Below the pieces are notes generated by a model. That model made no database searches. It saw only the letters and a program-made list of their open reading frames with translations, and was not told where the DNA came from. Of a DNA stretch of 64,000 nucleotides, positions 1 to 64,000 are shown piece by piece. Origin of the DNA: Candidatus Bathyarchaeia archaeon (GTDB lineage Archaea; Thermoproteota; Bathyarchaeia; Bathyarchaeales; DTEX01); NCBI GenBank assembly GCA_038882715.1, contig JAVZNR010000002.1:21093-85092 (forward strand), in the 5' to 3' direction. How positions within the stretch are numbered: the first letter of the stretch is position 1; the number at the start of each line of letters is the position of its first letter. The translations under genes and the position numbers were made by a program.

Positions 1-8736: not shown

Positions 8737-9819
8737 ATGAAAATTCTAGAGAAGGATTTTAAGCATGGAAAAATTACCGTTGTTCCAGAGTTTCTCGAAG
8801 ACCTCTGGGTGCTCTACACAGTTATTCAGAAGGGCGACGTTGCATATGCTAGAACCACGCGGGAAGTCCGCTTAGGCGAGAGGTACGAGAGGTCTGAGAA
8901 AGGCAAACGTATATCAGTTTTCCTAGGCCTTAAAGTTGAAAGCGTCTACTGGGATAAAAGCCTAAACCGCCTTAGAGTTCACGGCACGGTTTGCGACGCG
9001 CCTGAAGATATTGGGGCTATGGGTTCACACCACACCTTCAATGTAACTCTAAATACGCCGATTACAATAATTAAAAAGAGGTGGCTGGACTATCATGTTA
9101 AGCAGATTGAGCGGGCAGCTTCAGGTAGAACCGCGCCGATGATAATAATTTCTATTGATGATGAAGGATACTGTGCAGCTACCTTAAGTGAAGTCGGCTT
9201 AGACATAGCAGCCGAGGAGCGCATCAGTTTGCCTGGAAAACATATGGTTGATGAGAGGCAAAGGGTTCTTAATGAGATGTTTAAGTCCGCCCTAAGGGTT
9301 CTGGAAGATTTGGTTAAATCATTAAATGGCTCAATAGTTGTAGTTGGGGTTGGATTCGTTAAAGAGATGTTCATGAGGTTTTTAAGGGAAAACCAGTCGA
9401 ACATTTACAGTAAGGTTGTTGATGTGAAGAGCGTGAACAGCGCTGGAAGATCTGGGATTTATGAGGCTTTGCGCTCAGGCATACTCTCTAAAGCTCTCCA
9501 GCACATCAGGGTGGTCGAGGAGTCCTCCGCGGTCGAGGAGGTTTTAAAGCGTTTAGGAATGGGGAGAGAAGACGTCACTTACGGCTTAAGCGAGGTTGAA
9601 CGCGCGGTTTCCCTCGGTGCAGTTGAGGAAATATTGGTGACAGACGAGCTGATTAGAGGCTCCTCAGATGATGAGATGCTTCACCTAGAGGAGCTCATAC
9701 GAAGCGTTGAAGATAAAGGTGGTAGGGTCAGAATCATCAGCATTGAACATGAGGCGGGCGCGAAACTAAAGTCCCTTGGGGGAATAGCCGCCCTGCTACG
9801 CTTTCCAATAAGCCAATAA
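8737..9819 (+). CDS. pelA: mRNA surveillance protein Pelota
   Basis: MKILEKDFKHGKITVVPEFLEDLWVLYTVIQKGD N-terminus, with an eRF1-like C-terminal domain. Confidence 0.9.
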   Translation: MKILEKDFKHGKITVVPEFLEDLWVLYTVIQKGDVAYARTTREVRLGERYERSEKGKRISVFLGLKVESVYWDKSLNRLRVHGTVCDAPEDIGAMGSHHTFNVTLNTPITIIKKRWLDYHVKQIERAASGRTAPMIIISIDDEGYCAATLSEVGLDIAAEERISLPGKHMVDERQRVLNEMFKSALRVLEDLVKSLNGSIVVVGVGFVKEMFMRFLRENQSNIYSKVVDVKSVNSAGRSGIYEALRSGILSKALQHIRVVEESSAVEEVLKRLGMGREDVTYGLSEVERAVSLGAVEEILVTDELIRGSSDDEMLHLEELIRSVEDKGGRVRIISIEHEAGAKLKSLGGIAALLRFPISQ

Positions 9820-9834
9820 GCTAGCGCGCCTTAC

Positions 9835-11199
9835 CTATCCGCCTAGCTTTCTAAGGATCTCTTTCTCGGCGAATGAAACTAAACTGTTTAATTTGTCTTC
9901 GTCTTTAGCCTCAGCGTTCATCCTTATGAGCGGCTGCGTATTAGACGGCCTTACAAGAAACCAGCCGTCCTCGGTGATAACTTTAACCCCATCAACAGTT
10001 ACTGTTTTATATCCTAGGGATCTAAATTCTTCTGCGAGCTCCTCAACAACCTTAAACTTCACTTCATCTGGACATCTGTAGCTTCTGACTGGTATCTGCG
10101 GGTACTTGGGCATAGAATCAATTATGTCAGAGAGTTTTCTCCCGTCTTTCGATATGACCTCAGCCACCTTTAGGCTAGCATATACAGCGTCGTCGAAACC
10201 ATACATGTCTCTGAAGTAGAAGTGGCCGCTTGTTTCTCCGCCTAAAACAGCGTTCTCGCTTATCATCTTATCGTAGATGTATGTGTGTCCAACGCGGCTT
10301 AAAACCGGTTTTCCGCCAAAAGACCTTATGGTTTCCTCAACGATCATGGAGCAGCTAACCTCATAGACAACGGCTGCGCCCTTATCCCTGCTTAAATAGT
10401 ATCTGGCTAGCAGCGATAAAATCATGTTGCTTGGGACTAGTCGACCCCTATCGTCGATGAAGATTGCCCTGTCACCATCACCATCAAAGCTAACCCCGAA
10501 ATCAGCCCCACACTCATGTACAAGCCTCCCCAGCTCCTCTAGAGTCTGCTCGTTAGGCTCTGGTGGGTGCTTTGAGAATGAGCCATCCGGCTCACCGTAT
10601 ATAGTGTAGACGTCTAAACCAACCTTCCTGAAAACTCTCGGTATCAGTACGGTGCACGATCCTCCACCGGGGTCAGCCGCCACTTTCAGGCTTCCAGCCA
10701 CATCCACTTTTTTCGAGACATGCTCCTCGTAATCTCTGATGGCTTCGGTGTTGATTTTAACCGCCCCTTTCTTTGATTCCCTGAAAACTCCCTTAAGCGC
10801 CATCTCCTTGAATTCTTCCATTCCGCTGCCCATGCATAAGAACCCCTTGCCAAACAGGATTTTAAAGCCGTTCCATTCAGGCGGGTTATGTGACGCTGAA
10901 ACCATGACCCCGCCGTCCGCACGATAATGTCTCGTAGCGAAGTAGAGCAGCGGTGTTGTCACAACTCCTATATCCTCAACGTTTAATCCGCAAGCGGTCA
11001 TACCGCTTATAAGAGCGCTGCGGAGGGATCCGCTGCTTAGCCTTACGTCTCTGCCAACGATGAAGGTTTTCCCCTCGTTGCCAGCGTAGTCCGCTAAGGC
11101 TCTCCCTATAATGTGGGCTACTCTCTCATCTAGGTCTAAGCCATAGATGCCGCGTATATCGTAGGCTCTAAAGATGCTTTCAGGTACCGCTGAGATCAT
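9835..11199 (-). CDS. phosphoglucosamine/phosphomannomutase family protein
   Basis: Active-site loop SASHNPPEWNGFK, metal loop FDGDGDR, GETSGH. Confidence 0.85.
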   Translation of the reverse strand: MISAVPESIFRAYDIRGIYGLDLDERVAHIIGRALADYAGNEGKTFIVGRDVRLSSGSLRSALISGMTACGLNVEDIGVVTTPLLYFATRHYRADGGVMVSASHNPPEWNGFKILFGKGFLCMGSGMEEFKEMALKGVFRESKKGAVKINTEAIRDYEEHVSKKVDVAGSLKVAADPGGGSCTVLIPRVFRKVGLDVYTIYGEPDGSFSKHPPEPNEQTLEELGRLVHECGADFGVSFDGDGDRAIFIDDRGRLVPSNMILSLLARYYLSRDKGAAVVYEVSCSMIVEETIRSFGGKPVLSRVGHTYIYDKMISENAVLGGETSGHFYFRDMYGFDDAVYASLKVAEVISKDGRKLSDIIDSMPKYPQIPVRSYRCPDEVKFKVVEELAEEFRSLGYKTVTVDGVKVITEDGWFLVRPSNTQPLIRMNAEAKDEDKLNSLVSFAEKEILRKLGG

Positions 11200-11327
11200 C
11201 CCCAGACACCGACTTCAAACATTCAGAAATATTTATGGTGAACCAGAATATTTAATTTATTGGAGCTGTCATTTAGCGTAAAACTTAACGTGGCGTCGGA
11301 TTAGGAAAGGGGGATAGGTGAAAATTT

Positions 11328-11753
11328 TTGAAGGCAGTTGATGAAATAGTGGCGTTTGGGCATCCGCTCATAAAGGCTACTCATAAATCTACATTTGAAG
11401 TGACGAAGGAGAGCTTTCTCACCGAGAAGGGCGACTGCATAATCGCTGTTAGAGCTAATAAAGCTGCAAGAGACCTAAATGAAGATTTTAAGGAGGCTGC
11501 GAAGAAGGCGGACGCCACTATAACAATTATTATTGAGGTGGACGGCGAAAGGGAAATCGTTAAAGCCTACGGTAATCCAAATCTGACCCTTACGCATCCA
11601 ACAGACATTGTTGTCAGAAAAAGCAGCTACGTCTGCGGCAGAACTGTGGCGATCAGGGCGGATAAGGCTGCATGTGACCTCTCAAGAAGCCTTATGGGTA
11701 AACTTAAGGGGCATGAGAGACAGGTAAAGATAACGTTGATAGCTGAGAGATAG
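11328..11753 (+). CDS. DUF371 family protein
   Basis: GHPLIKATHKSTFEVTKE...GDCIIAV pattern typical of archaeal DUF371. Confidence 0.6.
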   Translation: MKAVDEIVAFGHPLIKATHKSTFEVTKESFLTEKGDCIIAVRANKAARDLNEDFKEAAKKADATITIIIEVDGEREIVKAYGNPNLTLTHPTDIVVRKSSYVCGRTVAIRADKAACDLSRSLMGKLKGHERQVKITLIAER

Positions 11754-11768
11754 AATGCGACATATCGC

Positions 11769-12140
11769 TTATTTAAGTACTTTCTCTAGGTCGCTTGGCT
11801 TGTAGCATCTGATCCCGTAAGACAAGGCTCTCCTCTTAGCTTTCTCCGACACATCGTTTGAGATTAATATCGGAACCACCATTACACCCAGCTTTTCTTC
11901 AAGCAGATGCTTAACATATTCATCGAAATCCTTCTTGGTCTGCGAGATAGCCCTGGGTCCGGCTGGACTTGATAAATCTTTAACCTGAACAACTAGGATT
12001 AAGCCCCCTCTATGAAGGATAAGATCCTGAATGCGGCTTCCATGCCTCCTCCTAAGCTCGACATCCCAACCATATGATTTAGCCATTTCGGCAACATATT
12101 CTTCGAGACCCAAGTTTAAGCCTCCAACTCTTTTCCGCAA
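11769..12140 (-). CDS. Mrr/Hjc-like PD-(D/E)xK endonuclease-fold protein
   Basis: GLEEYVAEMAKSYGWDVEL...QDLILHRGGLILVVQVKD (D...Q-x-K core); 123 aa. Confidence 0.5.
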   Translation of the reverse strand: MRKRVGGLNLGLEEYVAEMAKSYGWDVELRRRHGSRIQDLILHRGGLILVVQVKDLSSPAGPRAISQTKKDFDEYVKHLLEEKLGVMVVPILISNDVSEKAKRRALSYGIRCYKPSDLEKVLK

Positions 12141-12309
12141 ACGCTGGTTTAATTTACTCTTTGTTTAGAAGAGCATGTGCCTTAAAAGGTTTATTTAAAA
12201 TGATGCCTCAGATACCCCAGGGGCCCTCATTAAATCGGGTACTGTAGCCATCTTCATCGGCGGAATAATCAGAGTTCTCCCGAAGATAAATATTTTTCGG
12301 AGACCGCTT

Positions 12310-13269
12310 CTATTCACCAGCCCGGCTCTTTACAGCAATATCTAGCTCCTCTATAAACTTAGGAAAGTTTTCCTTCGGTATTCTCGCCCCCGCAGCCTGC
12401 GGGTGCCCCCCTCCGCTTCCGCCGAACTTCAGGGATATGCGGCGCAGTATGCTGTTTAAATCGATGCCTTTCTCGCATGTCCTTAAGCTCATGTCTATGA
12501 AGCCTTTCCGCTCCTCGCCAGCTACCCCAACCAGCGTGTTGGCTAACGCTCTAACGTATGTTGCTGTTTTACCCGCTGAGAACGGTACGTTAAGAGCGTA
12601 CGCGATGTCACCGTAAACTTTAATATAGCTGCTTAATGACCGTATTATCTCATCCTCCCGCCTAGTGTTTTCTAGCGCCGCTTCGAGTAGACCCGGATGT
12701 AGGCTTGGAGGCTGGCAGCTTGCTAGGTGAAAAACGAGTTTCCGCTTAAACTCGTGATCCCTTCTAAAACCCTCTAACCCCTGCACCAGAACGCCGGTCT
12801 CAAAATATATTGTTCTCTTATCCCATCTGCAGAGCAGCGCAGATATTACTGGAGTGTTATCCAAGTAGTCTGAAACCGCCCCATAGATCGCAACTCTGCT
12901 CATAAGCCAAGTCAATTTTTCCTGAAACAGCGTGTATGTGAGCTCGGAAGCCGAGGAGCTGACGCTGTGAATGACTTTTCCCGGAATATTCTCTAGCTGG
13001 AGGTTTTCCGGCAGCGGATGATGGTCAACATATATGAGTTCCCCCGACCCATCGATCTCTAGAAACCTTTTCAGGATAACCGCCAAATTATCTTCTGGAA
13101 GAGATATGTCACATATTATTGCGCTGTCGCCATTCTTAACATTCTCCAAGTCTTCTAGAAGGCCGGATGGATGCGTGAAGAAGACTTTAGCGTCTGGGTT
13201 AGCGGCTAAAGCTAATGCCCCAGCGCATACGCCGTCTCCGTCGCCGTGCGTAAAGATCCATTTAATCAT
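12310..13269 (-). CDS. DHH-family phosphoesterase (NrnA/RecJ-like)
   Basis: THGDGDGVCAG (DHH motif I/II region), VDHHP, and the C-terminal GGGHPQAAGA DHHA1 motif. Confidence 0.75.
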   Translation of the reverse strand: MIKWIFTHGDGDGVCAGALALAANPDAKVFFTHPSGLLEDLENVKNGDSAIICDISLPEDNLAVILKRFLEIDGSGELIYVDHHPLPENLQLENIPGKVIHSVSSSASELTYTLFQEKLTWLMSRVAIYGAVSDYLDNTPVISALLCRWDKRTIYFETGVLVQGLEGFRRDHEFKRKLVFHLASCQPPSLHPGLLEAALENTRREDEIIRSLSSYIKVYGDIAYALNVPFSAGKTATYVRALANTLVGVAGEERKGFIDMSLRTCEKGIDLNSILRRISLKFGGSGGGHPQAAGARIPKENFPKFIEELDIAVKSRAGE

Positions 13270-13388
13270 AAGAAAACTTTTACCGCTAAACAGATATTAA
13301 CTTTTCAACGTTACGTTGCTGCGCTTTAGGACGATTTTTTCCGCTAGTAATAACGCTAGACATATATCTGTTTGCTAGCATAGTAATC

Positions 13389-14510
13389 TTGATTCCGCTT
13401 ATGAGCCTGAAAACGGATGAATTAGACTTCAGTAGGGCTTCAGTGATAGTGAAGACTCTGAGAAACTATGAGAAGGTTACAGCTCAAATTTTAAGGGAGA
13501 TTTTCCCTGAAGCCAAAGTTTTAGCCGAGCCGCTGAATTTCTCAGGCTTAGTTTTAGTTTGGTCGAACCTGCCCGCGGAGGATTTAGCCAAAGAGATTGA
13601 GGCGAAGGTTCCGGAGGCGGAGAGGGTTCTGCCAATAAAATGCTATTCGCCAGCTAGAATCGAATCAATTATGGACGCCGCTAAAAGCGCTATTGAATAT
13701 TTAAGGGACGCTAAGTCGTTTGCAGTAAACACCGTTAGGAGAGGGCGCCACAGCTTCTCAAGTATAGACGTAAACATCAGGGTCGGCTCAGTATTAAAGG
13801 ATGCCTTAGGATGCCCAGTCAACCTAGACTTCCCAGATAAAGTTATGTTCGTCGAAATTATTGGGCCGCATGCTTACATAGGCGTAGTTGATGGAAGCGT
13901 TTTCCCAAAGAAGATGAGGCCCGGAAAATTTCAGGTTAGAGAATACTTCAAGAAGGTTTCGCTTGTTCAAATGCCGTATTTAGGCGGCTTGGAAGCCTCC
14001 CATGAGATGGGCGTTAGGATTGGTCGTGAAGCCCAAACGTTTGAGGTTGGCGAATTAGTTATTGCGCCAATAGGATCCGTTAGGGCTGATGATCTAAACG
14101 CGTTTCTCAAGGGCGTCTTCGAGGGAATAGAGTCTAGATATCAGATACAGTCGAAAACATATGCGCATAGACCCCACAGGACCGAAGTCTACGTCCAGAA
14201 CCTCTACGAGCTTGTTAGGGAAAGGGCGAAAGAACCCATAATAGTTTTTGAACCTGAAGGTGAGCCAATAAGCTCCATATCATTGGAGCTGGCTGAAACA
14301 GTTATCAAGAGTAGCAGGGTAAGCTTCCTAGTCGGCTCTAGGGAGGGCATACCCCACGGAGTATTTAGATTCGCAAGCCTAGTGGTGGATCTATGTCCAG
14401 GCGTCACGATAGCAACAGATCTGGCGGCGGCTTCAGCCCTAACAGCCTTAGCGTTCGCGGTACATCAGGAGCTGAGCTGCAACGCAAAGGAGAAGGAAGA
14501 AGTGAAGTAG
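13389..14510 (+). CDS. THUMP-domain protein fused to a SPOUT-like methyltransferase domain
   Basis: THUMP-like middle region (FAVNTVRRGRHSFSSIDVNIRVGSVL...VMFVEIIGPHAYIGVV). SpoU-like C-terminus (FLVGSREGIPHGV...TIATDLAAASALTAL). Confidence 0.55.
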   Translation: MIPLMSLKTDELDFSRASVIVKTLRNYEKVTAQILREIFPEAKVLAEPLNFSGLVLVWSNLPAEDLAKEIEAKVPEAERVLPIKCYSPARIESIMDAAKSAIEYLRDAKSFAVNTVRRGRHSFSSIDVNIRVGSVLKDALGCPVNLDFPDKVMFVEIIGPHAYIGVVDGSVFPKKMRPGKFQVREYFKKVSLVQMPYLGGLEASHEMGVRIGREAQTFEVGELVIAPIGSVRADDLNAFLKGVFEGIESRYQIQSKTYAHRPHRTEVYVQNLYELVRERAKEPIIVFEPEGEPISSISLELAETVIKSSRVSFLVGSREGIPHGVFRFASLVVDLCPGVTIATDLAAASALTALAFAVHQELSCNAKEKEEVK

Positions 14511-14564
14511 AGGTAAACTTTATTCTTGGGTAGAGGCATACCGTTTTTCTATGGGTGATGCAAG

Positions 14565-15305
14565 ATGCGTAAGGTAGTGCTTGGCAATAGCGGGCTGCTG
14601 GTTTCTAGGCTGTGCATAGGGACGGATTACTCGGACATTTACGGTAGATCGCTTATTGGACGCGATATATTGGTTAAGGGCTTCGAGATGGGCGTGAATT
14701 TCTGGGATTCTTCAGAAAGCTACGGCTCCTACCCGTCTATAAGGGAGGCTGTGAAGGAGATTGGGCGCAGTAAAGTTGTTATCACTAGTAAAAGCTATAG
14801 CAGGAGCGTTGAGGGCGCAAGAAGAGATCTTGAGGATGCTTTGAGGGAGATAGACACCGGCTACCTTGACATATTTATGCTGCACGCGGTTGACACAATA
14901 GACGATTTTAAAAGCAGGCGCGACGTGCTGGACTTTCTTCTTAAAGCGAAGAGAGACGGGGTTATAAGGGCTGTAGGCGTCTCAACACACTCCTCAGTTC
15001 TCGCAATGGAGCTCGCAAGATACCCGGAGATCGATGTTGTTTTAACGGTTCTTAACATGGAGGGAATAAATATTCATGGGGGAGATTTAGAAAGCATGCA
15101 TAAAGCCATAAAGGCGCTTTACGATAGCGGTAAAGGAGTGTACTTGATGAAGGTTTTAGGGCGAGGAAAACTTGCAGACAGAGCGAAAGAGGCTCTCAGA
15201 TACGCCTTCAGAGTACCTTATGTTCACGCTGTCTCCGTAGGTGTAAGAAGCATTAGGGAGCTTGAGGAAGCAATTAGGGTAGAGGAGGAGGTTGACGGGG
15301 TCTAG
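14565..15305 (+). CDS. aldo/keto reductase
   Basis: LGNSGLLVSRLCIGT...FWDSSESYGS...DIFMLHA pattern. Confidence 0.75.
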   Translation: MRKVVLGNSGLLVSRLCIGTDYSDIYGRSLIGRDILVKGFEMGVNFWDSSESYGSYPSIREAVKEIGRSKVVITSKSYSRSVEGARRDLEDALREIDTGYLDIFMLHAVDTIDDFKSRRDVLDFLLKAKRDGVIRAVGVSTHSSVLAMELARYPEIDVVLTVLNMEGINIHGGDLESMHKAIKALYDSGKGVYLMKVLGRGKLADRAKEALRYAFRVPYVHAVSVGVRSIRELEEAIRVEEEVDGV

Positions 15306-15314
15306 GAGCACAGC

Positions 15315-16856
15315 CTATCTCCTCAATCTAAGGTTTAGTCTGCTCACCGAGTGTCTCTCAGCCCTAAACTCGAATTCTCTGCCTTCAGCTGTTGGCAGAT
15401 CTTCCTCTCTAACCCACACGTTCTCTGGGAAATCGAAGTCGTTGTATGCTCTTACATCTCTAGCGTTAAGAACCGCTAAACTACCACCGTTAAACTCACC
15501 CTCACCGAGCAGAGATATCTTGACGTCAAAATCCTCATCGAGGCTCCGGTTAACCAAAGTTATCACTAGGCTTTTTCTATCTTGGCTTACTGATGCCGCC
15601 GCGTCTAGGGCTTTAAGCGGCTTAAGGGGTCTTCTCTGAGAGCGCTGCTGGCCAACATAATCTTTCTCAGCAGGCTCCCTTATTACAGGCGAATCGACAT
15701 CGGTTTTTAGGGCTATGTTCCCCATGTGCGGCTGATAAATGTTGAAGACATGGTATGTTGGAGTAAAGACCGCTTTTTCGCCCCTCGTAAGGCATATGCT
15801 TTGCAGAACGTTGACCGCTTGAGCTATGTTAGCCATCCAAACCCTCCTCGAATAGCCGATGAAAAGGTTTAGGACCGATGCGGCCAGTATGGCGTCTCTC
15901 AAAGTATTCTGCTGGTATAGGCCGCTTTCAACAGTAGCCTGCGGATGCCAGACCCCCCACTCGTCGACAGCTATGCCTATATTCTTTCTGCCCTCAGAGA
16001 AGAAGTCCACCACAGATATTGCTTGCTGAATCTGGTATTCAAGGTGCTGGATGTCGAAAAGCAGGTTAAGGTATTGTTCATCGCTGAAACTTATGTCGCC
16101 GCCATAGCGCTGCGGATTACCGAAGTAATAGTGTATTGACAGGTAGTCTACCAGATGAATAAAGTCTCTTAAAGCCTCCATAAACCTGTAATTCCAGTCT
16201 CTGGACGTGTGTCCGCACGCTATCAGCTTAACTGATGGATCGGCTTGCTTGAGGAATGTTGCGAATCTACGGTATTCCCAAGCATAGTACACTGGGTCAA
16301 ATGAGCCGCCGCAACCCCAATTCTCGTTTCCGACACCCCAATACTTCACCCTGTACGGCTCCGGATGACCATTCTTTGATCTAAGACTCGCATACTTGGT
16401 GTTACCGGAGTAATTGCAGTACTCAAGCCAAGCCAGAGCTTCGCTGGGACTTCCGGAGCCGACGTTGGCGCATATGTATGGTTCTGCGCCAGTAAGTTTA
16501 CATAGTTTTATGAATTCATCTGTGCCGAACTCGTTTGATTCTTCGCCACCCCACCATATGTTAACTCTCCTAGGCCTTTGCTCCCTTGGGCCTATGCCAT
16601 CCTCCCAATGATAAACGTCTGCGAAGCATCCTCCGGGCCATCTGATGATTGGTGCGCTGATGGATTTAAACGCGTGGAGGGCGTCTCTCCTCAGCCCCTC
16701 ATAGTTCGGTATTCTGGAGTCTTCCCCAACCCATATTCCTGGATAAATGCATCGACCCAAGTGCTCAATGAAATGTCCGAAGATATGCGGGTTTATGACG
16801 CTGACCTGATCATATAACCTTACGATTAAACTTGAGGTCTTACTCAAACCTAACAC
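15315..16856 (-). CDS. alpha-L-arabinofuranosidase (GH51)
   Basis: YWGVGNENWGCGG (acid/base Glu) and IAVDEWGVW (nucleophile Glu) motifs; 513 aa. Confidence 0.85.
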   Translation of the reverse strand: MLGLSKTSSLIVRLYDQVSVINPHIFGHFIEHLGRCIYPGIWVGEDSRIPNYEGLRRDALHAFKSISAPIIRWPGGCFADVYHWEDGIGPREQRPRRVNIWWGGEESNEFGTDEFIKLCKLTGAEPYICANVGSGSPSEALAWLEYCNYSGNTKYASLRSKNGHPEPYRVKYWGVGNENWGCGGSFDPVYYAWEYRRFATFLKQADPSVKLIACGHTSRDWNYRFMEALRDFIHLVDYLSIHYYFGNPQRYGGDISFSDEQYLNLLFDIQHLEYQIQQAISVVDFFSEGRKNIGIAVDEWGVWHPQATVESGLYQQNTLRDAILAASVLNLFIGYSRRVWMANIAQAVNVLQSICLTRGEKAVFTPTYHVFNIYQPHMGNIALKTDVDSPVIREPAEKDYVGQQRSQRRPLKPLKALDAAASVSQDRKSLVITLVNRSLDEDFDVKISLLGEGEFNGGSLAVLNARDVRAYNDFDFPENVWVREEDLPTAEGREFEFRAERHSVSRLNLRLRR

Positions 16857-16925
16857 CTACCTTCTAGCGACAAAAATCATAAAAGTTCCCTTAAACTATT
16901 AAGCTTTCGTAAAAGGTGGTTTTAA

Positions 16926-17342
16926 ATGAGGTGCCCAGTATGTGAGGCGGAGGTTGACGAGGGCGCAAGATTCTGCCCTAAATGCGGCGCATCTCTAGAC
17001 ACGATAAAGAACATTATTGTGGCTACAACACCTACAATACCGGGCTATAGAATTAAGAGGGTGCTTGGTGTAGTTACCGGCTTATCCCCTAGGACGAGGG
17101 GCATGCTTGGAAGGTTTATCGCAGGCATTGAAACGATGTTTGGTGGTGAAGTCAAAGCCTTCACAACAGAGATTGAGAAGGCGCGCGCAGAGGCTTTAGA
17201 GAGGATGAAGGCGAAGGCCGCAGCTATGGGGGCAAACGCTGTTGTCGGAGTGGATTTGGAGACATCTGACCTTGGTTTAGGCGCAGGCATAATTGTAATA
17301 TCTGCCACCGGAACCGCGGTGATAATTGAGCCGGAGGGATAG
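16926..17342 (+). CDS. zinc-ribbon + YbjQ (UPF0145) domain protein
   Basis: CPVCEAEV...FCPKCGA, then GYRIKRVLGVVTG...GANAVVGVDLE, typical of YbjQ. Confidence 0.75.
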   Translation: MRCPVCEAEVDEGARFCPKCGASLDTIKNIIVATTPTIPGYRIKRVLGVVTGLSPRTRGMLGRFIAGIETMFGGEVKAFTTEIEKARAEALERMKAKAAAMGANAVVGVDLETSDLGLGAGIIVISATGTAVIIEPEG

Positions 17343-17370
17343 TAAACCATCAGTTGGATTGAAGACTGCC

Positions 17371-17949
17371 TTAATCAACTGAAAGTAGCGCTTCCGCCAC
17401 TTGGATTAGCCCCAGAAGGATAAACGTGGCGGCAGCCCCGATTCGCAGAAACTTCTCCGGCACAGCCCTTAGGATCTTATGGCCTAAGAAAACGCCTATG
17501 CCAGTTATTACTGTGAACGCCAGCATAATGCCCGCCAGAACCAGTATAGGGTTTCCGAACTGGGCTGCTAGGAATATTGAGAAAATCTGCGTCTTATCGC
17601 CTAGCTCCATTAATGCAACCAGCGAAAAAGCTCTAAAAAACGATGCGCTAACATCTTTGCATATTCCTCTATTCTCTTCTCTGCGGATAAGTGAGAGTAT
17701 GCCGAAAACTATGAATGTTAAACCCGCTGCAAGCCTAATAATATTCCTTGGCAGCATGCACAGCAACTCCCCACCCAGCAAAGCGCTTAACCCATCAACC
17801 ATGAAGAATGCTGCCATGGCTCCAAAAAAGACTGAGGGGGCTGACGATCTGGATGAGAGCATAATTGTGCAAATCTGAGTTTTATCGCCGAGCTCGGCTA
17901 GGAAAATGATGGAGAAGGATGTTAGCAGCGGCGCTAAATCCATGCTCAT
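17371..17949 (-). CDS. GDT1/TMEM165 (UPF0016) family cation transporter
   Basis: Two ELGDKTQ motifs, one in each half of a 6-TM protein. Confidence 0.8.
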   Translation of the reverse strand: MSMDLAPLLTSFSIIFLAELGDKTQICTIMLSSRSSAPSVFFGAMAAFFMVDGLSALLGGELLCMLPRNIIRLAAGLTFIVFGILSLIRREENRGICKDVSASFFRAFSLVALMELGDKTQIFSIFLAAQFGNPILVLAGIMLAFTVITGIGVFLGHKILRAVPEKFLRIGAAATFILLGLIQVAEALLSVD

Positions 17950-17962
17950 ATAACTTAACCTT

Positions 17963-19072
17963 TCATTCCCGCTTTAAGCTGGACTCTATTCTACGCATCT
18001 CGTTCAACAGATCGGGTTTCCGCTTAAAGTATTCTCTCACAGGCTCAAGTATTTTAACTAGGGCTTCAGCAACACCGCGCTTTAAGTCTAATGGATGTAT
18101 TTCGCCGCGTAAATAGGCGTCCCTCAAATCCTCATACTTCTCGAAGGTTACTGGCCCGCCATATTTAGCTGGCCTCGGAACCTCCATATGGCCTAGCTCG
18201 GGGAAAACTATGTATTTTGCGTGCTCAAGGATAGGGTTTTTCTCCTCCTGTCTTGGCGGACAATATGCTGCCCTTATCTTAGCTCTGATTTCATCTGGGG
18301 AATCATGAACGAATATGCAGCTCTCAGGCTTGCTCTTAGACATTTTTATGCCTATCTTCTCGCTTAGTTTAGCATCCTCATCGAATCTGCCTTCTGAAAC
18401 CTCAGCGGCCGGGGGCTGTAGCCCTGAAAGCAGCGGTGTATGTAGACATACTGGCTTCTTCCAGCCCATCTTCTCAGCAGAATCCCTGGCCAGCATGTGC
18501 GCTTTTCTCTGATCTATGCCGCCGCAAGCCATATCCAGCTCTAGATGGAATATGTCGGCGGCCTGCATACATGGATAAAATATCCATGCTGTCTCTATGT
18601 CAGCCATATCGAGCTCACGCCCCATTATTGTTAATGCCCTTCTAACCCTTAGGAGCGACGAGCCCTTAGCTATTCTTATGACTTTCTCCCAATACTCTAT
18701 ATCGCCCGCTATGTCCGAAGCCCAGACAAAGCGCACATTGCCAGCCGAGGTTACCCCTAGAGCCTCAAAGCATTGCTTAAAATATTCGCCGCATAAGCGT
18801 ATATTCTCCATTAACCCGCCCAGCTTATTGTTTATCCAGCTGTGCCAATCCGCCAAGAATATTATGAAGTCGAACCCGGCTCTGGCGATATCTTTAATCT
18901 TAGAGCCGCAGACCAAACCCATGCCAATATGCATAAGACCCGAACATTCAAAACCCCAGTAAGCCTTAGGTCTACTTGTAGTCTCCAGTAGGAAGCGCAG
19001 CTCATTAACGGTCACAGTCTCTTCAGTGTTACGGGTAATCAGGTTTAATCGCTCCTCCACATCCAAGTGCAC
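17963..19072 (-). CDS. tyrS: tyrosine--tRNA ligase
   Basis: Class I aaRS motifs HIGMG (HIGH) and KMSKS. ITRNTEETVTVNELRFLLE and LADWHSWINNK are typical of archaeal TyrRS. Confidence 0.75.
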   Translation of the reverse strand: MHLDVEERLNLITRNTEETVTVNELRFLLETTSRPKAYWGFECSGLMHIGMGLVCGSKIKDIARAGFDFIIFLADWHSWINNKLGGLMENIRLCGEYFKQCFEALGVTSAGNVRFVWASDIAGDIEYWEKVIRIAKGSSLLRVRRALTIMGRELDMADIETAWIFYPCMQAADIFHLELDMACGGIDQRKAHMLARDSAEKMGWKKPVCLHTPLLSGLQPPAAEVSEGRFDEDAKLSEKIGIKMSKSKPESCIFVHDSPDEIRAKIRAAYCPPRQEEKNPILEHAKYIVFPELGHMEVPRPAKYGGPVTFEKYEDLRDAYLRGEIHPLDLKRGVAEALVKILEPVREYFKRKPDLLNEMRRIESSLKRE

Positions 19073-19140
19073 AGCACCCCGGATGCTTCAGCGCATAACC
19101 TTATTAAAAGGATTGAAATATTAAAGTTTGGTGCTAAACT

Positions 19141-28358: not shown

Positions 28359-28675
28359 CTAAATCAACCTCCAGCCAAAGCTCAAAAGCATGAATACATT
28401 TATTCCCGCATAAACATCATCTTCTCGCTTCTCTCCAATACCTTATCATCTCTGCCGAATCATAGTCCGCTGAACCACACTTGCTAAAGATCTCCTCTCT
28501 AATGGCATCCATCTCTCTAGCCGCCCTAACCCTCTTAGCCCCCTTTATCCATTCCCCTCGAAACCCCTATACGAATATTTCACTCAAACACATACGCTTC
28601 CAAATCAACTATTAAATTCCAAGCTAAGAAAACAAAAGATTTAGCGAAGTTAACTTAAGCGGCGCCCAGCAGAGA

Positions 28676-30430
28676 CTACTTTCTGTTTGAAACGTAGACT
28701 TTTATTGTTGCTTCGGCGGCATTCCCATATTTGTCGTAGGCTTTAGCTGTTATCGTGTGCCATCCATCCTTAACAGACCTAGTGTTCCAGCGATATACGT
28801 ATGGCTCAGCGCTAACAGTGGCAGCCAGCTTACCGTCAACATAGAACTCAACGCGGCTTACGCCAGACTCATCCCAGGCGGAAGCAACGACATCAATCGT
28901 CCTAGAGGCGGTCGAGCCATCCAGAGGCTTAACAATGCTGACGGCGGGCGGCTTAACATCCCTAAAATTAACGACGTTAACGGAGACAGCATTAGACTCG
29001 CCAACATTGCCAGCAGCATCATAAGCCCTAGCAACCAACGTATATGCGCCGTCAGGCTCAGTGGTAGTATCCCAATAGAACTCATAGGGCTCCTCAGAGT
29101 CAACGGCAAACAACACGCCATTCTTGAACAATTCAACCCTAGCTACGCCCCTATCGTCGCTCGCGCTAACAGACACGACAACAGCGCCCGAAACAGTATC
29201 CCCGCTCCTAGGATAAGTTATCTCAACCCTAGGCGGAGTAGTGTCAGGAGGAGGCGGAGCCGCTCCGGCGGCAGCTTTAAGGGCTTCGTAGGCGTTAACC
29301 CTACCCCAACCATAATAAACATCGTAGCCAGTATCACCCAAATCAACAGCAGTAGACTCAAGAATTTGCTCTATATCCGCTGGTGTAAGGGACGGATTGG
29401 CCGAGAAGATTAGGGCTGCTACGCCAGCAACAATAGGCGCCGAGAAAGACGTCCCAGAGACAGAGCCGTAGCTCCCACCTTTAACGGTCGTATATATGCT
29501 TACGCCGGGAGCCGATAGGTCGACATAAGGCCCATAAGACGAGAAGCTCGCAAGGATGTCGCCACTAGCTGTGGCGCTAACCGATACAATATATGGGTTA
29601 TCCGCGTAACCCTCATACTTGCCAGTATTACCAGCAGCCGCAACAGCCAAACCACCCTTATCCATAAAATATTTCGCAGCGCTTGAGAGCGATGAACCGC
29701 TGAAAATCTGGAAGCTCATCACAGCAACCTTAGCGCCGCGGTCAGCAGCGTAGGTGAGACCCTTGCTTAGAAGCGAGTAGCTGGTGTAGCCGCTCGTATC
29801 CGTAACCCTAACTGGCAAAATTACACAGTTCCACGCCACGCTGGCCACACCGATCCCGTTATTCGCTATGGCGGCCGCTGTCCCGGCAACCTTGGTCCCA
29901 TGCCCATAAACATCGCTTGTATCAGCATTATTATCATAGAAATTCCAGCCCTGAAGCAGCTTACCAGCCAAATCCGGATGTGATGGGTCAACACCGCTAT
30001 CAAGTACAGCGACAACAATGCTTTGGCTTCCGGTTGAAACGTCCCAAGCGCCCGGAGCACCTATCGTTGGAAGATGCCACTGCTTAGAGTAATATGGGTC
30101 GTTAGGGGTCTGAGAAGGCTCGATTAAGCGGTTCTCCTCAACAAAATCAACCATGGGGTTCCTCATCAAAGCGGATTTAACGCGCTCCGCCGCCCCCTCC
30201 GGAACCGATATCACCAAGACGCTTATCTGCGGTATCTTATCGGTAACGCATGCGCCTATAGAGCGGAGCAAACCTTCGCCAGCATGCCTACAGACACCGG
30301 GCTTAAACCTCAACAGTAATTCAGCTCTGCTAGGTTTAGTGGAAACAACAAGCGTGGGAAGCATGGCTGAAAAGAGCAGCGGCAGCAAAACCACGATAAG
30401 CATTAATCTGCCGCTAAAACGAAAAATCAT
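28676..30430 (-). CDS. secreted subtilisin-like serine protease (S8) with two C-terminal Ig-like domains
   Basis: Signal peptide and catalytic VAVLDSGVD, HGTKVAG and GTSFSAP. Two units of about 90 aa (RVELFKNGVLF.../RVEFYVDGKLA...) follow. Confidence 0.9.
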   Translation of the reverse strand: MIFRFSGRLMLIVVLLPLLFSAMLPTLVVSTKPSRAELLLRFKPGVCRHAGEGLLRSIGACVTDKIPQISVLVISVPEGAAERVKSALMRNPMVDFVEENRLIEPSQTPNDPYYSKQWHLPTIGAPGAWDVSTGSQSIVVAVLDSGVDPSHPDLAGKLLQGWNFYDNNADTSDVYGHGTKVAGTAAAIANNGIGVASVAWNCVILPVRVTDTSGYTSYSLLSKGLTYAADRGAKVAVMSFQIFSGSSLSSAAKYFMDKGGLAVAAAGNTGKYEGYADNPYIVSVSATASGDILASFSSYGPYVDLSAPGVSIYTTVKGGSYGSVSGTSFSAPIVAGVAALIFSANPSLTPADIEQILESTAVDLGDTGYDVYYGWGRVNAYEALKAAAGAAPPPPDTTPPRVEITYPRSGDTVSGAVVVSVSASDDRGVARVELFKNGVLFAVDSEEPYEFYWDTTTEPDGAYTLVARAYDAAGNVGESNAVSVNVVNFRDVKPPAVSIVKPLDGSTASRTIDVVASAWDESGVSRVEFYVDGKLAATVSAEPYVYRWNTRSVKDGWHTITAKAYDKYGNAAEATIKVYVSNRK

Positions 30431-30606
30431 ATCTAAATAATCAGCCTCCTATCGTAAATAGGCGAAAAATAAATTAAAATTTATGAAGAACAAATATTTA
30501 CGAAGAAACTCTAAAAATAATTTATATTGACGACTGAAAATTAGAAATCTCTAACGATAATGTGCTGAAATAAAGCTGATAGAGAGAATCTGTATTTGAA
30601 GTTCCA

Positions 30607-30897
30607 TTAGGCGGGTAAACCCTTCTTTAACCCCTCTATAGCCCTTAGAATCGCGTCCTCTCGGCCGAAACCCCCAGCCTTAGTTATCACCAGCCCCCCA
30701 TCAAACCCGCCGCCCAATACGACACCATATGGGATTCCCGGCATAACCTCACCACAAACTCTAACTCCACACGCCCGTATATGCTTCATCACTCTTATGG
30801 CGGTATCTCCGCCCACAACTATTATTCCAGCAGCCTTAAACTCGCCAGAAACTTGGGTGGCAACCTCTCCTAACACGTCAGATATGGCCTTTGACAT
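30607..30897 (-). pseudogene. C-terminal remnant of a four-carbon acid-sugar kinase (DUF1537/YgbK family)
   Basis: Only the last ~95 aa are present (GIIVVGGDTAIRV...GEVMPGIPYG...VITKAGGFG). An in-frame stop lies immediately upstream of the Met. Confidence 0.65.
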
Positions 30898-30961
30898 CCT
30901 AGTCTCTCCGAACCCAAGAGAAGCTGCCGCTCTACGAGCAATTAAAACATCCTCTTTCGAT

Positions 30962-31540
30962 TCAACTCACATAGGCAATCTTAGAGTATCGCATGTGACG
31001 ACCCATGTCTCCCTAAGGAACGCGTGCGACTTAATAAAGAGGGAGCGGGTCTACAAGGTGATAGTGTTAACAGATGGAGCCCTGAAAGACATGGGCGTGA
31101 AACATCCTAAAATAGCCGTAGCTGGCTTGAACCCGCATTGCGGTGAGGGAGGGCTTTTCGGAGACGAGGAGATTAAAGAGATTGCGCCCGCCGTTGAAAT
31201 GGCAAAGAGAGACGGCATTAATGTTATCGGTCCACTGCCAGCTGACACGGTGTTTGTGAGAGCTATGGGTGGAGCTTTCGATGCTGTAGTAGCAATGTAT
31301 CATGATCAGGGACATATACCGGTGAAGATGCTTGGCTTAAGGTGGGATGAGAAGAGGCAGGGGTGGACACGTGTTAGGGGTGTAAACCTTACAATAGGTT
31401 TACCGATAATACGCACGTCGGTGGATCATGGCACAGCATTCGGGAAAGCTGGGAAAGGAGAGGCGAACCCGCAAAGCATGATGGAGGCGATTAAAACAGC
31501 GGCGAAGATGGCGAGAAAACGCATTAATAAATCATCTTAA
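30962..31540 (+). pseudogene. C-terminal remnant of a PdxA-family dehydrogenase
   Basis: Matches PdxA from LRVSHVTTHVSL through GLNPHCGEGG, AMYHDQGHIP and IRTSVDHGTAF. About 150 N-terminal residues are missing. The first ~55 codons of ORF 30797-31540 are antisense to the kinase remnant. Confidence 0.7.
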
Positions 31541-31591
31541 TGTCTAATAAATCATCCGCGTATGAAAGAATGAGGCGTTCAGCCGATACTA

Positions 31592-32518
31592 TCATGGAAA
31601 GATTGGTTTTATAGCTTTGGTTGGACAAGCTGCGACACATCTTAAGCAGTATATGCATTCTGGGTCAGTGATTTTCTCTCTAGGAGATTTTAGTATTGGA
31701 ACCTTCATTGGACATTTCTCCTCGCATATGCGACATCCGATTTTTGTGCATCGTACTATATCCCTTCTCAAGCCTAGTAGGCTGAATCGGCTTACTAGCG
31801 CTAATAATGCTCCTTGAGGACACATGTATCTGCACCAGACTCTCGGAATATACGCCGCTAAAAATAGGATGGCGATCAGTATCACCAGTCTAACAATTAG
31901 GAGCGGCGTTATGGTAAAGTATTCAAGTCCAGAGTATATGGAGAGCGAAAGAGCGGATAGCAGTCTGGGGAGAACGGCGAAAAGCGTGTCGGATGGACTT
32001 AAAATGTTAAATGGTGCTTGAGCAAACAACCCTAACGTCTCCCTATATATTCTCCCGCTTTCGCTGAATTGTGCGAGAGATAATGAGGCGCTTATCAGCA
32101 AGGTTAAACCTAAGATAACGTATTTTATGCCTATAAAGCTTCTATGCGCTTCAGGCGACACCTTAAATCTCTTAGTTTCATGGATCGCCAGCATATCTTG
32201 AATCAAACCCATTGGGCATATCCATCCGCATAAAGCCCTGCCGGTTAAAACGCCGAACAATAATATTGAAGCTAGGGGTAACAGTGGGAATAAAGAATCA
32301 TACATCATTTTCTGTAGAAGACTCATGGCTTCGCCAGCTATTTTAAAGGGTGAGCCGGATGGCAGCAGTATCGGCAATACTAGCGGAACAGCCAGTAAGC
32401 CAAATATGGCTGAGTTGAGAAGAATTAAAAAGAAGAATTGAACAATTCTCCTAGCGACCTCCAATAGGACAAGCCTAGATTTTAAGTTCGCGAGCCAAGC
32501 GTTTTTAAGGCCCCTCAT
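31592..32518 (-). CDS. NapH/YccM-type membrane polyferredoxin (4Fe-4S binding)
   Basis: CGWICPMG and CRYMCPQG membrane Cys motifs, plus C-terminal CTKIGCRICEEKCP and CIYCLRCVAACP. Confidence 0.7.
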   Translation of the reverse strand: MRGLKNAWLANLKSRLVLLEVARRIVQFFFLILLNSAIFGLLAVPLVLPILLPSGSPFKIAGEAMSLLQKMMYDSLFPLLPLASILLFGVLTGRALCGWICPMGLIQDMLAIHETKRFKVSPEAHRSFIGIKYVILGLTLLISASLSLAQFSESGRIYRETLGLFAQAPFNILSPSDTLFAVLPRLLSALSLSIYSGLEYFTITPLLIVRLVILIAILFLAAYIPRVWCRYMCPQGALLALVSRFSLLGLRRDIVRCTKIGCRICEEKCPMKVPILKSPREKITDPECIYCLRCVAACPTKAIKPIFP

Positions 32519-32727
32519 AAACGACGACGCCTCAACATTCCATTTAAATCAAAGTATTCTAGGAAACCTTAATAACGGTTTTTAAACGCTCTCGTAGCCT
32601 GATGGACTAAAAATTCATAATTCCTATTTGTTCGATATTCTCATGGTTTTTAGCAAGGCAGATATAAGAGAGTATCTTCTCTAATCTAATGAGGTTAAGG
32701 TTTATAGTAAAGTTGGAGCGTTATTAG

Positions 32728-34044
32728 ATGGTGAAAATCGCCATTATTGGCGCCGGAAGCCATGTGTTCTCCAGACGCCTCATAACCGACCTGCTATCCT
32801 ATCCGGAGCTTAGGGAAAGCACTATAGCGCTAATGGATATTGATAGAGATAGGCTTGATCTCATAACCGCTTTCACTAAAAGGCTTATTGAACAGCGCGA
32901 CTTCAAGACTAGGGTTGAGTCCACAACCGATAGGAGAGTTGCGCTCGATGGCGCCGACTACGTAATAGTCTCAATTAGAGTTGGAGGTCTTAAAGCGTAT
33001 AGGCTTGACCTTGAGATCCCAGCGAAATACGGCGTCATTCAAGGTGTTGGAGATACCATCGGCCCCGGAGGAGTTTTTTATGGTTTACGCCACGTTCCAG
33101 CGATCCTAGACATATGCTATGATATGGAAGACCTATGCCCAGAAGCCCTACTCATAAACTACACGAATCCAATGGCTATAATATGCTGGGCAATAAACGA
33201 TTATACGCGCATAAAAAGCGTCGGATTATGTCACAGCGTTCAAGGGACAGCTGCTGAGCTAGCGCGCTACCTAGGCGTTCCAGTCGATGAGCTCTCTTAC
33301 TGGGTTGCAGGCATAAACCACATGGCCTGGTTCCTAGAACTTAAGTGGCGTGGAGTGGACGCGTACCCCATGCTTAGAGAGAAATTTAAGGATCCAAGCG
33401 TCTATATGAGGGATGATGCCCACTGGGCTGGGGCAGACATCGTTAGAGTTGAGATTTTTAAGGCGTTTGGATACTTTAACACCGAGTCCAGCCAGCATAT
33501 GTCGGAGTATCTTCCATACTTTAGGAAGAGGCCCGATCTGTTCGAAAGGTTTAAGCTGGTTAATCCCTTAGAAAGATTGGATTCCATGGAGAGTAGGAGA
33601 GCAATGCAGGATGAGGAGCTGAGGAAGCTTCTCGCTGAGGGCTACAGGTTCCCCTTAGATAGAAGCCAAGAATACTGCTCACATATAATTCATTCTATTG
33701 AGACAGGCATCCCAAGGAGAATACATGGTAATGTTAAAAACAGTTGGCTTATAACGAACCTGCCATATGGATGCTGCGTTGAAGTCCCGTGTCTAGTCGA
33801 TAGGGCTGGTATACATCCATGCTATGTGGGCGATCTACCCCCTCAATGCGCAGCACTAAACAGAACAAACATTAATGTTCAGGAGCTAGCCGTTAAAGCG
33901 GCTGTTGAAAAAGATAAAAGATTGGCGTTTCAAGCTATTCTTCTCGACCCGTTAACGAGCGCGATATTAACTATAGATGAGATAGAACATATGGTTGAAG
34001 AAATGTTCAGGGCAGAAGCAGAGTACTTGCCCGGCTTTAAATAA
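32728..34044 (+). CDS. GH4 family glycosidase (alpha-glucosidase/galactosidase type)
   Basis: KIAIIGAGSHVF NAD site, NYTNPMAI, GLCHSVQGT. Confidence 0.85.
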   Translation: MVKIAIIGAGSHVFSRRLITDLLSYPELRESTIALMDIDRDRLDLITAFTKRLIEQRDFKTRVESTTDRRVALDGADYVIVSIRVGGLKAYRLDLEIPAKYGVIQGVGDTIGPGGVFYGLRHVPAILDICYDMEDLCPEALLINYTNPMAIICWAINDYTRIKSVGLCHSVQGTAAELARYLGVPVDELSYWVAGINHMAWFLELKWRGVDAYPMLREKFKDPSVYMRDDAHWAGADIVRVEIFKAFGYFNTESSQHMSEYLPYFRKRPDLFERFKLVNPLERLDSMESRRAMQDEELRKLLAEGYRFPLDRSQEYCSHIIHSIETGIPRRIHGNVKNSWLITNLPYGCCVEVPCLVDRAGIHPCYVGDLPPQCAALNRTNINVQELAVKAAVEKDKRLAFQAILLDPLTSAILTIDEIEHMVEEMFRAEAEYLPGFK

Positions 34045-34074
34045 ACCCTATTCTAGGGGAAGGAGCGATTAAAG

Positions 34075-34878
34075 ATGGATGTAATTAAGGTGCCCGAAAT
34101 AGACTTCGAGAAAACCATCAGTGAAATAGTTGATTTTATAAGGGGTGAGGTTGAGAAGGCAGGGGCAGCGGGGGTTGTTCTCGGCTTAAGCGGCGGCATA
34201 GACAGCAGTTTAACCGCGGCTTTATGTGTTCGAGCCTTAGGCGGAGATAAGGTTTTAGGCGTAATTATGCCTACCAGCTTCACTCCAAAAGAGGATCTGG
34301 AAGACGCGTTAGAGGTGTCTAGAAAGCTCAATATGAAGACGATTTTAGTTAACATTGACGACATATGTGAGACTATCGTGAAGGCTTTAAAAGTGAACCC
34401 GGATGATCCAAGGGTTAGGATGCCGCTGGCTAACGTGCGCGCCAGAGTTAGAATGTTGATACTGTATTTCTACGCGAACCTATACAACTATCTTGTTGTC
34501 GGAACAAGCGATAGAAGCGAGTATTTGATAGGCTATTTCACCAAGTACGGTGACGGCGCAGCCGACTTCTTTCCCATAAGGCATCTCTATAAGACGCAGG
34601 TTAGGGAGCTAGCAGCATATATGGGTTTGCCGGAGAGAGTTGTGAAGAAGCCTAGCAGCCCGCAGCTATATCCTGGGCATAAATTATTAGATGAGATACC
34701 AGCAGACTATTCGATAATAGACCCGATACTGGTTGGATTATTCGAGAAGAATCTTCCAGCGGATAAAGTCAGCGAGATACTTAACGTTCAACTTGAGATC
34801 GTTAATGATATAAAGCGTAGATACATGAAGAGTATGCATAAAAGGCTTACTCCGCCAATGATAGAGACTAAAAGATAA
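34075..34878 (+). CDS. nadE: NH3-dependent NAD+ synthetase
   Basis: PP-loop GLSGGIDSS; 267 aa. Confidence 0.9.
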   Translation: MDVIKVPEIDFEKTISEIVDFIRGEVEKAGAAGVVLGLSGGIDSSLTAALCVRALGGDKVLGVIMPTSFTPKEDLEDALEVSRKLNMKTILVNIDDICETIVKALKVNPDDPRVRMPLANVRARVRMLILYFYANLYNYLVVGTSDRSEYLIGYFTKYGDGAADFFPIRHLYKTQVRELAAYMGLPERVVKKPSSPQLYPGHKLLDEIPADYSIIDPILVGLFEKNLPADKVSEILNVQLEIVNDIKRRYMKSMHKRLTPPMIETKR

Positions 34879-34935
34879 AATCGGAACCTTAATTTAATTA
34901 GGTTTAAAGACCTAGGAGTAGTTGAGGGAGATGTT

Positions 34936-36129
34936 ATGAGGCTGGCGGATAGAATGAACATTATTAAGCCTTCTGGCACCATAGCGATGGCTGAGAAAGC
35001 CAGAGAACTGGCTAGAAGCGGAAAAAAGCTGTATAATCTTGATGTCGGCGAACCAGACTTCGATACGCCTGAGCATATAAAGAGGGCTGCGATAGAGGCT
35101 CTGGTGAGCGGCTTCACCCATTATACTTCAAGCCTCGGCATAATTGAGCTTAGAAGAGCCATTGCGGAATACCTAAAAGATAAGAAGGGCTTGGATGTTA
35201 ACCCGGAGAAAGAAGTTATCGTGACCCCGGGAGCTAAGCACGCCATATACTGCGCCTGCATGGCCACCCTAAATCCCGGCGACGAGGTTCTCGTCTTAAC
35301 CCCAACATGGCCTACGCACTTCACATGTGTTGAGGCTGCTGAAGCAAAAGTTGTTGAGGTTCCATGCGGCGAATCATATAGCCTAGATGAGGAGCTCCTT
35401 AAGCGAAGCATAGGCAATAAAACGAGGATGATAATTGTTAACTCACCGAACAATCCGACTGGCGGAGTTCTAAGCGTTAATGAACTTAAGGCTATTGCCG
35501 ATTTAGCGGCCGACCACGATCTACTCGTCTTGTCAGATGAGATCTACGATGAAATAATCTACGATGGTTTTCAAACTAGGAGCATGGCGAGCTTCGATGA
35601 GATTAGAGAGAACGTAATTCTCGTAAATGGCTTCAGTAAAGCCTACGCTATGACTGGCTGGAGACTTGGCTACACTGTTGCAAACGAGACCATAATAGAT
35701 GCCATGAATAGGATTCAGCAGGCTACAACCACTTGCCCAGCGAGCTTCGTGCAGAAAGCTGGTATAGCCGCCTTGAAGGGGCCGCAGGACTGCGTTAGAA
35801 AGATTATCGAGGAATTCGATAAAAGGAGAAGGTATGTTGTTAGGGCTCTCAACGAGATTCCAGAAGTGAGATGCGTCATGCCGAGGGGTGCATTCTATGT
35901 TTTTCCGCGCTTTCTTAGCGTTAACATGCCTAGCTTTGAGGTCAGCATGAGACTCCTTGAGGAGGAAGGAGTATCCACTACGCCTGGAAGCGTTTTCGGC
36001 TCGTGTGGTGAGGGCCATATTCGCATATCGTATGCCACGAGCCTCGAGGTAATTGTGGAGGCCGTGGAAAGGATTAAGAATTTCGTCAACAAATATTCAA
36101 ACGTGAGGGTTGGTGATACAATTGTTTGA
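34936..36129 (+). CDS. class I/II PLP-dependent (aspartate-type) aminotransferase
   Basis: NSPNNPTG; SKAYAMTGWRLGY (PLP Lys). Confidence 0.85.
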   Translation: MRLADRMNIIKPSGTIAMAEKARELARSGKKLYNLDVGEPDFDTPEHIKRAAIEALVSGFTHYTSSLGIIELRRAIAEYLKDKKGLDVNPEKEVIVTPGAKHAIYCACMATLNPGDEVLVLTPTWPTHFTCVEAAEAKVVEVPCGESYSLDEELLKRSIGNKTRMIIVNSPNNPTGGVLSVNELKAIADLAADHDLLVLSDEIYDEIIYDGFQTRSMASFDEIRENVILVNGFSKAYAMTGWRLGYTVANETIIDAMNRIQQATTTCPASFVQKAGIAALKGPQDCVRKIIEEFDKRRRYVVRALNEIPEVRCVMPRGAFYVFPRFLSVNMPSFEVSMRLLEEEGVSTTPGSVFGSCGEGHIRISYATSLEVIVEAVERIKNFVNKYSNVRVGDTIV

Positions 36130-37213
36130 TGGAAAATCCATAGAGGTTTTAAAGAGAATGGTTGAATCATTTGGCCCTTCAGGCTTCGAGAGGGAAACAG
36201 CTAGAATAATAAAGGATTACATGAAGGCATACTCGGACGAGATTCTAACTGATAAACTTGGCTCAGTAGTATTTGTCCGCAGAGGCGAGTTTGAAAGGCC
36301 TCATGTCCTCCTAGCAGCCCATATTGATGAGGTTGGATTCGTCGTCTCCGGCGTAGACGAGAACACTGGTTTTCTATCGTTTAACCCTCTTGGCGGATGG
36401 TGGGATCAAGTACTTTTATCGCAGAGAGTCGTTGTTAGAACTGAGAAGGGGGATCTTTATGGCGTTATAGCGGCTAAGCCCCCGCACTTATTGACCGATG
36501 AGGAGCGGCAGAAACCCGTTGACAGAAGAAACATGTATATTGATATAGGTGTGACCTCCGCTAAAGAGGCTTATGATATGGGAGTTAAGATCGGCGACCC
36601 GGTTGTTCCATGGTCGCCTTTCATGCTAATCAATAATGGTAGGGTTGCCATGGGTAAAGCCTTCGACGACAGGATAGGCGCCTTCGTGATGATGGAGACC
36701 ATTCGAAGAATAAGGGAGAGCGGAATAAGCCACCCAAACACAATTTATGGTGCTGCGACGGTTCAAGAGGAAGTCGGAGCTAGAGGCGCGCAGACGGTCT
36801 CCCATATAGTTGACCCCGATGTTGCGCTCGTGATTGAGGTTGATATAGCTGGAGACGTTCCGGGAATAAAGCCTAATGAAGCCCCAACAAAGATGGGGAA
36901 GGGCCCAGCCCTATGCACGTATGATAGTAGCATGATTCCGAATCAGCCTCTGAAAGAATTCGTTATCAAGGTAGCTAGGGAGACTGGAATACCGTTGCAG
37001 TTATCTCAAATTGCTAGGGGCGGAACTGATGCTGGCAGAATCCATATTAGTAGGGCTGGATGCCCCAGCGTTGTTATAGGCATACCCACTAGGCACATAC
37101 ATAGCCACGTCGGGCTCATGAACATGGACGATGCTGAGAACGCTGTTAAACTTATGATCGAGCTTATAAGAAGGCTTGATAGAGAAAGAGTTGAGAGCTT
37201 TACAGCCGTATAA
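36110..37213 (+). CDS. M42 family peptidase (TET/FrvX type)
   Basis: AHIDEVGFVV, DDRIGA and EEVGARGA motifs. Confidence 0.85.
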   Translation: MVIQLFDGKSIEVLKRMVESFGPSGFERETARIIKDYMKAYSDEILTDKLGSVVFVRRGEFERPHVLLAAHIDEVGFVVSGVDENTGFLSFNPLGGWWDQVLLSQRVVVRTEKGDLYGVIAAKPPHLLTDEERQKPVDRRNMYIDIGVTSAKEAYDMGVKIGDPVVPWSPFMLINNGRVAMGKAFDDRIGAFVMMETIRRIRESGISHPNTIYGAATVQEEVGARGAQTVSHIVDPDVALVIEVDIAGDVPGIKPNEAPTKMGKGPALCTYDSSMIPNQPLKEFVIKVARETGIPLQLSQIARGGTDAGRIHISRAGCPSVVIGIPTRHIHSHVGLMNMDDAENAVKLMIELIRRLDRERVESFTAV

Positions 37214-38138
37214 ATTTGAGGGGTTAAAAGAAATGATTGCTGAAGAGAAAATTATTGATGGCTTTAGGGTTAAGGTTGCGTCAATAGGCGACATGCTTAT
37301 TGGAGCTGCCTGCGATATAGGTCCAAGAATAATTTATCTCGCTAGTGTTAAGAGACCGGAATTGAATCTTTTCGGGGTTCTTCCAAACGCGGGGGTAGAG
37401 ACATCTGAAGGGTTCTGGAGAATTTATGGCGGCCATAGGCTTTGGGCTGCCCCTGAGGCTAAGCCCCGCTCATATTCACTTGACAATCAGCCAGTAAATA
37501 TAGAAACTGATTCCGACTCGCTGACAGTTCACGGAAACCCGGAGGAGAAAAACTCCATACAGAAGGAGATTACCGTAAAAGCGAACCCGGATGGAGGCGT
37601 TCAAGTAGTTCACAGGATTAGAAATATTGGCCGCTGGCCGATTAGGCTAGCGTGCTGGGCTCTCTCAGTGATGCGGAGAAACGGCTTCGCAATAGTGCCC
37701 ATCAAACCCATGAAGGTTGACGCTGAGGGACTACTGCCAGATAGGCACATCTCAATCTGGCCTTACACAAATATAGCGGATAAGAGGCTCGTGTTAACGA
37801 GCGAGTACATATTTGTTAAGCAGGATCCTAAAGCCGCTGGACCGCTTAAAATCGGCGCAAAAGCCAACCCTAATTGGGCAGCTTATTGGGTTGAGGGAAT
37901 GCTGTTTCTCAAACAATTTAATTATGAGGGTGGAGCGGAGTATCCGGACTTCGGCTGCAGTGTCGAGGTTTACACAAACCCTGATATGCTTGAGCTCGAA
38001 ACTCTTGGGCCGCTTAAAACCGTTGAGCCGTCCGGCGTGATTGAGCATGTGGAGGTTTGGAGAGTCTCAAACGTTGGGAAGATTAAAATGAAGCCGGAAA
38101 ATATTAGGGAGAAAATTGAGCCATTAATAAAAGTTTAA
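37176..38138 (+). CDS. hypothetical protein (possibly mutarotase-like beta-sandwich)
   Basis: ORF only. It overlaps the upstream gene by 38 nt, so an internal Met (MIAEEK) is the more likely start. No diagnostic motif recognised. Confidence 0.35.
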   Translation: MIEKELRALQPYKFEGLKEMIAEEKIIDGFRVKVASIGDMLIGAACDIGPRIIYLASVKRPELNLFGVLPNAGVETSEGFWRIYGGHRLWAAPEAKPRSYSLDNQPVNIETDSDSLTVHGNPEEKNSIQKEITVKANPDGGVQVVHRIRNIGRWPIRLACWALSVMRRNGFAIVPIKPMKVDAEGLLPDRHISIWPYTNIADKRLVLTSEYIFVKQDPKAAGPLKIGAKANPNWAAYWVEGMLFLKQFNYEGGAEYPDFGCSVEVYTNPDMLELETLGPLKTVEPSGVIEHVEVWRVSNVGKIKMKPENIREKIEPLIKV

Positions 38139-38163
38139 CTAAAACTGAACCCTTTTTCCCCGT

Positions 38164-38826
38164 CTACCCCGTCCACTCTATATTCTTTTCGGATATCTCT
38201 TTCCAGCATTCATTGCATATTGGCAGAAAACGCCCATTATAGTAGATACTTAATTTAATGTCGGTTCTCCTGCAATTCGGCTTCCACGGATTCATGCAGT
38301 GCGAACCGTCCGGTGATTTAGGTTCTGATAGGCTTCCGGGTAATCGACAGGCTCGCTCGTTTGGCGCCCTATTTTCCCGACCTAGGCTTAAACCCGAGCT
38401 AACATGGTTCTTTCGCTTTTTTAACGAAGTATTAGCCTTTAGATTCACGTGGTTTTTAATAGTCTTCACTGTTTTATTGGTGAGAACGCCGATAGATCTT
38501 ACGCCTAGCTCTATAGTTGCGCTCATGCTCCGCCAAGTCTCTTCATCTATATCGCCGACTAGATTCTTAAACCTGAGGTCAACTAGTAGGCTTTCTAAAA
38601 CTCTCGCCTCTTCAGATGCCATAGCCTCCCAGAACTTTACGCTTTCCTCGATTTTCTCCTTCAGGTTTACGGCCACCGTCTCTATCTCAGCCGCTATTCC
38701 GTCAAGCACATTAAACGTCCCCTGAGAAACCTTGCCTTCACCTAGCAGAAGTTTCAGGGTCTCCCTCTTACGCTTTAATGATGCGATCTCGAGGTTTAGC
38801 TCCTCAAGAATCTTTGTGAAAGACAT
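38164..38826 (-). CDS. coiled-coil protein with C-terminal Cys/His cluster
   Basis: N-terminal helical region of about 120 aa, K/N/S-rich linker, C-terminal HC-x7-C...C-x2-C. Confidence 0.4.
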   Translation of the reverse strand: MSFTKILEELNLEIASLKRKRETLKLLLGEGKVSQGTFNVLDGIAAEIETVAVNLKEKIEESVKFWEAMASEEARVLESLLVDLRFKNLVGDIDEETWRSMSATIELGVRSIGVLTNKTVKTIKNHVNLKANTSLKKRKNHVSSGLSLGRENRAPNERACRLPGSLSEPKSPDGSHCMNPWKPNCRRTDIKLSIYYNGRFLPICNECWKEISEKNIEWTG

Positions 38827-39118
38827 TCCTCATCGGAAAAATGAATTGTTAAGTTAAAAATTAAATTATTTAAATATGCCAGTATATCCCACAATATTTG
38901 CGTCAGCCCTTAAGCCAAAAATAGCCCCGCGCCTTTTTAAGAAAAAATGCAACTTTTACCTGCAGGGAGGATAAGAGTCGAACTTAACGCTGACAAAAAT
39001 TTTACCTTACCCACTGAATATATATGGGTCGAATGATTTTCACGGCGTTAATAACCCAAATATTTAGACGTCGAAGTGGAAAAGCAAAAAATAGGGGGAA
39101 GCAGCAAAAATAATCTAC

Positions 39119-40177
39119 TTGCAGGTTGACGGAGTGATGCACCTAATGTCTGCGCCCGTTAGAATCGGAATAGTTGGTTGTGGCAGCATTAGTTGGGAGC
39201 ATGTTAGGCGACTTAGCCTGCTAAGTAGGAATGAGACTCAAGTATCCGCTTTATGCGATGTTGACCAGCAAAGAGCCAGGAACCTCGCCGAGTACGTGAA
39301 TATTTACAGGAACCTTGCTCCTGAACCACTAGGCTCAGAGAGCATCTTTGAAGACTATGATGATATGCTTGAAAAAACCGACTTAGATGCCGTAATTATC
39401 TGCACACCCCATAACCTACATTATGAACAGACAATTAAGGCTTTTAGGCGAAACTTACATGTGCTCGTTGAGAAGCCTATGGCGGTTTCAGTTAAAGAGA
39501 CTGAGGAGATGGTGAATGAGGCGTCGAAGCGAAAACTCGTTTTAACCGTTGGATACCAGAGGCACTGTCAACCCGAATACTTCTATGCTAGAAACAAGAT
39601 TTTAAGCGGCGAATTAGGCGAGCCGCATATGATAGTTGGCTGGCTGGTTCAGAATCTTGTAGCCGCCGGAAGATTTTATCTAGATCCAAAAGCATCTGGT
39701 GGGGGTCAGATTAAGGCGTCTGGAACCCACCTTATAGACATAATTCTATGGATAACCGATTTAGAGCCTGTTAGAGTTAAGGCGTTTATGGATAGGGCTG
39801 GGTTACCCGTCGACATTTACGCCGTTTTAGCGGTTGAATTATCTAATGGCGCGTTTGCTTCAATAGCTATATCTGGGGGTCATCCGAGACCGCATATGGG
39901 TGTAACGGATGAGGTTAGGGTTTGGTGCTCTGGGGGAGCCATACACATAGTGGATGGGTCGGTCTACGTTGAGGATTCAGATTCGAACGTAACGAGAATC
40001 GATAGGGGAAAACTCCCAAAAACAAGTCCAAACCCAGATGTAAACTTCGTAAGAACAATATTGGGTAAAGAGGAAAACCTTATACCCGGTATATGCGGGT
40101 TGAGGGCAACAAAGCTTGAGGAAATGGCTTACATCGATGTTGGTCAGCCGATTCCAAGCAAACTTAAAAGGCTCTAG
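39119..40177 (+). CDS. Gfo/Idh/MocA family oxidoreductase
   Basis: VRIGIVGCGSISWEH Rossmann motif and EKPMA motif. Confidence 0.8.
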   Translation: MQVDGVMHLMSAPVRIGIVGCGSISWEHVRRLSLLSRNETQVSALCDVDQQRARNLAEYVNIYRNLAPEPLGSESIFEDYDDMLEKTDLDAVIICTPHNLHYEQTIKAFRRNLHVLVEKPMAVSVKETEEMVNEASKRKLVLTVGYQRHCQPEYFYARNKILSGELGEPHMIVGWLVQNLVAAGRFYLDPKASGGGQIKASGTHLIDIILWITDLEPVRVKAFMDRAGLPVDIYAVLAVELSNGAFASIAISGGHPRPHMGVTDEVRVWCSGGAIHIVDGSVYVEDSDSNVTRIDRGKLPKTSPNPDVNFVRTILGKEENLIPGICGLRATKLEEMAYIDVGQPIPSKLKRL

Positions 40178-40178
40178 G

Positions 40179-41213
40179 TTACGGAATATCAGAAACCCCT
40201 AGTTTTCTCGCTAAATTTTTTATTTCCTCCCAAGTCTTCTCCGGCACATATATGCCCTCTCTAAGCCTAATCTTCTCAGTTAAATGTTCTGGCTCGCCGG
40301 GCACAAGTATCTCCTTGAAGCCAGGTCTAGGCTTAGAGCTCTTTATCACTCTTATTAAATTGCTGACTTTTTTCTTAAAATCTTCAAGAGACATGAATTT
40401 CTCAACGTTTATGACCTCAAAGAAAACACCGTTTCCTCTCTTATCTTCTTCGTATGCGCAGCCAGCGCTAGTCAATATTCCGCTTAAGATTTCGACAGCT
40501 AATCCCAGCCCAAATCCCTTGTGACCGTGCTCGTCTCCACCTAAAGGCAGTAACGCTCCACCATCGTAGAGATCTTTTGGATCGTTGCTTGGATTACCAT
40601 TCTTATCAACTATCCATCCATAAGGTATTTTCTCACCTTTATGAAGCGCTACCCTAACCTTTCCTTCGGCAACAACGCTAGTAGCCACATCTATAACAAG
40701 CGGGAAATCCAAATATGAGGGGAAAGCGAAGCACATAGGCCCTGTCGAAAGCAGCCTTTCCCTACCGCCAAATGGGGCAACAAACTTAGTTGAATTGACC
40801 ATCACTATGCCTATCATATCTTTCTCAGAAGCCATTATCGCGTAGTCGGCAAGCCTGCCGATATGATTACAGTTGAAAACGCAGACAATGCTTACAGCGT
40901 TTTTCCTAGCTTTCTCTACAGCTAGATCCATAGCCCTTTTGGCCACAACTTGACCAAAACCCCAGTTACCGTTCAAAATAGCCGTGGACGAGGTTTCCTT
41001 AACAATCTCAATGTTAGCCCCCGGTTTTATGGATCCCTTCTCGATCTCGTTTATATATTGTATTACGCGGATAATACCGTGGGAATCATGGCCAACCAAG
41101 TTGGATTTTACGAGCAATTCTGAAACTAAACGAGCCTCTTCCAGAGGCACACCCGCGGCCAAAAATATTTTTGTCCCAACATCTATTAATTGGTTAGCGT
41201 GAAATATCGGCAT
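40179..41213 (-). CDS. Ldh2-family malate/L-lactate/sulfolactate dehydrogenase
   Basis: GHDSHGI motif, NWGFGQ; 344 aa. Confidence 0.85.
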   Translation of the reverse strand: MPIFHANQLIDVGTKIFLAAGVPLEEARLVSELLVKSNLVGHDSHGIIRVIQYINEIEKGSIKPGANIEIVKETSSTAILNGNWGFGQVVAKRAMDLAVEKARKNAVSIVCVFNCNHIGRLADYAIMASEKDMIGIVMVNSTKFVAPFGGRERLLSTGPMCFAFPSYLDFPLVIDVATSVVAEGKVRVALHKGEKIPYGWIVDKNGNPSNDPKDLYDGGALLPLGGDEHGHKGFGLGLAVEILSGILTSAGCAYEEDKRGNGVFFEVINVEKFMSLEDFKKKVSNLIRVIKSSKPRPGFKEILVPGEPEHLTEKIRLREGIYVPEKTWEEIKNLARKLGVSDIP

Positions 41214-41276
41214 AATCAGCTCCTCCAGGTTTAACCATTGTAGAAATTATAATCTTTCCACTTCTTGCTATAAAAG

Positions 41277-41729
41277 TTATGTTTTTTCAGCCTCCAGCTT
41301 TTTCTTCAGTTCCTCTGGAACAATAAAGCCCACCAACCCTCTCTTCGAAAGCTGGTTGAAGTAAGCGTTTAACGAGATTTCAGCCTCCTCAGGCAAAATC
41401 TTATACTTTTCAACCAAGTAGTTAGCTATGTCGCCTATAGTCCTCTCCCCATCGCATAATTCCCAAACGATTGAACCCACCTTATCCAGACTTATCACTC
41501 TTTCCTCAGGTTCGGGAGGAAAAAGTCTATCTAATATTCCTTTCTTCGTTTTGCTCTGAGTCTGAGAGGGCAGTCTCAGCGGAACTTTTATTTTCACTTC
41601 CCTTGTTTTCTTATCTTTCTCCCATTTTAAAGCCGGGTTTCTAACAGGTTTAACCTGCAGGAAATAGCTTCTAGGTATTTGCAGCCCCTCTTCCTTCCTT
41701 CTTCTTCTGAATAATCTACCGAACACCAT
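41277..41729 (-). CDS. PqqD-family (RRE-like) protein with basic N-terminal extension
   Basis: LDKVGSIVWELCDGERTIGDIANYLVEKYKILPEEAEISLNAYFNQLSKRGLV is a PqqD-type wHTH. Confidence 0.65.
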   Translation of the reverse strand: MVFGRLFRRRRKEEGLQIPRSYFLQVKPVRNPALKWEKDKKTREVKIKVPLRLPSQTQSKTKKGILDRLFPPEPEERVISLDKVGSIVWELCDGERTIGDIANYLVEKYKILPEEAEISLNAYFNQLSKRGLVGFIVPEELKKKLEAEKT

Positions 41730-41840
41730 TTTGCATCTCTCAAAAAATAGGAAGCTTCTCCTACTTAAATCAATTATTCTCCTTTCTTCTTCAGGAATTT
41801 TGGGATCGGAACCGTTAAGAAAACCGAGAAGAATAAATTA

Positions 41841-42515
41841 ATGGGAGAAAGAGGTGTTGAATGCTTGAGTCTAAAAGATATCCTCAGTAAAATAAGAGAT
41901 GATAGCCTAAGAAAAGACGAAGTGCGCCAAGAGGTTCAAACAGCCGTTAGGAGAACGACTAGATTATCCAAACAGGCAATTTTCCTAATTCATAAAGGAG
42001 TGATTGATGGTGCAGAATCTCTCTTGGAAGAAGCCCGCTTAAACCTCGATAAAATAAAGTCGATTTCAGAGACGTATCCGGAACTATTTTTCGCTGGCCT
42101 CGTAGACTCGGCCTTCGAAGAGTATTCTGAGGCGCACATACTTTTAAAGCTCGTTAAGGATGGGGTTTTCGTTAAGCCGGAAGAGATAGAGGTTTCGGGG
42201 GAGTCTTATGTTCTAGGTTTGGCGGATGTTATAGGCGAGTTGAGGCGAAGATCCCTAGACCTAATAAGGCGAGGCGACGTTGAGGGGGCTGAAGAATGCT
42301 TAACGCTCATGGAGAACATTTATAATGAGATAATAGGCTGTGATGAGCTGCTGATTTTGGTCTCTGGGCTTAGAAGGAAATGCGACATTGCTAGGAGAGT
42401 AATTGAAGCAACGAGAGGCGATATAACTGCAGAGGTTAGAAGGACTGTGCTTAATAACACGATGAGGGAGTTCCAGAAAATCCTGGAAACCGTGATGGAT
42501 CGTGAGAGACAATAA
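41841..42515 (+). CDS. translin/TRAX family protein
   Basis: Helical 224-aa protein with AFEEYSEAHILL and YVLGLADVIGELRRR, resembling the TRAX catalytic E-x-x-E and D-x-x-G-E. Confidence 0.75.
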   Translation: MGERGVECLSLKDILSKIRDDSLRKDEVRQEVQTAVRRTTRLSKQAIFLIHKGVIDGAESLLEEARLNLDKIKSISETYPELFFAGLVDSAFEEYSEAHILLKLVKDGVFVKPEEIEVSGESYVLGLADVIGELRRRSLDLIRRGDVEGAEECLTLMENIYNEIIGCDELLILVSGLRRKCDIARRVIEATRGDITAEVRRTVLNNTMREFQKILETVMDRERQ

Positions 42516-43200
42516 TTTGACGGTTTACCAAGATCTCCTTAAAAACATTAGTTTCTCGGTGGAAAAAGCTAGGAAACTGCAATTGCTTCTCTCAAAAAAG
42601 GTTATTGTGCAGGACCGCGTAAATACGCCCATTAAGTACGTTGCTGGGGTTGACGTCGCATATCATGACAAATTATCTATTGGAGCGGTGGCTGTTTTCG
42701 AGTATGCTTCGCTTAGACCAGTAGAGCTTAAGCTGGCTAGGGTTGAAACCCGCTTCCCATACATACCAACGCTCTTATCTTTCAGAGAGGTTCCCGCAGC
42801 AGCCTCAGCGATAAAGAAGCTGGACGTTAAACCCGATGTTTTTCTGGTTGATGGGCAGGGGGTCGCGCATCCCTACCGCTTTGGACTTGCAAGCCATTTA
42901 GGAGTGGTATTAGATTTATGCACAATAGGTGTTGCGAAGAGCCTTTTATGCGGAGAAGTAATTGAGTCAGAAAACTCTTATTGGAAACCCATAGTTCATG
43001 AGGGTGAGATCGTTGGTGGAGCAGTGTTCACAAAACCTAATGCAAAACCAGTTTATGTTAGTGTTGGACACAAAATCTCTTTGGAAAGTGCGGTGAAAGT
43101 GGTTTTAGCATGCTTAAAAAAACATAGGCTACCGGAGCCGCTCCACGAAGCGCATGTTGCCGCTCAAAGGGCTAAAAGAGAAATTAAAAGATCCTTATAA
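42502..43200 (+). CDS. nfi: endonuclease V
   Basis: AGVDVAY, YIPTLLSFREVP, LVDGQGVAHPYRFGLASHLGV and IGVAK motifs. Confidence 0.85.
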   Translation: MRDNNLTVYQDLLKNISFSVEKARKLQLLLSKKVIVQDRVNTPIKYVAGVDVAYHDKLSIGAVAVFEYASLRPVELKLARVETRFPYIPTLLSFREVPAAASAIKKLDVKPDVFLVDGQGVAHPYRFGLASHLGVVLDLCTIGVAKSLLCGEVIESENSYWKPIVHEGEIVGGAVFTKPNAKPVYVSVGHKISLESAVKVVLACLKKHRLPEPLHEAHVAAQRAKREIKRSL

Positions 43201-43229
43201 GATAAATAATCATATATGGGGGCTCCTGA

Positions 43230-43949
43230 TTGAAAGCAGAGTTAGATCCGAGAATAAGAAGAGCCGTGAATAGGATTAAGGATAAGTCTTTGAGAAGGAA
43301 GATTTTAGATTTTTTAAGCGATTTGTCGGTGGAGGTTGAAGGCAAACAGTATTCCGGGCTTCCATTGGACGATGCCCCTGCAAGCAGATCCTACCATCAT
43401 AGCCATCCGGGTGGGCTAGTCGACCATATACTGTCAACGATAAATATTGCCCTAGCTCTCTGCGGCTCGATTGAGAAAGTATATGGGGGGAAAGTCGACA
43501 GGGATCTGGTCATAGGTGGAGTCATATTGCATGACATAATGAAGACGCTGACGTATGAAAAGAAAAGCGACGGATCATATAGAAACTCGCCTCTAGGCGA
43601 ACGCATAGATCACTTAACCCTACTGGTCTCAGAGATGTTAAAGAGAAACTTTCCGCTTAACTTAATCCATATTGTAGCAGCCAGCCATGGTCAGGCCGGG
43701 CCGATATCCCCTAAAACTATTGAAGCATTAGTATGCCATATCGCAGACGATGCTGACTCGAAAATGAATGGGGAGGTTCTGAACGCGGCTAAATACTTGG
43801 TTAGGGAGGCGACCGGTGAATCATGGGACATAATAGATTCGAAGACAGCCTTCAAAATTATAGCTTGGAAAGCTGAAGGTGGGTGGGATAGTTTAAAGTC
43901 GGAGATCGAGAAGCTTAAACAAAATATGAGGGGCACGTCAATTAACTAA
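43230..43949 (+). CDS. HD-domain metal-dependent phosphohydrolase
   Basis: HHSHPGGLVDHILST...GVILHDIMK (H...HD). Confidence 0.7.
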   Translation: MKAELDPRIRRAVNRIKDKSLRRKILDFLSDLSVEVEGKQYSGLPLDDAPASRSYHHSHPGGLVDHILSTINIALALCGSIEKVYGGKVDRDLVIGGVILHDIMKTLTYEKKSDGSYRNSPLGERIDHLTLLVSEMLKRNFPLNLIHIVAASHGQAGPISPKTIEALVCHIADDADSKMNGEVLNAAKYLVREATGESWDIIDSKTAFKIIAWKAEGGWDSLKSEIEKLKQNMRGTSIN

Positions 43950-44662
43950 AGGTGTTCAAGCCACGCTCTGCCTAGCATGGATTTTATTCCATAAAGAGCT
44001 GTTATAAGCAGGTTTATCAGGAGCATTGAACGCGAAGGCACTATGAATAGAAGAATGTCGGATGAAAAATTGCCTTCAGCATACCAAATAAATGCGAGTA
44101 GAACAGCGTATGCCGAAATGAGGCTTGATGCCGAATATATCCAGAAAATTATCTTGTTTGCCCTATGAATCTTATCCTTAAGAGTTTTAAGAAAGCGCGC
44201 TATTATTGGAGATATATCGGATATATCGTCCACTACGAGGGTTATCCCAAAATAAAGTAATAGCGTTAGAAGGGGCTGCTTGCCGCATATTTCAGCGATC
44301 AAGGTGTTCGGTTGCATAAAGTAATGGATAATAAAAGACGAAAGGCTCAATAAAAGATATAAGATGATTGATAGGAAACCGTAAATATAGTGATGAAACA
44401 AAAATCTTTTAACATTTACTTTTCCCATGATTCTTGCTGAAACGATATTTAGAATGGACGTTAAAGCTACCGAGGAAAAGAGAATAGCGTTCAATATGCT
44501 TGAGAGAATATGAGACACGAGAAGCTTTTCTAGCGCGGTATATGCGGCGAACCCCTCTACCGAGTTCGCTAGAAGAACTAGGGTAACTATGGAATTAAAT
44601 ATTATCAGTAGGCTGATCATTTTCTTAACTAAAGACGTTAGAGATTTCTTCAACCTTGGCAT
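43946..44662 (-). CDS. polytopic membrane protein, unknown function
   Basis: 238 aa with multiple hydrophobic helices. Confidence 0.4.
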   Translation of the reverse strand: MPRLKKSLTSLVKKMISLLIIFNSIVTLVLLANSVEGFAAYTALEKLLVSHILSSILNAILFSSVALTSILNIVSARIMGKVNVKRFLFHHYIYGFLSIILYLLLSLSSFIIHYFMQPNTLIAEICGKQPLLTLLLYFGITLVVDDISDISPIIARFLKTLKDKIHRANKIIFWIYSASSLISAYAVLLAFIWYAEGNFSSDILLFIVPSRSMLLINLLITALYGIKSMLGRAWLEHL

Positions 44663-44719
44663 TAAAGTAGGAAGTAACCCACCGTGATTTAAGCTTTGCT
44701 CATTCCCGGCTTTTAGGGA

Positions 44720-45244
44720 TTAGCAGCGTTTAAGACTTATTATCTTAGCTCTCATTTCTTCCATGTTTAACACAGCTATTGTCGCATTGCCGGAAAGATA
44801 GCCGCAGGCTTCACCCGGATTAATAGCTAGGGTTTTCCCAACATTAATGTTCTCAACTTTATGCGTATGACCGTAGACAACGACATCGTAATAATTTGAG
44901 TTTATTAAAGCCTTAAGCAGTTTTTTCTCTTCGCCGTGAAGTAACGCTATCTTTAAGCCGCCCAAATCTATTTCGGCAAATTTACCCTGAAGCTCAGCCC
45001 CTATCTCCTCAAACCTCTTTCTCAAAAGGTTTTTGTCACCATCATTGTTGCCGAATACACCGATAAGCCTAGCTTTTAAGGGTTTAAAGCGTAAAACCGA
45101 GAATGGTGAAACATAGTCCCCTGCATGAAGCACGAGGTCGACTTCTTCACAATTCAGCGCCTTCACGGCCTCATCAATCAACTCAAGCCTATCGTGCGTA
45201 TCGGCAATAACACCAATCTTTTTAAAGGATGGAATAGCATCCAC
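44720..45244 (-). CDS. YfcE/MJ0936-family metallophosphoesterase
   Basis: IADTHD, HAGD, GNNDGD and GHTH motifs. Confidence 0.8.
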   Translation of the reverse strand: MDAIPSFKKIGVIADTHDRLELIDEAVKALNCEEVDLVLHAGDYVSPFSVLRFKPLKARLIGVFGNNDGDKNLLRKRFEEIGAELQGKFAEIDLGGLKIALLHGEEKKLLKALINSNYYDVVVYGHTHKVENINVGKTLAINPGEACGYLSGNATIAVLNMEEMRAKIISLKRC

Positions 45245-45378
45245 CTCCTAGAATAGCGGAAACCAAAATATTTTAGTTCCTATGAAATGATAACTTTTTC
45301 GAAAAAACAATACGCTTTTAAGAAGATATGTTAATAATTTAGTTTAAGGCACCATATCTTTAAAGGATTGAGAAAATT

Positions 45379-45594
45379 ATGGCTGGCAGAAAAATAAACA
45401 TTTTTTATCTGGTTTCATTCATATGCACAATAATTCTCATAGCATACATCTGGCTGATATTTCTGCCACAGGTATCAGGTTACCCTGGGCAAGAAAATTT
45501 ATCTCTAGTGATATTTTTAACGATTGCGCTCCTACTGGCCGCAGCAGGGATCCAACTGTTCCTCTTAATCAGCTCATCTCAGTCAGAAGAATAA
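45379..45594 (+). CDS. small two-TM protein (uncertain)
   Basis: 71-aa hydrophobic ORF whose 3' end overlaps the S27ae gene convergently. Confidence 0.3.
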   Translation: MAGRKINIFYLVSFICTIILIAYIWLIFLPQVSGYPGQENLSLVIFLTIALLLAAAGIQLFLLISSSQSEE

Positions 45595-45800
45595 TCTTTC
45601 TCTTCGCTTGGCTTACCAGGGTTTCTTGCAGACTTATACTTCGTGAAACCGCAGTGGCCGCAGGTATAGCGGTTCCCATGATCAGCCATAAAATATCCGG
45701 GTCCGCATCTATCGCAGAAGGGGAGCAGCCTCTTGATCTTTCCACCGTCAATTTTATAGCACGAAGATATAGGCTTGTCCTTCTTTTCTTTTCCCGGCAT
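45579..45800 (-). CDS. rps27ae: 30S ribosomal protein S27ae
   Basis: MPGKEKK...CDRCGPGYFMADHGNRYTCGHCGF zinc ribbon. Start taken at the second Met, just after the S24e stop. Confidence 0.85.
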   Translation of the reverse strand: MPGKEKKDKPISSCYKIDGGKIKRLLPFCDRCGPGYFMADHGNRYTCGHCGFTKYKSARNPGKPSEEKDYSSD

Positions 45801-45807
45801 CCGTGCT

Positions 45808-46104
45808 TCACTCCTCACCTTTTATTTGAGGAGAAGATCTTAATATTATGTGTTTTGCTTCTATTGCTTTAGCATTTTCTGGAGAATTATATAGATGAGC
45901 TTCGCCGACAGACATGGCTGCCCCGGTCACGCTCTCCATCCTTCTAATGTAGACTCTATCTTCGTCAACCTTAAGCATGCTAGCCAGTTCCTTCCTAACC
46001 TCAATACGTGAGGGAGTCGGCGCGCCACCATGATGTAAAGCGAAGATTATCTCATTCCTTTTGAGCAGCTCATTACGCTTATTGTTTAAGATTTTGATCT
46101 TCAA
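45808..46104 (-). CDS. rps24e: 30S ribosomal protein S24e
   Basis: NELLKRNEIIFALHHGGAPTPSRIEVRKELA is typical of S24e. Confidence 0.9.
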   Translation of the reverse strand: MKIKILNNKRNELLKRNEIIFALHHGGAPTPSRIEVRKELASMLKVDEDRVYIRRMESVTGAAMSVGEAHLYNSPENAKAIEAKHIILRSSPQIKGEE

Positions 46105-46151
46105 GGCGATTCTCCTCCATTTTAAGCCTTATCTTAAAGGGAACCTCTACT

Positions 46152-46685
46152 TTAGTTTTCCGGTCTGCGCTCCATTCTACCCAATATTTCAAGCATTCTC
46201 TTCTTAGATTTCTCGTCGACGTTGATTACGACAATCCCCTCGCCGGGTTGACCATAGATCACCATCGAGTTTTCCGGGGCGAGAAGGACAGCGACTATAG
46301 TCAACAGGTCCTCTTCACCATCTACTAGAACTTTAACCAACCCCCTAGAGTTTAATGCTTCGCCAATGACGCGCCAAGCTTCGCTAGTTATAGTGCCAGC
46401 AGGATTAGTGAGTATGAAACTTTTATCAACTTTAAAGCATAGGGGCTCCGTGGGTTTACGCATAGACTTATTGTCCACTATAAAAACATCCACCTTAAGT
46501 CCTCTCCTAAGCATGCTTTCTGAAACGACGTCGCCAACGGAGATAATCTTTTTCGGCTTCAATGAATCCATTAACTCCCTAAGCTTCCCTGTGGTCTCAT
46601 CTACTGAACCGCGGATAAGAAGCCCTAAAGGCGACTTTAGTTCAGATCTGAGGGCTTCTGGGAGAAAAAGAGTATCCATCTTCAC
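46152..46685 (-). CDS. GTP-dependent dephospho-CoA kinase (DUF359)
   Basis: KKIISVGDVVSESML...VFIVDNKSMRKP; sits in the conserved position between spt4 and rps24e. Confidence 0.75.
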   Translation of the reverse strand: MKMDTLFLPEALRSELKSPLGLLIRGSVDETTGKLRELMDSLKPKKIISVGDVVSESMLRRGLKVDVFIVDNKSMRKPTEPLCFKVDKSFILTNPAGTITSEAWRVIGEALNSRGLVKVLVDGEEDLLTIVAVLLAPENSMVIYGQPGEGIVVINVDEKSKKRMLEILGRMERRPEN

Positions 46686-46876
46686 CTCACTTTTATTGCG
46701 TAGCGCCCCTTCCTCTCGATTTTCATAGCCTTCGCTATCGCCGATCCTTCAGGATCAAATATTATTACCATGCCGCTGAAGTCCTCACTTAAATCCGTTG
46801 ACTTACAGTTCGGGCAGACTTTCTCTTCAGTTATGTAATGGCACCTTCTACATGCCCTCTCAACCATCTCGAACAC
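46682..46876 (-). CDS. spt4: transcription elongation factor Spt4 (RpoE'')
   Basis: CRRCHYI...CPNCKS zinc ribbon; 64 aa; ATGA overlap with the downstream gene. Confidence 0.85.
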   Translation of the reverse strand: MFEMVERACRRCHYITEEKVCPNCKSTDLSEDFSGMVIIFDPEGSAIAKAMKIERKGRYAIKVR

Positions 46877-46878
46877 CG

Positions 46879-47469
46879 TTAAGATTTAGTTTCTTTCCCT
46901 TTCTCCTCAATTTCACCCCTCAGTTTCTCTAAGTCCTCGTTAATCCACTCAAGCTTACCTAAGAAGGGTTGCCGCGCTGTAACACCGATCTTGCCGAACC
47001 CAGCTCCCCTGCTTATCGACACAGCGGTTATTCTCACACGAACCTTATCGCCTACAGTTATCTTCCGTTTAGTTTCCTTACCCATTAAAACACCCTGCTT
47101 CTCATCATACGTTATAAAGTCATCAATGATTTGAGAAATGTGAAGTAAAGCGTCAACCGGACCGATTCTCACAAACGCCCCGAAATCTGCAACCTCGACA
47201 ACCTCCCCTTCAACGACCTCTTGGATTTTAGGCAGGAAAGTTAGAAGCGAGAAAGTTACTTTGTGGTGGGTTGCAGCGTCTCCGGGAATTATTTTCCCAA
47301 CCGGTGAAACCTTAACATCTGTGACAGCTATTAAATAACCTAGCTCTTCGTCAATAACGCCAACATATTTTGCTTTAAGCTGCTCCAATGCAACCTTCTC
47401 AAGCGGCTCATTAAACTTCTCGGGCGGTATACGGACAGTATCCTCAACAACCGCTAAATTGAACGTAAC
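46879..47469 (-). CDS. rpo7: RNA polymerase subunit Rpo7 (RpoE')
   Basis: S1-domain protein. Homology (TFNLAVVEDTVRIPPEKFNEPLEKVALEQL) continues 27 codons upstream of the first canonical start (TTG at 47388). The 5' limit is set by that homology. Confidence 0.8.
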   Translation of the reverse strand, partial: VTFNLAVVEDTVRIPPEKFNEPLEKVALEQLKAKYVGVIDEELGYLIAVTDVKVSPVGKIIPGDAATHHKVTFSLLTFLPKIQEVVEGEVVEVADFGAFVRIGPVDALLHISQIIDDFITYDEKQGVLMGKETKRKITVGDKVRVRITAVSISRGAGFGKIGVTARQPFLGKLEWINEDLEKLRGEIEEKGKETKS

Positions 47470-47676
47470 GCTAACTCCTCCCTTTCATCATTATATAATG
47501 GGTTAACATGCGTTTGAATGAGCGCTATAGATGCTATATAAAAGTGATTTAAAAACTTTTTGAAGATGTATAAAAACCTGGGAAGATTTCACTTAAGTGT
47601 AACGCTGTTATATCTCATCCATGAATCCTTGAAAAGAGGATGGGCAAGCGATGCTTAAAGGATTAATTCTCTGCAG

Positions 47677-48681
47677 TTATTCAAATCTTCTATCTATTAT
47701 ATCTAATGCTTCGGGCCCAGTCCCTATAAGCGTCACCGGTATCTTTATTTCGCTCTCTATCTTCCTAATGAACTCTTTGGCTTCAGCAGATAAATCGCTA
47801 AATGACCTTGCACCCTTACATTCTGGGAATAGGACATCCATCTTGGTTACAGCAGCCTGCGTGGCGCTGTTAAGCATAACAGCCCTTTTAGCCAGATCAA
47901 AGTTGAACGGCGCAGCCCTCCTTCTCCTGCCAGTTACAGTAGCCACCTCAGCCCATCCTCTCTTCTCAGCTTCCTCCCACGGTATCTCGCCGGGTAGAGG
48001 CCCGGCCCCAACTCTGGTTACAAAAGCCTTAAAAACAATTATTACTTCATCAACTTTTTTCGGCCCAACTCCTACGTCTGAGCATGCCGCCGAAGCTGTC
48101 ACATCCTTAGATGTCACGTAGGGGTAGGTTCCGTGCCATAGGGATAAGTATGTCCCTTGGGTTCCTTCAATTAAAACGTTTTCTCCACAATCAATAGCGG
48201 TGTTGACTTCTAGGGGCACATCCACTAGGAAGCGTTGAAGTTCAGGCACATCCCTAGCGAGCTTCGCTTTCCTCAACACTCTGTCAGCATTACATGGCCC
48301 TGTTCCAGTCCCTGTCGTCTTTATTTCAGATGCCAAATGACCGCCTCTATCAGCCTCTATGTGTCTGGGCTCAATTATGGCGCACTGCGGGTCTAAGCCA
48401 GCTCTATTCTCAACACCTAATTGTTTGACCTCCTCTAGAAAGACGTTCGGGTCAACTAGGACGCCGGGGCCTATTAGTAGACGGCACTTTTCATAAAGGA
48501 ACGCGCTAGGTATCATGCGAACCCTATATGTTTTGCCACCGTGCACCACGGTGTGCCCTGCATTAGGCCCTACGCCAGCCCTAGCGGCAACGCTGATTTT
48601 ATCCTTTAACGCTAGATACGATATGATTTTGCCTTTTCCCGTGTCGCCGAAAAAGCCGCAAACAACAACGGTGCATGGCAT
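47677..48681 (-). CDS. purA: adenylosuccinate synthetase (short archaeal form)
   Basis: GFFGDTGKGK and GPNAGHTV motifs; 334 aa. Confidence 0.9.
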   Translation of the reverse strand: MPCTVVVCGFFGDTGKGKIISYLALKDKISVAARAGVGPNAGHTVVHGGKTYRVRMIPSAFLYEKCRLLIGPGVLVDPNVFLEEVKQLGVENRAGLDPQCAIIEPRHIEADRGGHLASEIKTTGTGTGPCNADRVLRKAKLARDVPELQRFLVDVPLEVNTAIDCGENVLIEGTQGTYLSLWHGTYPYVTSKDVTASAACSDVGVGPKKVDEVIIVFKAFVTRVGAGPLPGEIPWEEAEKRGWAEVATVTGRRRRAAPFNFDLAKRAVMLNSATQAAVTKMDVLFPECKGARSFSDLSAEAKEFIRKIESEIKIPVTLIGTGPEALDIIDRRFE

Positions 48682-48789
48682 ATCAGCTAACCTCCAAAGT
48701 AAAAATTATGCCTTTCTTCTATATATCTTTGCAAAAATTTATTCGCAAAATGTTGTGAGATAACGAGGAAAAGCTGGAGTTTAGTTGGT

Positions 48790-49362
48790 TTATCTACATT
48801 CTTGGCGATGAGCTCTACAATTGAGCGGACTTTTCCATTCTGTGTAATCGAGCATAACGTTTCTAAAGGCCTCTATGACGAGTTTAACCTTACTACTGGG
48901 TCTAGGCGGCTTAATATATAGCGTGAAAAGAAGCCTTCCCTCATGTCCTACCATGTGAAGCTGGCAAGTGTAAAGGGACGTCCCTTCCACAAGCGCTTCA
49001 AACGTCCAAGAAGGCCCATCTTCTCTTTTTGTGGACTTTAAGTAGCTTATCTTAACGTTTCTGAACGTTCTTGAACGAATCTCTCTCGCAACGTTAGAGT
49101 CACCTCTCAGCACGATTGTTATCCTTTCTAAGTGTGCCATGAACCGAAATGACTGAGTGAAGGTTGTCAGAATCTGTTCATCCGCCATTAACGGGTCTAT
49201 TAGGGGCAAACCGTTTAATTCCCTTTTCCTGAATAGCCTCTTTGAGTCATAGATTCCTGCGATGCGAAAGCTGCCTACGAACCACAGGGGCGTCATGCCT
49301 GTCGATATATTTATGTTAACCTCATCGCCGACCTCAACTTCCAGTTTTTGGGCTATGATCAA
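48790..49362 (-). CDS. hypothetical protein
   Basis: 190-aa ORF. The N-terminus (IIAQKLEVEVGDEVNI...FRIAGIYDS) faintly resembles a MacB/FtsX extracellular domain, but there are no TM helices. Confidence 0.3.
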   Translation of the reverse strand: MIIAQKLEVEVGDEVNINISTGMTPLWFVGSFRIAGIYDSKRLFRKRELNGLPLIDPLMADEQILTTFTQSFRFMAHLERITIVLRGDSNVAREIRSRTFRNVKISYLKSTKREDGPSWTFEALVEGTSLYTCQLHMVGHEGRLLFTLYIKPPRPSSKVKLVIEAFRNVMLDYTEWKSPLNCRAHRQECR

Positions 49363-49466
49363 GCTTATGAGAATTTAGGTATTAAATTGTGATTTTATTT
49401 TTTGGGAAACTTCTTAGTCTTCAGTTTTCACAGACTTATATATTTGAATGAATTTGATTTTATGTT

Positions 49467-50225
49467 ATGCGCATAATTAGGATAATTCCCGTAACCGGGT
49501 TGCCCATAATCAGGGATGGGGACGATTTAGGTTTACTGATATGTGAGGCTGCAGCTAAACAGGGCACTCCAATAGAGGACGGAGACATAATTGTTGTAAC
49601 ACATGTAATCGTGTCGAGAGCTGAAGGAAACGTGGTAAACCTTGATGATATTGTTCCCTCAGAGTTCGCTAAGACGATAGCCGGCGAGTTCGGCAAAGAT
49701 CCAGCCCTAGTCGAGGTTGTTTTGAGGGAATCTAAATCGATTGTCCGCATGGGCGACGGCCACATAATCTCTGAAACAAAGCATGGCTTCATATGCGCAA
49801 ACGCTGGGGTAGATAAATCCAATGTTCCGGGCGAAAGAAACGTAGCCCTGCTTCCTAAAGACCCAGATTCATCAGCTAGGAGAATAAGGGAGAGAATTAA
49901 AGAGGTCTCGGGGAGGGATGTGGCCGTTTTAATCTCGGATACTCATGGTAGACCGCTGCGTAATGGCGAGATAAATGTGGCGATCGGCGTATCGGGAATT
50001 AAGCCTATCAGAGATAGGCGGGGCGAGAAGGATTTGTTTGGGTATACGCTTAGGGTTAAGCAGACAGCCATAGCCGATGAGCTGGCTTCAGCGGCTGAGC
50101 TGGTTATAGGGCAGGCTGATGAAGGCATACCTGTAGCCATAATTAGGGGCTACCCGTATGAGAAGTCCGAGGATGCGACGGGCCGCGACCTTATAAGGAC
50201 GCGGGAGAAAGACCTATTTATCTGA
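49467..50225 (+). CDS. cofE: coenzyme F420-0:L-glutamate ligase
   Basis: GDIIVVTHVIVSRAEG, ICANAGVDKSN, LISDTHGRPLRNG and AIADELASAAELV. Confidence 0.85.
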   Translation: MRIIRIIPVTGLPIIRDGDDLGLLICEAAAKQGTPIEDGDIIVVTHVIVSRAEGNVVNLDDIVPSEFAKTIAGEFGKDPALVEVVLRESKSIVRMGDGHIISETKHGFICANAGVDKSNVPGERNVALLPKDPDSSARRIRERIKEVSGRDVAVLISDTHGRPLRNGEINVAIGVSGIKPIRDRRGEKDLFGYTLRVKQTAIADELASAAELVIGQADEGIPVAIIRGYPYEKSEDATGRDLIRTREKDLFI

Positions 50226-50231
50226 GAGATC

Positions 50232-50873
50232 TTATGGCATGTTACAAGCGTTAAGCCCTTTCCTGATGATGGTCTCGGCCTTCCTTAGGTCTAGGGGCGT
50301 GTTAATGTTGAGAAAAGTGAGCATTTTCGGATCGATTTCTTGGATAACTATGGTTGATATGTAGCGGACGCTTTTAAGCAGCGATATCATTGACTGCATC
50401 CTTTTCTCGCCTTTCTCAATAGCCTTTCTCGCAGCCTCCAGCGCAGTCTTCGTCCTATAAACTGCTTGCAGGGGCTCTATATAATCATTCGGCCACCTTG
50501 GAATAACGGCGTCAACGTTAACCGCTATATCAAACAGCAAATCTACAACTTTCCTTGAGACGAATGGTGTGTCGCATGGCAATATGATGGCATATTCGCT
50601 GCCAGCGCTCGTAAACCCGGTAATTGCTCCAGTAAGCGGACATGGTGGAAGACCTTCGAGGTCGGCAACCACTTTAAATTTATCGGGAAGCAACTGTAAA
50701 TATGAGGTTGATTGGCTCTCCGACCTCACGCAGACAATTACTTCATCTACTAGGTCTAGAACCCTCTCAATAACATGTAGTATCAGCGGTTTACCAGCTA
50801 ACTGAACAAGCCCCTTATCAGATCCAAACCTCTGCGAGCCGCCGCCAGCAAGAATTATAGCTGCCCTATCCAA
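50232..50873 (-). CDS. mobA: MobA-like nucleotidyl(guanylyl)transferase
   Basis: AIILAGGGSQRFGSDKGLVQLAGKPLI N-terminal signature. Confidence 0.7.
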   Translation of the reverse strand: MDRAAIILAGGGSQRFGSDKGLVQLAGKPLILHVIERVLDLVDEVIVCVRSESQSTSYLQLLPDKFKVVADLEGLPPCPLTGAITGFTSAGSEYAIILPCDTPFVSRKVVDLLFDIAVNVDAVIPRWPNDYIEPLQAVYRTKTALEAARKAIEKGEKRMQSMISLLKSVRYISTIVIQEIDPKMLTFLNINTPLDLRKAETIIRKGLNACNMP

Positions 50874-51765
50874 TTCTTTCTTCTCCCTTCTTCACTTTAA
50901 AAATAACGTACTTGACAATCTCATCCGCTATATTAATGCTTGTCACCTCCTGTAAGCCCCTCCAGCCTGGTTGGCTATTAATCTCAACTATGAAGGGGCC
51001 TCTTTCGCTCTCTAGTATATCTACGCCGCTTACTTCGCAGCCAACAACCTCCGCAGCCTTCACTGCCATGTCTTCGATCTCCCTTGTAGGCTTATAGGGG
51101 GCGGGTTTAGCTCCGAGGCTAATGTTAGTCTTCCATAAACTTGAGATGCGGCGCATCGCGGATAAAACCGAACCCCCTAAAACGAGCACTCTTAAATCAT
51201 AGTTTCCATGCGGTATATACTCTTGAACATATATGACTTGATTGTAAAACTCAAGGGTTCTGAATATCCTCTCGGCAACATCAGGGTCAGAAACCCTTGT
51301 TGAACCTATTCCACGCGAACCAAATATCGGCTTAACAACAACGTCTCCGCCAAGCTCGTGAAATGCCTTGAGGGCTTCTCCAGCGCTTTCAGCCACAATT
51401 GTCCGCGGCACAGGTAGCCCAGCCTCCTCAAGAAGCGATAAAGCGTAATACTTGTCAACCGACCGTTCAATAGCGTGCGGAGGGTTCAGTATGTAGAGAC
51501 CCAGCCTTTTAAGCCTATGTAGTAGATCCATCCTAAATATTATTTCTTCGAGTGAACCGCGCCCAATCGGGCGAACTATTATGGCTTCTAGATCCCTTAA
51601 AACGTCGGTGTTTTCGAGGGAAACCTCAGGTTTAAACCCAACCCTCGCCACAAGATTTGGAAAACTGAAGCAGACTGGCTGAAAACCATGCTTAAGAACG
51701 GCTTCTCTTAACTGAGTTGAGCACCAGGAATCCTCGTTCCGCGTCAAAATACCTATTTTCCCCAT
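50866..51765 (-). CDS. RimK-family ATP-grasp alpha-L-glutamate ligase
   Basis: MGKIGILTRNEDSW start chosen (the track ORF extends to 51810). ATP-grasp motifs VVVKPIFGSRGIG and VEINSQPGW. Overlaps the mobA-like gene by 8 nt. Confidence 0.8.
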   Translation of the reverse strand: MGKIGILTRNEDSWCSTQLREAVLKHGFQPVCFSFPNLVARVGFKPEVSLENTDVLRDLEAIIVRPIGRGSLEEIIFRMDLLHRLKRLGLYILNPPHAIERSVDKYYALSLLEEAGLPVPRTIVAESAGEALKAFHELGGDVVVKPIFGSRGIGSTRVSDPDVAERIFRTLEFYNQVIYVQEYIPHGNYDLRVLVLGGSVLSAMRRISSLWKTNISLGAKPAPYKPTREIEDMAVKAAEVVGCEVSGVDILESERGPFIVEINSQPGWRGLQEVTSINIADEIVKYVIFKVKKGEERIG

Positions 51766-51849
51766 ATCTTTCACAAGGATGATAAAGCGTTTTTTCCTCA
51801 ATATATACATGGCGAACTATAACTTTTAAGTGAAACTAGTTAGGTTTAA

Positions 51850-52977
51850 ATGAAGGGTATGGGCTCAGTATATTCTATGAGAACCCACTCGCTATCTTCT
51901 AGAGAGAATTACTTAAGGAGCGTTGAATTCAGAAGTCCGGAGTACATACCGTGCCGAGTAATGGTCACATGGCCCCTCTGGCTCGCATATGGGGAGAAAC
52001 TTGAGAGAATATATCAGGCACATAAATTTGTCATCCAACCTAAAGACGTCCACCCTTCTTGGAAAGACGTCATTAAATCAAATGAAAAGCTAAGCGATGC
52101 GCAGCGGTTTATTCCGAGAGCAAGCCGCATGCTTACAGATCCCTTCGGATGCGTATGGAGCTTCAACATAGAAGGCTATCAAGGCCAAGTTGTAAGGCAT
52201 CCGCTCGAAAGATGGGAGAACTTTAAAAACTATGTTTTTCCAGACCCGGAGAAGGGTTTGCCCTCAGAGGGTTCAGATAAACTTACACCTTGGAGCGAGA
52301 TAGCAACAAATATCGAGAGGATGAGATTTGAGGGAAAACTGGTTCAAATATCGCTCACGCACGGCTTATTTTTCCAGAGACTCTACTATCTACGCGGCTT
52401 CACAAATTTAATGAAGGATTTCATGCAGCGGCCGCCGCAGATCTACGAATTGGTGGATAAGCTAACCGAGTATATTTTAGAGCTGGTTGATAGGCTTCTG
52501 GAATGCGGTCGAATAGACGTTGTATATATTGGGGATGATTTAGGAACTCAGACAAGAATGCCCATCAGCCCATCCACATTCAGAGAATTCATATACCCAA
52601 GCTATAGGAAAATCTTTGGGAGAATAAGGGATAGGGGAGTTCACGTGTATTTCCACTCGGATGGACACGTTGTAGAAGTATTGGATCAGATTATTGAGGC
52701 TGGAGCAAGCGTGCTGAACGTTCAGGACAGAGTGAACGGCTTAGAAAACATAAGAGCTTTATGCAGGGGCAAGGTATGCGTGGACATTGATGTTGATAGG
52801 CAGTATCTCGTGCCTTTCGGGAAACCGGAGGAAATTAAATCCCACATTAAAAGGATTGTTGAATGCCTCTCTCTGAAGAGGGGTGGTTTAATGATTGAGG
52901 CGGAGGTTCACCCGCCAACACCGCTAGCCAACATTGAGGCTCTCGCCGAATCCATGGAGGAGAATATGTGGCTGTGA
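51850..52977 (+). CDS. URO-D family protein
   Basis: GLFFQRLYYLRGFTNLMKDF...VVYIGDDLGTQTRMPISPSTFREFIYPSYRKIF...VYFHSDGHVVEVLDQIIEAGASVLNVQD. Confidence 0.75.
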   Translation: MKGMGSVYSMRTHSLSSRENYLRSVEFRSPEYIPCRVMVTWPLWLAYGEKLERIYQAHKFVIQPKDVHPSWKDVIKSNEKLSDAQRFIPRASRMLTDPFGCVWSFNIEGYQGQVVRHPLERWENFKNYVFPDPEKGLPSEGSDKLTPWSEIATNIERMRFEGKLVQISLTHGLFFQRLYYLRGFTNLMKDFMQRPPQIYELVDKLTEYILELVDRLLECGRIDVVYIGDDLGTQTRMPISPSTFREFIYPSYRKIFGRIRDRGVHVYFHSDGHVVEVLDQIIEAGASVLNVQDRVNGLENIRALCRGKVCVDIDVDRQYLVPFGKPEEIKSHIKRIVECLSLKRGGLMIEAEVHPPTPLANIEALAESMEENMWL

Positions 52978-53030
52978 GCCCTATCCGCTATTGCAATGCT
53001 GTTTCTGAACGAAATATTCTGCCCGCTTAG

Positions 53031-53987
53031 CTAGAAGGTTAGAACCCCCTTGATGTAGTCTAGCGGCTTTTTTGAGGCTAGCTCAAAGGCTTCCTGAGCC
53101 TTCAAGTACGGGAATACGTGGGTTATTAAAGGTTTTTGATCAATAACCCCCTTCCTAAGAAGGCTTACGGCGTCGATGAAATCTTTGTTAAAGTTTTCGG
53201 AGAAGGATGGAGAAGTATTCAGTATCGTTAACCCTTTTACATGCCATTTCTCCGTTGGAACTTTCTCGTCAACCACATGTCTCCCAAAGATAACGAGTCT
53301 TCCACCGCTCCGAACTAAATCCGTCGCTAAATCAATGGTTCCAGGTGCCCCTGATGCTTCAATCACAATATCCGCTTCTCCGCCAAGTATCTCGAAGGTC
53401 TCCTTTACTACATTATTTCTCGAAGGGTTAAGAGTGTGCTTAACCCCGAACTTCTTAGCTAGATCTAGACATTTGTCTCTAATATCGATCGCGACGATCT
53501 CGCCGACAGTATCCTTCGGTACGAGTTGAATTAATAGTAGACCCATGTAGCCGCAACCGACAATACAGACTTTGTCGCCTACCCTAATATTAGAACCCTT
53601 TATCCCTGTAACAGCGCAGGCTAATGGCTCCGAGACCCAATAGATTAAATCTTTTTCATCGATATTTTCAGGGATCTTCGCCACGTTCCGTCTCTCCGTC
53701 TTATAGTACTCGGCAAAGGCTGGTCCACCGAGCGCCGTAACCTTATCTCCGGGCTTAATGTCTTTAACATCTTCTCCGACCTCGGCAACGATCCCTACAC
53801 CCTCATGACCCATAATTTTTCCTCCGGGGAGCTTCCCTTGAAATACGTAGACTTCCCCCATGCATATCCCGCAAGCCTTGGTCTCTATTAATACTTCGTT
53901 TCTCCTCGGCTTCGGGATGTCTGCCTCAACTATTTTGGCGACGCTTTTATCTAGAAATATGCCTCGCATCCTCGCCATATGGATCAC
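53031..53987 (-). CDS. zinc-dependent alcohol dehydrogenase (MDR family)
   Basis: CGICMGE, GHEGVGIV and GCGYMGL (Rossmann). Confidence 0.85.
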   Translation of the reverse strand: MIHMARMRGIFLDKSVAKIVEADIPKPRRNEVLIETKACGICMGEVYVFQGKLPGGKIMGHEGVGIVAEVGEDVKDIKPGDKVTALGGPAFAEYYKTERRNVAKIPENIDEKDLIYWVSEPLACAVTGIKGSNIRVGDKVCIVGCGYMGLLLIQLVPKDTVGEIVAIDIRDKCLDLAKKFGVKHTLNPSRNNVVKETFEILGGEADIVIEASGAPGTIDLATDLVRSGGRLVIFGRHVVDEKVPTEKWHVKGLTILNTSPSFSENFNKDFIDAVSLLRKGVIDQKPLITHVFPYLKAQEAFELASKKPLDYIKGVLTF

Positions 53988-54086
53988 GGTCTCAATTTTC
54001 GATTTTAAGATATTTAAAATGCTCTGAAGTATATATTGTCCTGTTAGCTGTTTTATGATACTGTGATTGTGATAATGGTGGTTTGA

Positions 54087-54779
54087 TTGGAGGTCTACGT
54101 GGGAACATCCGGATGGATGTATGGCTGGAATACGGGAGGAAACCTAGACTGGTATGTTCAAAATTCTGGTTTAAACGCCGTGGAGCTGAACGCGAGCTTT
54201 TATAGGTTTCCTTCTTTAAACGCTGTAAAGACTTGGAGAGTTAAGGGTGAAAGGCTTAAATGGGCTATTAAAGTTAACAGGTTGATAACCCATGTATTTA
54301 AATTCAATGATAGGGCCTTTGAATTATGGCTTAGGTTCAAAGAACTATTTAGCGTCATGGATCATTTAATAGACTTCTACCTCTTCCAGCTTCCGCCGTC
54401 AATTAAAGCATCTTATGCTCAAAGGATAGAGAAGTTCTTCGCTAGAACCGAAATCGGGCAAAGATTCGTCCTAGAAGTCAGAGATCTCTCATGGTTTAAT
54501 GAGAACACCGTTAAATGGGCTTCCAATCTCGGCATGGCTCTTGTAAGCGTTGATTCGCCAGACTTTCCAAGAGAAATTTTTAACATTAATGGCACAATAT
54601 ATTTGAGAATGCATGGAAGAACCTTTTGGTACTCCCATAACTATAGCGATGAAGAGCTGGCGGATGTGAAAGAAAAAATTCTGAGAACCAGCCCTGAAAA
54701 AGTCTACATATTCTTTAACAATAATACAAACATGCTGCGTAACGCTCAACATATGTTCAAGAAACTTGCATCTCCATAA
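54087..54779 (+). CDS. DUF72 family protein
   Basis: VYVGTSGWMY...AVELNASFYRFP N-terminal signature. Confidence 0.8.
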   Translation: MEVYVGTSGWMYGWNTGGNLDWYVQNSGLNAVELNASFYRFPSLNAVKTWRVKGERLKWAIKVNRLITHVFKFNDRAFELWLRFKELFSVMDHLIDFYLFQLPPSIKASYAQRIEKFFARTEIGQRFVLEVRDLSWFNENTVKWASNLGMALVSVDSPDFPREIFNINGTIYLRMHGRTFWYSHNYSDEELADVKEKILRTSPEKVYIFFNNNTNMLRNAQHMFKKLASP

Positions 54780-54788
54780 GCGTTCTTT

Positions 54789-56141
54789 TCATCCAGACCG
54801 TATTACTTCCGCTTCTAAATAGTTTACGTGGGCCGCTGTTACCTCAACACTAATGAATTTTCCAAGCAGATTCTCCCCACTCTTAACAACTATCGGTTTA
54901 TAAGCATAGTTTCTTCCAATCCATGAGTCTCCCTGCCCCTTCTCGTCAACAAGCACTTCACCCCTCCATCCAACCCACCTATAGTTTCTCTTCAAAGAGA
55001 TTTTATTCGCAGCATTTGTCATTAAACGGCTTCTGTAAGCGACCTCTTTGCTCTCAACCTGCCTCATTCTAGCGGCCAACGTGTTCGGCCTAGGGAAGAA
55101 CTTAGATATGTTAACCACATCCGGTTCAACCTCCTCCACTAGCCTTAGGGTCTTTTCAAATGCCTCCCTGCTTTCTCCCGGAAAACCACATATGATGTCT
55201 GTGGCGATGGTGATGTCTGGAAAATCCTTTCTGAATGCTTTGACTATAGCCTTAAATTCCTCAACGGTGTATTTACGGTTCATCATCTTTAAAACATCGT
55301 TATCTCCGCTTTGAACCGGCAGATGAAGAAACTTGAAGATCCGCTCGTCTTTATAGACATCTATTAGTTCAGGCAACATCCTTATAGCATGGTTTGGGTT
55401 CATCATGCCAACCCTTATGAAGAATCTGCCGCCAATGCGACAGCACTCTTTAAGTAGATCAACAAGATTTGTGCCAGCATCTAATCCATATGCTCCGTTA
55501 TCTTGGGATGTCAACCAAACCTCCTTAACCCCCTCAGAAACGGCTTCCTTAAGCCTTTCCACTATGAGCTCTTTTGGATAAGAGAAGAGCACGCCTCTGG
55601 CAAATCTAACGCAGCAAAACGAGCATGCGCCTAAACATCCCTCGGCTATAGGAATAATTTCAATCGCTTGATTAACCCTGATCTTCGGCTGCCCAACCTT
55701 AATAACTGGTTTTTCGGAAAAGAGAATTCTTCCCCTCTCATTTTTTTCCGCGGCTTTCAACGCTAAACCAATCTTGTCAACGCTATATGGATCTAAAACC
55801 GCCGATATGTTTTGGGAAGCCTTCATTATCGCATTAAGGTTTATTTTTGGTAGGCAGCCTGCCACTATGATTGGTTTATCGAGGTTGCTCAGCGCCCGCA
55901 GCCTACTCAATATGCGGTCTTCAGTGGGCTTTTTAACGCCGCAAGTATTCATTAGAATCACGTTGGCTTCTTCGGGTTTACTGACTGGGCTATAGCCTGA
56001 GCGAAAAATATATGCAAGCATTATTTCGAGGTCAGCTTTATTCGCTGCGCAACCATAGTTTTCAATATAGATGGTTCTTCCTAAACCAGTCTTCCCTTCG
56101 ATGATTAAGGTCTCTGAATCAAGAGTAGATTCACTATACAT
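54789..56141 (-). CDS. archaeal MiaB/CDKAL1-type tRNA methylthiotransferase (radical SAM)
   Basis: N-terminal UPF0004 Cys residues (YGCAANK, NTCGVK, AGC), radical SAM CLGACSFCCV, C-terminal TRAM-like domain. Confidence 0.85.
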   Translation of the reverse strand: MYSESTLDSETLIIEGKTGLGRTIYIENYGCAANKADLEIMLAYIFRSGYSPVSKPEEANVILMNTCGVKKPTEDRILSRLRALSNLDKPIIVAGCLPKINLNAIMKASQNISAVLDPYSVDKIGLALKAAEKNERGRILFSEKPVIKVGQPKIRVNQAIEIIPIAEGCLGACSFCCVRFARGVLFSYPKELIVERLKEAVSEGVKEVWLTSQDNGAYGLDAGTNLVDLLKECCRIGGRFFIRVGMMNPNHAIRMLPELIDVYKDERIFKFLHLPVQSGDNDVLKMMNRKYTVEEFKAIVKAFRKDFPDITIATDIICGFPGESREAFEKTLRLVEEVEPDVVNISKFFPRPNTLAARMRQVESKEVAYRSRLMTNAANKISLKRNYRWVGWRGEVLVDEKGQGDSWIGRNYAYKPIVVKSGENLLGKFISVEVTAAHVNYLEAEVIRSG

Positions 56142-56266
56142 TTTTCAACTAAGTCAAATAGATAAGGTGCCGGTCATATAAACTTGCATCTTTGCCTAAA
56201 CAATACCTTATCTGTCTCAGCTAGAACTAAACCTTAATCTTCCTCATCAGCCTAAATTAATTTTAG

Positions 56267-58672
56267 GTGGAGGGAGAATTGCCTACACACCGTTTCTGGC
56301 TACTGGACATAAACTACGAGGTGAAAGATCATCAGCCGGAGATCTGGCTTTGGGGCGTTAGCGAAAATGGGGAGAGAGTCCTAGTGATAGACAGGGGTTT
56401 CCCAACATACTTCTACGTTTTGCCAGCACTTGGCGAGGATCCTGAAAAAATAGCTGAAAGGATAGAATTGGCGAAAACTAGCCTGCCATTCATTACGGGC
56501 CTAGAAGTGGTTGACCGAAGATTTTTTGGAAAACCCATAAGGGCTGTAAAGGTTTACTGCCAAGATCCGGAACTGGTTCCAGAATACGTGAAGTACATTT
56601 CGAAAATTAGGGGAGTTGAGAGCTGCCTAGAAGACGACATTAGATACTCAATGCGCTACTTAATAGACAATAATGTTGTTCCCTGCGGCTGGCATGAAGT
56701 TGAAGCTGACGAAACCCCTAATATCATGGGTGTGCAAGTCGAGAAGGTGCTGCTGGCGAAATCTAGGCCCAGATATCTCCCGGATGTTATTAAGATGCCG
56801 GATTTAAGAATTATGGGCTTTTCAACGGCGTTTTATAGCCGTAAAGGTTCTCCGAAGCCTGAGATAAACCCTGTTGTCGTAATATCGGTGGCCACGAATG
56901 CTGGTGAGGAAAAGCAGTTTGTCGCCGATCCCTCCGGAGATGATGGCGAGATTATTGAGGCTTTCATCAATTATGTGAGGGAGTTTGATCCCGACATAAT
57001 TGTTGGGTTTGAAACCAACAGAAGAGATATTCAGTATTTGATGGTGCGTGCGAGAAAAAACGGTCTAACTCTGAAAATAGGCAGGACGGACGCTGAGCCT
57101 CATACAAGCACGTATGGCCACATGTCGATAACTGGCAGAGCGCACATAGACCTATTTGATTATGCCGATGAGTTTCCTGAAGTTAAGATAAAGACTCTGG
57201 AGAATATCGCTGATTACTTAGGCGTCATGAAGATTGGGGAAAGAACTCTAATTGAGGATTTTGAGGTTGCGCAGTATTGGGAGGATGAGAGGAAAAGGCC
57301 AATTTTATTGAAGTTCTCAAGGGAGAACGCTAGATGCGTGATGGGGGTTATAGAGCGCATAATTGATTTTGCGGTTCAGCTTTCTAGCCTAGTTGGCTTA
57401 CCGCTGGATCACGTTGGCACAGCAGCAGTAGGCTTTAGAGTTGAATGGTTTCTGATACGTCACGCCTATCAGATCGGTGAATTAACTCCGAAAAGGCTTG
57501 AGAGACCATACATCCCATATGCTGGAGCAATAGTTCTGGAGCCTAAGCCCGGAATACATAATGATGTCGCCGTTTTAGACTTTAAATCCATGTATCCCAG
57601 CATAATGATAACCTTTAACGTTTCACCTGACACGTATATTCCGCCCGAAGAGCCGGAGCCTCCGTCTGGAGCTTACGCGGCGCCGGAGGTTAATCATAGG
57701 TTTAGGAAGGAGCCGCGTGGCTTTTACTCTGAGGTTTTATCAAAGCTCGTTAAGGCTAGAGACAAGATACGTGAGGACCTTAAGAAAATAGATTTGAGAA
57801 GCCCTGAATATAGGCTGCTGGACGCGCGGCAGAAAGCGATTAAAGTGATCGCGAACGCAACCTATGGTTACGCTGGTTGGATAGGTGCAAGATGGTATAT
57901 TAAGCCTGTGGCTGAAGCTGTTACGGCTTGGGGTAGATATATTATAATGAATGCTATAAAAATGGCTAAAAGCTTAGGCTTAGAGGTGATTTACGGCGAC
58001 ACAGACAGCATATTTGTGAAAAACGATCCTGAGAAGATTGAGAGCCTATCTAAAATGATTGGGGAAAAATTGGGGTTAGAGATTAAGCCAGATAAAATAT
58101 ATTTGCGCGCCCTTTTCACCGAAGCAAAGAAGCGCTACTGCGGGCTAATGCCGGACGGCAGGCTCGATATGGTTGGGTTAGAAGTTGTTAGAGGAGACTG
58201 GGCTAACGTTGCTAAAAATATACAGGAGAAGGTTTTAGAGATAATACTGAAGGAGCAATCGGTTAAGGGAGCCGTAGAGTACGTGCGCAGATATATAGCG
58301 GATCTAAGAGAAAGGAAAGTTCCATTTAAAGACTTGATTATATGGAAGACCTTAACGAAAAATTTGGAGGAATACGAGGTTAAAGCCCCCCATGTCGAAG
58401 CCGCCAAACTGCTCCAGAAGGAGGGCTGGGTGCTAAACGTTGGAGATAAGGTGGGTTTCATTATATCTACAGGTTCAGGCAAGCTTTATGAGCGGGCTAA
58501 ACCATATATTTTCGCCTCATACAGTGATATAGATATAGAATATTATATAACCAACCAGATTATTCCAGCGGCACTAAGAATATTATCACTCTTTAACGTT
58601 AAGGAAAGCGATTTGCTGCCGCCTAAATCCGCTAAAGCGCAAACCCTCTTTGATTTTCTAGGCAAAAAATAG
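56267..58672 (+). CDS. polB: family-B DNA polymerase
   Basis: Motif A DFKSMYPS, motif B KVIANATYGY, motif C YGDTDS. No intein-sized insertion. Exo I and Exo III motifs are substituted (see findings). Confidence 0.9.
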   Translation: MEGELPTHRFWLLDINYEVKDHQPEIWLWGVSENGERVLVIDRGFPTYFYVLPALGEDPEKIAERIELAKTSLPFITGLEVVDRRFFGKPIRAVKVYCQDPELVPEYVKYISKIRGVESCLEDDIRYSMRYLIDNNVVPCGWHEVEADETPNIMGVQVEKVLLAKSRPRYLPDVIKMPDLRIMGFSTAFYSRKGSPKPEINPVVVISVATNAGEEKQFVADPSGDDGEIIEAFINYVREFDPDIIVGFETNRRDIQYLMVRARKNGLTLKIGRTDAEPHTSTYGHMSITGRAHIDLFDYADEFPEVKIKTLENIADYLGVMKIGERTLIEDFEVAQYWEDERKRPILLKFSRENARCVMGVIERIIDFAVQLSSLVGLPLDHVGTAAVGFRVEWFLIRHAYQIGELTPKRLERPYIPYAGAIVLEPKPGIHNDVAVLDFKSMYPSIMITFNVSPDTYIPPEEPEPPSGAYAAPEVNHRFRKEPRGFYSEVLSKLVKARDKIREDLKKIDLRSPEYRLLDARQKAIKVIANATYGYAGWIGARWYIKPVAEAVTAWGRYIIMNAIKMAKSLGLEVIYGDTDSIFVKNDPEKIESLSKMIGEKLGLEIKPDKIYLRALFTEAKKRYCGLMPDGRLDMVGLEVVRGDWANVAKNIQEKVLEIILKEQSVKGAVEYVRRYIADLRERKVPFKDLIIWKTLTKNLEEYEVKAPHVEAAKLLQKEGWVLNVGDKVGFIISTGSGKLYERAKPYIFASYSDIDIEYYITNQIIPAALRILSLFNVKESDLLPPKSAKAQTLFDFLGKK

Positions 58673-58695
58673 AAGAGTATTAGCGTTATGGGCGG

Positions 58696-59835
58696 CTAGT
58701 CAAGTATATCGTCAAAAGTTAGCAGGTTCACGCTCAAAGGCTGCTTAACAATTTCTGATATACGCGCCGCTATAAGATACTTAATGTTCTTTTCGCTAGC
58801 TATATCGACGAGCCTCTGGGTTATTATGCCGTCAAAAACCACGGTGTTTACTCCCTCAAACTCTTTTAATTTATCGGCGAGCTCGCTCACTGGAAGCCTA
58901 CCTATCTGCTCCATCCTATCGTTAAATAGCACGGCCTCAAAGGTTCCCTTAAGGCTTTGGGCAGCCTCAGCTATCTCCCTAGGCATAAGCACCTTCTTCC
59001 TCTTCTTCCTTCGCTCAATTATTTCTCCAACCGGAACCTTATTCTGCAGGGCGATCTCAATCTCCTTCGCGGTTAAATCTTCAACCTCTTTCCCCCTTGG
59101 AGCTCTAGCCACATACTTTATGTTTGCAACCTGCAGCAGTTCTTTAAGGATTAGGTCGCCGCCATGATCCCCGTCGAGGAAGGCTGTTGCCTCTTTCTCC
59201 TTGGTTAATTTAATTACTGTTTCCGGTATCTTTACGCCCTCCAAGGCTATAACGTTGTATATTCCGTGCTTCACAAGATTTATTACGTCAGCTCTACCCT
59301 CAACAATAATAATATCTTTAGCTGAGTCAACATCCGGACCAGCTGGAAGTCTCTCTGGACCATACTCTCTAATCTTAGGTGACCTAAGTATTTCTGCAAC
59401 CTCACGAAATATCTCCTCTGTTTCAGGCATCGTTTCTAGGCTCCATTTGTGCAGTATCTCCTTAGCTCTCTCAATTATCGCTTTACGTTTTGTCTCTCTA
59501 ACATCCTCGATTTTTTCTAGAGAAACGCGGGCTGCGCATGGCCCAACCCTATCTATGCTTTCAACGCTCGCAGCTATTATTGCTGTTGAGACTTTATCTA
59601 GGCTTGTCGGTATAACTATTGTTCCAACAGTTTTATTGTCCTTTTGGGAGGCGATTTCCACCTCTATTCTGCCAATTCTCCCGGTTTTTTGGAGCTCCCT
59701 TAAATCTAATTCCGCGCCGAAAAGTCCTTCTGTTTGCCCGAACACGGCACCTATAACGTCAGGTTTCTCAACTACTCCATCAACCTCAAATTTCGCTCGA
59801 ATCACATATTTAATAGCGGGTAATGGTGATGTCAT
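58696..59835 (-). CDS. dnaG: archaeal DnaG (Toprim) primase/exosome subunit
   Basis: KYVIRAKFEVDGVVEKPDVIGAVFGQTEGL N-terminus. Toprim motifs IVEGRADV and LDGDHGG. Confidence 0.9.
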   Translation of the reverse strand: MTSPLPAIKYVIRAKFEVDGVVEKPDVIGAVFGQTEGLFGAELDLRELQKTGRIGRIEVEIASQKDNKTVGTIVIPTSLDKVSTAIIAASVESIDRVGPCAARVSLEKIEDVRETKRKAIIERAKEILHKWSLETMPETEEIFREVAEILRSPKIREYGPERLPAGPDVDSAKDIIIVEGRADVINLVKHGIYNVIALEGVKIPETVIKLTKEKEATAFLDGDHGGDLILKELLQVANIKYVARAPRGKEVEDLTAKEIEIALQNKVPVGEIIERRKKRKKVLMPREIAEAAQSLKGTFEAVLFNDRMEQIGRLPVSELADKLKEFEGVNTVVFDGIITQRLVDIASEKNIKYLIAARISEIVKQPLSVNLLTFDDILD

Positions 59836-60025
59836 AAGCCGTCAAACCTCACGAACACTATTTTATTTCTCTTAAACAATCCATCTGTTGACTTTAATTC
59901 ACCACCAGCCAACGTATAAGAATATATGTTGATCAAACATATATTCTTAACTTTGCTTATCTTCTAGAGATCTAAGTAACCCTGCGAAGAGCAGGCGCTG
60001 CCAACATGGATGGGAAGGGAAAAGT

Positions 60026-61183
60026 ATGTTAACTCCCAGGGAAAGAATGATCCGGGTTTTCTGTCTTGAAGAGCCTGACAGAGTGCCAGTGTTTGAGCAG
60101 GAAATTCAGCCCCCAACATCTGAAGCTGTCTTGGGCCGGAGCTGCACCATTAACAATAAGAGGCTGCTTCTCGAGATTCTTGAGAAGGGAGAAATGAGCT
60201 GCAGTCTGCTAGATAGGATGGTTGAAGACTATGTCGACTTGGCCAGAAAGCTTAAGCTGGACGCTCTTGTCTTAGGTTCAAATATAGCTCCCGGCGATTT
60301 CACTCCCTATACGCGCATTTCAGAAAATGAGTGGCGGGGCGATGGGGTTGCCATTTACTATTTTTCTGGCAGCAATGAACTAATGACCATTGACCTCGAG
60401 ATCCGTGAGAGGGGTATTGAGGGCTTAAAGCGTAGGATTGAAGAGCTAAGAGAGCCATTAAATATGGGTCCAGAAAACTTTTATGTCTTCAAAAGGGTCA
60501 AAGAAGAGTTGAGAAGAAGGAATCTTGATCTATTCATCTTCGTCGGATGCACTTTGTTTGATTGGCATGGAAGAGGATGGACTGATCTTGCGTTAAAATG
60601 GTTGTACACTAAACCAGGCTTGATGAGGGAATATCTAGACGCCTATAATAGAAGGGTTATCGAAGTGGTGAAGATGGAAATCGATTTAGGAGCAGACGCA
60701 GTGTTAGACGGAGGCGACCTCGCTTATAGGCATGGACCTATGCTTTCGCCCAGAATGTATAGGGAGTTTCTGCTTCCCTATCAAAGAATGCATTCAGATA
60801 TTTTTCATAGGAGAGGCGTTTTTGTCGTTAACCGCTCAGACGGAAATATATGGCCAATAGCCGACGACTTTCTAATAAGTTCAGGGGTAGATGGTTACTG
60901 TGAAATAGATAAAAGCTCTGGCATGGATCTAGGCGAGCTAAAGGAGAAATATGGACATAAGATCTGTCTCCTAGGGAACGTAGACTGCGCAAAAACCTTG
61001 GTCTTTGGAAGTATAAAAGACGTTATGGAAGAAACAATAGATTGCATAATGAAGGCAGCGCCTGGAGGAGGTTATGTCCTATGTTCAAGCAATGTCATAC
61101 ATCATGGAGTTAAACCCGAAAACTATTTGGCTATGCTGAAGGCTGGTCGAAAACATGGCAGCTATAATAGAAGACTAGGTTAA
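60026..61183 (+). CDS. URO-D family protein
   Basis: PDRVPVFEQ N-terminus; GDLAYRHGPMLSPRMYREFLLPYQRM...VNRSDGNIWPIADDFLISSGVDGY...GGGYVLCSSNVI. Confidence 0.7.
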   Translation: MLTPRERMIRVFCLEEPDRVPVFEQEIQPPTSEAVLGRSCTINNKRLLLEILEKGEMSCSLLDRMVEDYVDLARKLKLDALVLGSNIAPGDFTPYTRISENEWRGDGVAIYYFSGSNELMTIDLEIRERGIEGLKRRIEELREPLNMGPENFYVFKRVKEELRRRNLDLFIFVGCTLFDWHGRGWTDLALKWLYTKPGLMREYLDAYNRRVIEVVKMEIDLGADAVLDGGDLAYRHGPMLSPRMYREFLLPYQRMHSDIFHRRGVFVVNRSDGNIWPIADDFLISSGVDGYCEIDKSSGMDLGELKEKYGHKICLLGNVDCAKTLVFGSIKDVMEETIDCIMKAAPGGGYVLCSSNVIHHGVKPENYLAMLKAGRKHGSYNRRLG

Positions 61184-61236
61184 AGCGAAACGGTAAAGCC
61201 CCCACTTATAGCAGAAGATAATATTAGACCCTGCGA

Positions 61237-61659
61237 TCAATCAACCCAACAATTTTCAACCTTTCTTCTTAATGTTCTTATGTACGTAGATAATCCTTCA
61301 ATATCTTTTATGTCGTTGCCGAGCAGGTTTGAAAGAGACTGCCAAAAGCTTAACTCCACCCTGATTCTCGCTGCCTCGAGGGATTTTGCTAAACGCTTGG
61401 TGATCTCCTTCCCACGCCTATCGAAATCCATGAGCAATATAATTTCCCTGCTACCGGTAGAGATTATCTCATCTACAATCTCCGGGAGGCTCTTTCCACA
61501 TGATTTTATGGCTATGACGCCGTTTATGATCCCTATTTCTCTAAGAGCTTTCACGTCTTTTTCTCCTTCGACTATAAGTAGGGCGCCCATGGAAGCCTCG
61601 CTCTTTAACTTCTCAATTATGCAGTTGATCTTCTCAAGCTTCCGTTCAAGGCTTGACAT
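61237..61659 (-). CDS. small Toprim-domain protein (RNase M5-like)
   Basis: LLIVEGEKDVKAL and LLMDFDRRGKE (E and DxD Toprim residues). Confidence 0.65.
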   Translation of the reverse strand: MSSLERKLEKINCIIEKLKSEASMGALLIVEGEKDVKALREIGIINGVIAIKSCGKSLPEIVDEIISTGSREIILLMDFDRRGKEITKRLAKSLEAARIRVELSFWQSLSNLLGNDIKDIEGLSTYIRTLRRKVENCWVD

Positions 61660-61720
61660 ACGATTCCTCAGCCGGAACTAAACGTAACTAATTAACGTGA
61701 CAATATTTTTACTTTTTCCC

Positions 61721-62596
61721 TCATTTTTCGGATTTAAGAACCCTAACTATAACTATGGGTTTGTGCTTAAATCTTTTAAGCATGCTCCAAGTAACTTCCG
61801 TTAGACCGACATGAAATTTTTCAGCCATATCCCAAACAGTTCGCCCCGCTCCAAAACCCCTCTCCTTCTCAGCCGCCCTAGCTACCTCCAACGCCAAATT
61901 CACGTCAATCACCACACCAGCTAAAGCCAAGGGCGTAGGTCTCTGCTTAAGCTTTAAGGCTCTGCCAATAACGTATGCTATGACGCCGGGGAGCGTGCGA
62001 ATACCCTTCATCGGGTTTGGCCTATGCGTGAAATGAAAGTTTCCCAGAGAGTATGTTTTATCGGTGTCAACTATCATGACGGCCACTTTCCTCTTCAATC
62101 TTTTCTCCAAATAACCCTGAATCTCTTCAGCTACTTTCTGCGGTTTTTCTAGAGGCAGGCTGACATACGCGTAGGGAAGGTTGCTTCCATCAATTCCGCC
62201 TTCAGAACCCCACATGAGAGCATGAAGAAAGCCAGCGTATCTTAAAGCCACCTCTTTATGAGCCGATCCTTCTTTCAACGGGTATTTTCTCAACCGCTCC
62301 ACATTTATCTTCTTCATACGGCATAGTTGCCCTAGAAAATAGCCCCAGAAAAACCTCATCCAGACTCTGGCTAAAAAACGCGCTAGGAGGCCGGGTTTAA
62401 CTTTCTTTTCGTCGACTATAAGCCCCTTAGCCACGGATATAGCCTTCTCCGAGACTACGAGTATGTCGCCATCAGAGATTTTTCCCTCAACGGAAGCCGC
62501 TATTTTCTCTAAGTAATCGTCTCTTGGCATCCAGTAACCTGTCTCTATAGCCTTCGCGGTAAGCGTAATCCTCCGCGCTTTTTCGCCGTTAGTCAT
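61721..62596 (-). CDS. CofE-like (F420-0:gamma-glutamyl ligase family) protein
   Basis: GDILVVSEKAISVAKG, GGIDGSN and MIVDTDKTY resemble the F420_ligase fold; second paralogue in the window. Confidence 0.5.
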   Translation of the reverse strand: MTNGEKARRITLTAKAIETGYWMPRDDYLEKIAASVEGKISDGDILVVSEKAISVAKGLIVDEKKVKPGLLARFLARVWMRFFWGYFLGQLCRMKKINVERLRKYPLKEGSAHKEVALRYAGFLHALMWGSEGGIDGSNLPYAYVSLPLEKPQKVAEEIQGYLEKRLKRKVAVMIVDTDKTYSLGNFHFTHRPNPMKGIRTLPGVIAYVIGRALKLKQRPTPLALAGVVIDVNLALEVARAAEKERGFGAGRTVWDMAEKFHVGLTEVTWSMLKRFKHKPIVIVRVLKSEK

Positions 62597-62668
62597 CCTT
62601 TATTTCCCCATAATTATGATAATAGTTATTAGCCAGAAAGACAACTATTGTTTCGGAAAGACAAAAAT

Positions 62669-64000
62669 ATGTTTGTCGAATTAGAGAGAAACAGCATAGA
62701 AGCATTTATTGAATCCTTCTTAAGGGAAGAAAATCTGGATTCTTTGGCTGCCCTAATATATGGCCCGCATGCCGGTGGCTATGCTGATGAAAAAACTGCG
62801 GTAAACATTTTAATTATTGTGGAGTCAAGTAAACCTATTTTGAAGCATTATTCAAGAAGATTTGGCTCAGTGAAAACTCGGCTCCTCATAGCTGACAGGA
62901 AAACGTTTGAGAAAGATGTGGAAAATGAAGGGTTGGGCGGCATACTTGCCGATATCTTAATGACTCCTTACGAACCCATATTTAATGAAGAATACCTATG
63001 GAGACAGGAAGCTAAGTTCAAAAAGAGGGTTGCTGACAGCATTTTAAGAAACCTGATTTTAAGCTTTCCAGAAATGTCGAGAGAATTCATCATTAAGCCC
63101 GAATACTTAATGTTTGAGAGCATGAGACGAAGAGCCTCCTTATTCCCACTAATAATTTATAGGTTTCTTAACGTCACCAGATCTGATGTAAAAGAGAGAA
63201 ACTATGCCTTAATTATGCGGGGTTTCACTGAAGCCTTAAAGGAACTTGCTAGTGAGGGGAAAATTCAAACTTTTAATGATACCTTTAAAATCTCAGAGGA
63301 TTATGTAAAGTCTTTTCTAAGAAAGAAAATTGCTTGGCGTTTTACGAGACTGTTTAAAAATATACGTATCAGCATTTTACGTCATGTTCTTAGGGTTCTC
63401 CCAAGTATCGTGAACCCGTTCCTAGATGAATATAGAATTTATAGGAAGCATGTGGCTAATTTTGGAACCGCCAGAAAAATCATGTTTAAGCTTGAAGATC
63501 CAAGAAAATATATTTTTGTGCCAACATCCTCCGGAATAACACCGTTCACAGAGAAAATAACGATAGAGGAATTTCTCAAAAAACATATGTCTCAAAAACA
63601 TGCTTTAAAACATGAAATTAAAAGGCTGGGAGGAGTTCTAAACAGCGTATACCTGCTAAGAATTTCTGGCTGCGAGAAGGAGGAGAGAATAGTTATCAAG
63701 ATATTTAAAGATTGGTATGGATGGAAATGGTTTCCGCTAGCATTGTGGACTTTAGGAACAAGGGACTTCGCCATCTTGGGAAAAAGCAGGCTTGAAAGGG
63801 AATATGCCTTAAACAATTTTCTGTTAAAAAACGGGATAAATGTTCCAAAAATAGTCTATGTAGCCCCCGAGGAGAAGCTGCTTTTCCGAGAATTTATAGA
63901 GGGAACCAGTTTATCTAAAGTGATCAAACTTCTGTTTAAGAGTGGAGAGAACAGCGACAGCAAAATTAAGATGCTCAAAATTATTAGACAGGTTGGGGAA
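62669..64000 (+). CDS. nucleotidyltransferase-like N-domain fused to a protein-kinase-like (RIO/Bud32-type) domain; 3' end outside window
   Basis: Absent from the supplied track, presumably because it has no stop in the window. ATG at 62669 opens 444 uninterrupted codons to base 64000. The kinase-like part is LGGVLNSVYLLRISGCEKEERIVIKIFKDW...REYALNNFLLKNGINVPKIVYVAPEEKLLFREFIEGTSL. Confidence 0.7.
   Translation, partial: MFVELERNSIEAFIESFLREENLDSLAALIYGPHAGGYADEKTAVNILIIVESSKPILKHYSRRFGSVKTRLLIADRKTFEKDVENEGLGGILADILMTPYEPIFNEEYLWRQEAKFKKRVADSILRNLILSFPEMSREFIIKPEYLMFESMRRRASLFPLIIYRFLNVTRSDVKERNYALIMRGFTEALKELASEGKIQTFNDTFKISEDYVKSFLRKKIAWRFTRLFKNIRISILRHVLRVLPSIVNPFLDEYRIYRKHVANFGTARKIMFKLEDPRKYIFVPTSSGITPFTEKITIEEFLKKHMSQKHALKHEIKRLGGVLNSVYLLRISGCEKEERIVIKIFKDWYGWKWFPLALWTLGTRDFAILGKSRLEREYALNNFLLKNGINVPKIVYVAPEEKLLFREFIEGTSLSKVIKLLFKSGENSDSKIKMLKIIRQVGE

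Follow-up and report, generated by a model that had tools for sequence, protein, structure and literature searches.

Family-B DNA polymerases of the archaeal PolB3 group are treated as proofreading enzymes, and members of the group are the source of high-fidelity PCR polymerases. Exonucleases of the DEDD type require their carboxylates to hold two metal ions; single changes of the D141A or E143A type abolish exonuclease activity in the Pfu and KOD polymerases, and the double change D141A/E143A is the usual way of making either enzyme exo-minus. A dead exonuclease domain is already known from some B-family polymerases, namely Pol alpha, Pol zeta and PolB2. In PMC7544198, Pol alpha and Pol zeta are described as B-family enzymes with a catalytically dead exonuclease domain, while in PolB2 the polymerase site is also degenerate, with a single motif C Asp and no Exo III. 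PolB2 is characterised as a translesion extender in PMC8764526 and PMC7544198, and RadA-like and LexA genes have been reported beside it (PMC4104785). In PolD the 3'-5' exonuclease resides in DP1 (PMC3984812).

Here we describe a family-B polymerase encoded within a 64-kb window (the whole 64,000-nucleotide stretch of Bathyarchaeia DNA that was analysed), which appears to represent a clade of PolB3 enzymes with an inactivated exonuclease site. This clade is absent from the PolB surveys PMC4104785 and, as far as its available part extends, PMC7544198, and from a 2025 replisome survey (PMC12680538), although our coverage of the literature is incomplete and it may be noted elsewhere. A literature search returned nothing specific on PolD or on an exo-dead PolB in Bathyarchaeia.

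Results

The open reading frame at 56267..58672 is intact and encodes a full-length family-B DNA polymerase. It matches the Pfam profiles PF00136 (E = 3e-69, with a score of 234 bits where the cutoff is 23) and PF03104 (E = 7.2e-22), and the PF00136 match together with polymerase motifs A, B and C places it in the family. The best solved relative in a phmmer search against the PDB is PolB3 of Pyrobaculum calidifontis (5mdn_A, E = 9.1e-238), an enzyme that is also named PolB3 in PMC7544198. The true start is probably the TTG at 56279 rather than the GTG, giving a protein of 797 aa; a GGAGG lies just 5' of this TTG, from which a 99%-identical orthologue (P0001, 797 aa) is called. Residue numbers used here are counted from the GTG and would therefore be 4 too high. 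The region singled out in the original prediction, 56819-57340, corresponds to aa 185-358, and its translation agrees with ours.

56267..58672, + strand: family-B DNA polymerase gene assigned to the PolB3 lineage, 801 aa from GTG, with PF00136, PF03104 and 5mdn_A matches
58696..59835, − strand: archaeal DnaG-type TOPRIM protein with Toprim domains, tail-to-tail with the polymerase gene
54789-56141: the other gene adjacent to the polymerase, 450 aa, a MiaB-type radical-SAM methylthiotransferase by eye

Adjacency of the polymerase and DnaG genes is kept in the Bathyarchaeia loci L001-L007, L010, L011, L014 and L080. The DnaG-type gene is a conserved neighbour, which does not imply that it forms a functional unit with the polymerase. 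Other genes nearby include tRNA-Ser, a phosphoglucomutase and an aminotransferase, and the ten largest other open reading frames of the window encode surface proteins, hydrolases and metabolic enzymes. GC content is even over the whole window, synteny around the polymerase is kept on Bathyarchaeia contigs of up to 619 kb, and no terminal repeats, integrase or capsid genes were seen flanking the polymerase gene.

The catalytic residues of the exonuclease domain have been replaced at most positions. The motifs and their Pfu equivalents are as follows.

56819..56833, + strand: Exo I motif, FSTAF replacing FDIE(V/T); Asp replaced by Ser186 and Glu by Ala188
57011..57028, + strand: Exo II motif, ETNRRD replacing NxxxFD; Asp254 kept, Asn and Phe replaced
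57314..57328, + strand: Exo III motif, FSREN replacing YxxxD; Tyr replaced by Phe350 and Asp by Asn354
Pfu D141: S186 in the query
Pfu E143: A188 in the query
Pfu N210: E249 in the query
Pfu F214: R253 in the query
Pfu D215: D254 in the query (retained)
Pfu Y311: F350 in the query
Pfu D315: N354 in the query

The register of this alignment, which had originally been set by eye, was checked in three ways (phmmer against the PDB, MAFFT and hmmalign), and all three agree with it. The phmmer alignment of the query with 5mdn_A is gapless around the motifs. It pairs lrvlaFDIEVYnerGSP of 5mdn_A with lrimgFSTAFYsrkGSP of the query at Exo I, IVGYNSNGFDWPYL (5mdn_A) with IVGFETNRRDIQYL (query), and lmrYvlDDvrs with llkFsrENarc at Exo III. 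The original prediction had Ser and Ala at the D141 and E143 positions, a retained Exo II Asp, and Tyr to Phe and Asp to Asn replacements in Exo III; each of these assignments is borne out, and the Asn and Phe of Exo II prove to be replaced as well. Had the register been wrong, acidic residues might have appeared at Exo I and Exo III on a rigorous alignment; S186, A188 and N354 are found there instead. The engineered exo-minus KOD polymerase 4k8z carries FAIAT at the position where the query has FSTAF. A functional DEDD exonuclease site combines DxE in Exo I, NxxxFD in Exo II and YxxxD in Exo III, a combination that the query lacks: one of the four carboxylates is left (Asp254), and the catalytic Tyr is Phe.

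In contrast, the polymerase site is intact.

57578..57601, + strand: polymerase motif A, DFKSMYPS, with catalytic Asp438 and steric-gate Tyr443, both in 121/121 sequences
57842..57871, + strand: polymerase motif B, KVIANATYGY, with Lys526 in 121/121
57992..58009, + strand: polymerase motif C, YGDTDS, with catalytic Asp578 and Asp580 in 121/121
58640..58660, + strand: C-terminal QTLFDFL (residues 792-798), PIP-box-like and predicted to bind PCNA

Motifs A, B and C had been called canonical in the original prediction. The family patterns are DxxSLYPS, KxxxNSxYG and YGDTDS, and we find the catalytic residues (the Asp residues of motifs A and C, and the Lys of motif B) invariant across the 121 sequences compared. 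The KKRY thumb motif is also present. Many of the 120 orthologues have a tail of the type QTL(F/L)(D/E)F(F/L)G, with the core L-x-x-F-(F/L), and alignment A1 shows no variation at L794 or F797; the Gln of this putative PIP box is one position off the canonical pattern. Among the positions of the putative uracil/hypoxanthine read-ahead pocket (Tgo/KOD Y7, P36, Y37, P90, V93, I114 and F116), Y17, Y48, P101 and I125 are conserved, the F116 position is Tyr, as in 5mdn, and the P36 and V93 positions are occupied by Thr/Ala/Pro and Ile/Val/Met/Leu, respectively.

The replacements in the exonuclease site are a fixed trait of the sampled Bathyarchaeia clade and not a private mutation. They were counted in the query and the 120 closest homologues among the matches listed (63-99% identity; those with names all belong to Bathyarchaeia). 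The Exo I Asp position is Ser in all 121, and Glu is found at the Exo I Glu position in none, hydrophobic residues taking its place in 118 (106 Ile, 12 Val). In Exo II the Asp is kept in 114 of the 121 and the Asn in none; in Exo III the Asp position is Asn in 120 and the Tyr position Phe in 118. In more distant members of the clade, the catalytic positions are occupied by residues of unrelated kinds (His, Tyr, Trp, Lys and Arg). The full D-E-D-Y-D set is present in 107 of the 160 full-length sequences of a wider comparison set, made up of the query, 5mdn, PolBs from GTDB loci and cluster representatives.

Distance-based neighbour-joining analysis with 100 bootstraps placed the query and approximately 36 exo-degenerate sequences in one clade (bootstrap 96) with the exo-intact PolB3 enzymes of Pyrobaculum and Sulfolobaceae. 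Together with the best PDB match, this answers the question of classification among the PolB clades that the original prediction had raised: judged by its sequence, the gene is a Bathyarchaeia orthologue of archaeal PolB3, within a crenarchaeal PolB3 clade that includes the Pyrobaculum and Sulfolobaceae PolB3-type enzymes, and on the same footing its membership by descent holds despite the lost catalytic set. The branches closest to the query come from Bathyarchaeia, Culexarchaeum nevadense and Nitrososphaeria MAGs; every one of them is exo-degenerate, and no exo-degenerate member of the clade has as many as two of the four carboxylates. Bootstrap support for this subgroup is moderate (about 60) and is compatible with one ancient loss or several.

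Sequence comparisons show that the exonuclease domain has been retained under strong purifying selection and is not decaying. Relative to locus L001, dN/dS is 0.043 in the exonuclease domain and 0.057 in the polymerase domain, with dS of approximately 1-1.6 and hence near saturation; the whole-gene value is approximately 0.06. The ratio of exonuclease-domain to palm identity is 0.68-0.79 in the exo-dead clade and 0.71-0.95 in exo-intact PolBs of comparable palm identity, and is only slightly lower in the former. An AlphaFold2 model has a mean pLDDT of 85, with high confidence for the greater part of residues 176-365 and values of 84-95 in most exonuclease-domain blocks, and superimposes on 5mdn with a TM-score of 0.87 (query-normalised) or 0.91 (target-normalised). 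The profile match and the predicted structure both indicate that the PF03104 3'-5' exonuclease fold is present. Since the conservative exchanges (Asp to Ser, Asp to Asn and Tyr to Phe) are themselves conserved, the pocket would seem to be retained rather than decaying.

PolD was sought with the P. abyssi DP1 sequence (5IHE) as bait, followed by a Bathyarchaeota-labelled match (P0329) as second query. One 619,464-bp Bathyarchaeia contig, JGI Ga0315314_1000004, carries both an exo-dead orthologue with 64% identity to the query (P0083) and a gene for PolD DP1 (P0548). Each of seven Bathyarchaeia-type DP1 proteins has the complete set of five phosphoesterase motifs in intact form. Searches by tblastn with PolB and DP1 baits revealed no further polymerase and no DP1 in the 64-kb window or in 79 fetched loci. 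The window contains no open reading frame of DP2 size, and none of four reading frames of 1075-1358 aa in the fetched loci is DP2; one encodes a helicase, one an FG-GAP/PKD protein, and two have no family. The suggestion that proofreading is supplied in trans by PolD thus gains from the DP1 gene that accompanies an exo-dead orthologue on a related contig, although the window itself holds no DP1.

Discussion

With three DEDD carboxylates out of four and the catalytic Tyr replaced, and with the polymerase residues kept, a proofreading-deficient but polymerisation-competent enzyme is the natural reading, and the sequence evidence supports the original prediction in these terms. We consider it likely that the protein is a polymerisation-competent, non-proofreading PolB3 that acts beside a proofreading PolD. 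The exonuclease site would have been inactivated and the inactive state then fixed, with the polymerase site, fingers, KKRY thumb and PIP-like tail left intact. Such an enzyme would extend primers on the PCNA clamp without excising its own errors, and its exonuclease domain would be kept as a folded module, probably for polymerase architecture and for handling of the single-stranded primer end. All 120 listed relatives share the disabled site, so that proofreading in the clade is probably supplied by a second polymerase, PolD; proofreading replication would be expected from this enzyme, which in Bathyarchaeia has an intact DP1 nuclease subunit, and PolB would most likely be left with accessory replicative work. 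Loss of exonuclease activity, binding to PCNA and division of labour with PolD are all features that we infer. A lagging-strand role for PolB would be an analogy with Thermococcales, whose PolB retains its exonuclease.

An alternative is that the protein is a specialised translesion or mismatch-extending polymerase, resembling Pol zeta or PolB2/Dpo2, and not a component of the replisome. Translesion enzymes of the B family typically lack proofreading, and B3 polymerases are credited with roles in replication or repair in PMC7544198. However, the polymerase site differs from that of PolB2 in being fully canonical and free of variation, with the two Asp residues of motif C in place, and purifying selection is strong over the whole protein. 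The gene is also present throughout the sampled clade in a conserved position next to DnaG, and the flank genes called at the related locus L080 give no RadA-like or LexA Pfam matches, in contrast to the surroundings of PolB2 (PMC4104785). We therefore regard a translesion role as unlikely.

It is still less probable, to the point of being hard to sustain, that the enzyme proofreads with a non-canonical set composed of Ser186, Asp254 and Asn354. Ser186 and Asn354 are almost invariant and Asp254 is found in 114/121 sequences, so the pocket seems to be under selection for something. Nevertheless, the DEDD carboxylates are needed for two metals, and three of them are gone along with the Tyr; single changes of the D141A or E143A type suffice to kill the activity of Pfu and KOD. 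In nearly all sequences a hydrophobic residue, Ile or Val, takes the place of the Exo I Glu, and the assorted residues in distant members follow a pattern of lost catalytic constraint.

Although the alignment was at first made only by eye, an artefact of misregistration, sequencing error or pseudogene decay can be given almost no credence, as three alignment methods return an identical gapless register, the reading frame is intact, the substitutions recur in each of the 120 homologues listed, which come from many samples, and the whole-gene dN/dS led us to reject a pseudogene. Archaeal mobile elements commonly carry family-B polymerases (PMC4104785), but an origin in a virus, plasmid or other element outside the host chromosome was rejected as scarcely conceivable on account of the housekeeping neighbours (DnaG, MiaB-like by eye, tRNA-Ser, phosphoglucomutase and aminotransferase), the even GC content and the synteny conserved on long Bathyarchaeia contigs.

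A non-proofreading PolB3 working beside PolD could be part of a broader arrangement. We advance tentatively, as a possibility that we rate well below an even chance, that Bathyarchaeia, and probably related TACK groups, Culexarchaeia and some Nitrososphaeria among them, have a long-standing two-polymerase replisome in which a dedicated non-proofreading PolB is paired with a proofreading PolD, an archaeal parallel, independently evolved, to Pol alpha versus Pol delta/epsilon. The conserved Ser/Asp/Asn pocket might then be no relic but a binding site where a frayed 3' end is sensed or held for transfer to PolD DP1 or a mismatch nuclease. If so, and if these genomes encode no other exo-proficient PolB, every nucleotide added by PolB would be corrected solely in trans.

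A PolB3 whose exo-dead state is fixed throughout a clade and strongly conserved, and whose polymerase site is pristine, would provide a natural experiment on the purpose of PolB when PolD is present, and would allow the division of labour between the two to be tested in a second archaeal group, one that is very abundant. It would also indicate that a replicative-type PolB can lose proofreading and yet keep the domain, a step that is assumed for the origin of Pol alpha. In addition, sequencing methods and applications of modified nucleotides might draw on naturally exo-minus archaeal PolBs as scaffolds.

Comparison with known systems

The closest described enzyme, P. calidifontis PolB3 (5MDN), is 47-49% identical to the query and matches it in domain order, in polymerase motifs and in an xLxDFLG C-terminal tail. 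Unlike the query, it has the full exonuclease set (FDIEV, NSNGFD and YvlDD, compared with FSTAF, ETNRRD and FSREN). The engineered exo-minus PolBs of Thermococcales (Pfu, KOD and 9°N D141A/E143A; 4K8Z) have lost the same Exo I carboxylates with the polymerase core intact. These are laboratory mutants of proofreading enzymes, approximately 31% identical to the query, whereas the loss described here is natural and fixed in a clade, and extends to the Tyr and Asp of Exo III and the Asn and Phe of Exo II.

PolB2/Dpo2 is likewise an archaeal B-family polymerase with a degenerate exonuclease site that is found beside other replicases. Membership of this group was ruled out, as both motif C Asp residues are present, the Exo III helix is recognisable and the query groups with B3. 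The neighbourhood is also different: PolB2, which is also marked by a D(K/R) motif, lies in loci with arCOG07300 and an inactivated RadA, whereas the genes adjacent to the query are the MiaB-like gene at 54789-56141 and DnaG.

The catalytic subunits of eukaryotic Pol alpha and Pol zeta resemble the query in combining an active polymerase site with a folded, dead exonuclease domain and in working beside proofreading replicases. Membership of the Pol alpha type was ruled out, as the query has no Cys-rich C-terminal domain (0 Cys in the last 30 residues) and falls outside the Delta-like clade; in the phmmer search against the PDB, Pol alpha and Pol delta chains scored E values of 1e-45 to 1e-54, against 9e-238 for 5mdn. 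The exonuclease loss inside archaeal PolB3 is independent of that in Pol alpha and Pol zeta.

Motif analysis and assignment of the polymerase

The family-B DNA polymerase (PolB) of the window matches Pfam DNA_pol_B (PF00136, 3e-69) and DNA_pol_B_exo1 (PF03104, 7e-22), and the NCBIfam matches are to generic archaeal PolB models only, all under their equivalog cut-offs. By far its closest solved relative is the Pyrobaculum calidifontis PolB (5MDN; phmmer E 9.1e-238), which is designated PolB3 in PMC7544198; the Thermococcales PolBs follow at ~1e-109. The phmmer alignment with 5MDN is gap-free around all three exonuclease motifs:

56267..58672 (+), PolB open reading frame, 801 aa counted from GTG
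56819-56833 (+), Exo I, FDIEV in 5MDN versus FSTAF in the window protein
57011-57028 (+), Exo II, NSNGFD in 5MDN versus ETNRRD in the window protein
57314-57328 (+), Exo III, YvlDD in 5MDN versus FsrEN in the window protein

Residue numbers throughout follow the original prediction and count from the GTG at 56267. The true start is likely to be the TTG at 56279 (797 aa), because GGAGG is located directly 5' of it (56270-56274) and a 99% identical database orthologue (P0001, 797 aa) begins at the same position, in which case these numbers are 4 too high.

In Pfu numbering, D141 and E143 of Exo I correspond to Ser186 and Ala188, and Y311 and D315 of Exo III to Phe350 and Asn354. N210 and F214 of Exo II are replaced by Glu249 and Arg253, and D215 is retained as Asp254. 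MAFFT and hmmalign give the same motif register as phmmer, and the engineered exonuclease-minus KOD mutant (4K8Z, FAIAT) aligns at the Exo I position. The original prediction, that the catalytic residues of Exo I and Exo III are substituted, the Exo II aspartate is kept and polymerase motifs A, B and C are canonical (DFKSMYPS, KVIANATYGY and YGDTDS, to which KKRY can be added), is thus confirmed in every detail, with Ser186, Ala188 and Asn354 occupying the acidic positions. Its reading of the enzyme as proofreading-deficient but polymerisation-competent is supported by these residues, and on sequence grounds appears sound.

Conservation of the substitutions and phylogeny

Searching for homologues at E <= 1e-30 yielded 2622 proteins; identity to the query is 63-99% for the best 120, and all named proteins among these 120 derive from Bathyarchaeia or Bathyarchaeota MAGs. 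Within the set formed by the query and these best 120 (n=121), the Exo I Asp position is Ser in 121/121, and the Glu position is Ile in 106 and Val in 12 but never Glu. The Exo II Asp is retained in 114/121, the Exo III Tyr position is Phe in 118/121 and the Exo III Asp position is Asn in 120/121. The motif A Asp and Tyr, the motif B Lys and both motif C Asp residues are each present in 121/121. In contrast, the complete D-E-D-Y-D set is found in 107 of 160 full-length sequences comprising the query, 5MDN, PolBs from GTDB loci and cluster representatives. Judged from this contrast between sequences, the exo-dead pattern is a fixed lineage trait and not a chance event.

For phylogenetic analysis, 150 representatives of 50%-identity clusters, 32 PolBs from GTDB genomes and 5MDN were aligned to one HMM (neighbour-joining, 100 bootstraps). 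A clade with bootstrap 96 joins the query to exonuclease-intact crenarchaeal PolB3 enzymes (5MDN and a cluster named Sulfolobaceae or Sulfolobus) and also contains one exonuclease-intact Korarchaeota sequence, placing the query within PolB3 by descent. Approximately 36 exo-degenerate sequences in this clade group together at bootstrap ~60, representing all Bathyarchaeia loci, Candidatus Culexarchaeum nevadense, Nitrososphaeria MAGs, a Geothermarchaeota MAG and some Thermoprotei-labelled MAGs. Members keep at most one of the four carboxylates, and outside the core Bathyarchaeia the replacements are unrelated (His, Tyr, Trp, Lys, Arg), as expected after loss of catalytic constraint. With bootstrap ~60 for this group, the neighbour-joining tree is compatible with a single loss of the exonuclease or with several.

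Other variants were encountered in the family. A separate group (bootstrap 100) of PolBs from loci L027, L029, L031, L032 and L034 (match ~10001-12046), labelled as Thermoproteota, Nitrososphaerota or uncultured archaeon MAGs (one with the isolate name 'Kor2'), likewise has a degenerate exonuclease site (Exo I FSxLI, Exo III YLxxK), has an unusual motif C (YVDTDG) and may represent an independent loss of proofreading. One exo-degenerate PolB3-type protein (P0128/P0285), 46% identical to the query, is encoded on a 257-kb contig and carries the database name 'DNA polymerase II [bacterium HR11]', reflecting either a mislabelled archaeal genome or transfer to a bacterium. Several close-relative representatives, including P0123, P0124 and P0139, are 1150-1300 aa long (~400 aa longer) and comprise both exo-intact and exo-degenerate enzymes. 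They match the query in two stretches with a break near motif C, as intein insertions would produce, and the window PolB gene has no such insertion.

The exonuclease domain is not decaying. Comparison with a GTDB relative (L001, 88% identical) gives dN/dS values of 0.043 in the exonuclease and 0.057 in the polymerase domain, which are approximate as dS is ~1-1.6, near saturation. At equal palm and fingers identity, conservation of the exonuclease domain in the exo-dead clade is slightly below that in exo-intact PolBs (ratio 0.68-0.79 versus 0.71-0.95). An AlphaFold2 model of the query (44 sequences) has a mean pLDDT of 85, with most exonuclease-domain blocks at 84-95, and superposes on 5MDN with TM-scores of 0.87 (query-normalised) and 0.91 (target-normalised). 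The replacements are shape-conservative (Ser or Asn for Asp, Phe for Tyr) and conserved in their turn, which suggests selection on the architecture of the pocket instead of catalysis.

Genomic context and PolD

The polymerase gene has the following neighbours and further genes in the window:

58696-59835 (-), archaeal DnaG-type TOPRIM gene, tail-to-tail with PolB, 24 bp from its stop codon
51850-52977 (+) and 60026-61183 (+), URO-D-like paralogue pair (C-terminal half of PF01208 only, ~1e-21)
23254-25947 (+), 897-aa repeat protein (DUF7507/DUF11, SdrD B-like, CARDB)
28676-30430 (-), 584-aa S8 subtilase (Big_7 domains, fervidolysin-like prodomain)

Adjacency of the DnaG-type gene and PolB recurs in relative loci L001-L007, L010, L011, L014 and L080, on Bathyarchaeia contigs down to ~55% PolB identity; in Korarchaeia-like and Aenigmarchaeota loci DnaG lies no more than a few kb from PolB. 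The URO-D-like paralogues flank the polymerase region, one on each side, and, instead of being uroporphyrinogen decarboxylases, may belong to the methyltransferase-type members of the family. The repeat protein and subtilase are probably secreted or surface proteins.

It had been proposed that proofreading could be supplied in trans by PolD, whose DP1 subunit is the proofreading nuclease (PMC3984812; PMC6355029). The 64-kb window encodes no other polymerase. The sequence of 5IHE, the Pyrococcus abyssi DP1 phosphoesterase domain, was used as bait to test this proposal and retrieved a Bathyarchaeota-labelled DP1 (P0329), which in turn found at least 120 close DP1 proteins; among the 120 listed, several named ones are Bathyarchaeota or Bathyarchaeum, the others bearing generic archaeal or product names. 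All five phosphoesterase motifs (DxH, GD, GNHD, H, GHxH) are present in 7/7 Bathyarchaeia-type DP1 proteins. A PolB orthologue 64% identical to the query (P0083), with Ser, Asp, Phe and Asn at the key exonuclease positions, shares the JGI contig Ga0315314_1000004 (619,464 bp) with a DP1 (P0548), at ~131.5 kb and ~332 kb respectively. This DP1 gene adjoins genes for Cdc6/Orc1 and Endo_dU (PF01949, NucS-family) (locus L081, 10001-13314), suggesting that genes for replication and mismatch handling are clustered close to an origin. Since both genes lie on one contig and the DP1 motifs are intact, at least one Bathyarchaeia genome, that of a relative, pairs an exo-dead PolB3 with an apparently competent PolD nuclease, and the proposal is supported at this contig.

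Possible function and comparison with known polymerases

The window PolB combines an intact polymerase active site with a dead DEDD site in an exonuclease domain that is folded and conserved. Its conserved C-terminal QTLFDFL resembles a PIP box, from which we infer that synthesis may be PCNA-tethered. In the query and best 120 homologues, conservation extends to most positions of the uracil read-ahead pocket, but not to those of V93 and P36, which vary. Thermococcus kodakarensis can replicate its genome with PolD alone. By analogy, the Bathyarchaeia enzyme probably serves in accessory replicative synthesis, filling gaps and displacing primers, with removal of errors left to PolD or to repair. 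Less probable is the main alternative, a dedicated translesion or extender polymerase of the Pol zeta or PolB2 kind, since the polymerase site is canonical throughout, the gene occurs in the whole of the sampled clade and nothing among the neighbouring genes identified, including those flanking the related locus L080, points to a damage-response operon.

The query is not itself a PolB2, as it possesses motif C and Exo III (PMC7544198), nor a strict Pol alpha homologue, since it lacks a Cys-rich C-terminal domain and belongs to another clade. Two PolB surveys (PMC4104785, PMC7544198) and a 2025 replisome study (PMC12680538), within an incompletely searchable literature, make no mention of exo-inactivated B3 enzymes or of Bathyarchaeia PolB, and a clade-wide exo-dead PolB3 is apparently undescribed so far. 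In principle, exonuclease loss in a B-family polymerase has precedents; what appears to be new is a fixed, strongly conserved, clade-wide case within the 'proofreading' archaeal PolB3, paired with PolD on a related contig, and this clade provides a useful natural experiment. The query belongs to PolB3 by descent but fails the group's one typical catalytic feature, the exonuclease site, and its likeness to Pol alpha would be functional, an active polymerase beside a dead yet retained exonuclease domain.
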